Counted from the first letter of the whole stretch, positions 1-62,144 are shown. The stretch is 62,144 bases of DNA, filler included, from a bacterium (GCA_041690355.1; 4 parts of 4 records of this genome joined end to end with filler, not necessarily neighbours in it), one strand, 5' to 3'. Made by a program: numbers and translations. The notes: generated by a model from the sequence alone, not told the origin.

Positions 1-1
1 C

Positions 2-1297
2 CACGGAAGCGCTCGTCGACGGGGGGTCGGTCTCATCCATGACACAGCTGACGACAATGTCGTCGACGTTCGCCTCGGCGGTGCCGCTGCCGTTCTCGAC
101 GGTACAGACCTGGCCGTCGGGCTGCGTCGCGACGGTGACGTCATAGGGCTTGCCCGAAGCGACGGTCCCGGAAAAGACGAAGACGCCGTCCTCGGTAATG
201 GTCTTGTCGTCGCCGCCATTGTTCTGCAACACCAGCGTGCCGGTCAGTCCCTGCACCTGGCCACCGATCGCGTGACTCTCCGCATTTGCACATACACCCG
301 GAACGTGGCGGACCTTTCGGATTCTCGCGTTCAGCCCGTCCGACACATAGAGGTCGACGCCGTCGGAGCTGGCGCCGACCGCGACAATTGCGTTGGGAGA
401 GGAGAACGTTGCCTCTTTACCCGGACCGTCAGCGTATCCGCTGCTGCTACCGGCGATGGTGGTCACCTTACCGGTGGCAATCACAATTTTGCGAATTCTC
501 GTGTTTTCGAAGTCGGCCACATACAGATGGGTTCCGTCGGTTGCCAATCCCGTTGGTTCGCTGAATGAGGCCTCTTTACCCGTGCCGTCGGCCCTGCCCC
601 TTGTGCCGGAACCCGCCAGGAGGGTCACTTCGCCCGTGGCGATGACGATTTTGTGGATACTCTCAGTGCCAAACGAACTTACGTACAGATGGGTTCCGTC
701 GGTGGCGAGCCCGCGGGGTCTACTGAATCCTGCGGCCAACATGGTTACTTCGCCGGTGGCGATTACCACCTTCATGACCTTGCCAAGGCCGTAATCTGCG
801 ACATACAGATAGGGGCCCTCGGCAACAACGCCGTACGCCTCCTGAAAGGTCCCGGGCGCCACCATTGTGGTCACCTCACCCGTGTCAATCGCCACTTTGC
901 GAATTGCCTGGTTCTCCGAAACGTAGAGATGAACGCCGTCGGTCGTGATCTGTTTAGGCTCGTCGAAGGAGGCTTCCGCACCAAATCCATCGACCCTACG
1001 CTGCTCTCCGGAACCGGCCAGCGTGGTCACTGCTCCGGTGGCCGTGGTGACCTTGCGGATGTTTTCATTGTCGTTGTCCACGACGTATAAATGGGTACCG
1101 ACACTTGTGATGCCTAGTGGCAGGTGGAACTGCGCGGTGGTACTCGTTCCGTCGGCGAACCCCAACGTGGAACCGGTCAGGGTCGTCACCTGCGTGTCGC
1201 CACAGTCGTACGTCTCGGCGCCTGTACTCGGGCAGGCCGTCAGCAGGGCCAGCATCAGGAAAAGCGTACTCGTACGCAACGGAAATCCGGTGTTCAT
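2..1297 (-). CDS. NHL-repeat (beta-propeller) lipoprotein with C-terminal Ig-like repeat; runs off window edge
   Basis: Not in ORF track (no stop in window). Manual translation from ATG 1297 with upstream GAGG: MNTGFPLRTSTLFLMLALLTAC (lipobox). Repeated P-x-GL/IATDGTHLYV-x-D...IRKIVIATG-x-VTT units, then GGQVQGLTGTLVLQNNGGDD...YDVTVATQPDGQVCTV. Confidence 0.85.
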   Translation of the reverse strand, partial: MNTGFPLRTSTLFLMLALLTACPSTGAETYDCGDTQVTTLTGSTLGFADGTSTTAQFHLPLGITSVGTHLYVVDNDNENIRKVTTATGAVTTLAGSGEQRRVDGFGAEASFDEPKQITTDGVHLYVSENQAIRKVAIDTGEVTTMVAPGTFQEAYGVVAEGPYLYVADYGLGKVMKVVIATGEVTMLAAGFSRPRGLATDGTHLYVSSFGTESIHKIVIATGEVTLLAGSGTRGRADGTGKEASFSEPTGLATDGTHLYVADFENTRIRKIVIATGKVTTIAGSSSGYADGPGKEATFSSPNAIVAVGASSDGVDLYVSDGLNARIRKVRHVPGVCANAESHAIGGQVQGLTGTLVLQNNGGDDKTITEDGVFVFSGTVASGKPYDVTVATQPDGQVCTVENGSGTAEANVDDIVVSCVMDETDPPSTSASV

Positions 1298-1587
1298 TTC
1301 GATTGATCCTCTTCGTCAAGCCCTGCATGTGCCTGCCATACACGGGCCGTGGGTTTACGGCTTCGTGGGCGTCATCCTGTTTGCGGCAGGGTTGTCGTGC
1401 CGCTACACGGGGAAACCTTAGATAATACAGGTAAAGGCGTTGGAATGAAGTAATGATTTCTTTACATCGAGACGCCGGCAACCTCTTCAGAACCTTAGAG
1501 GGGGCAAATGGACCTGGAAGCGTCCGACGCGCGCGCTCCGGAAACAGCAGTCCGACAATGGGGCCTGTCTCGCTAGAGAGTATTCAC

Positions 1588-1751
1588 ATGGCAAAGAGAA
1601 GTAGAGACTGGAACGAGGGATTGGCCGAAGACCTGCGGGATCCCGAGTTCGCCCGGGAGTTCATCACCGCCGCACTCGAAGAGGGGATTTGTTGCTGGCG
1701 CCCTTGGGCCTGCAGTTGACCGTTGCGCCGCGAAAGCGCCGGCGTGCCTGA
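1588..1751 (+). pseudogene. Addiction-module antidote (HI1420/HigA-like HTH antitoxin) remnant with internal deletion
   Basis: N-terminus MAKRSRDWNEGLAEDLRDPEFAREFITAALEEG joins out of frame at ~1689 to a typical C-terminus LLAPLGLQLTVAPRKRRRA*. The central HTH is missing and no toxin is adjacent. Confidence 0.65.
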
Positions 1752-1998
1752 GCAGAGGTGTTTACGATGGAGCGGTCCAGTCCGCGCCGTCGCTCGAGCT
1801 GCCGGAAGTGCACCTTTGCCCCTTCAAGTCCCCACGGCAGTGCTCGACGTAAACGAGGGCTGCCCCGGGGAGCAAGCGGAAAATCGTTTTCAACCAGGCG
1901 TTGGACCTTGGGCTGCCGGCGCGTTTCATTTCTCAAGTACGGCAGCGACAAAAAATGGTCAAATTTTGGACCCCTGTTTTTGAATGATTTCAATGGCT

Positions 1999-2028
1999 TC
2001 CAATTGTGCAATTAATTGCACAACTGGA
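1999..2028. repeat. 30-bp AT-rich palindrome
   Basis: TCCAATTGTGCAAT-TA-ATTGCACAACTGGA; 14-bp arms, one mismatch. Confidence 0.8.
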
Positions 2029-2090
2029 GGGGTACCCTACCCCGGAAGGCGAAGCGCCACAAGCAAAGCATCGACCATTCAAGGCCTCGG

Positions 2091-2912
2091 CTACGCCAGC
2101 CCCAGGCTGAAACAGCGCATGGAAATGCTTCCGTTCTCGAGCCCTTCGTACTCGTAGCGCAAGGCGTCGCGGTCGTCGGCGGCTCCCAGGGGATAAAACA
2201 GCGGATACCAGTGATCCGGCGAGGGAATGCTGAGCCGGCCGGCGGTCGTGCTCAGGGCATCGTTCCGGAGTGCCGCGTAGTCCCGGTTCTCGAGCCGCGC
2301 CTTGACCCAGGCGTCGAACTCCACCGCCCAGTCATACGGCGCGACCTCGCCGCGCAGAACGGCGCGGCGCAGGTTGTGCACGATGTTTCCGCTGCCGACG
2401 ATGAGAATTCCCTCGTCGCGCAGGGGTCGCAGCTGCTCGCCGAGCTTGAAGTGATACTCGGCCGGCTGCTCCATGTAGATGCTCAGCTGCAGCACCGGGA
2501 TGTCGGCTTCGGGGTACATGTGGCGGAGCACCGCCCACGTGCCGTGATCGAGCCCCCAATTCTCGTCGTCGGGGTGGACCTTCGGATCCTCGATCCGCGC
2601 GCGGATGAAGTCGGCGATGGCCGGGCTGCCCGGCGCGGGGTACTGCACCTGGAAGAGCGCCTCGGGAAAGCCGTAGAAGTCGTGGATCGTGCGCGGCTGT
2701 GCCATGCGCGTGATCCAGCTCCCCTCGGTCATCCAGTGGGCCGAGGCGCACAGGATGGCCCGCGGCCGGGGAATCTCGCGCCCCAGCCGCGCGAGCGCCT
2801 GCGTAAAGGCATTGTCGGCGATCGCGTGCATGGGATTGCCATGGCCGATGAAGATCACCGGCATGCGGGCGCCGGCAGCGGATTTTTTCGCTCGACCCAT
2901 CGATGTACTCAT
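2091..2912 (-). CDS. ygiD: 4,5-DOPA extradiol dioxygenase family (YgiD/LigB-like)
   Basis: MPVIFIGHGNPM, SAHW, TIHDFYGFP, GLDHGTW, GSGNIVHNL motifs; start uncertain (2912/2900/2864). Confidence 0.9.
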   Translation of the reverse strand: MSTSMGRAKKSAAGARMPVIFIGHGNPMHAIADNAFTQALARLGREIPRPRAILCASAHWMTEGSWITRMAQPRTIHDFYGFPEALFQVQYPAPGSPAIADFIRARIEDPKVHPDDENWGLDHGTWAVLRHMYPEADIPVLQLSIYMEQPAEYHFKLGEQLRPLRDEGILIVGSGNIVHNLRRAVLRGEVAPYDWAVEFDAWVKARLENRDYAALRNDALSTTAGRLSIPSPDHWYPLFYPLGAADDRDALRYEYEGLENGSISMRCFSLGLA

Positions 2913-3111
2913 GCGGAAAAGAGTCCTCTGGATGCGTTCAGCCGTTCCGAGTCTTCCCTGCATTGATCCTACCGCACGCGGACACCCGGCGCGGGCATGC
3001 GGAGCGGAATGCGCTTGGGGCGCGTGTGCAGCCGCGAGGCGAAGCTTCTGCGGGAGTTGACCGAGGGGATAAGTGAACAACCGTGCCGCCGCGGAACGCG
3101 CGGTTCCCGGC

Positions 3112-3195
3112 CGGGAGTGCGACCCCGCTGGGGTCGGGGCGCCAATTCGGATGCGTGAGACTCAAGAGTGGGCCCCCTACGGGGTCCGCGAGGTG
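3112..3195. repeat. REP-like hairpin pair (GAGTGCGACCCCGCTGGGGTCG family)
   Basis: Related copy at ~21221-21250 (CTCAAGAGTGCGACCCCGCCGGGGTCGG). Confidence 0.6.
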
Positions 3196-3228
3196 TTCAA
3201 TGGAATCCCTGAAGGGCCGGGGTGCGTC

Positions 3229-3639
3229 TCACAAAAACGACGCGTCGGAACAGGCGATGCGCTCGAGCTTCCCCTTGCGCTTGATGAGGTTCTTGTAGTC
3301 CCACTGGATCTCCCGGGCCTTCTTGAGCCACCGGCGGAGATCCTTCGCATTCACCTGGGCGGCCGCGGTGAAGCGGGCTTCGGCCGCCTTGAAGCGTCCT
3401 TCGGGCTGCAGGCCCGGTTCGTCGAACGACTGGCCGCTCCAGAACAGCAGGCGGACGCACGATTTGAGCTTGCTGTAGCCGACGATCGGGTTCCCCTCGA
3501 GAAACCAGACGGGATGCCCATGCCAGACTTTGTTTTCCGCTTCCGGCAGGGCCGTCGCGATTTCCTTCGCGAGGCGTTCCGCGATTTCGCGGTCGGCCGG
3601 GGCGAGGGCCTCATGGTAGGCCTGGGTCGTTGGATGCAT
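3229..3639 (-). CDS. DUF1801 (YdhG-like) domain protein
   Basis: AENKVWHGHPVWFLEGNPIVGY...LLFWSGQSF...IQWDYKNLIKRKG. Confidence 0.85.
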   Translation of the reverse strand: MHPTTQAYHEALAPADREIAERLAKEIATALPEAENKVWHGHPVWFLEGNPIVGYSKLKSCVRLLFWSGQSFDEPGLQPEGRFKAAEARFTAAAQVNAKDLRRWLKKAREIQWDYKNLIKRKGKLERIACSDASFL

Positions 3640-3742
3640 CGGTCGCCTTTCGTTCACCATCTCCGCACGTCCTGATAGAATGCGCTTCAGGCGAATCCAC
3701 GACGACGCGCCGCGTAGCCGCCACGGCAGAAAGACTCCGGAA

Positions 3743-4501
3743 TTAGCCGCGCTTCTCCGAAAGCGTCGCCACGATGGGGGCGCCCCGGGTGACGATCATC
3801 GTATGCTCGTACTGCGCCGAAAGGTTGCCGGCGTGGCCGACCAGCGTCCAGCCATCGGCGGCTTCGGTCACCGACGTGCTTCGCGTCGACAGAAACGGCT
3901 CGATGGCGATGACCTGCCCTTCCCGCAGCCGGCGCGTATCCCGCGGGTCGTAGTAGCCGACGATGTCATCGGGCTCTTCGTGCAGGCTGCGCCCGATGCC
4001 ATGGCCCGCCAGATTCCGAATCACTTTGAATCGGTGGACCTCCGCGGTCCGCTGAATCGCGTGCCCGATGCGGTGAAGGGGCGATCCGGCCCGCGCTTCG
4101 GCCATCGCGTGCTGCAGGGCCAGCCGCGTGGCGTGACATAGGCGCGCCTTGACCTTGGAGACGGGCGGAACCACGATCGTACCCCCCGTATCCGCAAAAT
4201 AGCCGTCGAGCTCGGCCGAGACGTCGACGTTCACCACGTCGCCCGCCCGAATCACGCGCGGACCGGGGACTCCATGCGCGGCCTCTTCATTGATGTTGAT
4301 GCAGGTCGCGCCCGGAAAGTCGTACATGACGCGGGGGGCCGATCGGGCGCCATGCCCATTCAGCAGCGCGCCGCCCAGCTTGTCGAGCTCGGCCGTCGTC
4401 ATGCCCGGCTCGATGGCCTGCAGCATGGCGTCGCGCACCCGGGCGACGACCCGTCCGGCATTCAGAATGCCATCGATATCCAGCTGGTTTCGTATCGTCA
4501 T
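3743..4501 (-). CDS. map: Type I methionyl aminopeptidase
   Basis: FPGATCININEEAAHGVP, VNVDVS, ADTG, GHGIGRSLHEEP, AIEPF, SAQYEHT. Confidence 0.95.
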   Translation of the reverse strand: MTIRNQLDIDGILNAGRVVARVRDAMLQAIEPGMTTAELDKLGGALLNGHGARSAPRVMYDFPGATCININEEAAHGVPGPRVIRAGDVVNVDVSAELDGYFADTGGTIVVPPVSKVKARLCHATRLALQHAMAEARAGSPLHRIGHAIQRTAEVHRFKVIRNLAGHGIGRSLHEEPDDIVGYYDPRDTRRLREGQVIAIEPFLSTRSTSVTEAADGWTLVGHAGNLSAQYEHTMIVTRGAPIVATLSEKRG

Positions 4502-4592
4502 GGGATTACTCTACCGGAAACGCACGGCCGCTTCCGCCCGATGCGCCTGTTCATTTCCGCAGAACGCTTGTGCGGGCCCCACGCGAAAAATC

Positions 4593-5000
4593 TCAGCCTG
4601 GGCGCGCCCACGCCAGCATCGGGATGAACCCGCCCGCGATGAGACGCCTGCCGTCAAATACCGGCGGAAGATCCGAGAAGTTCATGCGCGGATCGCTCGT
4701 CAGCTTCGCCATGCCGGCGTCGCGTGTCGCCTTGTCGGGCCACTCCACGAACGACAGGACGACCGCCTCCCCCTCCCCCGCTCCGGCGGCCCGGACGAAG
4801 GTTGCGTACTCCTCAGGTGCGCGCCGGACCTCCTCGGCATGGTAGGTCGATGCATCGGGGCCGGCTTCATCGAGCCAGCACTCCGTGACCCGCAGTGCCC
4901 CGCACTCTTTCACGACCTCCACCGAAATTCTCGCGAGTTCCTCGTACGCAGCCTTGTTCTCCCGGGGTACCGGTACGAGGTAGCAGTCGATGTACGCCAT
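4593..5000 (-). CDS. DUF1428 (YbaA-like) protein
   Basis: MAYIDCYLVPVP...GALRVTECW...WPDKATRDAGM...FDGRRLIAGGF. Confidence 0.85.
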   Translation of the reverse strand: MAYIDCYLVPVPRENKAAYEELARISVEVVKECGALRVTECWLDEAGPDASTYHAEEVRRAPEEYATFVRAAGAGEGEAVVLSFVEWPDKATRDAGMAKLTSDPRMNFSDLPPVFDGRRLIAGGFIPMLAWARPG

Positions 5001-5070
5001 GCGCGTTCTCCTGTTCGAATGGTGAGCGACAAACCCGCCGCGAGCCTGCGGGCGAGCCGCGAAGCCAACC

Positions 5071-5814
5071 TCAATTGATGATCTCACCCGTGTTCCGGGC
5101 CAGTCGTTCGCGCCACTGGCGGATCTCGTCCGGCGTCTGCCGGACCCACTCCGTCGCTTCGGCGACGATCTTCAAGGGCGCCTCAGAGCGGTAGGAGCGC
5201 GTCGGGTTGCCGGGGAACTTCTTGTCGGTCACATTCGGATCGTTCTCAAAAGGCCCGGTCGGCTCCACGATATACACCCGCTCCGGGCCTTCCCCTTGCG
5301 CCAACGCAGCCGCCAGCCCCGCCCCGTTCACCTGGGCGGTGAAATAGATGTGGTTCATCCTGAGGTCGGGCTTGTAATTGGACGTGCCCCCCGGGGTCAG
5401 CAGATCGCCGACCTGCAGAGCCGCTTTCGTCCCGTGATAAAAGGGCCCCGTATCGGTGGGTTCATACCGAAACGAGGCCGCCTGTTCGTTGTACTTTTCC
5501 GCCTCGTCCGGGTTCCCCAGTTCCGCATGGCACCGGGCAATGTTCGAATACAGGAACGGAAAGGCACTCCGGACCGAGTCGTCGTCGATTCCGGTTGCAT
5601 GCCGCAAGGCCGTTTCGAGCCACTCCAGCCGGTCGGACGCGTTCTGGGAATGCCGGGCGACGTAATAGGCCGCCAGGAATTTCTCGAAGTCGCGGGTCGC
5701 TTCGTCCCAGGCTTGACGGAACAGCCTGCCCGCTTCGGCGGGATTGCCGCTTTCTTCCATGGCCATCGCCTGGAGACAGCGTTTCACCACGGGATTGGCG
5801 GGATTGAATTCCAT
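5071..5814 (-). CDS. arr: NAD(+)--rifampin ADP-ribosyltransferase with N-terminal TPR-like domain
   Basis: C-terminal GPFYHGTKA, GDLL, NHIYFT, VYIVEPTGPFENDPNVTDKKFPGNPTRSYRS; ~120-aa helical N-terminal extension. Confidence 0.9.
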   Translation of the reverse strand: MEFNPANPVVKRCLQAMAMEESGNPAEAGRLFRQAWDEATRDFEKFLAAYYVARHSQNASDRLEWLETALRHATGIDDDSVRSAFPFLYSNIARCHAELGNPDEAEKYNEQAASFRYEPTDTGPFYHGTKAALQVGDLLTPGGTSNYKPDLRMNHIYFTAQVNGAGLAAALAQGEGPERVYIVEPTGPFENDPNVTDKKFPGNPTRSYRSEAPLKIVAEATEWVRQTPDEIRQWRERLARNTGEIIN

Positions 5815-5931
5815 TTCTGTCGCCCCCTTCGGACGGGTGTTTCGAGTACCGCTTCTCGCGGCCGCAGTGCAACCACTATAGCGAGCGAACCGCCCGCCAC
5901 GCAATCGGGCGCACCGAGCGCAAACCGCCAG

Positions 5932-6050
5932 GCGCCGAGTGCCAAGCGCCAAGAAGCAAGGACGTGGTGATCTTGGTCCTTGCCGGAAAATTCGTCACTC
6001 GTCTCTCGTCACTTGGAAAAGCGCCGAGCGCCAAGCGCCGAACGCCGAAT
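5932..6050. repeat. Composite heptamer arrays (AGCGCCA)n / (CGTCACT)n
   Basis: Imperfect tandem 7-mers; similar composite at 8743-8854. Confidence 0.75.
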
Positions 6051-6069
6051 GGTAATTCCTCCTCCTGAT

Positions 6070-6130
6070 TCCTCCTCCTCGGTGGAGGAGGAGGACCGGG
6101 CGGGGCCGACCCGCCCGGAGGAGGTGGTGC
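6070..6130 (+). repeat. ~60-bp palindromic repeat, copy 1 (direct-repeat partner at ~8092-8152)
   Basis: TCCTCCTCCTCG-N-TGGAGGAGGAGGACCGGGCGGG...CCCGCCCGGAGGAGGTGGTG. Confidence 0.8.
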
Positions 6131-6273
6131 CCCCCGCCTGAAGGCGGTGTCGCGCGAGGATATATTCCCGGCGCCTTCCCGGTTGCCGATCGGCGTGCCG
6201 CGGCCGCGCCGTGGGTGCTACAACGGCGGAGAAGCTTTGCGCAGGGTTCGGCATCGGGCCCGGGAGTATCTCC

Positions 6274-8031
6274 ATGTTCACGAAGCGACTGGCTGCAGGG
6301 ACGATTCTTTTGCTCGCTGCGGTGCTGTTCGAGGTTCCGGGTCACACCCAGGGCCAGCCCGCCTATGAGCGGCCCGAAACGCGCGCGCTCGTCGCCCTGG
6401 TGTCCGACGCCGCGGCGCTCGTGCGCGAAAAGGGCGAGGCGGCCTTTCAGGATTTCGGCCGACCCGGCAGCCGCTGGCGCGACCGGGAGACCTACATCTT
6501 CGTGATCGATCCGGCCGGCAACATGCTCGTGCACGCCGATCCTGCGCTCGAAGGGAAGAACCAGCTCGACCTCGAAGACGTCAACGGCAAGCCCATCGTG
6601 CGCGGGCTCCTCGGCGCGGCGCTGGGCGCCCCCGACCGGCCCGGCGGCTGGTACCACTACGAATGGCCCGTTCCCGGCGGGCTACTGCCCCGGTGGAAGA
6701 GCAGTTACGTACAGCGGGTGCAGACTCCCTCCGGCAGGCAGTACATCGTCGGCAGCGGCATGTACAACGACGAAATGGAGCGGGCCTTCGTCGTCGACGC
6801 CGTGACCCGGGCCGCCCACGACATCGAGCGGCATGGCAGGGCGGCGTTTCCGCGCTTCCACGATCCGAAGGGACCCTTCATCTTCAAGGACGCCTACGTC
6901 TTCGTCGTCGACATGGACGGCACCGAGCTCGTGAACCCGGCGTTTCCGAACCTCGAGGGGCGAAACATCCGCGACGTCGAAGACGCGCAGGGCAAGCCGC
7001 TCGTGCGCGAGATGCTCGAGACCGTGCAGACCCGGGGTTCGGGATGGGTCGACTACCTGTGGCCGAAACCGGGCGAGAGCGACCCGACCCGCAAGTCGGC
7101 CTACGTGACCACGGCGCGGCTCGGCGACCGGCGGGTGCTGGTGGGGGCCGGGGTGTACCTGGCCGACGCGCCGACGGTTGTCTCTCCCGAGCCCACGATG
7201 ACCGCTTCGGAGCTGCGGGCGCTCGTGCGCGATGCGGCGGCGGTCTTCGCGCGCGAAGGAGAAGACGCCTACCCCCGCTTCCGCGAAAGAGGGTCGAAAT
7301 GGTTCCACGACGACACGTACTTCTATGTCTGGACCCTTTCGGGCACGCGCGTCTTTCACGCGGCGAACCCCGAGAGCGAGGGCGAAGACGTGCGCAACCT
7401 GACGGACATCGTTGGCAAGCCCATCGGCAGGATGTTTCCCGACGCCGTCTCGGGGCCCACGGGCGAAGGCTGGGTCCACTACATGTGGCCCGAACCCGAC
7501 GACATCTTCCCGCAGTGGAAGTCGTCGTTCATGAAGCGGGTCACCTTTCCCTCCGGCGAGCAGGTTCTGATCGGCGCCGGCATCTACAACATGGAGATGG
7601 ACCGCGTGTTCATCGAAGACGTGGTCGACCGGGCCGCCGCCCGGGTGGCCGCGCAGGGGCAAGCGGCCTTTCCAGCCCTGCGTGACCCGAAGGGGCCGTT
7701 CGTCTTCATGGATACCTACGTCTTCGTCACCCACCCGAGCGGCGTCGAGCTGGTGAACCCCGCGCACCCCGGTCTTGAGGGGACGAACATCGCCGGGGTC
7801 AGGGACATCCGCGGCACGCTTCTGGTGCGCGACTACGTCAACGAGGCCCTCGAAAAGGGGGAGGCCTGGGTCGACTATTTCTGGTACCGGCCCGGCGAGA
7901 ACACGCCGGCGCAGAAACACACCTACGTGCGCAAGGTGCGGCACGGCCCCGACACGTATATCGTCGGCTCGGGGTTCTATCCGCGGGCCGAAGCGGCCGA
8001 TGGCGAACCACAGCGAGAGGGGGAGCGGTGA
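6274..8031 (+). CDS. Secreted protein of four tandem single-Cache (sCache_2-like) domains
   Basis: Signal peptide, then four repeats of Y-x-FV...H/N-PA-x-P-x-LEG-x-N...D-x-x-GK...GW-x-x-Y-x-W-x-x-P...K-x-x-YV...VG-x-G-x-Y; no membrane anchor or output domain. Confidence 0.85.
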   Translation: MFTKRLAAGTILLLAAVLFEVPGHTQGQPAYERPETRALVALVSDAAALVREKGEAAFQDFGRPGSRWRDRETYIFVIDPAGNMLVHADPALEGKNQLDLEDVNGKPIVRGLLGAALGAPDRPGGWYHYEWPVPGGLLPRWKSSYVQRVQTPSGRQYIVGSGMYNDEMERAFVVDAVTRAAHDIERHGRAAFPRFHDPKGPFIFKDAYVFVVDMDGTELVNPAFPNLEGRNIRDVEDAQGKPLVREMLETVQTRGSGWVDYLWPKPGESDPTRKSAYVTTARLGDRRVLVGAGVYLADAPTVVSPEPTMTASELRALVRDAAAVFAREGEDAYPRFRERGSKWFHDDTYFYVWTLSGTRVFHAANPESEGEDVRNLTDIVGKPIGRMFPDAVSGPTGEGWVHYMWPEPDDIFPQWKSSFMKRVTFPSGEQVLIGAGIYNMEMDRVFIEDVVDRAAARVAAQGQAAFPALRDPKGPFVFMDTYVFVTHPSGVELVNPAHPGLEGTNIAGVRDIRGTLLVRDYVNEALEKGEAWVDYFWYRPGENTPAQKHTYVRKVRHGPDTYIVGSGFYPRAEAADGEPQREGER

Positions 8032-8091
8032 GGAAGCCTGTGGCCACTCGGATTCCGGGACACCGCTCGTTGAATCCAGGGCTCGCGTCTC

Positions 8092-8152
8092 TCCTCCTCC
8101 TCGCTGGAGGAGGAGGACCGGGCGGGTCGATCCCGCCCGGAGGAGGTGGTGG
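8092..8152 (+). repeat. ~60-bp palindromic repeat, copy 2
   Basis: Near-identical to 6070-6130, same orientation. Confidence 0.8.
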
Positions 8153-8185
8153 CCGACCGGAGGTGGTGGCCGGCGATGTTCCGCC

Positions 8186-8572
8186 TCAGGCTTCGAGAAA
8201 GCGCAGCGCCTCGGCCTCGTCGCGGAAGACGTTGAAGGCGAGGCCCGACTCACGGCCCTGGCGGCTGAGCTGGAGCTCACCGACGGCGCTGCGGACGAGC
8301 ATGGCGCTCTTGCGCCAGCCTTCGGTGGTCTGGCCGGCGTATTTCCTTACGGCGTTCTCGAAGGCTTCGTCGTTGCGCAGCGGCCCTTCACGCAGGTCGA
8401 GCAGAAAGGCGTGCCGGGTGCGGTCGAGCCCGCCCACAGAGCCGGCCACGTCGCTGAAGGCGCGTTCGACGTCGTCGAGCTGCTCGAACCGGGCGGCGCT
8501 GCGCTTCACGCGCACGAGGGATCGATCCGCGTCGACTTCGACGGTGAAGTATCGGTTTTCCAGTGCGATCAT
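8186..8572 (-). CDS. Hypothetical protein (STAS/SEC14-like small alpha/beta protein)
   Basis: LLDLREGPLRND...SAMLVRSAVGELQLSR...FRDEAEALRFL; GC-type codon usage. Confidence 0.65.
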   Translation of the reverse strand: MIALENRYFTVEVDADRSLVRVKRSAARFEQLDDVERAFSDVAGSVGGLDRTRHAFLLDLREGPLRNDEAFENAVRKYAGQTTEGWRKSAMLVRSAVGELQLSRQGRESGLAFNVFRDEAEALRFLEA

Positions 8573-8742
8573 GGGGAATACCACGTTGGGGGTTGCCGGT
8601 CGTCAGACCCGCCGGCGAGCGGGCCTCCACGGTAGTTTATCACCCTTCCCGCGCCCCGGGGTGAAACCGTGGCGCCAGTCGCCTCGGGTCGAACGGATTT
8701 TTCTGTGCCCTTGCCGCCGAATCGTCAATCGTCACTCGGGGA

Positions 8743-8854
8743 AAGCGCCAAGCGCCAAGCGCTGAGCGCCAACGAGGCAAGGGCAAGGTGTTTCAAGGTT
8801 CTTGCCGGCGCACTTGCCTGAACTCGTCACTCGTAACTTGTCACTCGTAACTTG
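8743..8854. repeat. Composite heptamer arrays (AGCGCCA)n + (CACTCGT/AACTTGT)n
   Basis: Tandem 7-mers; the second array supplies the last codons and stop of abfD. Confidence 0.8.
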
Positions 8855-10358
8855 TATCGATTCCCGCCAGGTTCCGCGCGAGCGCCTTCTTGCGCTCGAC
8901 GTCCATGCCACGCAGAATCTGGATACGCTGGGCCTGCGGACTCCCCGCGCCGTGCATCGATTCCGTCAGATACCCGACGGCGTTCCGCCCGAGCGTCATG
9001 TTCTCGATGAGGCGCAGGATGCGCATCCGGTCTTCCACCGCCACCCCTTCGCGGCCGGCAAGGAACTTGCGCACGATGTCGCCCACGGCCTCCGAGGCGA
9101 GATCCTTCTCGCTCGGCATCGTGACCATGATGCCCCCCGCGAGATCCTGGGCCAGGCGCGCAATTTCGTAGGGGAACCGGGTGACGTTGTGCTTGCAGAC
9201 GTTCGCGAGCATGGCGTCGTTCATGTAAATCCCCGACGCGAGCGGCTTCGCGGCATAGGAGGACGCGATGCCCGACGAGAAGATCGTCTCGTTCAAGTGC
9301 GTCATCTCGACGAGCTTGTCCTTGATGTGCGAAACCGACTCGACCCCGTTGTAATCCGCAATGCCGGCGGCCGCGCCGATGAGCACGTCGCCGAGGCCGG
9401 TCTTGCAGACATAGCTTGCGCGGTGGTAGGCCGTAAAGCGCGCCACCATCTCCTGCGCGAACTCGTACTCGCCGTCCATCAGCACGTGTTCCCACGGAAT
9501 GAAGACGTGGTCGAAGTGAACGAGCACCTCCTGCCCGCCGAACTTCGCGTTCCCCTGATCGATGGGCACCCCCTCGAGCGCCCGCGAGTCGCTCGCCTGG
9601 CGGCCGTAGATGTAGGTGATCCCCTCCGCGTCGCCCGGAATCATGCCGACGACCGCGTAGTCCTTATCCGCCGCGGTCATGTTCATGGTCGGCATGACGC
9701 AGATCCAGTGCTGGTTCCACCCGCCGGTCATGTGGGCCTTGGCGCCCGTGACGAAAATTCCCTTCTCGTTGCGTCCCGAAACGTGCAGGAACATATCGGG
9801 ATCGGCCTGCTCGTTCGGCCGCTTGCTGCGGTCTCCCTTCGGGTCGGTCATTCCCGCGGCGATCAGGATGTTCTTCTCCTGCGCGAGCGTGAGGAAATCC
9901 AGAAAGCGCCGGTGGTAGGGCGTGCCGTGCTTCGCGTCGATATCGTAGGTGATCGAGTGGAGCACCGACAGCGTATCCAGCCCGGTGCAGCGCTGAAAGC
10001 AGGTGCCCGTGAGCTGGCCCATCCGCCGCTGCATCCGGTTCTTCATCACGAGGTCGTCGGGCGACGTCGGCAGGTGAAGGAAGCGATTCACCCGCCGGTT
10101 CAAATACGGGGAATGGGCCGTGGCGAGCTCGGGGTCGGCGATCGCCAGGTCGTAGCTCATCCGGAGCGCGTTGATCGACGGGCGGATGACCGGATGATCC
10201 ACCGGTTCTTCAATCCGCTCGCCCATGAAGTAGAGATGCGTGCCGCGATTGCGCAGGCTCGCGACATACTCGTCGCCGGTAGTGATGACCGGCATGCGCG
10301 CCCAGCGCTCGGCGGCCGTTTCCAGTTTGCGCTCGGGCAGGGTCTGTGCACCGCTCAT
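8841..10358 (-). CDS. abfD: 4-hydroxybutyryl-CoA dehydratase / vinylacetyl-CoA isomerase
   Basis: TGTCFQRCTGLD and HRASYVCK Fe-S ligands, MTDPKGDRSKRP, GAKAHMTG, ESMHGAGSPQAQ. Confidence 0.88.
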   Translation of the reverse strand: MSGAQTLPERKLETAAERWARMPVITTGDEYVASLRNRGTHLYFMGERIEEPVDHPVIRPSINALRMSYDLAIADPELATAHSPYLNRRVNRFLHLPTSPDDLVMKNRMQRRMGQLTGTCFQRCTGLDTLSVLHSITYDIDAKHGTPYHRRFLDFLTLAQEKNILIAAGMTDPKGDRSKRPNEQADPDMFLHVSGRNEKGIFVTGAKAHMTGGWNQHWICVMPTMNMTAADKDYAVVGMIPGDAEGITYIYGRQASDSRALEGVPIDQGNAKFGGQEVLVHFDHVFIPWEHVLMDGEYEFAQEMVARFTAYHRASYVCKTGLGDVLIGAAAGIADYNGVESVSHIKDKLVEMTHLNETIFSSGIASSYAAKPLASGIYMNDAMLANVCKHNVTRFPYEIARLAQDLAGGIMVTMPSEKDLASEAVGDIVRKFLAGREGVAVEDRMRILRLIENMTLGRNAVGYLTESMHGAGSPQAQRIQILRGMDVERKKALARNLAGIDTSYE

Positions 10359-10416
10359 GGCTATCCCCTCGTGGCAGGTTCCCGTTCAAGGGGAACCCCT
10401 GATGTTCCGCAGTCGA

Positions 10417-11562
10417 CTAAGCGAGACACTCGATGGCGCGGCTCGCCTGCAGCGCCTCGATGTCGGCATCGGCAAATCCGAATTCCCGCAATACTTCGCG
10501 CGTGTGCGTCCCCACCGGCGTCACGGGCTGCGGCGCCCCCGGCTTCGTGCGGGAAAACCGCGGCGACGGCGCCGGCTGCATCATGCCGCCGACCTCGAGA
10601 AACGTGCCGCGCGCCTTGTTGTGCGGATGCGCGGGCGCTTCGCCCAGACCGAGCACGGGCGCGTAGCAGACGTCGGTTCCCTCGAGAATCGCGTCCCACT
10701 CGTCGCGCGTCTTCGTGCGGATGATCGTCGCCAGCTTCGCCTTCATCTCGGGCCAGCGCGCCATGTCCATCTGGTTGCCGAAGTCTTCGGCCGGCAGCTC
10801 GAGCTTCTGCATGAGCAGCGCGTAGAACTGCGGCTCGATGCTCCCGATGGAGACCCACTTGCCGTCCTTCGTCTCGTAGACGTCGTAGAAGTGGGCGCCG
10901 CTGTCGAGCAGGTGCGTGCCGCGGTTGTCGTCGAACATGCCCATGGAGCGCAGCCCATAGAACATGGCCATGAGCGTGGCCGCGCCGTCGACCATGGCGG
11001 CGTCGACCACCTGCCCCTTGCCCGTGCGCTGGGCTTCGAGCATCGCGCAGACCATGCCGAACGCGAGCAGCATGCCGCCGCCGCCGAAGTCACCGACGAG
11101 GTTCAGGGGGGGCACCGGGCCTTCGCCGCGGCGCCCGATGGCGTGCAGGGCGCCCGTGAGCGCGATGTAGTTCATGTCGTGGCCGGCGGCGTTCGCGAGC
11201 GGGCCGTCCTGACCCCAGCCGGTCATGCGGCCGTAGACAATCTTCGGGTTCCGCGCGAAGCACGCCTCGGGGCCCACGCCCAGCCGCTCGGCCACGCCCG
11301 GCCGGTTGCCCTCGAAGATCGCGTCGGCCTTCTCGCACAGGCGCAGCACGGTCTCGACCCCCTCGGGGGATTTCAGGTTCACGGCCACGGCCTTGCGGTT
11401 GCGGAAAAGGACTTCGTGGCCGATCATGGACGACGGATTGCCGCCGGGACGATCGATGCGGATGACCTCGGCCCCCATGTCGGCCAGCATCATGCCGCAG
11501 AAGGGACCCGGGCCGATGCCCGCGAGCTCGAGAATGCGAAAACCGGAAAGCGGACCCGCCAT
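10417..11562 (-). CDS. CaiB/BaiF family III CoA-transferase (alpha-methylacyl-CoA racemase-like)
   Basis: AGIGPGPFCGMMLADMGAEVIRIDR, GRMTGWGQDGP, GHDMNY, NLVGDFGGG. Confidence 0.92.
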   Translation of the reverse strand: MAGPLSGFRILELAGIGPGPFCGMMLADMGAEVIRIDRPGGNPSSMIGHEVLFRNRKAVAVNLKSPEGVETVLRLCEKADAIFEGNRPGVAERLGVGPEACFARNPKIVYGRMTGWGQDGPLANAAGHDMNYIALTGALHAIGRRGEGPVPPLNLVGDFGGGGMLLAFGMVCAMLEAQRTGKGQVVDAAMVDGAATLMAMFYGLRSMGMFDDNRGTHLLDSGAHFYDVYETKDGKWVSIGSIEPQFYALLMQKLELPAEDFGNQMDMARWPEMKAKLATIIRTKTRDEWDAILEGTDVCYAPVLGLGEAPAHPHNKARGTFLEVGGMMQPAPSPRFSRTKPGAPQPVTPVGTHTREVLREFGFADADIEALQASRAIECLA

Positions 11563-11664
11563 ACGTCAACTCCACGCACGAGTGCAAAGAAGACAGTATA
11601 AACAAAGCGCTTCCGGTTATCTACCGCCTGGTCGGCGGCTTTGCGCGCCCCCTCGGGCCCCCGT

Positions 11665-12024
11665 TCAGGCGCAGAACGACTGCACGGTCGCGAGCAGGAC
11701 GTCGAAATCGATCGGTTTGCGTAGAAAAGCCTGGGCCTCAATGTCGCCGACCTCGGGCGTTTCCGATACGGCCGACACGACGACCACCGGAGCCGCTCGC
11801 CCCAGGGCCCTGAAGCGCGTGAGAAACTCCCAGCCGTTCATGACCGGCATCATGAGGTCGAGCAGGATGACGCATGGATCCTCAGTGCTTTCTTCGAAAT
11901 AGCGCAGGCCCACCAGCCCGTTCTCGAAGGCGAGCGTGGGGTATCCTTCATACTCGAGTAGCTCGGCCAGGCTTTCGCGGATCTCGGGTTCATCTTCGAT
12001 GATTACGACTCTGGCTGGTTTCAT
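11665..12024 (-). CDS. Single-domain response regulator receiver
   Basis: IIEDE, ILLDLMMPVMNG, VSA, FLRKP. Confidence 0.92.
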   Translation of the reverse strand: MKPARVVIIEDEPEIRESLAELLEYEGYPTLAFENGLVGLRYFEESTEDPCVILLDLMMPVMNGWEFLTRFRALGRAAPVVVVSAVSETPEVGDIEAQAFLRKPIDFDVLLATVQSFCA

Positions 12025-14009
12025 GACACCGGAAGGGAAAGAAAAAAGGTGGTCCCCTCCCCTTCGGCGCTCTCGACGCTGACCGCGCCGCCGTGCGCTT
12101 CGAGGATGGCTTTGGCAATGTAGAGGCCGAGCCCCGAGCCGAAATCCTTCGCGTTCTCGCCCTGCCAGTTCTTCTGGAAGATGTTCGCGAAGTGCTCGGC
12201 GGGGATACCAGGGCCCTCGTCATGGACGCGGAATGCAATCGCGTCTCCGTCGCGGCGCGCGCCTACCTCGACGACGCTGCCGGCGGGGCTGAACTTGAGC
12301 GCATTGGAGATGACGTTCGCCAGCGCCTGATACAGACGCTTGTGATCGACCGACAGGGTCGCATCCTGCTCGATACGCTCGACCGAAAGCGTGAGTCCCT
12401 TGTCCTGCGCCAGCAGCTGAAAGCCGTCCTGAACTTCTTCGAGCAGGGCGTTCAGCGAGACCGCTTCACGCGCCAGGCGAAACCCGCCTCCTTCCTCAAT
12501 CTTGGCCACGAGGTTGAGGTCTTCGATGAGCGCCATGGCGCGCCGGGCGGCCCGCGAAATTCGATCGACGGGCTTCTCGAGCCGGTCGTCTCCGGCCAGC
12601 CGCTTCAGCAGAACGGCACTGATCTCGATCGCATGCAGTGGGTTGCGCAGGTCGTGAGAAACGATGGAGAGAATGTCCTGCCGGTTGCGGATCGCCTGCT
12701 GCGCGTCGCGGTACAGGCGCGCGTTGTCGATGGCCACGGCCGCGCGCCCCGTCAGTTCCTCGGCCGTATCGCGATCGAGATTATCGTAGTACCGGTTCGA
12801 CTCACCCTGGATAAAGGTGATGGCGCCGATGATGCGGCCGCGGCTGCGCATGGGCACGGCGATCGACGAGCGCAAGCCCAGGCTGCGCGTGATGAGCAGC
12901 AGCTCGGGATCGGTGATGGCCGCCGTGAGCACGTCGTCGCCGATTTCCGGAAAAAACTCGGTTTCACCCGTATTCACCACGTTCGTCCGGTACATCGGCG
13001 ACTTCAGATCGACCGGATAGCGGCGGCGCAGTTCGCGGGCCAGCTCGACCTTCTCCCGGTCGCGGTGGCTCACGCAGACCAGCTCGAGCGAGTTGCCGTC
13101 GGCGGTCAACAGGTCGACCGCGAACCAGTCGGCGAAATCGGGCACCGTGATCTCGGCCAGGTTCGAGAGGGTCGTCTGGTAGTCGAGCGAAGAGGCGACG
13201 ATGCGGCTCGCTTTCGCCAGGTAGGCCTGCCGGGTTTCGCGGCGCACCTTCTCGGTCTGGTCGCGAAGAATGGCCGTAAACAGCTTGCCCCCCGGGGTTT
13301 CGACCTTCGAGATGGTGGCCTCGATGGGAAACACCGAGCCGTCCATGCGCCGCGCCTCGATGGCGCCGGGCCGGGTCATGCTGCGCGAGGTCACGCCCGT
13401 GCGGTCGAATTCGGCGATGTGGCCCCGATGCGCCCGGACGTACTTCTCGGGAAGAAAGGTCTCGAGCGGCAGCCCGATGGCCTGATCGGCCGCCACGCGG
13501 AACATCTGTTCAGCCGCGCGGTTGAAGACGACGATGCGATGGCTTTCATCGATCGTGATGACGGCGTCCATGGCCGACTGGATGATGCCGTCGAGCCGCT
13601 CCTTCTGCTCCAGATACTGCTGTTCGGCGCGGATGCGCTCGGAGATGTCGAGGGTCACCCCGCGAAGGCCCACCGGGCGTAGACGCTCGTCACAGACGAT
13701 CATGTAGTGCGATTCGCACCAGACGACCCGCCCCTCGCGGGCGACGATGCGCAGGCGCGAGACCGCGTCACGGCAGGAGTCGACCGCGCGCCGGATCTCC
13801 TCGGCAACCCGCTCGCTGTCTTCGGGATGGATGACCCTCGCCCAGAAGTCAGGCGTGTGCATCCACTCGTCGACGGTGTATCCGAAGAGGCTCTCGACGG
13901 CGCTGTTGACGTACAGCATGGCCTGCCGTCCATCGGTCTCGAACCGGGTCTCCCAGACGACGCCGGGCACGCTTTCGAGCAGATCGAAGGCTCGGTCTCC
14001 CGATAACAT
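12021..14009 (-). CDS. Cytoplasmic PAS-PAS-GAF sensor histidine kinase
   Basis: Two PAS domains, GAF, VSHDLRNPL H-box, NALKFS, DEGPGI, GSGLGL; GGAGG upstream of ATG 14009. Confidence 0.92.
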   Translation of the reverse strand: MLSGDRAFDLLESVPGVVWETRFETDGRQAMLYVNSAVESLFGYTVDEWMHTPDFWARVIHPEDSERVAEEIRRAVDSCRDAVSRLRIVAREGRVVWCESHYMIVCDERLRPVGLRGVTLDISERIRAEQQYLEQKERLDGIIQSAMDAVITIDESHRIVVFNRAAEQMFRVAADQAIGLPLETFLPEKYVRAHRGHIAEFDRTGVTSRSMTRPGAIEARRMDGSVFPIEATISKVETPGGKLFTAILRDQTEKVRRETRQAYLAKASRIVASSLDYQTTLSNLAEITVPDFADWFAVDLLTADGNSLELVCVSHRDREKVELARELRRRYPVDLKSPMYRTNVVNTGETEFFPEIGDDVLTAAITDPELLLITRSLGLRSSIAVPMRSRGRIIGAITFIQGESNRYYDNLDRDTAEELTGRAAVAIDNARLYRDAQQAIRNRQDILSIVSHDLRNPLHAIEISAVLLKRLAGDDRLEKPVDRISRAARRAMALIEDLNLVAKIEEGGGFRLAREAVSLNALLEEVQDGFQLLAQDKGLTLSVERIEQDATLSVDHKRLYQALANVISNALKFSPAGSVVEVGARRDGDAIAFRVHDEGPGIPAEHFANIFQKNWQGENAKDFGSGLGLYIAKAILEAHGGAVSVESAEGEGTTFFLSLPVS

Positions 14010-14072
14010 CCGCGAAGGTCCTCCCATTCCGTAAGCACGGAAGCATACCACTCCGGGCGGTAGCTTGGCGAG

Positions 14073-14163
14073 AGTCGTCAGTCGACCAGTCGTCAGTCTT
14101 CAGTCGGCCCTGTCCGGTCCGGAATCAAGAATCAGGAATCAGGAATCAGGAATCAGGAATCAG
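14073..14163. repeat. Heptamer arrays (CAGTCGT)n and (GGAATCA)x6
   Basis: Six near-perfect GGAATCA units at 14121-14162; the array contains the stop codon of the adjacent minus-strand gene. Confidence 0.85.
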
Positions 14164-15359
14164 TGGAAACTGATCTCCGTCTCGTACAGGTTCGTGGGCG
14201 CCAGCTGGCCTTCGTGCCAGGAAAGATCCGGGCCGTCGACGTCATTCGAATAGTTGTAGACGACGAAACGGTCTTCCCCGGCCGGGAGGATGCTGGGGAA
14301 GCAGGTGTCGCCCCGCGAAGGGAGATCGAGTACGAACTCAACCGCCACGCGCTCCCGATCGATACGCCAGAGCGAGCAGCGCTTCGGATGACGCCAGTAG
14401 TCGAGCTGGTACAGAGCAAACCGCCCTTCCCACGAAAGATCGTCGCGGCCGAGATCGTAATTGCCATCTTCGGTCACATTCCTGCGGGCGATGAGCCAGA
14501 TCTCGCCGGCGTGCGCGAACAGCAGCGGCGAGTCGAACTTGCGGCGGTCGCGGTGGCAGGTCCAGGCCGTGAGGTCCTCTTTCGGCGCGCGGCAGACGAA
14601 GGACCCGAACCCCTCCGAATCGCCCGCCTCGTTGCGGCTGACAGCGAACAGATTTCCCTCGGCGTCGAACGCAACGTCGGTCTCGGACATGCCCCCCTCG
14701 AGCACGACCGGCCGCCCGGCATCGAGCGGAACCCATTCGTCGCCGTCGGTCGTCGTGAGCAGATACACCGAAAGGGGATCGCCCGAAAAGTTGTAGATGT
14801 TTGCCCCGCCTTCATACCCGACGAGAATCGGGCGGTCTCCCGAGACTTCCGGGAAGACCCTGATGCGCCATGGAATGAAATCGGCGCCGAAAGTCTCTTC
14901 CGGCGCCGTCCAGTCGCCGGGGCCGCTCCGCTCTACCCGCCACATGCGCCCCGGCTCGAAGGCGTTGGGATCACTCCCGAGCGAAGCGAAGTAGAGCTGC
15001 AGGCGTCCCCGCCACGCGAAGAAACGCGGTTCCCGCAGGTCGGTCCCCAGGTGGAACTTTGCTTCGAAATCCCACGTGCGGCGATCGGTCGAGCTGACCA
15101 CGTAGAGCAGCGTCGTCGAGCTCGCGAAGTGGCTGGGCGCCGTGCGGAAGGTCAGAAAGGTGCGCCCCTCGAAGGCCACGACATCGAGGTTGTTGTTGGA
15201 GACATCGGTCGTCACCTCGGCGGGAAAGCCTGACCCGGGTACCACCTGCCGGGTCGCGCCGAGCACGGGGCGTGGCGCTGACGCGGGAATGGGTTCCGCG
15301 GAACAGCCGGCGGCCGCAAGAACGACGCCCAGGGCGCCGAGGAGTGTGCGCAGAGTCAT
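14160..15359 (-). CDS. Lipoprotein, probable beta-propeller/sialidase-like fold
   Basis: Lipobox LAAAGC; Asp-box-like SSTDRRTW and TTTDGDEW. Confidence 0.7.
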   Translation of the reverse strand: MTLRTLLGALGVVLAAAGCSAEPIPASAPRPVLGATRQVVPGSGFPAEVTTDVSNNNLDVVAFEGRTFLTFRTAPSHFASSTTLLYVVSSTDRRTWDFEAKFHLGTDLREPRFFAWRGRLQLYFASLGSDPNAFEPGRMWRVERSGPGDWTAPEETFGADFIPWRIRVFPEVSGDRPILVGYEGGANIYNFSGDPLSVYLLTTTDGDEWVPLDAGRPVVLEGGMSETDVAFDAEGNLFAVSRNEAGDSEGFGSFVCRAPKEDLTAWTCHRDRRKFDSPLLFAHAGEIWLIARRNVTEDGNYDLGRDDLSWEGRFALYQLDYWRHPKRCSLWRIDRERVAVEFVLDLPSRGDTCFPSILPAGEDRFVVYNYSNDVDGPDLSWHEGQLAPTNLYETEISFH

Positions 15360-15399
15360 GCGCGTCAGTCTACCGGCGGGGCGCGCTGCTGTCCAAACA

Positions 15400-15640
15400 C
15401 CCCCACCTGGTGCACCTGTTGAACCAGGGCTCCCCCCGGGGGAGCAAACGGCGCGTTCCATCGGAGCACGCCGTCATCCATGTGCCACCCGCTCGGCCTG
15501 AGGAGCCGGCAATTCAGGTTTCTAACGCGGTTCCTTTGCGAACTGGAGACGACACCGGAGAGCTGACCGGCGTCTCGAAGGCCCAGAGCAGCGTGGGCAC
15601 CGGGTTCAAAAGCTTGTGCTCACATGTTCATGACCGGGCG
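15400..15640. ncRNA. Candidate structured non-coding RNA (possibly 6S-like)
   Basis: Several hairpins and end-to-end pairing GTCAT..CATGTG / CACATG..ATGAC across ~15473-15634; family not recognised with certainty. Confidence 0.25.
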
Positions 15641-15712
15641 CCGCTGGACCCGCTGGCCCTCGACAAGCGCAGGGCAAACAGTGGACGGGTCGGTATCAGG
15701 TATTCGGAACGG

Positions 15713-16918
15713 TCAGCTGAAGACCCAGACCCACTGGCCGATGCCCACGAGCACGCCGAGCACGCCGCCGACGAGAATCAGCTTCCACTCGTCTTCCTGG
15801 AAGACCGGGCGCAGCAGGCCGACGAATTCATCGGGCTTCAACGCCTGCATCTTGCCGCGCAGCGAATTCTCGATGTCGAACGCTTCTTCCGCATACGGAA
15901 CGGCCTGGCGCACGGGAACGTGCGAGCGGCTGGCAATCCGTTCGGCCATTTTCACGCGGGCCGATTTGTAGGTGTCCTGCCCGATCGCCAGCTCGACAAA
16001 CTTCTTGCGGCTGCCCGTGAACTCGTCGAACGACTCCATGACGTTCTTCTCGATGATCGCGAAGAGCTTCTCACGCGTCGATCCGCTGAAGAGCGCCTGA
16101 AGGATGTTCGAGGAATTGACGACCTCGTTGGCGATGAGCTGCGAATATTCGGCGGCGACCTCGTGCTGGCGCTTGAGAAACAGCCCCTGCACCTCCCAGG
16201 GACCGACGCGGCGCGGCTGCACCGGTTCGAAAATCAGTTTGAGCGCCAGCCAGTTCGTCAGGTAGCCGACGGCGAACCCGGCGACAGGAAGCACCCAGGC
16301 GCCCTTGTAGAAGAACCAGGCGGCCATCTGGAGGATGCCGAAGAAGAAACCGAAATAGAATCCCGAGTGCTCGATGAAGCGGAACTCCTTTTCGCCAGCC
16401 CGCAGAAAGATCTCGTTCAGGAGGGCCTTGTCGCGCAGCAGGGCGTCGATGACCATCTTCTTCAGGTCGAAGACGTCGCGGATGTTCGCACGCAGATCGC
16501 CGATCGTGTTCACGATGACGACGCGGGCGTCCTGCTTCGCGCGGTCCGTGATCCGCTTGCGCACGGGCTGGGGCAGCGCGCGCCAGGCCGTCGGGCTCTG
16601 CTCGGTCATGACGTCGTCGATCACTTCTTCGAGCAGTTCGTTGACGACGGGGCCCATCTCTTCGGCCACCCGCTCGGGATCGAGCCGTCCGAACACTTCC
16701 TCGACGGTGATGAGCCGGTTCGTGATCAGGTCGACCGCCTTGTCGGCCATCTTGCCCGCCTTGGACGGAATGATCCCCTGCCAGCCGAGATAGGGCGGCT
16801 TGCCGACGAAGTCCAGCGGGTAGAAGGTCATCTTCAGGGCCACGACGTTCGTGAACCAGCCGACCACGGCGCTGGTGATCGGGATGCTGGCGTAAGGAAG
16901 AAGTTCGAGGAGAGTCAC
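15713..16918 (-). CDS. DUF445 family membrane protein
   Basis: GWFTNVVALKMTFYP, GWQGIIPSK, GYLTNWLALKLIF, EDEWKLILVGGVLG. Confidence 0.85.
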   Translation of the reverse strand: MTLLELLPYASIPITSAVVGWFTNVVALKMTFYPLDFVGKPPYLGWQGIIPSKAGKMADKAVDLITNRLITVEEVFGRLDPERVAEEMGPVVNELLEEVIDDVMTEQSPTAWRALPQPVRKRITDRAKQDARVVIVNTIGDLRANIRDVFDLKKMVIDALLRDKALLNEIFLRAGEKEFRFIEHSGFYFGFFFGILQMAAWFFYKGAWVLPVAGFAVGYLTNWLALKLIFEPVQPRRVGPWEVQGLFLKRQHEVAAEYSQLIANEVVNSSNILQALFSGSTREKLFAIIEKNVMESFDEFTGSRKKFVELAIGQDTYKSARVKMAERIASRSHVPVRQAVPYAEEAFDIENSLRGKMQALKPDEFVGLLRPVFQEDEWKLILVGGVLGVLVGIGQWVWVFS

Positions 16919-17039
16919 GGATGCACCTGCGGGGATGACGCACAGGTAAAGTAGCCAGTCGGGAGTCGAGAGTCAAGCGTCGGGAGCCCGGTCGCCCTCG
17001 GTGCTCACGGTTGCGGGGCTTTGCAGAGAGGGTGCCCTG

Positions 17040-17390
17040 AAGGCGGCCCGCTCGCGCCGGTTCCGGCGCTCCCGGGCCCGGGGAAAATATCCAAACGCCC
17101 GGGTTTCCCGGGACTTCCGTCCCGGGCTACCACGAGCCGTCCCTCCGGGACTCTTTTTTGGAAACACCGTGAACCGGATGGGCGCACCCCGTTCCGCTAG
17201 TGCAGGACGCTCGAATGGGGGCGTTCAAGCGCGCATCCCTGGCGTCCTCGGCTCCCGAGTGGCTTCGTTCCCGGCAGCCGGGGACGCGAGTTCTCAAACG
17301 TGATCACGGTCCCGGAGGGACCCCCGGCCCCCCCCCCGGGCTCGGGAGTGCCGGCACGGCGATCCCGAGTCGTCCTTCGCGTGTCCAATA
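17040..17390. repeat. Cluster of REP-like palindromes
   Basis: GTCCCTCCGGGAC and inverted GTCCCGGAGGGAC; 17335-17385 matches ~21145-21195 in reverse orientation. Confidence 0.65.
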
Positions 17391-17415
17391 TCGCCGGTTG
17401 TATCCGCGCGAACGC

Positions 17416-18513
17416 TTACCGCGGCCGCTCCCCCGCGGGCATGCCGAGCGATTCCGCCACGCGGGGATGCACGACCGCCCCGTTCCACGTCGTGAGCCCC
17501 TCGCGCAACCCCGCATGCGAGCGCAGCGCCCCCTCGGGGTCGGCCGCGAGCACGCGAAGCCAGGGGAGTACGGCGTCGACCAGCGCAAGGGTACTCGTGC
17601 GCGCCGTGATCGAGGGCATGTTCGCCACCGCGTAGTGGATGACCTCGTCTTCCACATACGTCGGTTCGCGGTGGGTCGTCGGGCGGGTCGTCTCGAAGCA
17701 GCCCCCCTGGTCGACCGCCACGTCGACGGCGACGCTCCCGGGGGCCATCATGCGCAGCGTCTCCCGCGAGACCAGGTGCGGCGCCCGCGCGCCGGGCACC
17801 AGCACGGCGCCGATGAGCAGATCGGCCATGGCCACGTAGCGGGCGACGTTCGGCGCCGAGGCGAAGACCGATTCCACCCGCCCCCCGGCGTGCAGGTCGA
17901 CGTCGCGCAGCACCGCCGGCTGAATGTCGAGCACCGACACCCGCGCGCCGAGCCCGATGGCCATCTGCATGGCGCTGCGGCCGACGACGCCGGCCCCCAG
18001 AATGACGACGTGGGCGCGGGGCACGCCCGGGAGCCCCGAGAGCAGAAGTCCCCGCCCGCCGTGATTCTTCTGCATGGCCGTGGCCCCCACCTGCACCGAC
18101 AGGCGGCCGGCCACCATCGACATCGGTGTAAGCAGGGGAAGCGAGCCGTCGGCGTCGGTCACCGTCTCGAAGGCCACGGCGGTAACGCGCTGATCGACGA
18201 GCACCTGGGCCAGCCGGGGCACGGCCGCGAGGTGCAGAAAGCAGAAGAGCAGCGTTTCGCGGCGCAGGCGTGCGTATTCGTCGGGGATGGGCTCCTTGAC
18301 CTTGACGACGAGTTCGGCCCCCCAGACGGCCTCTTCGTCGCCGATCCGGGCGCCGGCCGCTTCGTAGGCTTCGTCGCGCAGCCCCGCCCCCAGGCCGGCG
18401 CCGCGCTCGAGGATCACCTCGTGTCCGTCGGCGCGCAGCGCGGCCACGGCGTCGGGGGTCAACGCCACGCGGAATTCGTCGGTTTTCCGCTCGCGGGGAC
18501 AGCCGATGCGCAT
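17416..18513 (-). CDS. ald: Alanine dehydrogenase
   Basis: MRIGCPRERKTDEFRVALTP, VKVKEP, LPLLTPMS, GAGVVG, DVAVDQGGCFET, YAVANMP. Confidence 0.95.
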   Translation of the reverse strand: MRIGCPRERKTDEFRVALTPDAVAALRADGHEVILERGAGLGAGLRDEAYEAAGARIGDEEAVWGAELVVKVKEPIPDEYARLRRETLLFCFLHLAAVPRLAQVLVDQRVTAVAFETVTDADGSLPLLTPMSMVAGRLSVQVGATAMQKNHGGRGLLLSGLPGVPRAHVVILGAGVVGRSAMQMAIGLGARVSVLDIQPAVLRDVDLHAGGRVESVFASAPNVARYVAMADLLIGAVLVPGARAPHLVSRETLRMMAPGSVAVDVAVDQGGCFETTRPTTHREPTYVEDEVIHYAVANMPSITARTSTLALVDAVLPWLRVLAADPEGALRSHAGLREGLTTWNGAVVHPRVAESLGMPAGERPR

Positions 18514-18603
18514 GCCTCCAGCATACGCCGGCGCCGCGAAATTGCGGCGAGCGCCTTCCGGGTCGGCGCCGTTGCCCTTGACGCCGGCGCGGGTTGCGCG
18601 CGC

Positions 18604-18924
18604 TCAGAGTTGAATCAGGTACACGAGAACGCAGCCGGCCAGGATCACGGCCGATCGCAGCGCTTCGCCCGAGCGGGCGCGCGGGTTCATGAGGCGCTGG
18701 CGGAAGGGGCGGCTCTGCGACGCGAAAAGATAGAAGAGCGCGAGCAGGCCGACGAGAAACGGCGGCGCCCCGCGCACGATGGCGACCATGATCGAGGTCT
18801 CCGGGGGCGGAAAAACGACGGCCAGGACGGCGATCGTCACCCAGCCGAGCACGGCAAGGCCCCAGACCTGGTGGACGGTCATGAGCAGAAGATCGGAGCT
18901 GTGGGGGGGGTCGAGACGCGACAT
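18604..18924 (-). CDS. Small membrane protein, hypothetical
   Basis: Three hydrophobic segments. Confidence 0.55.
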   Translation of the reverse strand: MSRLDPPHSSDLLLMTVHQVWGLAVLGWVTIAVLAVVFPPPETSIMVAIVRGAPPFLVGLLALFYLFASQSRPFRQRLMNPRARSGEALRSAVILAGCVLVYLIQL

Positions 18925-19042
18925 GGCAGACATACTCTACCATTCGGCCAGCCGGGGGCGCGAGGAGCGACCCCTCGACCCGGCAGGGGGCTTGAAAACA
19001 ACCGGCCGATCAGTGCGACGCGAAGGGGATGGCCAGATCCTT

Positions 19043-19142
19043 NNNNNNNNNNNNNNNNNNNNNNNNNNNNNNNNNNNNNNNNNNNNTTAATTAATTAANN
19101 NNNNNNNNNNNNNNNNNNNNNNNNNNNNNNNNNNNNNNNNNN
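19043..19142. other. Artificial contig linker
   Basis: N-run + TTAATTAATTAA (stops in all frames) + N-run. Confidence 0.98.
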
Positions 19143-19209
19143 GGAGCGGGCATACCCGTCCATCTGCCATCTGCCATCTGAAATTTGCCATTCGAGCCTT
19201 GCCCCCGGG

Positions 19210-19238
19210 TTGACCATTGTTGCGCGGGCCGGTAGAAT
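19210..19238 (+). promoter_or_regulatory. Sigma70-type promoter of tRNA
   Basis: TTGACC-N17-TAGAAT just upstream of the tRNA. Confidence 0.7.
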
Positions 19239-19259
19239 ATCGAATTACGCGTTTTCAGC

Positions 19260-19335
19260 GGGCCCATAGCTCAGTGGTCAGAGCTGCCGGCTCATAACCG
19301 GTTGGTCCCAGGTTCAAGTCCTGGTGGGCCCACCA
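19260..19335 (+). tRNA. tRNA with CAT anticodon, Ile2 (lysidine) type
   Basis: GGGCCCA acceptor stem, CCGGCT-CAT-AACCGG anticodon arm, GGTTCAAGTCC T-arm, encoded CCA; sequence typical of Ile2 rather than Met. Confidence 0.92.
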
Positions 19336-19378
19336 ACTCGATGCAGACGTCAAAATTACATCGCAGTACTCTTCCTTT

Positions 19379-19405
19379 TGCACGGGCTACCCGTGCATTT
19401 TTTTT
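19379..19405 (+). terminator. Intrinsic terminator after tRNA
   Basis: TGCACGGG-CTA-CCCGTGCA followed by T8. Confidence 0.75.
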
Positions 19406-19420
19406 CCCGGGAGGCCTCCA

Positions 19421-20143
19421 GTGAAAGAGAAACTCAGTCAGTTGAAGCTTTTGCAGGCGGTCGACCAGGTCATCGACGGACTCGACGAGCAGCGCAAAAC
19501 CCTCCCGAAGCAGCAGGCCGAACTCGAGGCCGAACTGGCTGAGCTCGAAGCCGCGGCGAATCAGGCGGCCGCCCAGCACAAAGAGGTCGTCGACCTGCGG
19601 GCCCGCCGCGAGCTCGATCAGGCCGAAGAAAACGACCGGGTCAAGAAGTACGAAGCCCGCCTGAAGGACATCAAGACCAATCGCGAATACCAGGCCCTGC
19701 TGCGCGAGGTCGGGTTCGCCAAGAAGGCGGCCGGCGAGATCGACGAAGAGCTCAAGCGCCTGCGCGAAGAGATCGATCGCCTGGCCGGCGAGGTCGAGGC
19801 CGCCCGCGAACGCACGCAGGGCAAGCGCGAAGCCCTGCAGCAGAAGCAGAGGGAAATCAGGGAGCTGCTCGCCGAGGTCGAAGCCTCGCACGGCGCTGAA
19901 GACAAGCGCCGCCAGGAGCTGCTCGGCGAAGTGCCCCGGGATCTGCTCTCGCGCTACAACCTCGTGCGCAAACGCACGAACCTCGTGGTCGTCAACGTGC
20001 GCGCCGGCGCCTGTCAGGGCTGCTTCATGAGCCTGCCCCCGCAGCTCTACAACCAGGTGCGCCGCGTCGACACGCTCTACACCTGCCCGAACTGCCACCG
20101 CATTCTCTTCTACGAACCGCAGGAAGAGCCGGTCAAAGTCTGA
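19421..20143 (+). CDS. Coiled-coil C4 zinc-ribbon protein (DUF164 / CT398 family)
   Basis: LKLLQAVD start, KTNREYQALLRE, CQGCFMSLPPQ...CPNCHRIL. Confidence 0.9.
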   Translation: MKEKLSQLKLLQAVDQVIDGLDEQRKTLPKQQAELEAELAELEAAANQAAAQHKEVVDLRARRELDQAEENDRVKKYEARLKDIKTNREYQALLREVGFAKKAAGEIDEELKRLREEIDRLAGEVEAARERTQGKREALQQKQREIRELLAEVEASHGAEDKRRQELLGEVPRDLLSRYNLVRKRTNLVVVNVRAGACQGCFMSLPPQLYNQVRRVDTLYTCPNCHRILFYEPQEEPVKV

Positions 20144-21079
20144 ATGCCCGACCTGACCGCCTGGTTTGCCGCGGGCCGGCGTGAAGTCGACGAGGCGCTC
20201 GATCGCCATCTGGCCGCTCGCGCCGCCGCCGTGATGCCCCCCGCGCGGGCCTCGGGGCCGGGCGTATCCGGCGACGCCGAAGACGTCGTGCAGGAGGCCA
20301 TGCGCTACTCCCTGCTCGGCGGCGGCAAACGTCTGCGGCCGCTGCTCGCGCTGCTGACAGGCGAGGCGCTGGGCGCCGGGCGGGATCTCTGCCTGCCTTA
20401 TGCGTGCGCCCTCGAGATGGTGCACACCTACTCGCTGATCCACGACGATCTCCCGGCCATGGACAACGACGATCTGCGCCGCGGGCGCCCGACCTGCCAC
20501 AAGGTCTACGGCGAGGCGACCGCGATTCTGGCCGGCGACGCTCTGCTTACGCGGGCCTTCGAGATACTCGGCGAAGCGTATGTGGAACTGCCCGCGCCGC
20601 GGCTCGCCCGGACCTTGCAGGCCTTTGCCGGCGCCCTCGGGGCCCGGGGGATGGTCGGGGGGCAGAGCCGCGACCTCGCGGCCGAAGGCAAGGCCATCGG
20701 GCTTGAAGAACTCCAGCGCATTCACGCGGGCAAGACCGGCGCGCTCATCCGCGTGAGCCTCGAGGGGGTCGCGCTGCTCGCGGGCGCCCCCGAGCCGGCC
20801 GTGCGCCGCCTGGCCGAGTATGGGGATCTGCTGGGGCTCGCGTTCCAGATCAAGGACGACCTGCTCGACATCGAGGCCACGGCCGAGCAGCTCGGCAAGA
20901 CCCCCGGCAAGGACGTGGCGGCGCAGAAGGCGACCTATCCGCGCATCGTGGGGATCGACGCCACCCGGACCCTCCTGCGCGAGACGGTCGACCGGGCCGC
21001 GGCCCTCGCCGCCGATCTTCCCGGCGACCGCGATCGTTTCGTGCAGCTCGCGCACTGGGTCGCCGACCGGGGCGCCTGA
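20144..21079 (+). CDS. ispA: Farnesyl/geranylgeranyl diphosphate synthase
   Basis: GGKRLRP, HDDLPAMDNDDLRRG, KTGAL, FQIKDDLLD. Confidence 0.95.
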   Translation: MPDLTAWFAAGRREVDEALDRHLAARAAAVMPPARASGPGVSGDAEDVVQEAMRYSLLGGGKRLRPLLALLTGEALGAGRDLCLPYACALEMVHTYSLIHDDLPAMDNDDLRRGRPTCHKVYGEATAILAGDALLTRAFEILGEAYVELPAPRLARTLQAFAGALGARGMVGGQSRDLAAEGKAIGLEELQRIHAGKTGALIRVSLEGVALLAGAPEPAVRRLAEYGDLLGLAFQIKDDLLDIEATAEQLGKTPGKDVAAQKATYPRIVGIDATRTLLRETVDRAAALAADLPGDRDRFVQLAHWVADRGA

Positions 21080-21375
21080 GGCCGCGCAGGCGGAATTCCG
21101 GCCGGGTTGCCGGGAAATCATGGACACAATTCCCGTTCCCCCCGGAGCGCGAAGGACGACTCGCTCGCGCCGTGCCGGCGCTCCCGAGCCCGGGGGGATG
21201 ATTCCGCGCGGTGCGGTGCATCTCAAGAGTGCGACCCCGCCGGGGTCGGAGGACCGTGGGTTCTTGCTCCGACGCCCCCACTCCCCCACTCTCCCACTCC
21301 CCCCCTCCAAAGCCGAACATGAGCTCACTTGCATGGCAGATGCCGGCGCAATTTCCTTATAATGGATCACCGTCC

Positions 21376-22053
21376 ATGTCAGGAACGACCGCTCTCCAGC
21401 CGCCGCCGGCGCAGGCTCCCGTCAGCGAGCACCGCCGGCTGCACCGCATCATTTCCTACCTGTTCGAGCCGTCGCTTTTTTCGGCTCCGCTGGTCGTGCT
21501 CTTCGTGTACGTGCGGCGCCACCTCTTCACGATTCCCCTCGAGCTCGTCGTGCTCGGGCTGGTCGTTCTCGGCGCCGTGATCCCGCTCGCCTATACGGGG
21601 ATCCTGGTCTGGACCGGGCGCATCTCGGGGATCTTCTACGCCCGCCGCCGCGATCGCCTCTACTTCTATCCCATGCTGCTCGCCTGCGAGGCCGCCATCT
21701 TTCTGCTCTTCGCGTACACGACGTCGAGCATGGCCCTGCGCGCCGCCGTCTTCGCCATGATCGCCGTCAGCGCGACGCTGGGGGTGCTCACGATCTGGCA
21801 CAAGGTCAGCTACCACCTGGCCGGCCTCGGCGGCGCCCTGAGCATCGCCGTCGCCCTCATCGGCTTCGAGGGCCTGCTCGTGCTGCCGATCATGGCCCTC
21901 GTCGCCTACAGCCGTCGCCGCCTCGACGCCCACACGTGGCTCGAGGTGACCATCGGAGGAACGGTCGGGATCGTCGTCTCGGCCCTCGGGTTCCGCTGGT
22001 TTCTCACCTATGGCGGCGTCATCCTCGCAGGAATTCCGGGGGCGATCGGATGA
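21376..22053 (+). CDS. Integral membrane protein, PAP2-like C-terminus
   Basis: Multiple TM segments; KVSYHLAG...SRRRLDAHTWLEV. Confidence 0.7.
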   Translation: MSGTTALQPPPAQAPVSEHRRLHRIISYLFEPSLFSAPLVVLFVYVRRHLFTIPLELVVLGLVVLGAVIPLAYTGILVWTGRISGIFYARRRDRLYFYPMLLACEAAIFLLFAYTTSSMALRAAVFAMIAVSATLGVLTIWHKVSYHLAGLGGALSIAVALIGFEGLLVLPIMALVAYSRRRLDAHTWLEVTIGGTVGIVVSALGFRWFLTYGGVILAGIPGAIG

Positions 22054-22793
22054 GCGCCGCGCGCGAACGCATCGACGTGCTGCTGCTGCAACGCGACCTC
22101 GTCCCCACCCGCGAGAAAGCGCGCGCCATGGTGCTCGCCGGCGAGGTGCTCGTGAACGACGTGCCGGTCGACAAGCCGGGCACCAAGGTTCCCGCCGACG
22201 CGCAGATCCGTCTGCGGCGCGACCCCGAAGGGTGGGTCGGCCGCGGCGCGCAGAAGCTGCTCGGTGCCCTCGAAAGCTTTTCCCTGGCCGATCTGGGCGG
22301 CATCGTCGGCCTCGACGTCGGCGCCTCAACCGGCGGCTTCACCCAGGTCATGCTCGAACGCGGCGCCCGCCTCGTGCACGCCCTCGACGTCGGCCGCAAC
22401 CAGCTCGCGTGGAAGCTGCGTCAGGACCCGCGCGTCAAGGTCTACGAGGGGGTCAACTTCCGCTACTTCGATCCGGCGGAACTGGATCCGCCGCCCGATT
22501 TCGCCACCGTGGACGTGAGCTTCATCGGCCTCGAACACATTCTGCCCACCCTCGCGCGGGCACTCCCCGCGGGCGGTCGCGCGCTCGTGCTCGTGAAGCC
22601 GCAGTTCGAGGTCGGGCCCGATCAGGTGGGCAAGGGGGGGATCGTGCGCGAGCCTGCGCTGCGCGCCGCCGCCGTGCAGAAGGTCATGCACGCGGCCGTC
22701 GGCGCGGGCTTCAGCGTCGTCGACAGCGCCGAGAGCAAACTGCCCGGCACCGAGGGGAACGTGGAATTCTTTCTCTATCTGGTTCGCACATGA
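22050..22793 (+). CDS. tlyA: TlyA family rRNA methyltransferase
   Basis: S4 domain RIDVLL...TREKA, LDVGASTGGFT, DVSFI, LVKPQFE, GNVEF. Confidence 0.95.
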   Translation: MSAARERIDVLLLQRDLVPTREKARAMVLAGEVLVNDVPVDKPGTKVPADAQIRLRRDPEGWVGRGAQKLLGALESFSLADLGGIVGLDVGASTGGFTQVMLERGARLVHALDVGRNQLAWKLRQDPRVKVYEGVNFRYFDPAELDPPPDFATVDVSFIGLEHILPTLARALPAGGRALVLVKPQFEVGPDQVGKGGIVREPALRAAAVQKVMHAAVGAGFSVVDSAESKLPGTEGNVEFFLYLVRT

Positions 22794-24676
22794 AAACGTC
22801 GCTTCGCACCCTGCTCGTCGGCCTGATCGCCGCGGTTGCCGTCGTCCTCCCGCTCGCCTATGTGGAAGCGGAAGGCGTCTTTCTCTTCGAGCCGGTCAAG
22901 CGGGCGCTGCTGGTTTCGCTCGGCGCGCTGCTGATCGTCGGCATTCCCCTCGAACGGTGGCAGTCGGGCCGGTCTCTGTTTCCCGCCGACCGCCTCGAGG
23001 GGCTGCTCGTCGTGCTGCTCGCGTGGCTGGGCATCGCGGGGCTCTTCGCCGGCAACGGATTTCTCGCGGCGCAGGCCTGGTTCCAGTGGGCCGCCGCCGC
23101 GGGGGCCTTCGTGCTCGTGCGCCGCTCGGACATGCGCCGCCACGCCGCCGCCGCCGTGCTCGTCGGGAGCGCCCTCGCGGCCGTCGTCGGTTACCTGCAG
23201 CCGGCCGGGTATGGTCCGCCGCTGCACGATTCCGCGTTTGCAGGCCGGGTCGCCGCCGGCGCCTTCGGCTCTGCGCAGGCCGCGGCGCTCTCCATCCTCC
23301 CGCTCGCGCTCTTCGGGATTGGTCTGCTTTTCCAGGCCGGGCGCGGCGGCCGCGCCGTGTGGTTCGCGCCGGCGGCGGCCGCGCTCGCCGTCGCGCTCCC
23401 GTATCTCGGCATGACCCGCCACCGCGGAGCCTGGTTCGTGATCGTCGGCGTCGCCGTGCTCGCGGCCCTGTGGCTTCTCGTCAAGGCGCAATGGGAGCGG
23501 CGGATGACGGCGGCGGCCGTGCTCGCCGCGATCGCCGTGGCGGTCGTCGGCGCTTCGGTCTCGGGCGCGCCTCCTGAGCTCACCTCGGCGCTCGACACGC
23601 GCAAGGCCTCCAACGGCATCCGGTTCGCCGTCTGGCGCGACGCGGGCGACCTGCTCGAAAAAGCGCCTGTGTTCGGGTTCGGTCCCGGTCAGTTTCGCAT
23701 CGTACTGCCCGACCACTGGTCTGAAGAAACGGCCAAGCAGGTCATGGCGCGGGTCGGCGAGCGTCCCGAGGATCCGCGCAGCGATGTCATCGGGGTGGGG
23801 GTTGCGGGCGGGTTTCCGGCGCTGCTGATGCTCGCCGCTTTTCTCCTGATCGCCCTGCGCGGCGGTTTTACGCCCCGGGCGCTCACGGGGGCTCAGGCGT
23901 TCGACTTCGCGGCCGGGCTCGCCGCGGCCGGACTCGCCGCCGCCATGCTGGTGGAATCGGTGTCGGCGCATCCGGCGGCCTGGCTCGCCCTTTTCGTGCT
24001 GCTCGCCCAGATTGTTCCCCTGAACCCCGGCGACGAAAGGGAGGGGAGCCGTCCCCGCGCGGCCCTGGCGCTGGCTTTCGTCGGACTCTTCGCCGCCTGG
24101 AGGGCGGCGCCGCGCGCCGCCCTCGCCGTGCGTGCCGAGCTGCGCGCCCGGCAGGCTGCCGACTACGTGAACGTGCATCCGGCCCGCGCCTTCGAGATGG
24201 CCGTGCGCGCCGCCGACGACAATCCGGCCGAGCCGCTCGCCTTTCGCGTGATGGGCCAGGCGACGCTCAACCAGGGCAAACCGGGGAGCCGCGACTATTC
24301 GGGCGCCGAAGACAAACTGAAGCGCGCGCTGGCCCTGGATCCGACCGACGAAGTGGCTCGGTTCCACCTGGGCGTCTCGATGCTCGAGCGCGGCCTGCAG
24401 CGCCGCGAAGACCTGCAGGCGGCCCGCGGGGAGTTCGAGAAGGTTCTCGCAGTCAACCCGTACCTTTCGCGCGCCCACTTCATGCTTGCCGTCGTCGACG
24501 CGCAGGATCGGGCGCCGTGGATCCGTGTGCGCCTGCACCTGGAGCGCGCGCTCAAGCTCGAGCCGGCCCTGTGGCGCGCCGTAAGCCGGATGCCCGAATT
24601 CGAGGATTACCGCGCCCGCACTGCAGAATGGGACGCCTGGTCGACCGGTATCCGCCGGCTGCTGCGTCTGGAGTAA
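22790..24676 (+). CDS. O-antigen ligase (Wzy_C)-like membrane protein with C-terminal TPRs
   Basis: Many TM segments, TRHRGAW, RFAVWRDA...PVFGFGPGQF, TPR-like C-terminus. Confidence 0.75.
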   Translation: MKTSLRTLLVGLIAAVAVVLPLAYVEAEGVFLFEPVKRALLVSLGALLIVGIPLERWQSGRSLFPADRLEGLLVVLLAWLGIAGLFAGNGFLAAQAWFQWAAAAGAFVLVRRSDMRRHAAAAVLVGSALAAVVGYLQPAGYGPPLHDSAFAGRVAAGAFGSAQAAALSILPLALFGIGLLFQAGRGGRAVWFAPAAAALAVALPYLGMTRHRGAWFVIVGVAVLAALWLLVKAQWERRMTAAAVLAAIAVAVVGASVSGAPPELTSALDTRKASNGIRFAVWRDAGDLLEKAPVFGFGPGQFRIVLPDHWSEETAKQVMARVGERPEDPRSDVIGVGVAGGFPALLMLAAFLLIALRGGFTPRALTGAQAFDFAAGLAAAGLAAAMLVESVSAHPAAWLALFVLLAQIVPLNPGDEREGSRPRAALALAFVGLFAAWRAAPRAALAVRAELRARQAADYVNVHPARAFEMAVRAADDNPAEPLAFRVMGQATLNQGKPGSRDYSGAEDKLKRALALDPTDEVARFHLGVSMLERGLQRREDLQAARGEFEKVLAVNPYLSRAHFMLAVVDAQDRAPWIRVRLHLERALKLEPALWRAVSRMPEFEDYRARTAEWDAWSTGIRRLLRLE

Positions 24677-24678
24677 CC

Positions 24679-25680
24679 ATGAAAGCCCTTTGTTTTTCAG
24701 CCCTGCTGGTTCTGTTCGCCTCCGCCGGCTGCGCCCACCGCGGCGTTGTGCCCGAGGCCGTTCCGGCGCCGATCCAGTATCGCAGCGAGTACTTTCCCTA
24801 TGTCGCCGGCTACGACTTGAACCGCTGGCGCATCCTGTCTCCGGCCGAACGGCAGGTCGTGCTGGCCCAGGGCGACCTGGTGCTCGCCGACGCGCAGGCG
24901 GCCCACTTCATCGGCGTGCTGGCCGAGCCGTCGACGGCGTCGATTGCCGAGATCCGCACCGCGGCGCTCCTGTCGCTGCAGCAGGAGGGCCCCGATCTCA
25001 AGGTGCTCTCGCAGACGCCGGTGACGGTCTCGTCGGTGCCGGGGACCCTCGTCACGCTGCGCGTGACGGTGCGCGGTACGCTGCTGCAGTACCGCATCGC
25101 GTTTCTCCAGTACGCCGGATTCGCGTGGCGCATCGCCTACTGGAGCCGCGAGGAGGTCTTCGACGAACGCGCCCCGGATTACGCACAGTTCCTGGCTGAC
25201 TTCCGCCTGCGCCAGGCCGCGCCGCCGAAAGCCGACTACGCGATCGCCTATCCGTCGCCGAAGTGGGGATACATCGTGACCCTGCCGTATCCGGAGTGGG
25301 CGCCGGGCGACGAGCGGATCGTGCGCGATGCCGAGCAGGAGTTCCACGCCCGGTCGAACCTGGCCTACTTCACGATCATTCCCGAGCGTATTGCGCTGCC
25401 GCTGGCCGAACTGGAGCGCCGTGCGGTGGCGCGCATCGTCGAGAGCTCGGGGGGCCGGTTTCACCCGACGGAATCGCGCGCCGTGCAGATCGACGGTCAC
25501 GCGGGCAAGCTGGTGACCGGGCGGGCCGACATCGACGGGGTGCGCTACGAGTACATGCTGCTGTTCGTCGTGCGCGGCGGCACGGCGTATCAGTTTGCCG
25601 CGTGGGCGCCCGACGAGATTTTCCGCGAGCGCTATCGCGCGCAGTTCACGGCGGCGCTCGAAGGGATACAGTTTCTGTGA
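24679..25680 (+). CDS. Lipoprotein with two PsbP/DcrB-like domains
   Basis: Lipobox SAGC; internal two-fold repeat. Confidence 0.6.
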   Translation: MKALCFSALLVLFASAGCAHRGVVPEAVPAPIQYRSEYFPYVAGYDLNRWRILSPAERQVVLAQGDLVLADAQAAHFIGVLAEPSTASIAEIRTAALLSLQQEGPDLKVLSQTPVTVSSVPGTLVTLRVTVRGTLLQYRIAFLQYAGFAWRIAYWSREEVFDERAPDYAQFLADFRLRQAAPPKADYAIAYPSPKWGYIVTLPYPEWAPGDERIVRDAEQEFHARSNLAYFTIIPERIALPLAELERRAVARIVESSGGRFHPTESRAVQIDGHAGKLVTGRADIDGVRYEYMLLFVVRGGTAYQFAAWAPDEIFRERYRAQFTAALEGIQFL

Positions 25681-25712
25681 GGACCGGAGCCGTCAGGTGA
25701 CGGTCGGCGCTA

Positions 25713-25885
25713 TTTACAATTTACGATTGACGATTGACGATTTTTCCGGAAAGTACCATGACAGTGGCCCTTTCCGGTTTGGCGCTCAGCGCTTGGCGCG
25801 CGGCGCTGTTCCCCCGCTCCCTGCTTCTCAGGAATCAGGAATCAGGAATGCCGCAGCGGCAGCCGCCGCTCGACTCTCGACTCCT
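25713..25885. repeat. Composite repeat (TTGACGA)n-spacer-(TGGCGCT)n plus (TCAGGAA)n
   Basis: Spacer TCCGGAAAGTACCA..CAG.GGCC is shared with the inverted copy at 47663-47775 and a partial copy at ~39533-39568. Confidence 0.8.
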
Positions 25886-25929
25886 CATCCGCAGCGCGTT
25901 ATGATGAAACTCTTTCCCCGGGTGGCCCC

Positions 25930-26148
25930 TTGCGCGACACGCTCTCTGTCACCATCCGCCTGAACGGCGAGCTCCGGCAGGTCTCGGTCGAGACCACCGT
26001 GACAGATCTGCTCGCGTCTCTCGGGCGGCCGGCGATGGGGATCGCCGTCGAGATCAACCGGGAGGTCGTGCCCCGTTCGCGCCACGCTGAAACCCGGCTG
26101 CGCGAAGGGGACTCCGTCGAAATCGTTCACATGGTCGGAGGAGGCTGA
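25930..26148 (+). CDS. thiS: Sulfur carrier protein ThiS
   Basis: IRLNGE, IAVEINREVVPR, C-terminal VGGG. Confidence 0.93.
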   Translation: MRDTLSVTIRLNGELRQVSVETTVTDLLASLGRPAMGIAVEINREVVPRSRHAETRLREGDSVEIVHMVGGG

Positions 26149-26151
26149 GGC

Positions 26152-26928
26152 ATGCAACCGGATCCCCTCGTTATCGGTCCCTATACCTTCCACTCCCGGC
26201 TCATTGTCGGCAGCGGCAAGTACCGCGACTTCGACGAGACGCGGCTCGCCACCGAGGCATCCGAAGCCGAGATGATCACGGTCGCCGTGCGCCGGGTCAA
26301 CGTCACCGACGCGTCGCAGCCGAACCTGCTCGATCACCTGCCCAAGGGGATGAAGATTCTCCCCAACACCGCCGGCTGCTACACCGCCGAAGAGGCCGTG
26401 CGCACCGCGCGGCTCGCGCGCGAGGCGCTCGACACCGACCTGGTCAAGCTCGAGGTCATCGGTGATCCGCAGACGCTCTTCCCCGACAACGAGCAGACGC
26501 TCGAAGCCGCCCGCATCCTCGTGAAGGACGGCTTCACGGTGCTGCCGTACACGCTCGACGATCCGATCGTCTGCCGCAAGCTGGTGGACGCAGGCTGCGC
26601 CGCCGTCATGCCGCTCGCCGCGCCCATCGGCAGCGGACTCGGCATCCGTAACAGCACGAATCTGCTCATCATCCGCGAAACGATCCGCGAGGTACCGGTC
26701 ATCGTCGACGCGGGAGTGGGCACGGCCAGCGACGCCGCCCGCGCCATGGAGCTCGGCGTCGACGGCCTGCTCATGAACACGGCCATCGCCGGCGCGCGCG
26801 ACCCGATTGCCATGGCGACGGCCATGAAGCTCGCCGTCCGCGCCGGACGTCTTGCGTATCTGGCAGGCCGCATCGAGAAGCGCCTGTACGCGAACGCGAG
26901 CAGCCCCCTGGCAGGTCTCATCGAGTGA
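26152..26928 (+). CDS. thiG: Thiazole synthase
   Basis: [47 protein letters not shown]. Confidence 0.97.
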
Positions 26929-27587
26929 GGCTGCGCGACCCGCGGCTGCGCGTGCTCCTGATTACGCCTGAAGAGGCGTCGGCCGGAGCCTCTCCGCAAG
27001 AGGAGCGCCGGCTTCTCGAGCGTACCGAGCAGGCGCTGGCGGCGGGGATCCGGGCCGTACAGCTGCGCCGCAAGCGGACCCCTGTACGCCGGCTGCGCGA
27101 TCTCGGCGCCCGCATGCGCGAGCTGACTGCCCGGTTCGGCGCGCTGCTGCTCGTGAACGGCCGAGTCGACGTCGCGGCGGCCGTCGGCGCCGACGGCGTG
27201 CATCTTGGCGGAACCGATGTTCCGCCCCGGGCGGCCCGGGCCGTCCTCGGGCCGGAGGCGCTCATCGGGGCGTCGGGGCATGCGGGAGATGCGGAGGAGC
27301 GGTTCGCCGGCGCCGATTACCTGACCTTCTCGCCCGTCTTCGCATCGCCTGGAAAAGGGGACCCCGTGGGCCTTGACGGGCTGCGCGATGCCGTCGTCCG
27401 GTACAATATACCGGTGCTCGCCCTGGGCGGGGTGACGCCGTCATCGCTGGCCGGGCTGGCGGCGGCGGGTGCATCGGGCGCGGCGCTCATCCGCGCCGTG
27501 TACGATGCGGACGATGTTGCGGACGCGGCGGGAGCCTTTCTGTCGCAGAGCAGGGAGTTGTGGAATGGCGCAGAAGATCATCGTTGA
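26925..27587 (+). CDS. thiE: Thiamine phosphate synthase (ThiE/TenI family)
   Basis: [31 protein letters not shown]; follows thiG. Confidence 0.85.
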
Positions 27588-28536
27588 AGGCTACCATACC
27601 GATCGGGCCGTGGCGCCGCTTTCGGAGCTGATTGCCGGCCTGCGCGAGGTCGAGCCGGCGCTGCCCGAATCCGAAGCCGGCCGACTGCTCGTGAGTCCGC
27701 CGTTCGAACTGACGAGCTGGCTCCCCGACGACGCCGCTGCGCGCGGGCGCGAAGCGCTCGAGGCGCTGGGCCTGCGCATCGTCCTGCGTGAAGGGCCCGA
27801 CGATCCGTCCTGGTGGCGCGAACGCGACAGCGAGACGCAGCTCGAGCGTACGCCGCCGCCCGGCCTCTCCGCAGACCGGGTGCCGGAACCCGCGCCCGCC
27901 GCCCATGTCACGCACGCCCCCCACGTTCCCGCCGAAGTGCCCCCTCCGGTTCCCGAGGGCATCTGGGAGACGTGGAATGAGGTCGTGTTCCACCCCTCGC
28001 GCTTTTTCGCCTCGCCGCTCATTCGTGAGCGAATCGGCAATCCCTTTCTGTTCGCCGTCGCCGTGAGCGTCGTCGGGGCCGTGCTCGGCGTCCCCGGCAA
28101 CTATGTCCTGCTCCAGGGACAGGGGACGACGCTCGCCATGGAGCTCCTTCGCGCCGTCCTTGCGACCCCGTTCGGCGTCGCCGTGCTCGTCGGCATCTCC
28201 ACCGTCACCCTGCACGTGGGCGCCCGCATCTTCGGCGCGCGCGGCGACATCGGCATCGCTTTTCGTATCGTGTCCTATTCCATGGCGGTCAACGTGTTCT
28301 GGGCCGTCCCCATGCTCGGCTGGTCTGTTCCCTGGTTCTTCTATTTCATCTATTCCATCGCCGGACTGCAGGGCGGTTACGGGCTCAATCCGATTCGAGC
28401 CACCAGCGCCGCTCTGTTGCCGGTCATCGTATTCATGTCGCTCATCGGGCTGGTCGCCACCCTCGTCGTGCTCGCCATCGGAGCGAGCGGGCTTGAAACC
28501 TGGCTCCAGCAGATGCAGCAGTTCGAAGCTCCATGA
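27565..28536 (+). CDS. YIP1 family membrane protein with N-terminal soluble domain
   Basis: WETWNEVVFHPSRFF followed by ~5 TM segments. Confidence 0.75.
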   Translation: MAQKIIVEGYHTDRAVAPLSELIAGLREVEPALPESEAGRLLVSPPFELTSWLPDDAAARGREALEALGLRIVLREGPDDPSWWRERDSETQLERTPPPGLSADRVPEPAPAAHVTHAPHVPAEVPPPVPEGIWETWNEVVFHPSRFFASPLIRERIGNPFLFAVAVSVVGAVLGVPGNYVLLQGQGTTLAMELLRAVLATPFGVAVLVGISTVTLHVGARIFGARGDIGIAFRIVSYSMAVNVFWAVPMLGWSVPWFFYFIYSIAGLQGGYGLNPIRATSAALLPVIVFMSLIGLVATLVVLAIGASGLETWLQQMQQFEAP

Positions 28537-28553
28537 TTGCAAAGGTAGTACCC

Positions 28554-29969
28554 ATGTCGATTCGCCTGTCGTCCGTTGCCGCCGTCCTCTCTCTGCTCCT
28601 CACCGCCGCCGCCCCGGCCTGGAGCGCGGAACCCGCCGTCGCCCCGCAGGCGGCCGATGATTCGTCATCGGCGACCGGGTCCGCTGCGGGACCCTCGCGC
28701 GAGCGCATGCTCATGTCGCTGTTCGAAGACGTCATCAGCGACGTGAGCTCGAAGGTGCTCCCCTCGGTCGTCTTCATCGAGGCGATTCAGAAGAACAACA
28801 ACCGCAAGGCGAAGGTGACCGGAAGCGGCTTCATCGTCAGCGAAGACGGCCTGATCGTCACGAATCAGCACGTCGTCGAGAAGGCGCAGAAGGTCGAGGT
28901 CACCTTGATGAACAGCCGGCGCAAGTTCCGCGCCGAGATCGTCGGCGCCGACGAACAGACTGACATCGCCGTCCTCAAGATCGAACCGCCGGGCAAGCTG
29001 CCGGCCGCGAAGCTCGGCGATTATAACAGCGTGCGCGTCGGCGAGGGGGTGCTCGCTATCGGCAACCCCTATGGCCTCGACGGCACGGTCAGCTTCGGCA
29101 TCGTGAGCGCCAAGGGGCGCAACCTGAACGTCGGCTCCATCATCAACGATTTCATCCAGACCGACGCCATGATCGACCACGGCTCGAGCGGCGGCCCGCT
29201 CGTGAACCTCAAGGGCGAAGTCATCGGCGTGAACTCGCGCGGGCAGGGGCGCGGCATCGGCTTCACGATTCCGATCTCGACCGCGCTCGAAGTGCGCGAC
29301 CGGCTGGTCGAGAGCGGCACCTATAAGCGCGGGTGGCTCGGGGTCACCGTGCAGCCGCTGAGCCGCGATCTCGCAGAATACTTCGGCAAACCCGACCTCA
29401 AGGGCGCCATCGTGACGCACGTCATCGACACCTCGCCGGCGGCGCGCGCGGGTATCCGCGTCGAAGACATCATTCTCGAGGTCAACGGCACGCCCATCGA
29501 CACCGAGGATCTCAAGGACCTGAACGAGTTTCGCCGCGTCATTGCGGCCATCGCGCCCGAGACCAGGGTCAAGGTGAACGTCCAGCGCGCCGGCAGGAAG
29601 AAGACGTTGACGGTCGCCATCGGCGAGCAGCCCCAGATCGAAGGGGAGGAGTTCGAGACCGACTTCGGATTTACCGTGCAGGAAATCACGACGTCCATGA
29701 CGGTCGCGAACCGGCTGGCGAGCAGCGAAGGGGTCTTCGTCAGCTTCGTCGAAAAGGGGAGCGTCGCGGCCGAAGCGAGCCTCGGTTACTCAGAAGTTCT
29801 GCAGTACGTCAACGACACGCGCGTGCGCACCCTGGCCGAGTTCCGCAAGGCCTTCGAGAAGGCCGACACGAGCAAGCCGTTCCTGCTCAAGGGGCTCGCC
29901 GGCGACACGCTGCGGTACCACCTTCTGGTGCCCTACGGAAAGGGCAAGCAGGTCGTCGCCGAAGAGTAG
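28554..29969 (+). CDS. htrA: HtrA/DegP-like serine protease with two PDZ domains
   Basis: Signal peptide, GSGFIV, TNQHVV, TDIAV, IQTDAMIDHGSSGGPL, RGWLGV. Confidence 0.92.
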   Translation: MSIRLSSVAAVLSLLLTAAAPAWSAEPAVAPQAADDSSSATGSAAGPSRERMLMSLFEDVISDVSSKVLPSVVFIEAIQKNNNRKAKVTGSGFIVSEDGLIVTNQHVVEKAQKVEVTLMNSRRKFRAEIVGADEQTDIAVLKIEPPGKLPAAKLGDYNSVRVGEGVLAIGNPYGLDGTVSFGIVSAKGRNLNVGSIINDFIQTDAMIDHGSSGGPLVNLKGEVIGVNSRGQGRGIGFTIPISTALEVRDRLVESGTYKRGWLGVTVQPLSRDLAEYFGKPDLKGAIVTHVIDTSPAARAGIRVEDIILEVNGTPIDTEDLKDLNEFRRVIAAIAPETRVKVNVQRAGRKKTLTVAIGEQPQIEGEEFETDFGFTVQEITTSMTVANRLASSEGVFVSFVEKGSVAAEASLGYSEVLQYVNDTRVRTLAEFRKAFEKADTSKPFLLKGLAGDTLRYHLLVPYGKGKQVVAEE

Positions 29970-29970
29970 G

Positions 29971-30642
29971 TCAGGGATCCACGAACACGAACGCGCCGAG
30001 GCGTCCGGCGCGTTCGCCGTCGCGGCGAAACGAGTGGAGGTCGGCGGCGTCGCGGGTGCAGACGGCTTCCACCTCGATTTGCGCAACGCCGGCCGTTTCG
30101 AGCAGGCGCGCATTGATCTGCTGCAGGTCCAGGTGCGGACCGTCTTCGCGGTCCGACACCCAGGGGCCTTCGCCGAAGGACTGGCGGAAGCGGCCGGCCA
30201 GTTCGGGATCCACCCGGTAACAGCAGGCGCCGATGGCCGGCCCGATGTACGCGTAGACGGAACCGGGATCGGCGAAGCGCTCGAGGGCCCGCAGAACGAT
30301 GCGCGCATAGGTGCCGCGCCAGCCGGCGTGCACGGCCACGGCCTTCCGTTCGGCGGAAGACAGCAGAAGAATGGGCACGCAGTCGGCGATGCGGATCACT
30401 GCGGATTCCCCCGCGGCCACTTCAATGGCGTCGGCTTCGCAGGATGCGTCGGCCGCAGCCGCGACATCGACGATCCGGTCGCCGTGGACCTGGCGCACCT
30501 GGCCGGGCGCCGTGCGGCCGAGCCGCTCGGCAAGCGGGCCTGCATCCGCTAGCGGATCGAAATTGCGGTCGCCCACGCCGTAGAAGAAGCCGTTGACCGG
30601 CCGCCCCGTGTAGAACTCGATTCCCCGCGCGCCGGTTTTCAC
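29971..30642 (-). CDS. pgeF: YfiH/PgeF family (polyphenol oxidase-like) protein
   Basis: QVHG, ADCVPILL, HAGWRG, IGPAIGACCY, SFRR; adjacent to rluD. Confidence 0.9.
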   Translation of the reverse strand: MKTGARGIEFYTGRPVNGFFYGVGDRNFDPLADAGPLAERLGRTAPGQVRQVHGDRIVDVAAAADASCEADAIEVAAGESAVIRIADCVPILLLSSAERKAVAVHAGWRGTYARIVLRALERFADPGSVYAYIGPAIGACCYRVDPELAGRFRQSFGEGPWVSDREDGPHLDLQQINARLLETAGVAQIEVEAVCTRDAADLHSFRRDGERAGRLGAFVFVDP

Positions 30643-31595
30643 GGTGCGTCCTCCTGCTGCATCAGGGTCCACAGTCCGATCATGTCGTCGGGAACCGGCG
30701 TCTCGAAGCGCAGGGCGTTCCCCTTGCGATCGACGAACCCGAGCACGGCCGCGTGCAGGGCCTGCCGGGCGAAGCTGCGCACCGCGTTCTGCAGGGCGGT
30801 TCCCATGTGGGGCGAGACCGAACGGCTCTTGCCGTAGAGCGGATCACCGACGAGCGGATGGCCCGCTTCGGAGCAGTGAACGCGCACCTGGTGCGTGCGG
30901 CCTGTCTCGAGCCGGCAATGCAGGTGGGCGAAGTGCGGCGTCTGCGCGATGACCTCGAAGTGCGTGACGGCCTGGCGGCCGCTTCCGGTCTTGCCGGTCA
31001 TCCGCAGGCGGTTGCGCGGATCGCGCTCGATGGTTCCGCGCCAGCTTCCGCGTTGGGTGCGGAAACCGCCCCAGGCGAGGGCCACGTACATCCGCTCCAC
31101 CGTATGGCGCTCGAACTGTTCGGCGATGTGCCGGTGGGCGGCGTCGTTCTTGGTGGCGACGAGAATCCCCGACGTGTCCTTGTCGATGCGGTGCACGATG
31201 CCCGGCCGCTGCACGCCGCCGACGTTCGACAGGTGGCCGCAGTGGTGCAGCAGCGCATTGACGAGCGTTCCCTCCTGGTGCCCGGCGGCGGGGTGCACGA
31301 CCATGCCGGCCGGCTTGTTGACTACGATGTAGTCGTCGTCTTCGAAGAGGATGTCGAGGTCGATGGCCTGCGCTTCGGGCTCTGCCGGAACCGGCGGCGG
31401 AACGGTGGCGTCGATCCGGTCGCCGGCGCGCAGCACTGCCCCTGCCTTGGCGGGCCGGTCGTTGAGGCGCACTTCGCCGGCGTCGATGATCGCCTGCCAG
31501 CGGCTGCGGCTGAGGGTGGGATGCGCGTCAGCGAGAAAGCGGTCGAGACGGACCCCCTCCTGTTCGGACTGGATGACGAAGGTCAGGGTCTGCAT
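30639..31595 (-). CDS. rluD: RluA family pseudouridine synthase (RluD)
   Basis: S4 RLDRFLA, NKPAGMVVHP, HRIDKDTSG, LETGRTHQVRVH, RQALHA. Confidence 0.95.
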   Translation of the reverse strand: MQTLTFVIQSEQEGVRLDRFLADAHPTLSRSRWQAIIDAGEVRLNDRPAKAGAVLRAGDRIDATVPPPVPAEPEAQAIDLDILFEDDDYIVVNKPAGMVVHPAAGHQEGTLVNALLHHCGHLSNVGGVQRPGIVHRIDKDTSGILVATKNDAAHRHIAEQFERHTVERMYVALAWGGFRTQRGSWRGTIERDPRNRLRMTGKTGSGRQAVTHFEVIAQTPHFAHLHCRLETGRTHQVRVHCSEAGHPLVGDPLYGKSRSVSPHMGTALQNAVRSFARQALHAAVLGFVDRKGNALRFETPVPDDMIGLWTLMQQEDAP

Positions 31596-31637
31596 GCGTG
31601 GCCGAGGGAGCGGTAGCGAAGCGCGGCGGCAGGCCGC

Positions 31638-31907
31638 TTACCAGATCGTGGTTTCTTCGCTTCCGAAGGGGTTGATGATGATATCGACCACAGCGCGGTT
31701 GAAGAGGTTGAGGCGCTGCTCGAGCTCTTCGTCGACGCGGCCCATGTACATCCGGCGCGCCTCTTCGATCTCGGAGGCGAGCTCCTCGAAAAGCGCGTCG
31801 CGCCGCAGTGCCTGGCGGATTTTCTCGCGGTTGTAGAGTGCGATGTCGCCCACCAGGGTTTCGGCGATGCGTCGGGCTTCGACAGGGTCGTTCGTCAGGT
31901 GGGCCAT
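31638..31907 (-). CDS. Conserved small hypothetical protein
   Basis: ARRIAETLVGDIALYN; operonic spacing. Confidence 0.75.
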   Translation of the reverse strand: MAHLTNDPVEARRIAETLVGDIALYNREKIRQALRRDALFEELASEIEEARRMYMGRVDEELEQRLNLFNRAVVDIIINPFGSEETTIW

Positions 31908-31909
31908 GC

Positions 31910-32671
31910 TTATCCTTGTCGGTAGGCTTCGAAGTTGCGCATGTAATCGCTGACGACCTTGTTCTCGTCGATCCGCAGAAGCTTGGCGTAAAGGCGGAGA
32001 AACCCTTTGAGGTAGACCGGCGCGGGGAGCAGGGCGAAATTCGATTCCTCGATCCAGGTCAGGTTCGACGATGAGACTTTGGTGCGCGTGCTTACTTCGC
32101 GGATGCTGAGACCGTGCGCTTCGCGGATGGCGCGCAGCTCGGCGCCGCCGAAAGGCCTGCCGTCCAGCTCGGGCAGGGCGCTCAGATCGGGGACGGGAGG
32201 TTGCGTGACCGGCGGTTCGGGCTTCCGCTCGACCACGCGTTCTGCAGCCGGGGGCAGCGGGCGCGAGGTACTCTCGCCGGTCGGCCGGGCTTCGGGGGCA
32301 TCCGGCACGGCGCGCTCGGCAGGTTCGGGGGCGGCTGACAAGGGAGCCGGTGACTCGGCGGGAGGCTCGGCGATGCGCATGGCGGGCGGCGGCGTCGGTA
32401 CGGCGCGCATACGCCGTTCCGGATAGCGGCCGGCATCCTTAAGTTCCCTGTCGTAGCGGGCCCGCACGTCGTCGTCGCAGAGTGTCCGCCGCGCCTCTTC
32501 GAGAAATCGGAGGATCTCCCGGCGCTCGTCGTCGGTCAGAAGACCGTAGGTGGCCATGGAGTCGGGGCTGTAGTTGTCGACCGCGTCCTGATGGGCGGCT
32601 TCAATCGCCTCGCGGGTGGCGTCGGGCGAGATATCGAGGGCCGTGTAGTAGTCGAGCTTGGTCAGGTTCAT
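31910..32671 (-). CDS. DnaJ-like N-terminal domain + RodZ-type HTH protein
   Basis: DYYTALDISPDA; GAELRAIREAHGLS...LPAPVYLKGFLRLYAKLL. Confidence 0.85.
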   Translation of the reverse strand: MNLTKLDYYTALDISPDATREAIEAAHQDAVDNYSPDSMATYGLLTDDERREILRFLEEARRTLCDDDVRARYDRELKDAGRYPERRMRAVPTPPPAMRIAEPPAESPAPLSAAPEPAERAVPDAPEARPTGESTSRPLPPAAERVVERKPEPPVTQPPVPDLSALPELDGRPFGGAELRAIREAHGLSIREVSTRTKVSSSNLTWIEESNFALLPAPVYLKGFLRLYAKLLRIDENKVVSDYMRNFEAYRQG

Positions 32672-32673
32672 GG

Positions 32674-33660
32674 TCAGAAATCCATGACGAGCTGCGCGCC
32701 GTCGTGCAGCCGATCGATGAGTCCGCGAAGGGCAGCCGTCGTCGGGGCGTCGGGAAACTGGAGCACGAACGGCTTGCGCTTGCGAATCGCCCGCCAGACC
32801 TGGTCATCATGCGGCAGCGCGCCCTGGAAGCGCAGATTGATGCCGAGCAGCTTCTGACAGGCATTGCGCAGGCCGTAGCCGACCTTCATGTCTTCGGGTT
32901 CGCGCACCTGATTGAGAACGAGTCGCGGCGTGAACTGTTGAATGGCGCGTGTGGCGTGGTCGCCGATCTCGGCATCGAGGCGACGGGCGCGCTCGAGGAT
33001 GGCGTCGACGTGGCGCAGCGTGGCGTCGTTGCGCGGATCCTGCACTTCATCGAGCAGTTTATGAAAGGCGAAGTGCTTGGAGACCATGCGCAGGCGGCGC
33101 ACGACGGCCGCGCGGATGAACCGGTAGCCGTTTTCGACGCTCGTCGGCTCGGGGAGCACGACGACGATCGGGGTGTGGGCGAGATTGAAGAAGTCGAGCG
33201 TCGTGAAGCTGCTCCCAGCGCCCAGATCGAGCAGGAGCACGTCGCCGGCGGTCTCGCGCAGGCGGGTGAGCAGCTTGACCTTCTGGCGGAAGCGGGGGTT
33301 GGCCGCTTCGAGCGTGTCGCCGGCGCCGCCGATGAGCCGCAGGTTGGGGACGCCCGTCTCGACGACGAGCGTGTTCAGCTCGCCCTTGCGATTGAAGAAG
33401 TCTGAAAGGGTCGCCGTCGGCGGGCTGACGCCGAGCAGCGTGTGCAGATTGGCCCCGCCCAGATCGGCGTCGACCATGGTCACGCTGCGGCCGCGTGCGG
33501 CGAGCAGGAGCCCGAGGCTGCTGCTGACGAAGGATTTCCCGATGCCCCCTTTACCCCCGCCGACGGCCCAGATTTCGGCCCGACGCTGCCGCGCTCCTCC
33601 TGCGGGAGTCACGCCGGGCAGCGGCAATTCGGGTCGTGCGTCTTTGAGCAAGCCGTGCAT
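32674..33660 (-). CDS. MinD/FlhG-like P-loop ATPase
   Basis: GGKGGIGKS deviant Walker A, DADLGGANLH, LDLGAG, PEPTSVEN. Confidence 0.9.
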   Translation of the reverse strand: MHGLLKDARPELPLPGVTPAGGARQRRAEIWAVGGGKGGIGKSFVSSSLGLLLAARGRSVTMVDADLGGANLHTLLGVSPPTATLSDFFNRKGELNTLVVETGVPNLRLIGGAGDTLEAANPRFRQKVKLLTRLRETAGDVLLLDLGAGSSFTTLDFFNLAHTPIVVVLPEPTSVENGYRFIRAAVVRRLRMVSKHFAFHKLLDEVQDPRNDATLRHVDAILERARRLDAEIGDHATRAIQQFTPRLVLNQVREPEDMKVGYGLRNACQKLLGINLRFQGALPHDDQVWRAIRKRKPFVLQFPDAPTTAALRGLIDRLHDGAQLVMDF

Positions 33661-33822
33661 CTTGAAAAAAGGGAACAGCGCATCGACGGCCGCGGGGACG
33701 GTCGCCGGATGGACGGGGAACAGGCCTGTCAGCCCATGATATTTTTACCAGACTTTCCATGAGGTTGCAAAAGAGTGACGCGTGAGGGCAAGTGAGATTT
33801 ACGATTGACGATTGACGAAACC

Positions 33823-33950
33823 CCGTTCGTGTCGAGCCGACTGCTGAAGGCAGCGCCGGAAGCGACGGCGAGACAGGCGCATGCTAACCAGGCGCGCCCC
33901 CTCGCTGTCGCGCTCCACTCTATTTCGCGCCGTCAGCTCGGGACGAACGG
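33823..33950 (+). repeat. ~130-bp MITE/REP-like dispersed repeat, copy 1
   Basis: Ends CCGTTCGTGTCGAGC...GCTCGGGACGAACGG are inverted repeats; flanked by heptamer arrays. Confidence 0.85.
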
Positions 33951-34123
33951 GGGCTCTTGCCCTTGCTTGATCAGTGCTTGCTGCTTGGCGCTCAGCGCTT
34001 GGTGCTTGGTGCTGTTCCCCATCACTTGCTTCTCAGGCATCAGGAATCAAGAATCAGGAATCCCCATGTGGTCTGTGCTACCATGCGACTTCGCGCGACT
34101 TTCCGCGCCCGCATTCGTTACCC

Positions 34124-35020
34124 ATGTCCGCTTCCGTTCTCTATCCCACCCGCATCGGCCCGGTCGAACTCGTCGCCGGCGCCCGCTCGCCGCGGCTGCA
34201 GGCCAACAGCCTCTTCGTGCACGGGGCCGGACTGCTGATCGATACGGGCGCCGGCGAAGGTGCGCTGCGGGCGCTGCGCGACGGCGGGAGCGTGCGCCGC
34301 GTGCTCTACACGCATTACCATTCGGATCACCGGTGGTATGGTCCGCTGTTCGAGGGAATCGAGACCTGGGCGTCTGTCATCGACGGCGACACGGTCGAGG
34401 ATCCGGAGAAGATCCTCGCGGCCATCGGCGCCCCGCCGGAGCTGGAGCGCGGTTTCCGCAAGTGGCAGCGCCTCATGGGGCTCGAGGCGGTCACCGTGCA
34501 CCACCGAATTCCCTCGGAGGACCCGCTCGACTTCGGCGGCGTTTCCGTGGTTCCGCTGCTCATGCCCGGGCATACGCCGGGGCTGATCTGCCCCTGGTTT
34601 CCCGAGCAGCGCCTGCTCTTTCTGGCCGACTATGATCTGACGCCGTTCGGCCCCTGGTACGCCAACGTGGGGAGCGACATCGACGCACTCGAGGCATCGC
34701 TCCAGCGCATCGCGGACTTCGATGCCGACTGGTTCATGACTTCGCACCATCCGACGGCCGTGGATCGCGAAGAGATGCTGCGCCTGCTCGAACCCTTCGG
34801 CGCTCATGTGCAGCGCAGGGACGAGCGGATCTTCGAGCGTCTGGCGGAACCATGTACGATTGAAGATCTTTCGGGCATGGGCCTCGTCTATCGCAGGGAA
34901 CATATCGAGGGCAACCGGCACCTGGCGTTCTTCGAGCGGGCCCACGTCGAAAAGCACCTGGCGCGCATGGAACGGCGCGGGCAGGCCGTGCGCGACGGAG
35001 ACCGCTGGCGCCGGACCTGA
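34124..35020 (+). CDS. MBL-fold metallo-hydrolase
   Basis: LIDTG, THYHSDH, PGHTPG, ADYD, SHH. Confidence 0.9.
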   Translation: MSASVLYPTRIGPVELVAGARSPRLQANSLFVHGAGLLIDTGAGEGALRALRDGGSVRRVLYTHYHSDHRWYGPLFEGIETWASVIDGDTVEDPEKILAAIGAPPELERGFRKWQRLMGLEAVTVHHRIPSEDPLDFGGVSVVPLLMPGHTPGLICPWFPEQRLLFLADYDLTPFGPWYANVGSDIDALEASLQRIADFDADWFMTSHHPTAVDREEMLRLLEPFGAHVQRRDERIFERLAEPCTIEDLSGMGLVYRREHIEGNRHLAFFERAHVEKHLARMERRGQAVRDGDRWRRT

Positions 35021-35030
35021 GCGCCGCCCG

Positions 35031-36365
35031 TCAGACTTCGCCGGCGGCGTCGGTGCCTACCCGGATGCGGCGTCGGGCGGCGGGTACGGCGGTATCTTCG
35101 AGCCCGTGCTTCTCACATTTGTAGCCGACCTGGCGGGCGGTCATGCCGAGCACGCGTGCGACCGCCGCCCGGTTGCCGTCGAGGCGGCGCAGGGCTTCGG
35201 CCATGACGTCGGCTTCGACGCCGTCGAGGATCGCCGGCAGGTCAAGCCACCGGGCGTCGCCGAGAAACTGGCGCACCATGGCGCCGCTCAGGGTCTCGCC
35301 TGCTTCGAGACGGAGCGCCTGCTCGGCATGGGCCACGAAGCGTTCGAGCTCGTCGTAGTTGTCGGGCCAGACATGGCGGAGGAGCAGGCGCCGGGCCGCG
35401 GTAGAAAGGCGGGCCTTGACCCCGCGCTCGGCGAGCCCCTTGAGCACGAGGCTGGCGATTTCGGGCGCCCGTTCGCGCAGGGCCGGCATGCGAATCGTGA
35501 AGACCATGCCACGGCTTACGATCGGCGACGGATAACGCGGGAGCATGGCCGCAGAGCTGCCGAGGTAGATTACCGGAGCCCCCTCGCGTTCGGCGGTATT
35601 CAGCAGTTGCGCGGCGGCGTCGGGGCCGAGCAGGGCGGCGTCATGCACGTACAGGCCTCCGAGGCCGGGGCGCCGCAGGGCTGCCTGGAGGGCGGCGGCG
35701 TCTTCGGCGCCCCCGGTGATCGGGACGGAGGCGAAGGAGCCGGATCCGTACCGGTCATGCATGCGCTCGGCCAGGGTGCGTTTGCCGGTGCCTGATTCGC
35801 CGAACAGAAAGAGGATCCGTGCAGGGAGACTCCCCAGGCGGAGCCAGGCTTCGGGAACGTCGCCGCTCTTCTCGCCGGCGTGCAGCCGGTTCTCCCACAG
35901 TCCCGCGGCGCCGCCGAGCAGGCTCGCGATCAGGGACAGAAAGCGCAGCCCTTCGGGGTCGAGCTCGCGCCCTTCGGGGATGCGCACGACCAGGGCCCCC
36001 CAGCGGCTGGTGCCGGCGCTCACCGGCGCCAGGTACAGCGTGGTTCGCTCGTTCTCCTGCAACGTGAGCACGCGGCCTGCCCGCAGGCAGTGACGTACCT
36101 CGCCGAGCGCAAGCGGGGGAAACGGTTCGCCCCCGCGCAGCAGGGGAACGGGCATGGCGCCGCGGCCGTCGAGAATCCACACGGCGTCGGCCGCCAGCGT
36201 ATTGGCGATCACCGCGCGCACGCTGCGGAGTACCGTCTGCGGCGCGCGCCCGCTGTGCAGGTCCTGGAGCGCGGTCGACAGCGCCTGAAAGCGTTCGCGG
36301 AACTGACCCACCTCGCGCCGCAGTCGACCATCCTTCATCTTCAGCTCGATGGGTTCGGTCTTCAT
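35031..36365 (-). CDS. Degenerate GAF-AAA+-HTH (NifA/FhlA-like) regulator
   Basis: GESGTGK, MPALRER, WPDNYDEL, Fis-type HTH; GAFTGA loop and Walker B glutamate absent. Confidence 0.75.
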   Translation of the reverse strand: MKTEPIELKMKDGRLRREVGQFRERFQALSTALQDLHSGRAPQTVLRSVRAVIANTLAADAVWILDGRGAMPVPLLRGGEPFPPLALGEVRHCLRAGRVLTLQENERTTLYLAPVSAGTSRWGALVVRIPEGRELDPEGLRFLSLIASLLGGAAGLWENRLHAGEKSGDVPEAWLRLGSLPARILFLFGESGTGKRTLAERMHDRYGSGSFASVPITGGAEDAAALQAALRRPGLGGLYVHDAALLGPDAAAQLLNTAEREGAPVIYLGSSAAMLPRYPSPIVSRGMVFTIRMPALRERAPEIASLVLKGLAERGVKARLSTAARRLLLRHVWPDNYDELERFVAHAEQALRLEAGETLSGAMVRQFLGDARWLDLPAILDGVEADVMAEALRRLDGNRAAVARVLGMTARQVGYKCEKHGLEDTAVPAARRRIRVGTDAAGEV

Positions 36366-36503
36366 GGCATGCGCCTCCTGGCGACTCTTCTACAGCAGGA
36401 GACGTGCCACCGCCGCTTTTGCGACCGCGTGCGCACTTTCGGGGCGGGAACTGCCTGTTTCTGCGGCATCGTCTGCCCTCAATTCGGGCACTGGCGCATC
36501 GTG

Positions 36504-36633
36504 CCGTTCGTGTCGAGCCGACCGTCGGAGGCGGCGGCAGGAGACGACGGCGAGACATGCGCGTGGCACCCAGGCGCGCTCCCTCGCTGTCGGCCTTCAC
36601 TTCCATTCCAGCCCGTCAGCTCGGGACGAACGG
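36504..36633 (+). repeat. ~130-bp MITE/REP-like dispersed repeat, copy 2
   Basis: Same termini as copy 1, diverged interior; followed by (CGTCACT)n array at 36641-36714. Confidence 0.85.
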
Positions 36634-36738
36634 CCGGGTGCGTCATTCGTCATTCGTCACTCGTAACTCGTCACTTCCGGTAACTCGTAACTTCCGGTAA
36701 CTCGTCACTTCCGGTGGATTGTTGGGGGCGGATTCGGT

Positions 36739-38292
36739 ATGATTCCACTCATCCAGATGCACTCTCGCACGATTGACCCGGCCCTGCGCGAACGCCGCGC
36801 CGTTCTCGAACTTCTGCATCGGGTCGACCGTCCCGAACTGACCTACGCCCAGCTCGAAGGCATTGCCGAAGAGCTCGCCGGCGCGGGCCAGCAGGCGGGC
36901 GCGGTCCTCGCGCAGGAGATCGCCAAGACCGAAGACCTCGAGCGGTTGAACCGGCTCACGTTTCTGGCCGCCTACCTCGACGACGAGCGGCTCGTCGATA
37001 CGCTCGCGCGCCTGCTCTACCACCCCCACCGCAGCCGCACCTACAAGGCGCACATCCTGCAGGCGCTCGAGCGCCTCGGGGTCGACACCGACCATCGCGC
37101 CTACCGTAACCTTTTTTCGCGTACAGAGGTCATCCGCCTCAACCTGGCTGAGCTCTTCCGCCGCATGGAGTCGCAGAGCGAAGCGGCCGTGCAGTTTCTC
37201 TACGATCTCTTCTACGCGGGCGACGAACAGCGGCTGACCACGGCGCGCCTGCTGCTCGACGACGGTTCTCCCGCGGCCCTCGACCTGGCCGTGCAGCTCG
37301 CCGAAGTGGCCGATCCGGGCACGGCCGCCTTCGTCGTGCAGGGGCTCGGGCGGTTGCGGCAGGTTCACAGCCTGCGGGCGCTCGAAGATCTGCGCCGCTA
37401 TTCGGTTTCGCCGGTGCTGCGCGACGAGGCCGCGCGGGCCATGCGCCGCCTGGGCTTCGCCGGGGTGCGCCCCGAACCGGTTCCCGCTCGCGAGCTCCCG
37501 CCGCTCAAGAGCTGGGCGAGCCGCGTCGAGGGAAACGGGACGCAGCTCGTCTGGCTTGCCCTGCCGACGGCGGAGGATCGGGCCGATACCGTCTGTTTTC
37601 TCCTGCATGAGGGGCGCGGCCTCATCGACTGTTTCGGCGAAGTCGACACCCGTCTGAGCCAGTTCGAGGAACATCAGGTGCAGGTGCGCGAACCCGGCAT
37701 GGGCGCCCCCGTTGCGTTGGCCTATGCGCGCGAGCTGCTCGAACAGGCCCTCGAACAGGGCCGCGAGCAGGGGCTGCCCGTGCCCCCCGAATTCCCCTTC
37801 CGCGTGCGCCGCCTGGGGCTCGCCGATCTGCACCCGCATGCGCCGGCCGCCGAGGCCGAGGTGCGGCATGACGGTCCGCTGAGCGCCGAGCGCTGGGAGA
37901 CGTTGATCGACCTGTTTGGCGAGCCCGTGCTCGAAGACTGGATGGTCGAGGACCCCGAATTCTTCCAGCAGGCGGGCGAGCTCGCCCCTGTCGAGCGAAT
38001 GCGGCGCATGGAGCTGGACCGCTTCACGCGGCGCGCCTTTCTCGACTACGTTGCGCCGGAGTTGCCGCAGATGCGCCGGCGCCTGATGCGCAATGCCGCC
38101 TGGGCGCGCGCCATCGGCGCCGACCCCGCGCTCGCCCTGCGGCTCGAGCAGGCGGCCGCCACGCTGGCGCACCCGAATCCCGACGAGAATCCTTTCGTGC
38201 GCAGGTTCGTGCACAAGAGCCTGGCCGACGTGCAGGAAATGATCCGTGACGGGTACGACCCGTCCTGGTTGCTCGACGATATCGATAGCTGA
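36739..38292 (+). CDS. HEAT-repeat hypothetical protein
   Basis: Long helical ORF with GC3-rich codons, co-oriented with gpsA. Confidence 0.7.
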   Translation: MIPLIQMHSRTIDPALRERRAVLELLHRVDRPELTYAQLEGIAEELAGAGQQAGAVLAQEIAKTEDLERLNRLTFLAAYLDDERLVDTLARLLYHPHRSRTYKAHILQALERLGVDTDHRAYRNLFSRTEVIRLNLAELFRRMESQSEAAVQFLYDLFYAGDEQRLTTARLLLDDGSPAALDLAVQLAEVADPGTAAFVVQGLGRLRQVHSLRALEDLRRYSVSPVLRDEAARAMRRLGFAGVRPEPVPARELPPLKSWASRVEGNGTQLVWLALPTAEDRADTVCFLLHEGRGLIDCFGEVDTRLSQFEEHQVQVREPGMGAPVALAYARELLEQALEQGREQGLPVPPEFPFRVRRLGLADLHPHAPAAEAEVRHDGPLSAERWETLIDLFGEPVLEDWMVEDPEFFQQAGELAPVERMRRMELDRFTRRAFLDYVAPELPQMRRRLMRNAAWARAIGADPALALRLEQAAATLAHPNPDENPFVRRFVHKSLADVQEMIRDGYDPSWLLDDIDS

Positions 38293-38297
38293 GAGGT

Positions 38298-39329
38298 ATG
38301 CAGATGGAGCCGGTTGCCGTCATCGGTGCGGGAAGCTGGGGCACCGCACTTGCTTTGCTCATGGCCGACAAAGGCCACCCCGTGCGGCTGTGGGTGCACG
38401 GCGAGGAGAACTGCCGCGCGCTGGTCGACCATCGGGAGAACCGAACCTACCTGCCCGGCTACCCGCTCCCCGACAACCTGACCCCCACCCGCGACTTTGC
38501 CGAAGCGTTGCGCGGCGCGCGGCTCGTGCTCAGCGTGACCCCCTCGCATGCCGTGCGCGACGTCATGCGCCAGGCGGGTCCCCACATCGAGAGGGACGCG
38601 ATCATCGTCTCGGCCTCGAAGGGGATCGAAAACGACACGCTGCTCACCATGGACGGCGTGCTGCGCGAGGTGCTTCCGGCGCACCTGCACGAGCGCCTGA
38701 CCTTTCTCTCGGGGCCGAGTTTCGCCAAGGAAGTCGCCGCGCGGCTTGCGACCGTGGTCGTCGTCGCCGCTACACAGGACGACCTGGCGGCGAAGGTGCA
38801 GAGCGCGCTGTACACACCCTACTTCCGCGTCTATCGCAACACCGACGTCATCGGCACCGAGATCGCCGGTGCGCTCAAGAACGTCATCGCCATCGCCACG
38901 GGAGCCATCTCAGGCTTCGGGCTGGGCGACAACGCGCGGGCGGCTACGATCACGCGCGGACTGGGTGAGATCGCGCGCTTGGGGGTCAGCCTCGGCGCCA
39001 ACCCGATGACCTTTCTCGGACTTGCGGGGATGGGCGACCTCGTCCTCACGTGCACGGGAGAACTGAGCCGCAACCGGCGCGTCGGCTTCGAGATCGGCAA
39101 GGGGCGCAAGCTCAAGGACGTGCTCGCCGAGATGAAGATGGTGGCCGAGGGGGTGCGCACGACGAAGAGCGCCTACGATCTCTCGAAGAAGCTCGGCATC
39201 GAGCTGCCGATCATCGACCAGGTTTACGAAGGGCTCTACCACGACAAGCCGATGTCAGAGGTCGTGGCCGACCTGATGGGGCGTTCCCTCAAGAGCGAAT
39301 GGCAGGACATTCCGGTTCGCAGCGCTTGA
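38298..39329 (+). CDS. gpsA: NAD(P)H-dependent glycerol-3-phosphate dehydrogenase
   Basis: GAGSWGTALA, SKGIE, LSGPSFA, GALKNVIAIA, GLAGMGDLVLTC, SRN. Confidence 0.97.
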   Translation: MQMEPVAVIGAGSWGTALALLMADKGHPVRLWVHGEENCRALVDHRENRTYLPGYPLPDNLTPTRDFAEALRGARLVLSVTPSHAVRDVMRQAGPHIERDAIIVSASKGIENDTLLTMDGVLREVLPAHLHERLTFLSGPSFAKEVAARLATVVVVAATQDDLAAKVQSALYTPYFRVYRNTDVIGTEIAGALKNVIAIATGAISGFGLGDNARAATITRGLGEIARLGVSLGANPMTFLGLAGMGDLVLTCTGELSRNRRVGFEIGKGRKLKDVLAEMKMVAEGVRTTKSAYDLSKKLGIELPIIDQVYEGLYHDKPMSEVVADLMGRSLKSEWQDIPVRSA

Positions 39330-39342
39330 GGGCGCTGCGAAC

Positions 39343-39570
39343 CATTCCTGATTCCTGATTCTTGATTCCTGAGCAGCAAGGGCCGGGAAAAGCACCCGAG
39401 CGCTGAGCACTAAGCGCCAAGCGCCGATGCCCCAGGGGGCAGCCGGAAACTGTGTCCGTTCCGGCAAATCCTCAATCGGGCCTTTCGCTATGCCCGATGC
39501 TCAATGCCCAACGAAGCTAGTACCTTCTGGATCAGGTACGTTCCGGCAAATCGTCAATCGTCAATCGTAC
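39343..39570. repeat. Heptamer arrays (ATTCCTG)n, (AGCGCCA)n, (CAATCGT)n between convergent genes
   Basis: Directly visible tandem 7-mers. Confidence 0.75.
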
Positions 39571-39584
39571 TTTGTAAATTGAGG

Positions 39585-40064
39585 TCACGCGGCGAGCGGT
39601 TCCCCTTGGTCTTCCAGCAGCGGCAGCAGGAAGGCCGGATCGGCGGCTTTGCGGTCGCGCACGATGAGCACGTGGGCCTCGGCGTCGGTAGCCAGGGTGT
39701 CGCCGAGCCAGATGCGCTGCCGGATGAGCAGCGCCTTGCCCTGGATCGACTCGTAGCGCGATTCGATCTCGAACCGGGCCCCCGCGCGCACTTCTTTGCG
39801 GTAACGCACGTTCATCGTGCCGACCACCATGTGCCACTTCTCGCGGCGCGCCTGTTCGAAGAGCCCCAGGCGCAGAAAGAGATCGGTGCGGCCCGCGTCG
39901 AACAGTTCCAGATACCGGGCGTTGTTGATGTGGCCCAGCCAGTCGCAGTCGGCCCGCGAGGCGCGCAGCCGCAGGCGGCTCACCGCGCCGCGCGGCTTGC
40001 CCTGCCGCCACCAGCGGGCGACGACGGCGAGAATGCGCAAGTGGTAGCGAAACATGAGGCTCAT
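39585..40064 (-). CDS. Acyl-CoA thioesterase (4HBT/hotdog fold)
   Basis: DCDWLGHINNARYLELFDAGR. Confidence 0.9.
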   Translation of the reverse strand: MSLMFRYHLRILAVVARWWRQGKPRGAVSRLRLRASRADCDWLGHINNARYLELFDAGRTDLFLRLGLFEQARREKWHMVVGTMNVRYRKEVRAGARFEIESRYESIQGKALLIRQRIWLGDTLATDAEAHVLIVRDRKAADPAFLLPLLEDQGEPLAA

Positions 40065-40079
40065 GACGGAACTTTCAGC

Positions 40080-40099
40080 TGAATGAATGGTTATTCATT
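40080..40099. promoter_or_regulatory. Putative TetR-family operator
   Basis: TGAATGAATGGTTATTCATT; AATGAAT-N4-ATTCATT palindrome ~16 bp upstream of the thioesterase start. Confidence 0.55.
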
Positions 40100-40195
40100 T
40101 TAGCACAACCCCCTCCGTTCCGCTCCCGGGGGCTTGCCGTCAGGGCTCCCGGCGGCTACGATGCTGAGACGCCCCGGTCGCTATCTGCGGATGTC

Positions 40196-41011
40196 GTGCA
40201 GCCAACCTTTCTGACTCCCCTCGCCGAACAGCTCCTGCTGGGCCAGAACCTGTTTCTCGGCCTCGTGACGGCCGTCGCCCTTTACTGGGTCTACACGATT
40301 TCGCGCGCCGCCCCCCCGGATGGCCGCCGGGCCCTGGCCGGGCAGACCGTGCTCTTTCTCGGCATCTGGCTGTCGCTCTCGGCGACCATCGCCGACACCG
40401 GCTGGCTGAACCGCGAATCGCTCAATCCGCCGCCGATGCTGCGCATTCTCATGGTGCCCCTGGCCACCGCCTTTCTGGTCGCGTGGTCGCCGGCGGGCAC
40501 GCGGGCCGCGCAACAGGTCGGGCTGGGGTGGCTCATCGGCTTCCAGGTCTTCCGCATCCCCCTCGAGCTGGTCGTGCTCGGGCTGAGCGCGCGCGGCTAC
40601 TATCCGGAACGGCTGACCGTCGCGGGGTGGAACTATGACCTGTTCGTGGGCGTGACCGCTCTGCCCGTGGCCCTGCTCGCGGCGAAGGGCCGCCTCTCGG
40701 GGCGCGCCATCGTTTTCTGGAACGGGACGGGCACGCTGCTGCTCGCCGTGAGCATGGGGCTGTGGGCCATGTCGCTCCCCGGGCAGCTGCGGGTTTTTCT
40801 CGACGAGCCCTCGGCTGAAATCCTGCTGCGTACGCCGTGGGTCTGGATGCCCCTGTTTCTGCAGCCCGCCGCGCTGCTCGCCCACCTGCTCGTTTTCCGC
40901 CTCGAAGAGCGCATCCTGACCCCCGAGGGCGAGGCGGCGAAGCTCGGCCGGGCGGCCGTCAATCCGAACGCCTACTCCTCGTCCTCTTCTTCCTCTTCTT
41001 CGGCGATGTAG
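40196..41011 (+). CDS. Integral membrane protein, hypothetical
   Basis: LIGFQVFRIPLE, GWNYDLFVG, FWNGTG; multiple TM segments. Confidence 0.75.
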   Translation: MQPTFLTPLAEQLLLGQNLFLGLVTAVALYWVYTISRAAPPDGRRALAGQTVLFLGIWLSLSATIADTGWLNRESLNPPPMLRILMVPLATAFLVAWSPAGTRAAQQVGLGWLIGFQVFRIPLELVVLGLSARGYYPERLTVAGWNYDLFVGVTALPVALLAAKGRLSGRAIVFWNGTGTLLLAVSMGLWAMSLPGQLRVFLDEPSAEILLRTPWVWMPLFLQPAALLAHLLVFRLEERILTPEGEAAKLGRAAVNPNAYSSSSSSSSSAM

Positions 41012-43485
41012 TGCTCGGGATACGGGGCGTCGCCCATGCGGTGGTGCCAGAGTATCCGCCCGAGGTTGGGGATCTGATCGGGCTGATCGAGCGAATGGGG
41101 CGAGAGGTAGGCGCTGCTGATTTCCTGGCAATTGTGGTATTCGATGCCGCCGATGTCGACCGTGGCCGGGTCGTCGGCCTTGACCATGCGGAACTTGTCG
41201 TCGCCGAGCGGGATGTAATCGAACGGTTCCAGATCGGGCTCTTCCTGAAAGGCGTCGTAGAGCGGCGTCGCCAGTTCCTCATAACGGCTCGTGGGGGCCA
41301 CGCCGAGCATCAGCCCCATCGTGCGGTGGATGCTCGGGAAGCTGACGTGCACCTTGCTCGTCCAGCCCCGCTTCGCATAGGGGCTCGCGACCATGAGGAT
41401 GGAGCGGTGTCCGTCAATGTGGTCGGGGGCGCTCTGCGGATCGTCCTCAAAAATGAATACGGCCGTCTCTTTCCAGAACGGGCTCTTCGAGATGGCGTCG
41501 ATGACCATGCCGGTGCCTTCGTCGTTGTCCATGATCTCCGAGACGGGATACGGATTGCCGGCGCTGCAGCCCGACGTGTGATCGTTGGGGAGCCAGATGG
41601 TCACGAGGCTGGGAAAGATGCCCTGCTTGAGTTCGTCGATGAAGATGCGCGCCTTGTCGCGGTCGCGGATGTGCAGCGACCAGGTGGGAAACTTCCACGC
41701 GATCTTGTCGCGGAACAGCGTGGTCGACTGGCGCGCGATGGCCGAGATGTCGCCGTAGATGCGCAGGTCGCGCCCGGCGTCGAGCACGTTATGCATGAGG
41801 CTCCCGCCGCCGCCGCGGCTCGCCGGTTCGATGCCGGGGAGAAAGAGGGAGTCGCGCTCGTTGCCCCACATGGCCATCCAGACCTTCTCGCTGAAGTCGT
41901 TGCTCCACCCGTTGGTCGCCCAGATGTGCCCCTGGATGCTCTGCTCCGGCTCGCTGTAGTAGTTGTCGTGGCTCGCGAAGCGCTCGGCAATCTTGCGCAG
42001 GTTCGGCGTGATCTCCTGGCCCCAGATGGCCAGCTCGGGCTTGCCGCGCGCAGGGTTGGCGAGGCCGGGATAGTCGCCGAGCAGCGAATCGTAGGTCTTG
42101 TTCTCGCGGATGATGTAGACGACGTGCTTGATGGGCGACGGCTGGCCCACTTTGAGCGGAACCGGACCGCGCACCTGTTCGCAGCCCGGCTTGAACAGCG
42201 TGCGCGCTACGTTGTTGTTGCGTTCGACGGTGGCGTTGAGCGCGTTCAGCTCCGCATCGTTCGGCGTCGGCATCAGCGTGAGGGTCCCCTTCTGCGTGGT
42301 GCCTACCGCGAGCGGGCTGAACGGGTCGCTGCCGCCGTGCTGGAATGGATCGGTGTTGCCGGCGCCGAAACCCTTGGCGTTCACGATGGCGAGCATGTCG
42401 CCCTGTTTCCCCTCGGCGAGCGTCGTGGGGTACCAGCCCGTCGGGATGGAGCCTAGCGGCATCAGGTCTGTCGTGCGGAACACGGCGACGGCATTCTCGC
42501 CGGCCATGACGACGTAGAGGCGCATGCCGTCGCCCGACAGCTGCACGTCGACGGGGCTCTTGCCGATGGGGGCGTCGGGGCGATCCTTGAGATCGATGGT
42601 CTGCACGCCTTCGGCACTCTCGAAGCGCGTCGTGTCGAAGACGCTCACGGTGTCGGAGTCGGAGTTGGCGACGTAGAGGCGGCTCCCGTCGCGCGACAGG
42701 GCGACCCCTTCGGGATTACGCCCCACGAGAACGGTGGTGACGGCGCCGTCGGTGAGACGCACGCGGCTCACCGAGTTCGATCCGAGATTCGAGACGTAGG
42801 CGTGCACGCCGTCGGTGGTCACGCCGTAGGGATAAGTCTGCACCGTGTAGGTGGCCTGGATCTCACCGTCGCTCAGGCGCACGCGGTGCAGTTCGTGGCG
42901 GTGAAAACCGGTGACGAGCAGCTCGTCGCCCGAGGGGGTCAGGGCGAGCCCCGCGGGGTAATGCGGAACCGGGATGCGCCGCTCGATGGCCGGTGCCTCG
43001 GGGTCGCTGGTGTCGACGACGATGACTTCCTGGGCGCCGCCGCCGGCCGCGTACAGCCGCTTGCCGCTCGACGAGTAAACGAGGTCGCCGAAGAGCTGCT
43101 TCACGGGCAGCGTGACGGCGCGGGCGCTCTCGGCGTGCACGAAGGTGATGGACTGCGAATTGCCCGGCAGGTCGGCCTTGCCGTTGTTGCCGACGGCGAA
43201 CCAGGCGCCGCGCGGGTCGGCGGCGACGCGGATGGGAAAGGTCTGCATGCGCAGGCTGATGCCCGGCGGCGTCACCCAGCGCCCGTTGGGGATCTTGACG
43301 GGGCGCGCGCGGTGCACGCCGTAGAGCAGGACTTCGAAGTCGGCCTCGCCGGCGGTCAGGGCGCCGGTCGGATCGAAGTCGCCCAGCTCGCAGGTGGTGT
43401 CGACGGGATCGACGAAGGCCACCTGGCTCGAACAGGCGCCGAGCAGCAGGGCGGCGGCGGTAAGCAGTCGAAAGGTCTCGCGCAT
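40972..43485 (-). CDS. Lipoprotein: YncE/YVTN beta-propeller fused to phosphoesterase domain
   Basis: LLGAC lipobox; VGRNPEGVALSRDGSRLYVANSDSDTVSV; IKHVVYIIRENKTYD; LPNDHT; EDDPQSAPDHIDGHRS. Confidence 0.88.
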   Translation of the reverse strand: MRETFRLLTAAALLLGACSSQVAFVDPVDTTCELGDFDPTGALTAGEADFEVLLYGVHRARPVKIPNGRWVTPPGISLRMQTFPIRVAADPRGAWFAVGNNGKADLPGNSQSITFVHAESARAVTLPVKQLFGDLVYSSSGKRLYAAGGGAQEVIVVDTSDPEAPAIERRIPVPHYPAGLALTPSGDELLVTGFHRHELHRVRLSDGEIQATYTVQTYPYGVTTDGVHAYVSNLGSNSVSRVRLTDGAVTTVLVGRNPEGVALSRDGSRLYVANSDSDTVSVFDTTRFESAEGVQTIDLKDRPDAPIGKSPVDVQLSGDGMRLYVVMAGENAVAVFRTTDLMPLGSIPTGWYPTTLAEGKQGDMLAIVNAKGFGAGNTDPFQHGGSDPFSPLAVGTTQKGTLTLMPTPNDAELNALNATVERNNNVARTLFKPGCEQVRGPVPLKVGQPSPIKHVVYIIRENKTYDSLLGDYPGLANPARGKPELAIWGQEITPNLRKIAERFASHDNYYSEPEQSIQGHIWATNGWSNDFSEKVWMAMWGNERDSLFLPGIEPASRGGGGSLMHNVLDAGRDLRIYGDISAIARQSTTLFRDKIAWKFPTWSLHIRDRDKARIFIDELKQGIFPSLVTIWLPNDHTSGCSAGNPYPVSEIMDNDEGTGMVIDAISKSPFWKETAVFIFEDDPQSAPDHIDGHRSILMVASPYAKRGWTSKVHVSFPSIHRTMGLMLGVAPTSRYEELATPLYDAFQEEPDLEPFDYIPLGDDKFRMVKADDPATVDIGGIEYHNCQEISSAYLSPHSLDQPDQIPNLGRILWHHRMGDAPYPEHYIAEEEEEEDEE

Positions 43486-43737
43486 GGGGGAACCCGGGAA
43501 AGTGGCAGGGGGTTATATTCTACCACCCCGCCTTCCGGGGTTCCCGGTCGCCTTCCCGCGCGTTCCCAGAGGGTCCGATCTGTTTTCCGCGAACTTCCCC
43601 GACAGCTCCGGAAGTGGCCGGGCGCGCAGCGCCGGCGCGACAAGCCGCCCCCGGGTCTGCGGCGGGTCGGACGGGTAGACACTCCGTCCCTGAAAGTGCG
43701 GGGGTGCGCCGGGCTATGATGTAGACGGCGCGGGCAG

Positions 43738-43782
43738 AAAGAAAAAGGCCCGGACCGGGAAGGAGAGAACCGGTTCGGGCCT
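43738..43782 (-). terminator. Intrinsic terminator downstream of pal
   Basis: Minus strand AGGCCCGAACCGG...CCGGTCCGGGCCT-TTTTCTTT. Confidence 0.65.
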
Positions 43783-43847
43783 GGGTTGATGCGGAAGGAT
43801 GCGTACGGGGAGGGAGGAGTACGCACCCGCCGCAGCGTTCGTACCTC

Positions 43848-44420
43848 TTACTGAAGTTCGCGGAACTGTGCGCGGCGATTGCGGGCCCAGGCGTTCTCGT
43901 TCGACGCCGAATCGACCGGCATCTCTGCGCCGTAGCTGACGGTTTCGAGCCGTGAGCTGTCGATACCGAGGCGCGTCAGGTAGTCGCGCACGGCCTTCGC
44001 CCGGCGTTCACCGAGGGCCAGGTTATACTCCGAGGGGCCGCGCTCGTCGGTGTGCCCTTCGACGACGATGCGGGCTTCGGGGTTGGCGCGCAGAAACTCG
44101 GCGTTGTTCCGCAGCTGTTCCTGCATCTCGACGGTCAGCTCGGCGCTGTCGAAGGGGAAATGGACGACGACGAGCTCGTGCATTTCGGCGGCGCCGAACA
44201 TGTCGGTGCCCCGGGCGCCCTTGTCGGCCAGCCGGGCCCCGTCGGCGGCCTGTTCGGCGCTGTGGGCCGGGGCGGTCGCGGCGGCCTGGCTCCCGGCGGC
44301 GTCGCGGGCGGCGGCTTCTTCAGCCTTCTTGGAGCAGCCCGCGGCGACGAGCAGGGGCAGGGCGGCGAATACGAGACGATGGGGCTTGAATACGGCGGTC
44401 ATGGATTTCAGGGTAATCAT
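43848..44420 (-). CDS. pal: Peptidoglycan-associated lipoprotein (OmpA domain)
   Basis: VAAGC lipobox, VHFPFDS, VEGHTDERG..EYNLALGERRA, VSYG, NRRA; start 44420 or 44402. Confidence 0.92.
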   Translation of the reverse strand: MITLKSMTAVFKPHRLVFAALPLLVAAGCSKKAEEAAARDAAGSQAAATAPAHSAEQAADGARLADKGARGTDMFGAAEMHELVVVHFPFDSAELTVEMQEQLRNNAEFLRANPEARIVVEGHTDERGPSEYNLALGERRAKAVRDYLTRLGIDSSRLETVSYGAEMPVDSASNENAWARNRRAQFRELQ

Positions 44421-44679
44421 AATTCGAATCTCCTCGGGCAGTGGCCCGGATATACGGCATCGGCCTTGCACCGATAACCTGAGCAAACGCCGTGCCAGCC
44501 TGCGCCCGCTTGGGTACACTCTTGAGTACAGACTAGTCGAAGCACGTTCGCGCAAGAAGGGGGGGCCGGGACCCATGGCGCGTTTTCTGCAGTCCCCTGC
44601 AGAGTTACCCCCGTTCGCACGATCGCCGTCCGTCAACGGCCTTGCGCTCAGCCGGGCGGGGTGAAGAAGGGTTCCACAC

Positions 44680-46278
44680 GTGTTGCAGGACGCCACACCA
44701 GACACGCCCGTCGCGGCCGCATCTCCGCTTTCGCTCGCGGCACGGGTGCGCGCGCGCCTCATGCAGGCGAACCGCCCCGTGCGCCTGGGCACGAAGATCA
44801 GTCTCTATCTGACCTTCGCGCTGGTCATCATTCTCTCGGTCTATGCGCTCGACATGCTCGGCAAGCGGCGCATCAATCTCATCGAGCGGATGAAGGACGA
44901 GACCCTCACGGTGGGCACGGCCCTGGCCATCCCGCTCGAAGAGGCCCTGCGCGACCGCGAGTTCTACCGCCTGCAGCCGCTGGTCGACGCCTCGAGCCAG
45001 ATCGGCGACATCTACGGCCTGTACGTGGTCGACGCGCGCGGCAGCATCCGCATGAAGACGGCGGGCGCCTTCGATCTGGTCGATGCCGATCTGGTGCGCG
45101 CCTCGCTGCGCCACGACCGCAACGAAGACCGGTTTCTCTCGGTCAACGGCATTCCGGTTTATTCCCTCTATCTGCCGCTGCACATCACCGACGAAGAGAC
45201 GGCGGGCGTGCTCGTGGTGGCCCGCAGCCTGGGCACCCTGCAGCTCGAACTGGACCAGCTGCAGTCGTCGACGCTCACGGCGGTACTGATCTTGCTAGCC
45301 GTACTGCTGGTGGGTTCCGTCGTGCTCATCCGGCAATCGGTGACGGTGCCGGTGAACGTGCTCGTCGAAGCCATCTACCAGATCGGCAGCGGGCGGTATC
45401 GGTACCGGATTCCCGTGCCGGGGGGCGCCGGGCGCGAAATCGTCGAGCTGGCCGCCTCCATCGAACACATGGGGCGCCGCCTTGAAGAGGAGCACCGCAA
45501 GCTCGAAGACGAAACCGCCCGGCGCGTCGAGCTCGAAGCCAGCCTGCGGCAGGCCGACAAGCTGGCGACGCTGGGGCAGGTGGCGGCCGGGCTGGCCCAT
45601 GAGATCGGCACGCCGCTGAACATCATCGGCGGGCGGGCCGACATGGCGCTGCGGCGCGTCGAGGACCCGGGGCGGGTGAAGGAGTATCTGGAGACGATTC
45701 GCAAGCAGGTCGATCGCATCACCGAAACGGTGCAGCGCCTGCTCAACGTCTCGCGCCGCCAGGACCGCCGGCGGGGATCGGTGACCCTGGTCGACGTGCT
45801 GTCAGACACGGTGGCGCTGCTCAATCCGACGGCGACGAAGGCGGGGGTCACGCTGCGGTTCGAGGCGCTGGCGCGCGGGGTGGTGACGGGCGACGGAGAG
45901 CTGCTGCAGCAGGTGTTCACGAATCTGATTCTGAACGCCGTGCAGGCATCCCCGGCCGACAGCCGGGTCGACATCGTGCTGCAGCCGGTGACGGCGGCCC
46001 CGGCGGGGCTCGATCTGCTCACGCGGCCGTATGTCGAGGTGTCGGTGAGCGATCAGGGTACCGGCGTGCCCGAGGAGGCCCGGCAGCGGATTTTCGAACC
46101 GTTCTTCACGACGAAACCCGTGGGTGCGGGTACCGGGCTCGGCCTGGCCATCTGCGCGGGGATCGTCAAGGAACACGAGGGCTTCATCCGGGTGAGCGAC
46201 AGCGCCGCCGGGGGAGCGAAATTTTCAGTTTATCTTCCGGCCGACGCTGCGGCGGCGGCAAGCGGAGCACAGGCATGA
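44680..46278 (+). CDS. HAMP-domain membrane sensor histidine kinase
   Basis: Two TM segments, HAMP, LAHEIGTPL, NLILNA, DQGTG, FEPFFTTK, GTGLGL. Confidence 0.93.
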   Translation: MLQDATPDTPVAAASPLSLAARVRARLMQANRPVRLGTKISLYLTFALVIILSVYALDMLGKRRINLIERMKDETLTVGTALAIPLEEALRDREFYRLQPLVDASSQIGDIYGLYVVDARGSIRMKTAGAFDLVDADLVRASLRHDRNEDRFLSVNGIPVYSLYLPLHITDEETAGVLVVARSLGTLQLELDQLQSSTLTAVLILLAVLLVGSVVLIRQSVTVPVNVLVEAIYQIGSGRYRYRIPVPGGAGREIVELAASIEHMGRRLEEEHRKLEDETARRVELEASLRQADKLATLGQVAAGLAHEIGTPLNIIGGRADMALRRVEDPGRVKEYLETIRKQVDRITETVQRLLNVSRRQDRRRGSVTLVDVLSDTVALLNPTATKAGVTLRFEALARGVVTGDGELLQQVFTNLILNAVQASPADSRVDIVLQPVTAAPAGLDLLTRPYVEVSVSDQGTGVPEEARQRIFEPFFTTKPVGAGTGLGLAICAGIVKEHEGFIRVSDSAAGGAKFSVYLPADAAAAASGAQA

Positions 46279-47657
46279 CCAACCAGACGTACCGGATTCT
46301 GATTGTCGAAGACGACGAGGCCATGGGGGCCTACGTGCGCGAACTGCTCGAAGAAGAGGGGCACCAGGTCACGCACGCCACGACGGGGCAGCAGGGGCTT
46401 GCCAAGCTGCAGAGCGAGTCGCCCGACCTGGTCATCAGCGACCTCGAACTCGGCGGCGAGATTCGCGGGCTCGACGTGCTCGACCGCTGCCGCGCCATGC
46501 CGCAGCCGCCCGAGGTCATCATCGTGACCGCCTTCGCCACGGTCGACACGGCGATTCGCGCCCTGAAGAGCGGCGCCGCCGATTACCTGACCAAACCCTT
46601 CCGCGCCGAGGCGCTGCAGGTGGCCGTGAGCCGCGCGCTCGAGCGGCGCTTTCTGCGCGGCGAGGTCAAGCGCCTGCAGAGCGAGGTCGAGCAGAAGCAC
46701 AGCTTTCACAACCTCGTCGGTTCGAGCCCGGCCATGCGCCACGTCTTCGACATGATCGAGCGCATCGCCGTCAGCCCGGGCAGCGTGCTCATCACGGGCG
46801 AGAGCGGCACGGGCAAGGAGCTCGTGGCGCGCGCTATCCACTATGCAAGCCCGCGGCGCACGGGGCCGTTCGTGGCCGTCAACTGCGCGGCCATCCCCGA
46901 CTCGCTGCTCGAAAGCGAGCTCTTCGGCCACGTGAAGGGGGCCTTCACCGACGCGCGCGCCGACCGGGCCGGCCTTTTCCGCGAGGCCAACGGCGGAACC
47001 CTGTTCCTCGACGAAGTGAGCGAGATTTCGCCGGCCATGCAGAGCAAGCTGCTGCGCGTGCTGCAGGAGCAGGAGCTGCGGCCGGTGGGCAGCGAGAAAG
47101 CGGTCAAGGTCGACGTGCGCATCGTCGCGGCCAGCAACCGCGATCCCGAGGAGCTGCGCTCGGGTAAGGTGCTCCGCCAGGATCTTTACTATCGTCTGAA
47201 CGTATTCCACCTCGCGCTGCCGCCGCTGCGCGAACGCGGCGAAGACGTGCTGCGCCTGGCCGCGCACTTCATCGGCGTCTCGGCAGAACGCATGAAGATG
47301 GCGTCGCCGGAACTCGGATCCGAAACGGTGCGCGCCATGCTGCGCTACCGCTGGCCTGGCAACGTGCGGGAGCTCGAGAACGCCATGGAGCGGGCCGTGA
47401 CCCTTGCGCGCGGCGGCCGCATCGAGCCCACCGATCTCCCCGATTCCCTGCAGAGTTCACCCAGCGGCGACTTTCTCGACATGGCGGTCTCGCGCCGCTT
47501 CTCGCTCGGCGAGCTCGAAACGCTCTACATCCGCCGCGTGCTTGCCGAGGTGGGGGGCAACAAGAGCCAGGCCGCGTCGATCCTGGGGATCGATCGGAGC
47601 ACGCTGTACCGCAAGCTCGAAGGCGAGGAGGGTGCGGCCAAGCGGTCGGTGGGGTGA
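46275..47657 (+). CDS. Sigma54-dependent response regulator (NtrC/AtoC family)
   Basis: Receiver, [41 protein letters not shown]. Confidence 0.95.
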
Positions 47658-47662
47658 CGGGG

Positions 47663-47775
47663 GCACCAAGCACTAAGCGCTAAGCACCAAGCGCTGAGCG
47701 CCAAACCCGGCAAAGGCCTCTGCCATTGGTACTTTCCGGACAAATCGTCAATCGTAAATCGTAAATCGTCAATCA
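47663..47775 (-). repeat. Composite heptamer repeat, inverted copy of 25713-25806
   Basis: (GCACCAA)n-spacer-(AAATCGT)n. Confidence 0.8.
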
Positions 47776-47799
47776 GCGCTGAGTCATCGCCCGCCGGTT

Positions 47800-48276
47800 T
47801 CACGACCGGTTCAACAGGACGATGCCAGCATTGAGCGACGTGGCGTAGAGGACCCAGCCGAGATAGGGGAGCAGCAGAGCGCCCGCCACGCGATCGCGCG
47901 TGCGGAACACGGTCGCCGTGGCCGCGACCGTTCCGCTCAGGACCAGGATGATGGCCAGGCCGGCGCCCGCTTCTTCGGCGCCGAAGAACACCGGCGACCA
48001 CGCGGCATTGAGCGCCAGCTGCCCCCCGTACAGAGCGAGCGGGAAGGCGACCGGCATTTCGTCCCCTTTCCGCCAGATGCGCCAGGCGGCGACGGCCATG
48101 AGCACGTAGAGGGTCGTCCACGCCGGCCCGAAGACCCAGGCCGGGGGCGTCCACGCCGGCTTCTCGAGCGATTGGTACCAGCCGCCGGCCGTAAAGCGCG
48201 CGCCGAGCGCCGCCGCGCCCCCCACGAGCGCCAGCGAGACCCCGAGCGCGGCCGCCGATTTCCTGCCCCTGCGCAT
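47800..48276 (-). CDS. tspO: TspO/MBR family protein
   Basis: WYQSLEKPAWTPPAWVFGPAWTTLY, LNAAWSPVFF, PYLGWVLYATSLN. Confidence 0.93.
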   Translation of the reverse strand: MRRGRKSAAALGVSLALVGGAAALGARFTAGGWYQSLEKPAWTPPAWVFGPAWTTLYVLMAVAAWRIWRKGDEMPVAFPLALYGGQLALNAAWSPVFFGAEEAGAGLAIILVLSGTVAATATVFRTRDRVAGALLLPYLGWVLYATSLNAGIVLLNRS

Positions 48277-48453
48277 GGGGATCAGTGTGGGCGAGACAGG
48301 GGGGAAGAGGAACAGCGACGGGTCCGCAGGGCGGGCTTGATTCCAGCGTCCGGAGGGGGAGAGTGGGGGAGGGGGGGAGTGGGGGCCGAAGGCGAAGCGC
48401 CAAGCACCAAGCGCTGAGCGCCAAGCAGCAAGCACTGATCAAGCAAGGGCACA

Positions 48454-48582
48454 CCGTTCGCCCCGAGCTGACGGCGCGAAATGGAGTGGAGCGCGACAGC
48501 GAGGGGTCGCGCCTGGGTATCCATGTGCCTGTCTCGCCGTCGCTTCCGGCGCTGCCTTCGACCGGCGGCTCGACACGAACGG
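48454..48582 (-). repeat. ~130-bp MITE/REP-like dispersed repeat, copy 3 (inverted)
   Basis: Reverse complement of copy 1; also shares the adjacent ~55 bp (48394-48451 vs 33958-34013). Confidence 0.85.
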
Positions 48583-48634
48583 TTTCCCGCTTCCTCGGTG
48601 CTCAGCGCTCAGCGCTCGGCGCTTCCCCTCCCGT

Positions 48635-48734
48635 NNNNNNNNNNNNNNNNNNNNNNNNNNNNNNNNNNNNNNNNNNNNTTAATTAATTAANNNNNNNNNN
48701 NNNNNNNNNNNNNNNNNNNNNNNNNNNNNNNNNN
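48635..48734. other. Artificial contig linker
   Basis: N-run + TTAATTAATTAA + N-run. Confidence 0.98.
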
Positions 48735-49709
48735 CTTGCGCACCAGGTGCGGCTCGATCTGCTCGATGCGCCGCCGGCGCAGCGGGGGTACCCGTTGCGC
48801 CTCGCCCGGGTGCACCTCGGGGCCGTGCCAGACGCCGCCCGTGCGGGTCGCGAGAACGATCTGGTTGTCGGCCGGCGCCAGAAGGACGACCGCGTCGCGC
48901 CCGGTGTCGCGCAGCCAGCGGTCGAGGCGTTCGCTTTCGGCCGCGTCGGGGAGGCGGCGTTCGGCCACCGCAGCAGCCAGGGATGCCGTCTGCTCCGGCG
49001 CCGCCGACGGCAGGGTCGCTTCGAGAAGATCGGGCACCGCCTCGGCGCCGATGCCGAACCCCGCGCGCACGTCGATCCGGCGGGTCATCGTCTGGTGCCC
49101 CTGCATGGCGAGGCTGACCGTGTGCGCGCCTCCGGGAAGCTCCGCGATGACGAGCGGCGTGCGTCCCCGCTCGCGTCCGTTCACGAAGACGCGGGCGCTG
49201 GCGGGCGCGCTCTCGACCCGCAGGGAACCACGGCGGGCGGGAACTTGTGCCAACCGCACCTGCACGCGCTGCCGGAAGTCGGGGGGAAAGCGGCCGAGAA
49301 ACGGCCCCGCGTCCACCTGCAGGCGGCCCAGCTCATCGAGGTACCGATCGGCCTGTTCCTGATCGCCGTTCACCTCGTGGATGCGCGCCAGATAGAGCCC
49401 GGTCATCACGCGGTGACTGAAGGCCTCGGGTGCGAGGGGCTGCCCGGCCAGGTCCCGTTCCAGCGCCGTGAACATCGGCAGCGCCTCTTCGAAGAGCAGG
49501 TTGTCGTAGGCCCGCACGGCCTGATCGACGCGGGCCTTCCACGGGTCTGCGGCGGGAACCGGCAGTGCGAGCGGAACAACGGTCCACCCGTGGGGCTCGA
49601 GGGCGGCGGCCACTTCGCGCGCGGTGGTCGCATCGGCGCCGTACAACGCGAGAGAACTCTGCGCGGGCGCCGCCATCAGCAGCGCCGTCAACACCGTTGC
49701 AGCCACCAT
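48735..49709 (-). CDS. Secreted PEGA-domain protein (3' truncated)
   Basis: Signal peptide; GSLRVESAPASARVFVNGRERGRTPL...GAHTVSL. Confidence 0.8.
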
Positions 49710-49720
49710 GTGGCCCTCCT

Positions 49721-51351
<1,631 letters not shown>

Positions 51352-51355
<4 letters not shown>

Positions 51356-51693
51356 ACGGGCCTCCACTGGATGCGGCGCGGGCGCCACCCGTCGGGCACG
51401 AAAGCGAGCGGTACTTCGAAGACCGCGCTCGCCCGCGGGTGCGCGGCGGGGCGCCCGAAGGGATCGCGGTACGTCAGGAAGAGGACCTCGCCTCCATCGT
51501 CGACGAAGGCGACCACGAGCGGATGCGTGACGAAGCAGAAGTGGATCGCGTTGCAACGGGCGACGAGCAGCGCCTCCATGGCCCCCGGCGCCGGCGTACG
51601 GAAGATCCAGCCGCGCGCGCGGTCGCTGAAACGGTCGAGCACACCGCCCATCCACCGGTTCCCCAGGTCGTCGCGGAATTCCGTGAGGGTCAT
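51352..51693 (-). CDS. DUF192-like protein
   Basis: DRFSDRARG...RCNAIHFCFVTHPLVVAFVD...AVFEVP; Tad-cluster context. Confidence 0.65.
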
Positions 51694-52466
51694 CGGCGGT
51701 CCTCCAGGCGATCGAGGTCCCAGGCGCGCGCGTCGTCGCGCGGAAACGTTTCGCGCAGCATGCGCAGGGCGGCGTCGGCTTCGGTCTTGCGCCCGAGCTT
51801 GCGTGCCCGTACAAAAGCTGCGCGCCCGCGGTGGAAGCGTGCGGCCAGTTCCGCCTCGATGCGGGCTTCGAGCTCGGTCAGCTGCGGCGGCACGGCGGCC
51901 CCGTACAGCTCGCGCGCCCACGTGGCCGCCCGCCGGGCATAGGCGAGCGCGGCGCTCGATCGGCTTGCTTCTTCGAGCAGCTGTTCGGCCGCGCGATGGG
52001 CGCGCTCGGCCGTGACCCCCTCGGGCGGCGGAGGCGTGCGCAGCGCCAGTGCGCGCGCCGAGGGGCGTTCTGTGTCCACCGCATCCGGCTTCTGCTGCGC
52101 CATCCAGAGCACGCCGGCGATCATGAGGACCAGGGCGGCAATTAGAGCCTTCCGCAAAGGTGGCATCGAGGGGGCGGTCGCGGCCTCGCCGGCCTGAACG
52201 ATGTCGACGGGCACCTGGCCGAGCGTGACCGTGTCTCCGGACTTCAAAGGATGCGACGGCTTGCGCACGCCCGCGACCCAGAGGCCGTTGGCGCTCTTCA
52301 GGTCATGCGCGACCCAGCGGCCGCGCTCCAGGCGGATCTCGGCGTGATGGCGCGACAGTGACGGATCGTCGATGACAAGGTCGTTGTCCGGCGCGCGGCC
52401 GAGGCGCACGGGACTTTCGGTCCACTCAGTCTGCATTCCGTCGTAGCGGAGGATCAGCCTCGTCAT
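51690..52466 (-). CDS. FHA domain + TM + TPR-like protein
   Basis: LGRAPDNDLVIDDPSLSRHHA...DLKSANG. Confidence 0.85.
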   Translation of the reverse strand: MTRLILRYDGMQTEWTESPVRLGRAPDNDLVIDDPSLSRHHAEIRLERGRWVAHDLKSANGLWVAGVRKPSHPLKSGDTVTLGQVPVDIVQAGEAATAPSMPPLRKALIAALVLMIAGVLWMAQQKPDAVDTERPSARALALRTPPPPEGVTAERAHRAAEQLLEEASRSSAALAYARRAATWARELYGAAVPPQLTELEARIEAELAARFHRGRAAFVRARKLGRKTEADAALRMLRETFPRDDARAWDLDRLEDRR

Positions 52467-53011
52467 CCCGCGAACCCTCCCTGCTGCAAGGTGATTCCGA
52501 TGGCGCCGAAGATCAGCAGGAACACGGCCATGACGATGCAGACCATGGGAAGCATGAGCTTCACGGGCGCCTGCGCTGCTACCCGTTCCGCATGGTGAAA
52601 GCGCCGCAGGCGAATCCCCTCGGCCTGGGTGCGCAGGATGCGCGCGGGGCCGGTCCCCAGGCTTTCGGCCTGCAGGAGCGACGCGACCAGCAAGCGGACG
52701 TCTTCGGTGTCGAGCCGTTCGCTCAGGCGCCGCCACGCTTCGACCCGCGTGGCGCCCCCTTCAACCTCGCGCGCCATACGGAAAAGCTCGCCGGGGAGCG
52801 GCTCGTCCTTGCGCGGCGCGACCATGCGCCGCAGCGCCAGCATGAGATCCATCCCCGCCTCCACGCACAACGCCAGCCCTTCGAGCAGATCGGGCAGGTC
52901 ATCCAGCGGGACCTGCACGCGCGCGTTCCCGGTCACCCGGTGGGCGACAGCCCACCGGGTGAGAAGGAATGCCGTGATGGCGGCGGCGGTGAAGGTGAGG
53001 AGAGGGAGCAT
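52463..53011 (-). CDS. tadC: Tad platform protein TadC (T2SS-F family)
   Basis: LPDLLEGLALCVEAG, QAESLGT, AERVAAQAPVKLMLP. Confidence 0.85.
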   Translation of the reverse strand: MLPLLTFTAAAITAFLLTRWAVAHRVTGNARVQVPLDDLPDLLEGLALCVEAGMDLMLALRRMVAPRKDEPLPGELFRMAREVEGGATRVEAWRRLSERLDTEDVRLLVASLLQAESLGTGPARILRTQAEGIRLRRFHHAERVAAQAPVKLMLPMVCIVMAVFLLIFGAIGITLQQGGFAG

Positions 53012-53014
53012 GGG

Positions 53015-53827
53015 TTACTTAAGCTCGACTGATAACTGATATGTTCCGGACGTCTGGCCAACCGCCGCTACCGCAAACGTAACCATCACGTCGCCATTCG
53101 CTTGGAGGGAGTACGTTTCAATTCCTCCCTCAAAGTCCGAATCGATCAAGTCGGAGCCGACAACCAGATACGTTGCATTGTTCCAATCGTCATAAACTGG
53201 ATATGAGATCGCACTGTCAAGCTCTTCGCTAGGAAGAACCTTCACGGTAAGTGTCTTCTTGTCAGCAACGAAAACCTTGTAGACATCGTAGGTGTCGCCA
53301 CCTCCAAGAAGCGCGCTATATTCACCCGCACTAATTCCCACGGCACCCTCAGCTAGTTCGGGCGCATCCTGTCCCGATCCGGCGTCGTTTTGCGTAACAG
53401 CGGTAATCGAAAATGAGTACTCGCCAGCCCCTGACACCGCTCCAACCTGAAAGGAATATTTTTGGCTTCCAGTAGAGTGATCTGTGACGAAGCTAAACTC
53501 GATCTTATCGGTCGAGGCGATCATCTCCTCATAGAAACCCAACGAATCAAGAGCTGAAAGTCGAAGACCAGTTGTTTTGGGGAACAGAATCAGCTTCAAA
53601 GTCGACCCAGCTGGCCAGCGCACGGCATATGCATCTTTGTCTGAAGTGCTGCGTAGGATACCCACGTGGTCACCCCATTCGATTGTGAGTGCCTGATCAA
53701 GTTTGTCTGGAACGTCATTCGGATCTTCAAACTGCAATGACTGTTGCCGGTCTTCTGGATCGGGGTTTTCCGTCGCAGCAAGACAGGAAGCCAAGCAAAA
53801 AAACATCACAAAAAGCAATCGGGACAT
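53015..53827 (-). CDS. Low-GC acidic lipoprotein with two PPC-like beta-sandwich domains
   Basis: LASC lipobox; repeated D-x-P...G-x-L...D-x-x-D-x-Y...G-x-Y-x-L/F-S units; AT-rich codons. Confidence 0.7.
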   Translation of the reverse strand: MSRLLFVMFFCLASCLAATENPDPEDRQQSLQFEDPNDVPDKLDQALTIEWGDHVGILRSTSDKDAYAVRWPAGSTLKLILFPKTTGLRLSALDSLGFYEEMIASTDKIEFSFVTDHSTGSQKYSFQVGAVSGAGEYSFSITAVTQNDAGSGQDAPELAEGAVGISAGEYSALLGGGDTYDVYKVFVADKKTLTVKVLPSEELDSAISYPVYDDWNNATYLVVGSDLIDSDFEGGIETYSLQANGDVMVTFAVAAVGQTSGTYQLSVELK

Positions 53828-53841
53828 TCAACGCCTCCTAG

Positions 53842-54036
53842 TTAATTTCCGTCGGTTCCGCCTTGGGATTTATCAGGCGACACCGCTCCACCAATCGTAG
53901 TATTCGCATTCGTCAACATAGTGCGAATATTTTTTCCAAAAGCAGCCCACAATCCAATTGCCCCCACCACCACCAAAGCAACAATCAAGATGTACTCCAC
54001 CATCCCCTGGCCACGCTGATTACGCAGAAGCCGCAT
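53842..54036 (-). CDS. flp: Flp family type IVc pilin
   Basis: RNQRG|QGMVEYILIVALV prepilin motif; AAAGGAG RBS. Confidence 0.9.
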   Translation of the reverse strand: MRLLRNQRGQGMVEYILIVALVVVGAIGLWAAFGKNIRTMLTNANTTIGGAVSPDKSQGGTDGN

Positions 54037-54900
54037 GGTGTTCTCCTTTCGGGCGGACCGGCCGCCACATGGTTGCAGGATTCAGAATGCGCCGTGCCAG
54101 CAGAAGGGCCAGCAGCTGGAGCACGCCGGCCACCAGCAACACCGCCCACCCCGCCGGCGTACGGAACAAGGGGCCAATGAAATCCGGCGCAATCGCGAAT
54201 AGAATCAAGGTGAGCCCGGGAAGCACGCTCCCCATCACGACAAGCTGCATGCGCCCCTGCGCGGTCAACGTGCGCAGCTTCTCATCGAGAGCCCCCCGCT
54301 TGCGCTGATTCTCGGCCATCGCTTCGAGCGCGGGTATCAGGTTCGCCCCCATGGCGCGCAGCGGCTCGAGCACGGCCGCCAGGTTGCGCGCGCCACGGCT
54401 CCCCGCCCGCGCGGCCAACCCGCGGAACGCCTCTTCGACATCGCGCCCAAGGGCGAGCTCACGATCCATGCGGGCGAATTCGGCGCGGGTCGGATGCGCC
54501 CCTTCGGCCGCGATCCAGGCGACCGCCTGCGGCAGGCTGAGGCCGGCGCGCAGACTCGACGCGAGCATCTCGAGGGTCGCGGGCCATTGTGCTTCGAGGG
54601 CCGCCCGGCGGCGTCGCTGCAGGACGTCGGCGCCAACCAGCGGCGCTGCGAACGCGAGCGCGGCGAGCACGAGCGCCAGAAAGACTCCGGCCATCAGGAT
54701 TCCGATCAGCCAGGCGGCGCAACCGGCCAGAAAGGCGCGTTCGCTCCAGGCCGCAAGCTCGCCGTCACGGTCTACCGCGAGGAGCGGCACGGCCAGCCGC
54801 GCCCGCCACGATTCCCCCGCGCGGATGGCAGGGCGCGCGTGAGCGACCAGCCACAGGAGAGTCGCGGCGGAAATGAAAAGAAGCATCGACGTGAAGATCG

Positions 54901-54904
<4 letters not shown>
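54020..54904 (-). CDS. tadB: Tad platform protein TadB
   Basis: QWPATLEMLASSLRAGLSL, GANL, LRTLTAQGRM. Confidence 0.88.
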
Positions 54905-56357
<1,453 letters not shown>

Positions 56358-56358
<1 letters not shown>

Positions 56359-57140
56359 CACAGCTTCCCCTTGAAGACGCGGATGTTGCGGTTGCGCGCT
56401 TCCTGCACGTGGCGGCGGTGATCCTCTTCGAACAGGTTCGCGAGCGAGACCCGCGCAAGGTCTTCGGCCGTGTCGTGGTCGAGAGGGTTCCGCAGCGCAT
56501 AGGTAAGCTTGCCGGTCTGCTGGGCCAGGGTGAGCAGCGCGGCCTCGGGCTGCGTGACCGAGACCGAGAGCGTCCCCGCGCCCCCTGCCCCGTTCCCCAG
56601 GGCCACGACGATGACGTTCTGGAGCACGGGTATCGTGACCGTGCCCTCGGGGCGGCGGAAGGTGCCGAAGATGTCGATGTGATCGTTGACGCGGATGAGG
56701 CGCCCCGCCCCGGTGAGGTCGTTGACCGGCAGGGCGACGGCGCGCTCGTTGGGGCGCACGAGGGCGGTGAGTTCTTCATCCCCCTGCGGCGCGGCGAGGT
56801 CGCTCCAGAGCAGCGGCTGGCCGGCCGTGAGCGCCCGTTCGGCCCGCATCCCCACGAGAATCTCGCGGTCTTCGGGGCGCACGGCGAGCGGGTGCGCGGC
56901 GGTGCGGGGGATCGATCGGAGGGCGAGGTGGCGCGTCTCGACCGGCTCGCCCTGGGGAATCGCGCTCGCGAGGGTCACGATCGGCACCGTGGCCCCCAGC
57001 CCCGCCTGTTCGCGCCAGTGCGCCCGCTCGCGCTCGAGCAGGATGACGGCGCTGAGGCCGGCGAGGGCGGCGGCGAGCAACGGCACGCGGTTGCGGGCCA
57101 TCCACTCTTTCTGGAGGAACTCAGGGGATCGGAAGCGCAT
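56358..57140 (-). CDS. cpaB: Flp pilus assembly protein CpaB/RcpC
   Basis: TM, SAF domain, ERAVALPV...DHIDI...VLQNVIVVA...GKLTYALRNP. Confidence 0.88.
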
Positions 57141-57283
57141 GGTACCGCTCTCCCTGTTGCGTACGGTTCTCCACGGCCCCCCGCGCGCCGAGCAGGGCCA
57201 GCGCAAGGGTGAGCGAGACAAGCACGGTCACGAGCAGGAATTCCACAAAAGCCTGCCCGCTCTCGTTGCGGAAGGGATTCCAC
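57121..57283 (-). pseudogene. Minor pilin-like gene with apparent 1-nt frameshift after codon 4
   Basis: GTG GAA TCC CTT [C] CGC AAC GAG AGC GGG CAG GCT TTT GTG GAA would read MESLRNESG|QAFVEFLLV; no nearby in-frame start otherwise. Confidence 0.5.
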
Positions 57284-57286
57284 GCG

Positions 57287-57622
57287 TCACCGGCGGAAGC
57301 GGGGGATGGCGACGCTGGCCGTGTTCCCCTCTGGATACCGGGCGCGCGCCCAGAGAAGATTCTCCTCGATCTCCAGCGGGGAACCGTCGTCGTGCGGAAG
57401 CCCCGCCGCGGCCCGCCAGGCCGTCTCGTCCACCTGTTGTTGTGCTCCCTGGCGGCGCAGGGCGACCACGCCGACCTGGAGGATACCGGCGAAGAACAGG
57501 GCGAGCAGGAGGATGGCGAGGATCCCCTCGACGAGGATGCCCCCCGCGGCGGTGCGGAGGAGCGGCGGGCGCGTGCGGGATCTGGACGGCTGGACATCGG
57601 TTCGTCTCCCTTCCGGTGGCAT
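57287..57622 (-). CDS. TadE-like pseudopilin
   Basis: G|GILVEGILAILLLALFF motif and AWRAAA; start uncertain. Confidence 0.6.
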   Translation of the reverse strand: MPPEGRRTDVQPSRSRTRPPLLRTAAGGILVEGILAILLLALFFAGILQVGVVALRRQGAQQQVDETAWRAAAGLPHDDGSPLEIEENLLWARARYPEGNTASVAIPRFRR

Positions 57623-57774
57623 GGCGCGCCCAGAAATAACAGACCCGGCGCGCGGAAGTCAACGAAAAAGCAACAACGCGATCTTTTTTTCGGTTCGCCG
57701 GGCGATGTCACTTTTTGCTTCCGCTTTTCGAGCCGGGTGTGCTAGGGTGGGCGCATTTTCCCGATGGAGGATCC

Positions 57775-58167
57775 ATGCAGAAGACGCGAACCGCCCGATG
57801 GTTTCTCGGGTTGACGATGTGGATGCTTACGGCGTGCGGCGCTGCCGAGGAGGCGGAGACCCGGGCCGTCATGGTGCGGATGACGCCGGCGGCGCACGGG
57901 ATGCACGCGGCCGACGCCCTGCCGGCGCCGGTGGAGATCGTTCTGACCCTCGCGGGCCCCACCGGCGTCCGCACCGAACGCTTGACCCATGACGCGCATG
58001 GGGCGCGGTTCGACGCGCTGGCCCCGGGGTGGTGGCGGCTGCGCGGCGACGGGCTGGATGCCGACGGAAATGTCGCCTGGGTGGCGGCGCAACAGCAGTT
58101 CCGCGTCGCCCCGGGCGAGACCGTGCGCATCGCGCTGTCGTTCGAACCGATCGCGCCTATACCTTAG
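57775..58167 (+). CDS. Small lipoprotein, divergent from the Tad cluster
   Basis: GGAGG RBS; LTAC lipobox; beta-rich. Confidence 0.7.
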   Translation: MQKTRTARWFLGLTMWMLTACGAAEEAETRAVMVRMTPAAHGMHAADALPAPVEIVLTLAGPTGVRTERLTHDAHGARFDALAPGWWRLRGDGLDADGNVAWVAAQQQFRVAPGETVRIALSFEPIAPIP

Positions 58168-58292
58168 CGGGAATCGCCGGGCGGGGAAATACCATATTCA
58201 TGGTATGCCGGGGGGCACCTCACCCCCGTCGGCGCTTGCGGCGCCGTCGGCCCCTCGCCGGCGGATGGAGAGGGGGGGAGAGCGGGGGGCCG

Positions 58293-58392
58293 NNNNNNNN
58301 NNNNNNNNNNNNNNNNNNNNNNNNNNNNNNNNNNNNTTAATTAATTAANNNNNNNNNNNNNNNNNNNNNNNNNNNNNNNNNNNNNNNNNNNN
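58293..58392. other. Artificial contig linker
   Basis: N-run + TTAATTAATTAA + N-run. Confidence 0.98.
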
Positions 58393-58680
58393 GTACAGTC
58401 CACGAAACCCGAGGGCTGATATGTCGAAATGCCCCTGCTCGTGATGCAGCAGGTCGTCCGTCTGGCTGTCCCTCACCGCCCAGCTCTCGGCGCGGCTGAC
58501 GGAGATGGTCATCTGCACGCTGGGGATGGTCCAGTCACCGTCACGGGATTCAACCACGGCCCACGTCAACGGCCGGGCCCGCACCGTGATCTTGGCGTCC
58601 TCCCCCTCGCCTGGGGGCCTGCTGCGTACCGTCCCGAAGTTGCTCCACCCAACTGCGCGATTGAAGCCTGTGATTGCCAT
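58393..58680 (-). CDS. DUF922 family putative Zn-dependent protease (truncated by contig end)
   Basis: W-x-x-F N-terminus; SW...LLHHEQGHFDI HExxH motif. Confidence 0.75.
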
Positions 58681-58878
58681 TGTGTCACCCTCCCATTATC
58701 GCCGGCACACTCTTCGTGACAGCGACTGGTCCCAGGCCCGGGATCGGTCTCAGGCAGATCACGGCTGAGCCTAACCACAGACTGTCGCGCAGTCGCCGAC
58801 GCAAACACCGACAAATAGAAACATACCACGCCATCGTGAACAGGGCGAAAAGCTCGGGAAGGGATTGCCGAACAGATG

Positions 58879-58973
58879 GCTGCGGAAGAAGGTGCCGTTG
58901 CCACCGGACCTGTTGGCGCAGAACCAATAGCACAATAGATAGCTGCATAAAAATGCGTTAGAAGTCGTTTTTG
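58879..58973 (+). repeat. Left 95-bp arm of long palindrome interrupted by the IS
   Basis: Ungapped reverse-complement match to 61826-61920, 83/95 identical by manual count. Confidence 0.92.
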
Positions 58974-58993
58974 ACCCTCAAAACGGAAAGCGT

Positions 58994-59803
58994 TTAGCTT
59001 GGGGCGTAGCCAGGGCTCCTGGCGTGCCGTATGAACCTGTCGATGTAGTAGCGTCGGAGCCTCTTTCTGACAACCAGCGCCGCCATGCCCTCCTCGGGGA
59101 CGGGTAGCTGACCTTGGTTCAATTCCGTGATGGTCCTGAATGATCTGGGGATCGATTCCGCCAGCTTGTCGACCCAGTCGATGTGCCCTACGGCGAGGGT
59201 GTCGGCCAGTTCCCCGATCCTCCCCTGCGCGTTCCGTCGCAGACACTGCTCGGTTCGGTCGATGTACCACTGCGCGAACGTTTCCGCGTCCATCCCCATG
59301 CCCAGTGCCTCGGACACCGCCTCCGGCCTGACTGCCCGATAGCGCTTGCGGATGCCGACCAGTTCGCTCCAGCCGCCCTGCTTCCACTGCGCGGGATGCT
59401 GGATTCGCCCCTCGGCGACGAGGTGCAGATCGATGGCGAGCATGATGCCGAGAAGGGCGGGGCCGTTCTGCACGAGCGTCACTGCGTGCCGGTCGCGCCA
59501 CACGTGCCCCGGAGCGAGCCCGGAGGGCCTGAAATCATGCACGGAACCGCTCTGCAGCGTTCGCATCAATGCCGAAGTGCGCCGCGGATCGGCGGGCGTG
59601 AATAGCGCGTACAGACCGGTCGGGGCCACAAGGTAGTCGAGCCCGGTCGCCTTCTCCCCGGTGACGGTTTCCACGAGCCGCCGTCGGTACGTTTTGCGCC
59701 GACTGGCGAAGCGTAGCGCGCGGACGTGCGGCAGGCACCGGTGCGACACCAGCAGCGCCGCGTCGGGAAAGGCGTTCTTCGTTCGTCTCGTTCCTTTTGC
59801 CAT
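58994..59803 (-). CDS. RAYT / Y1 HUH transposase homologue lacking catalytic residues
   Basis: Scaffold motifs SHRC, GHVWRDRH, IDL, HPAQW, LAVG..DWV retained. HUH (NHxH) reads PTGLYAL; catalytic Y of YIDLN reads AIDLH; stop codon lies within IRL. Confidence 0.75.
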   Translation of the reverse strand: MAKGTRRTKNAFPDAALLVSHRCLPHVRALRFASRRKTYRRRLVETVTGEKATGLDYLVAPTGLYALFTPADPRRTSALMRTLQSGSVHDFRPSGLAPGHVWRDRHAVTLVQNGPALLGIMLAIDLHLVAEGRIQHPAQWKQGGWSELVGIRKRYRAVRPEAVSEALGMGMDAETFAQWYIDRTEQCLRRNAQGRIGELADTLAVGHIDWVDKLAESIPRSFRTITELNQGQLPVPEEGMAALVVRKRLRRYYIDRFIRHARSPGYAPS

Positions 59804-59820
59804 CTTCATCCTTTCATGCC

Positions 59821-59854
59821 TTGCATTGTCACGTACTCTAGTTATACTACTAGA
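59821..59854 (+). promoter_or_regulatory. Sigma70 promoter of the transposase operon with palindrome enclosing -10
   Basis: TTGCAT-N16-TATACT; TCTAGT-TATACT-ACTAGA. Confidence 0.6.
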
Positions 59855-59884
59855 TAACATGGTCCCATAGCATGGAGGTGTCAA

Positions 59885-60082
59885 ATGGGCTTCCGAACGA
59901 AAATCCAGCTGATCAACCGCAAGAGCAGCCAGCAATGGTACGTGAACTTCCCCTCGGCGTGTGCGCAGATGATGGAGTTCCGCAAGGGGGAGGTGATGGA
60001 GTGGGTTCTGACCGGGCGCGGCGACCTGCTTCTGCGCCGGGTGGAGCGGGAGGAGGTGGGCGACGATGTCGACGGTCGGTAG
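59885..60082 (+). CDS. Small AbrB/MazE-like DNA-binding protein
   Basis: GGAGG RBS; TKIQLINRKSSQQWYVNFPSACAQMMEFRKGEVMEW swapped-hairpin pattern; overlaps the transposase start. Confidence 0.7.
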   Translation: MGFRTKIQLINRKSSQQWYVNFPSACAQMMEFRKGEVMEWVLTGRGDLLLRRVEREEVGDDVDGR

Positions 60083-61661
60083 GGAGGATCTCGACCAGAC
60101 GATGGAGCGAAGCCGCCTTCTCGGCCGGGAGGCGGCGGAGCACCGGCGGATCGCGGTCGCCTACGAGAAATGCCCCGCCGAGCCGCCTCCGTCCGTCGAG
60201 GCGGCGTTGCGGGCGCGTCGGGCCTGCGACGACGCGCAACGCGCGCAGTGCGGCCTGCTGCGGGAACTGGTGGGCACTCTCGCCGATCATGCCGCCGAAC
60301 AGTCGGGGAAACTGACGGCGATGGAGGAGCAGAACCGCAGGCTCTCGGCCGACTGCGAACGTCTTCGCCTGGAGTTGCGCAGGCAGTTGGGCGTACAGCC
60401 GAAACGCATGGGATCGGCCGGGGAACCGGACGCCGGTGAATCGAAGGCGGGCGGCGAGGAGAACGGGGAAACGAATGGCCCGAAGAGGCGGGGTGCGCCG
60501 AAGGGACACCGGGGCGCGTCCAGGGGCGTTCCAGAACGGGTGGACCGCACCGAGGAGATCCCCCCGCCCGGAGTCTGCCCGTGCGGATGCGCGGCCATCG
60601 AACCAATGGACGAGTTCGACCTCAAGTGGACCGAGGACATTCCGCCCGTGTGCCGCGTCGTCACACTCTCGAAGTACCGGCGCGGACGCTGTCCCGACTG
60701 CGGAACCGTGCTGCGTCACGACGAGGCCGTGCACGGGCCGCCCGTGGTCACCGGGCCGAACCTGGCGGTCATGCTGACGACGCTTCGGCACATGGGCATG
60801 ACATACCGCCGACTCGCCTCCCTCTGCACCGACTGCCTCGCCATCCCCCTCACCGCCTCCGGCGTGCTGGGCGTCGTCAACGGCGTCTGCGACCGACTGC
60901 GACCGGTCGCCGACGAGATCGCATCGGCTTTGCGCGAGCAGGAGGTGATCGGAGCCGACGAGACGGGCTGGAGAATCGAGCGGGAGAGCGGCTACGTGTG
61001 GTGCTTCTGCAACAAGCTTCTCGCCTACTTCCATCCCGACCGCAGTCGAGCCACCGCCGTCCCGGAGGGCGTGCTCGGAAAGGAGTTCCGGGGAACGGTC
61101 ACCTGCGACTTCTACGGTGCGTACAACTTCCTCGAGAACACGCAGCGATGCTGGGTCCATCTGCTCAGGGACATCGAGAAGGAGCGGCTGATCCTGCCGG
61201 GAAGCAAGACGCTACGCAAGTTCGAGGACGAAGCGTGGGCCGTCTACAAGGAGGGCAAGCGTGTCCAGGCCATGGAGGACGGACCCGGGAAACGCCGCGA
61301 CGCGGGGAAGTTCATCCGGCGCGTTCGCCGCCTGGGGAACATGAAAGTGCCCAAGGGCAAGGCCACCACGCTGGCCAAGCGGGTCCGGAACTACGCCGAC
61401 GAACTGGTCGCCTTCATCGACAACCCGCAAGTCGAACCGCACAACAACAGAACCGAGCGACAGGTTCGACCCATTGTCGTCAACCGCAAAAACTCTTACG
61501 GAAGCGACACCGCGGGCGGCGCCAAGCGCATGTGCGATCTGGCCAGCGTCCTGGAGACCTGCAAGCTGAACGGACTGCGCATCGGCAGATGGCTCGCGGA
61601 TCTGCTCGCCGCCCCTCAGGACACTCCCCCGAGTCCCTTCGAGAAGCCCGCCAAAAGCTGA
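60066..61661 (+). CDS. tnpC: IS66 family DDE transposase
   Basis: Coiled coil, KRRGAPKGHRG, CPCGC...CPDCG zinc finger, ADETGW, CDFYGAY, QRCWVHLLR, NNRTERQVR. Confidence 0.93.
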   Translation: MSTVGREDLDQTMERSRLLGREAAEHRRIAVAYEKCPAEPPPSVEAALRARRACDDAQRAQCGLLRELVGTLADHAAEQSGKLTAMEEQNRRLSADCERLRLELRRQLGVQPKRMGSAGEPDAGESKAGGEENGETNGPKRRGAPKGHRGASRGVPERVDRTEEIPPPGVCPCGCAAIEPMDEFDLKWTEDIPPVCRVVTLSKYRRGRCPDCGTVLRHDEAVHGPPVVTGPNLAVMLTTLRHMGMTYRRLASLCTDCLAIPLTASGVLGVVNGVCDRLRPVADEIASALREQEVIGADETGWRIERESGYVWCFCNKLLAYFHPDRSRATAVPEGVLGKEFRGTVTCDFYGAYNFLENTQRCWVHLLRDIEKERLILPGSKTLRKFEDEAWAVYKEGKRVQAMEDGPGKRRDAGKFIRRVRRLGNMKVPKGKATTLAKRVRNYADELVAFIDNPQVEPHNNRTERQVRPIVVNRKNSYGSDTAGGAKRMCDLASVLETCKLNGLRIGRWLADLLAAPQDTPPSPFEKPAKS

Positions 61662-61825
61662 CCCGCCCGAGAATCCCGATCCCACCCGCAACCCGACTGG
61701 CGACCCACCAACTCCGGGGTGCTGTGCCGTGCCCGCGATGCCCCGCGACGTAGCCCTTTCACGCCACGTCGCGCCCGCGTCCGAACGGCTCCCCCCTGCC
61801 TGGAGGCCCCAAGCTAAACGGTTTC

Positions 61826-61920
61826 CAAAAACGACCTGTAACACATTTTTATAAAGCTGTTTATTGTGCTACAGCTTCTGCTCCAACAGGTCCGGTGGCA
61901 ACGGCACCTTGTTCCGCAGC
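61826..61920 (-). repeat. Right 95-bp arm of long palindrome
   Basis: See 58879-58973. Confidence 0.92.
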
Positions 61921-62029
61921 GGGGCCGTCCAAAATAGCCGAAATGGTATATTCAAAACTCGGCGGTCAGAATCGATTACGGGCAGCAGGAAGGAGTCCGG
62001 GGAAGGATGGACGGAATGGAGGGGTCTCT

Positions 62030-62112
62030 GCCCCAAAGGGGCAAAGGTAGGTAGCCGCGGGTGTAAACCCGTGGAAAACGATGTACCTCCTCCATGCGCC
62101 CCAAAGGGTCGC
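62030..62112. repeat. REP-like palindromes
   Basis: GCCCCAAAGGGGC, GTAG-CCGCGGGT-GTAA-ACCCGTGG, GCCCCAAAGGGTC. Confidence 0.55.
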
Positions 62113-62144
62113 GGGTGATGCAGCCCCACGATAACCTCACGATG

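Follow-up and report, generated by a model that had tools for sequence, protein, structure and literature searches.

How does a simple insertion sequence choose where to land? Such elements are thought to pick their targets through nothing but the transposase, large Tn7-like elements being the main known source of dedicated selector proteins, and the biology of the IS66 family is poorly understood. A 62,144-nucleotide stretch of bacterial DNA (GCA_041690355.1, four records joined end to end with filler; hereafter the window) raises the question in a concrete form, as it holds an IS66 element that carries a RAYT-like gene and is flanked by the two arms of a long palindrome. A preliminary description of this locus, made from the sequence alone, suggested that the element may use a catalytically dead HUH protein as a selector of palindromic targets. 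If true, target selection would have a further, new route, in which an IS66 lineage keeps an inactivated hairpin-binding HUH protein, and a clear case of a transposase exapted by another element. One mobile family would parasitise the termini of another, and a simple insertion sequence would possess a compact, two-protein form of protein-guided targeting. The question is open to direct test, needing three small genes and one 200-nt DNA of defined sequence, and the finding ties IS66 to the RAYT/REPIN world.

The layout of the locus is given in Table 1. Three genes lie between 20-bp terminal inverted repeats, the left of which contains the stop codon of the divergent passenger gene, just as first described; the inner inverted repeats as computed span 58985-59005 and 61806-61826 (21 nt, 95% complementary). 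IS66 terminal repeats have a GTAAGCG-like consensus. The termini found here are of this type and about 20 nt long, reading GAAAGCGTTTAGCT... and GAAACCGTTTAGCT... in the window and GTAA(C/G)CGTTAAGCT in the related loci L004-L006, and G(A/T)AA(C/G)CGTT(A/T)AGCT is the terminus conserved across L001-L006. Assignment to IS66 with an intact TnpC is confirmed by matches of the transposase to PF03050 (E 9.9e-38) and, over the full length of the model, to NF033517 (E 2.7e-72; positions 2-385 of 387, with 244 bits where the cut-off is 180). The TnpA and TnpB helpers are absent, the other two open reading frames being RAYT-like and MazE-like as judged by their relatives. The element thus resembles the TnpC-only members of the family, which we take to be the ISBst12-like group in ISfinder naming and grouping, in its DDE_Tnp_IS66 transposase with a full-length equivalog match, its GTAAGCG-type repeats, its 8-bp duplications (seen in relatives) and its lack of TnpA/TnpB. 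It differs from them by the dead RAYT-like and MazE/AbrB-like genes inside its repeats, and in that some copies of its family lie at RAYT-type end sequences. Promoters and operators are presumed to lie in the intergenic region between the two divergent genes.

Table 1. Features of the IS66-family element and of the palindrome around it (window coordinates)
Feature	Position	Strand	Remarks
Left arm of long palindrome	58879-58973		95 nt; 87% complementary to right arm
Conserved 27-nt box, left arm	58891-58917		
Tip motif TTAGAAGTCGTTTTTG	58958-58973		Inner end of left arm
Left-only 12 bases ACCCTCAAAACG	58974-58985		Sole gap in alignment of left arm with reverse complement of right arm
IS66-family element	58986-61825		Ends set by termini of related copies and a public contig
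Left terminal inverted repeat GAAAGCGTTTAGCTTGGGGC	58986-59005	+	Holds passenger stop codon at 58994-58996
Passenger gene, RAYT-like, HUH/Y1 fold	58994-59803/59809	-	269-271 aa; start at 59803 or 59809
Divergent intergenic region	59810-59884		AT-richer (GC 0.51-0.56); between passenger and small gene
MazE/AbrB(SpoVT)-like small protein	59885-60082	+	65 aa; 17-nt overlap with TnpC start
TnpC, IS66-family DDE transposase	60066-61661	+	531 aa, intact; PF03050, NF033517
Right terminal inverted repeat	61806-61825	-	Match of X1 contig stops at 61825, unlike letters beyond
Right arm of palindrome	61826-61920		95 nt; first 8 bases CAAAAACG (61826-61833) are the right duplication copy
Conserved 27-nt box, right arm	~61883-61908	-	

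The passenger is a RAYT-fold protein that has lost both catalytic signatures and is maintained by purifying selection as TnpC is. Neither the passenger nor the 65-aa protein has a direct Pfam or NCBIfam match at E <= 1, and both are identified through their relatives and fold. PF01797 is matched by 27 of the 38 aligned passenger relatives, and the passenger profile matches ISDra2 TnpA (E 1.4e-4). The AF2 model of the passenger (pLDDT 91.5) finds as its best PDB match 4er8 (E 1.2e-4, TM 0.67 on target), by its title a complex of the E. coli RAYT with a REP hairpin, followed by the ISDra2, IS608 and IS200 transposases; the passenger carries an additional C-terminal part of about 120 aa. At the HUH column of the 38-sequence alignment the window protein reads APTGLYALF (G-L-Y) against TSNHVHLL (H-V-H) in distant relatives, and at the catalytic tyrosine column AIDLHLVAEG (Ala) against YIDLNMVRAG. 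The fold of the RAYT/Y1 HUH family is therefore present while its HUH motif and YxxxN tyrosine are both replaced, which agrees with the catalytically dead RAYT of the preliminary description. Both motifs are lost in all seven IS66-linked passengers and both are kept in all five close stand-alone homologues from the same MAGs, and the motif-less rows (24/24) form a single clade with support 99/94. The possibility that the gene is a decaying fragment is excluded by dN/dS values in two close pairs (0.22-0.23 for the passenger, 0.23-0.24 for TnpC) and by its retention with TnpC inside shared repeats. Complex prediction of TnpC with the passenger (score 0.01, mark 0.32) weighs neither way on binding.

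The 65-aa protein is 70-81% identical across L001-L007, and its model (pLDDT 84) follows a strand-strand-helix-strand-strand order, as expected of a swapped-hairpin-type unit. PF04014 is matched by 14 of 20 homologues at E <= 1 (best 4e-5) and not by the window's own copy; the AbrB-like character that had been suspected draws support, as MazE/AbrB-like, from the homologues.

Metagenome contigs, as well as MAGs of Kiritimatiellia, Victivallales and Lentisphaeria, contain the same three-gene set, and each of the three passenger-bearing metagenome loci found also carries the small gene and TnpC. Reference-genome loci were retrieved by a search with the TnpC alignment, which yielded 38 TnpC loci, four at 46-54% identity and 34 at <=33%. 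L004-L006, three of the four closer loci, carry the passenger, and the fourth is a contig of 1017 nt; among the 34 distant loci the passenger is found in none. The expectation that passenger and TnpC share the same repeats thus holds for every close relative with enough flank but does not extend to distant IS66, which lack the passenger. A search of genome contigs with the passenger alignment returned no relative, nor did viral contigs searched with TnpC or plasmids searched with the passenger (tblastn). No description of an IS66 element with a RAYT-like gene was found in the papers searched, and to that extent the layout is undescribed, as had been supposed. The element is a real IS66 variant and a member of a conserved, apparently undescribed IS66 subfamily. 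It had been called a single copy, which is correct for the window, but relatives occupy multiple loci.

Members of this family are mobile. Exact 8-bp duplications, GATATTCT in L004, CGCAACGG in L006 and GGAAACCG in L131, adjoin the inner repeats. A public contig of 2886 nt (run X1) matches the window from 58991 to 61825 with differences at 3 of 2835 letters and then continues into 51 unlike letters, a different right flank. Another contig (run X3) matches from 58986 and has other sequence before that point. The exact duplications in relatives, together with a near-identical copy in another flank, show that the element moves as a unit with its passenger included and that this transposition produces 8-bp duplications. 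The 8-bp duplication typical of IS66 is exact in relatives (8/8) but imperfect in the window, where TCAAAACG on the left and CAAAAACG on the right agree at 6/8 positions. Among the contigs listed for four runs, none skips the insertion sequence.

What was the site before insertion? Without the element and eight bases, its folding energy is -91.4 kcal/mol, where 100 shuffles give -30.3 +/- 3.1 (z -19.7), and the palindrome with 95-bp arms that had been described is thereby restored. A fold-back assembly artefact, one of the concerns raised at the outset, is ruled out, as 12 of the 95 arm positions are mismatched and no relationship is seen between the sequences beyond the arms. In our reading the 12 left-only bases comprise the loop of the hairpin, followed by the left target-duplication copy (TCAAAACG, 58978-58985). 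These observations show, in part, that the element landed at the loop-proximal end of a palindrome of about 200 nt. Rfam models find nothing in the arms, whether in this region or in L001, L005 and L006; a sub-threshold Acido-Lenti-1 match lies outside them. An isolated similarity between the window arm and the interior of the L004 element (z 7.7, 20 shuffles only) was not reproduced elsewhere.

The arms resemble the ends of active RAYT relatives. REP and REPIN sequences are associated with RAYT (TnpA-REP) proteins; two reports deal with REPINs (PMC3116915, PMC3337134). The active gene in L075 ends in a hairpin of TAGGCTTAGAGCCGTTTTT, 8 nt and AAAAACGGCTCTAAGCGTA, a 19-bp stem closely like the window tip, and the active relatives L073 and L074 consist of a gene between inverted ends, with repeats of 19 nt and 23 nt 925 nt apart. 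The 3' flanks of L075 and L074 align with the left arm of the window at z 6.7 and 6.5, scores that 0/200 shuffles reached in either case. Beside IS ends the same sequences recur: the window tip in L005 at an equal distance to the IS end (z 5.4), and the 27-nt box in L006 at 83-57 nt from the IS end, a distance identical to that in the window (z 6.4-6.6). L094 has an arm directly abutting a miniature derivative of about 150 nt (E 7.4e-4 with a profile built without that arm), and arm and IS join at the same base position in the window, L005 and L094. Tip or box is thus found at the same IS distance in three other genomes (z 5.4-6.6). This homology between arms and RAYT flanks is carried by pairwise z-scores out of 144 comparisons and by a motif derived post hoc, and a profile of IS-adjacent arms did not reach the RAYT flanks at E < 10 (nhmmer). 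Two further candidates were set aside: an eight-flank profile from a Victivallales MAG, which has no match to the window arms and describes a separate repeat family, and a generic T-run/A-run hairpin pattern, which was too unspecific (51 places).

As the arms look to be of the same kind as the ends flanking the passenger's active relatives, the window palindrome is, on partial evidence, a REPIN-like doublet of RAYT-unit ends. Two inverted ends folding into one hairpin, as in a REPIN, are present (95-nt arms), and many copies per genome are not, with one in the window and none further in four MAGs, a type of assembly that under-represents repeats. A search of these four (G001-G004) with arm DNA and the box pattern found the known L006 site and no repeated family; the 17-21-nt matches L089 and L090 were discarded as chance and are situated in coding-like DNA. 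The locus shares with RAYT/REPIN systems the fold, active relatives flanked by hairpin-bearing inverted ends and a palindrome that looks like an end doublet. It differs in a protein that is without HUH and tyrosine, lies inside a DDE element and has its extra C-terminal part, and in 95-nt arms for which no high-copy family was found.

If the passenger steers insertion, palindromic targets should be enriched over those of passenger-less IS66, and here the result is mixed. The control is as anticipated, the targets of 15 passenger-less copies all being non-palindromic (z -1.5 to +1.8). Six related sites have both flanks, but within 60 nt a palindrome is seen in just two, the window (z -9.4) and, to a weak degree, L197 (z -2.0); L006, L004, L131 and L094 have none (z -0.6 to +2.9), which speaks against hairpin targeting. 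So do the positions of L131, in coding-like DNA, and L004, inside a decayed copy of the passenger gene, and as the four MAGs searched hold no family of repeated arms, no stock of empty targets was seen there. An AAAAC/GTTTT motif marks the junction at 6/18 curated ends of the passenger family and at 0/30 ends of passenger-less IS66; in the Victivallales MAG, to the contrary, it is found at 0/10 passenger-side ends of one subfamily and 0/9 ends of another.

Of the mechanisms considered for this IS66 variant, hairpin targeting through the dead RAYT has the best support, although our confidence in it stops a little short of even. The dead RAYT would have kept the ability to bind the hairpin or end sequence recognised by its active relatives, and once bound would bias TnpC-catalysed insertion to the tips of such sequences, serving as a protein target selector. 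Such targeting would be a preference and no obligation, and the MazE/AbrB-like protein would most likely repress transposase expression. In evolutionary terms, a DDE insertion sequence may have captured and disarmed an HUH transposase that binds single-strand hairpins, as a homing device, specific for structure and sequence, for the REPIN-like ends of that transposase's active relatives, a scenario that we consider possible while leaning somewhat against it. The selector role first suggested for the dead HUH protein is favoured by arms that are like the ends of active relatives and by related copies in three other genomes that adjoin the same arm tip, but is weakened by the other copies in ordinary, non-palindromic DNA.

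The most serious competitor, though in our judgement an unlikely one, is that TnpC alone picks the targets, either an A-run/CG sequence like its own terminus or a place beside resident IS ends. RAYT-type hairpins would then happen to contain such sequences, and the dead RAYT would serve a different purpose: it might regulate transposition, interfere with active RAYTs of the host or bind the DNA of the element itself. Since the junction motif resembles the terminus of the IS itself, TnpC alone could account for it: the L131 duplication GGAAACCG compares with the terminus GAAACCG, and the L075 hairpin has a descending stem, CTCTAAGCGTA, similar to GTAAGCGTT. Copies also adjoin other copies, in tandem with a 16-nt spacer in L002, with two ends 8 nt apart in L112 and with one end inside another in L105, and many passenger-carrying copies lie in non-hairpin DNA. 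Yet this explanation leaves selection on a hairpin-binding fold in every member without a reason. Passenger-less IS66 with similar termini show neither the motif nor palindromic targets, and a local preference of TnpC does not readily account for a conserved box at a constant 57-83 nt from the insertion.

It is improbable, to a clearly greater degree, that the locus is an inherited composite, in which an IS66 element fused with a RAYT unit (arm, gene, arm), so that the arms are the old ends of the unit by descent or locus transfer and arm-less copies reflect ordinary IS66 transposition. Such a unit would look like the active relatives L073 and L074, and common descent would also produce the shared junction position and box distance. 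A genome has roughly one occurrence of the arms, in most cases next to the IS, and contigs of runs X1, X3 and X6 break at the palindrome's outer ends (58884-58888 and 61917). Against a composite, the right arm begins exactly opposite the end of the left arm, and among the 12 left-only bases is a near-copy of the right arm's initial 8 bases; together these are the signature of insertion into one intact palindrome. The exact 8-bp duplication of L006 lies between IS and arm, and read depth in X1 is 9.8 for the IS against 0.85-1.7 for the arms. Near-random insertion, by which the window copy merely happens to occupy an intergenic hairpin, would suit a single element in the window and one or two palindromic sites out of six, but is very improbable given an insertion that misses the centre of a 200-nt palindrome by no more than a few bases, the recurrence of tip or box at equal distance in three other genomes (above) and nothing similar in the control elements.

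Hairpin targeting by the dead RAYT would have parallels in known systems. Tn7-like elements (TnsD/TniQ, CRISPR-associated transposons) use dedicated target selectors, and the proposed logic would be alike, in that a module that recognises DNA but has no catalytic role is recruited to guide a DDE transposase; the two share no homology, however, and the window element is far smaller and has no ATPase adaptor. Among insertion sequences, IS1397 and ISKpn1 have REP palindromes as their targets. The IS110-family element ISPpu9 does so as well, according to two reports (PMC8450116; 10.1101/2025.01.17.633520). All three are like the window element in being transposable elements inside an extragenic palindrome, and differ from it in transposase family and in that the window element has a candidate selector, the dead HUH protein. 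To our knowledge, a separate hairpin-binding protein has not been reported for ISPpu9, IS1397 or ISKpn1. Should the selector idea fail, the gene arrangement would still be new and widespread in Lentisphaerota and Kiritimatiellota, with a dead RAYT that needs an explanation. Tyrosine transposases flanked by terminal inverted repeats are described as TIRYT in a further report (PMC6006769). The active stand-alone relatives L073 and L074 are likewise single genes between short inverted repeats, whereas the window protein is inactive by its motifs and IS66-borne.

The IS66-family element at 58986-61825 lies inside a long palindrome and carries three genes: the TnpC transposase, a small MazE/AbrB-like ORF and, divergent from them, a RAYT-like gene that we refer to as the passenger. 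The repeats, arms and genes of the preliminary description were all recovered from the sequence, the ORF list and a repeat search (see table). TnpC is identified by PF03050 (9.9e-38) and NF033517 (244 bits against a cut-off of 180); the element is thus a member of the IS66 family, though one without TnpA and TnpB. Neither the passenger nor the small ORF has a Pfam or NCBIfam match at E <= 1. Each of the three genes is present in one copy within the window, and a 32-base piece of the arm occurs there once at <=3 mismatches. The GC content of the arms is 0.50-0.56 against ~0.65-0.75 in the surroundings, and the neighbours upstream of the element are chromosomal (Tad-pilus RcpC/CpaB and TadB/C-like proteins, a histidine kinase and TspO).

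Coordinates of the element in the window and of related features in other contigs and genomes (L, loci; G, MAGs)
Feature	Position	Description	Source
Inner inverted repeats	58985-59005 / 61806-61826	21 nt, 95% complementary	repeat search
Outer arms	58879-58973 / 61826-61920	95 nt, 87% complementary	repeat search
Passenger ORF	58994-59803/59809	269-271 aa, minus strand; stop codon within left repeat	
Small ORF	59885-60082	65 aa, between inner repeats	ORF list
TnpC ORF	60066-61661	531 aa, between inner repeats	ORF list
Stand-alone active RAYT-like units	L073 6398-7360; L074 6988-7958; L075 2973-3018	genes ~250 aa; L075 interval is a 19-bp-stem hairpin	
Miniature derivatives, examples	L096, L127, L108, L131, L152; G004:C1199, C1276; L094 1362-1515		
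Distant small-protein homologue loci	L204 4439-6271; L205 4393-5996; L207 3103-4709	L204: Rep3 plasmid initiator	
Victivallales ~95-nt repeat	L117, L132, L138, L140, L144, L148, L159, L160	solo: L165 1496-1566, L122 1392-1462	

The passenger is a RAYT-like protein without catalytic residues, the identity first proposed for it. A search of 1.84 billion representative proteins yielded 313 relatives at E <= 1e-3, 64 of them at <= 1e-10. In an alignment of 38 mostly full-length relatives, the distant members display TSNHVHLL, the HUH motif of Y1 transposases, and YIDLNMVRAG, their tyrosine motif, where the window passenger reads APTGLYALF and AIDLHLVAEG. PF01797 matches 27 of the 38 sequences and not the window passenger, and, among proteins of known structure, the passenger profile reaches the ISDra2 transposase (1.4e-4). 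The AlphaFold model derived from this alignment (pLDDT 91.5, pTM 0.90) yields, at E <= 0.001, a single Foldseek match: the E. coli RAYT in complex with a REP hairpin (4er8; E 1.2e-4, 151 columns, TM 0.67 on the target), followed in the ranking by the ISDra2, IS608 and IS200 transposases. About 120 C-terminal residues fall outside the RAYT domain and are common to active and inactive members. The passenger therefore shares the RAYT fold but lacks the HUH motif and the catalytic tyrosine, making it at most like the DNA-binding half of a RAYT and not a functional member of that group.

Both motifs are absent from all seven IS66-linked passengers and retained in all five close stand-alone homologues of the same MAGs (L073-L077, with no TnpC nearby). 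A maximum-likelihood tree built from 52 rows groups the 24 that are motif-less into a single clade (support 99/94), which is nested among active rows; the seven with known IS66 context are found on both sides of the clade's deep split. The passenger is under selection: in two close pairs, more distant pairs being saturated, the dN/dS envisaged in the preliminary description is 0.22-0.23, near that of TnpC (0.23-0.24), with 0.05-0.12 for the small gene.

The three genes form a conserved mobile unit. A 90%-clustered database contains four close homologues, one of them 99% identical and located on a 2886-nt contig. Scanning metagenomes with the passenger identified three loci, all with the same layout: a passenger of ~267 aa (~44% identity), a divergent ORF of 71-72 aa and, on contigs long enough to hold it, a 546-556-aa TnpC. 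Scanning reference genomes with TnpC gave 38 loci, four of which, in Kiritimatiellia, uncultured bacterium, Victivallales and Lentisphaeria MAGs, are 46-54% identical. The passenger is upstream and divergent in three of these four; the remaining one is a 1017-nt contig with only the small ORF and a partial TnpC. By comparison, a passenger within 4 kb is absent from all 34 loci with <=33% identity (Planctomycetota, Chloroflexia and others). The anticipated co-occurrence of passenger and TnpC thus holds in close relatives with enough sequence and not in distant IS66 loci. The best-conserved gene of the set is the small ORF (70-81% identity in L001-L007). Homologues were found in 21 genomes of a 401-genome sample of the phylum of the Victivallales MAG G003, and the close loci are again accompanied by TnpC and/or the passenger (L196, L197, L210 and the decayed L198-L200).

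PF04014 (MazE/SpoVT-AbrB) matches 14 of 20 small-protein homologues at E <= 1 (best 4e-5), the window copy having no match. The model of the small protein (pLDDT 84) has a strand-strand-helix-strand-strand layout, and distant homologues (43-55% identity) directly precede DDE_5/DDE_Tnp_1 transposases (L205, L207) and a Rep3 initiator (L204). Match, model and neighbours would fit a small DNA-binding regulator of mobile-element genes, and the neighbours suggest that one regulator type is common to several kinds of mobile element.

All loci have the terminus G(A/T)AA(C/G)CGTT(A/T)AGCT in common. The 8-bp target duplication attributed to the element is exact in its relatives L004 (GATATTCT), L006 (CGCAACGG) and L131 (GGAAACCG), the last a 186-bp deletion derivative, and imperfect in the window, where the octamers at the element ends (TCAAAACG and CAAAAACG) are identical at 6 of 8 positions. 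Contigs of four public sequencing runs were aligned to the element region. A 2886-nt contig of run X1 matches 58991-61825 with 3 other letters and then continues with 51 unlike letters starting TTAAAAACGGTTTTTAAGG; in a contig of run X3 the match begins at 58986, preceded by 156 other letters. Both switch sequence at the inner repeats, which therefore delimit the mobile unit, passenger included. Depth in X1 is 9.8 over the IS versus 0.85-1.7 over the arms. Among the contigs listed for the four runs none skips the element. Further breaks, in contigs of X1, X3 and X6, coincide with the two outer limits of the palindrome (58884-58888 and 61917). Miniature derivatives of 150-190 bp between IS66-type inverted repeats, present in the MAGs G003 and G004, look MITE-like and non-autonomous.

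As stated in the preliminary description, removal of the element restores the palindrome. The empty site (element and eight bases removed; 130 nt each side) folds at -91.4 kcal/mol compared to -30.3 +/- 3.1 for shuffles (z -19.7), its arms pairing nearly end to end. From outer arm into inner repeat, the left side follows the reverse complement of the right unbroken, save 12 extra left bases (58974-58985). These comprise a short loop and an octamer nearly identical to the one with which the right arm begins. The right arm in turn starts exactly across from the base at which the left arm ends; this geometry fits insertion into one intact palindrome.

Parts of the arm recur beside related elements. 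In L005, the 26 nt that immediately precede the IS match their window counterparts at the same distance (z 5.4). The window and L006 share a 27-nt box (in the window, GGTGCCGTTGCCACCGGACCTGTTGGC), placed 83-57 nt away from the right end in each (z 6.4-6.6). L006 has a full left arm too (z 4.2), with 72 nt between arm and IS, and L197 has imperfect inverted flanks of ~95 nt (z 4.9). A profile of the window and L006 arms revealed a further full-length arm in a Lentisphaeria MAG (L094, E 7.4e-4 in 0.9 Mb), its end ...GAAAACG directly adjoining a ~150-nt miniature derivative with IS66-type ends.

Similar sequences accompany active RAYT-like genes. L073 and L074 are single active genes between inverted repeats of 19 nt (100%) and 23 nt (87%), 925 nt apart. 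At its 3' end, the active gene of L075 overlaps a hairpin (TAGGCTTAGAGCCGTTTTT, 8 nt, AAAAACGGCTCTAAGCGTA) whose stem and loop are closely like the loop-proximal tip of the window arm (TTAGAAGTCGTTTTTG, ACCCT, CAAAACG). Against the window left arm, over ~90 nt, the 3' flanks of L075 and L074 score z 6.7 and 6.5, drawn from a total of 144 comparisons; neither score was reached in 200 shuffles. L074, L075 and the IS copy L005 belong to one MAG, G002. The tip motif, defined after seeing these cases, occurs three times in 0.9 Mb, once each in the window, L006 and L075, and in none of 20 shuffled sets; nhmmer with the IS-adjacent arms did not reach the RAYT flanks. Together these sequence comparisons argue, with moderate strength, for a link between the arms and RAYT-type ends. 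The stand-alone units L073-L075, in Kiritimatiellia and related MAGs, are possibly TIRYT-like.

The preliminary description also proposed comparing insertion sites with those of passenger-less IS66. Of six related sites for which both flanks are available, two are palindromic within 60 nt: the window (z -9.4) and, to a weak degree, L197 (z -2.0). The other four, L006, L004, L131 and L094, are non-palindromic (z -0.6 to +2.9). The L004 copy sits in a decayed passenger gene and the L131 copy in coding-like DNA. The control, 15 copies of a passenger-less IS66 in one Planctomycetota MAG, shows exact 8-bp duplications at fixed coordinates in 13 copies (one base off in the other two) and non-palindromic targets (z -1.5 to +1.8). 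An AAAAC/GTTTT junction was found at 6 of 18 curated ends, in window-like and L004-like lineages, and at 0/30 control ends. In the Victivallales MAG, sampled at 84 distinct IS66-type ends, it is absent from ten passenger-side ends of one subfamily and nine ends of another. Neither the arms nor the box form a repeat family in the four MAGs searched. A ~95-nt repeat confined to the Victivallales MAG (starting TTGGGGACGTTGTT) abuts eight IS66-type ends of left and right types and two subfamilies, reading towards the IS on both with a variable junction position; homology to the window arms was not detected. Copies also lie beside copies: L112 has two ends separated by 8 nt, and in L105 one end lies within another. 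In L002 (584-627), two non-identical three-gene copies stand head to tail, 16 nt apart (AAAAGGGGACCGTTTT), an arrangement that may represent either an IS dimer or a tandem insertion. This survey of sites, junctions and arm repeats speaks against a simple targeting rule. Short GC-rich hairpins (CCCACCGGC-CTCGT-GCCGGTGGG) at or near IS66 ends of the Victivallales MAG (L125, G003:C37; L111, G003:C117) look, anecdotally, REP-like.

Selector proteins are known in Tn7-like elements. From the likeness of the arms to RAYT-type ends, our tentative preference, held at slightly less than even odds, is that the dead RAYT selects the target of the element. Such a selector would explain the hairpin-binding fold kept in every member, the occurrence of several lineages at an identical position in one type of end sequence, and the conserved box at a fixed distance. 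Targeting by TnpC itself or by the IS ends, with another role for the passenger, is the less probable next candidate; an inherited composite of IS66 and a RAYT unit is more doubtful again, and a chance position in the palindrome is very improbable. Insertion sequences within REP palindromes, for example ISPpu9, are known (PMC8450116; 10.1101/2025.01.17.633520). A literature search of article full texts returned no description of an IS66 with a RAYT-like gene.

Directly left of the palindrome, a minus-strand ORF with an HHEQGH motif and no Pfam match (58393-58680) enters a masked stretch. The masked stretches (19043-19142, 48635-48734 and 58293-58392) each consist of 44 N, 12 bases and 44 N, the third lying ~490 nt left of the palindrome. 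To the right, 62025-62144 contains a sub-threshold match to the Rfam motif Acido-Lenti-1 RNA (62029-62074, minus strand; 27.3 bits against a gathering score of 37, E 0.0031). This segment is highly repeated in public sediment contigs, with a summed depth of up to 291 in X1, and several contig joints suggest tandem or dispersed copies.
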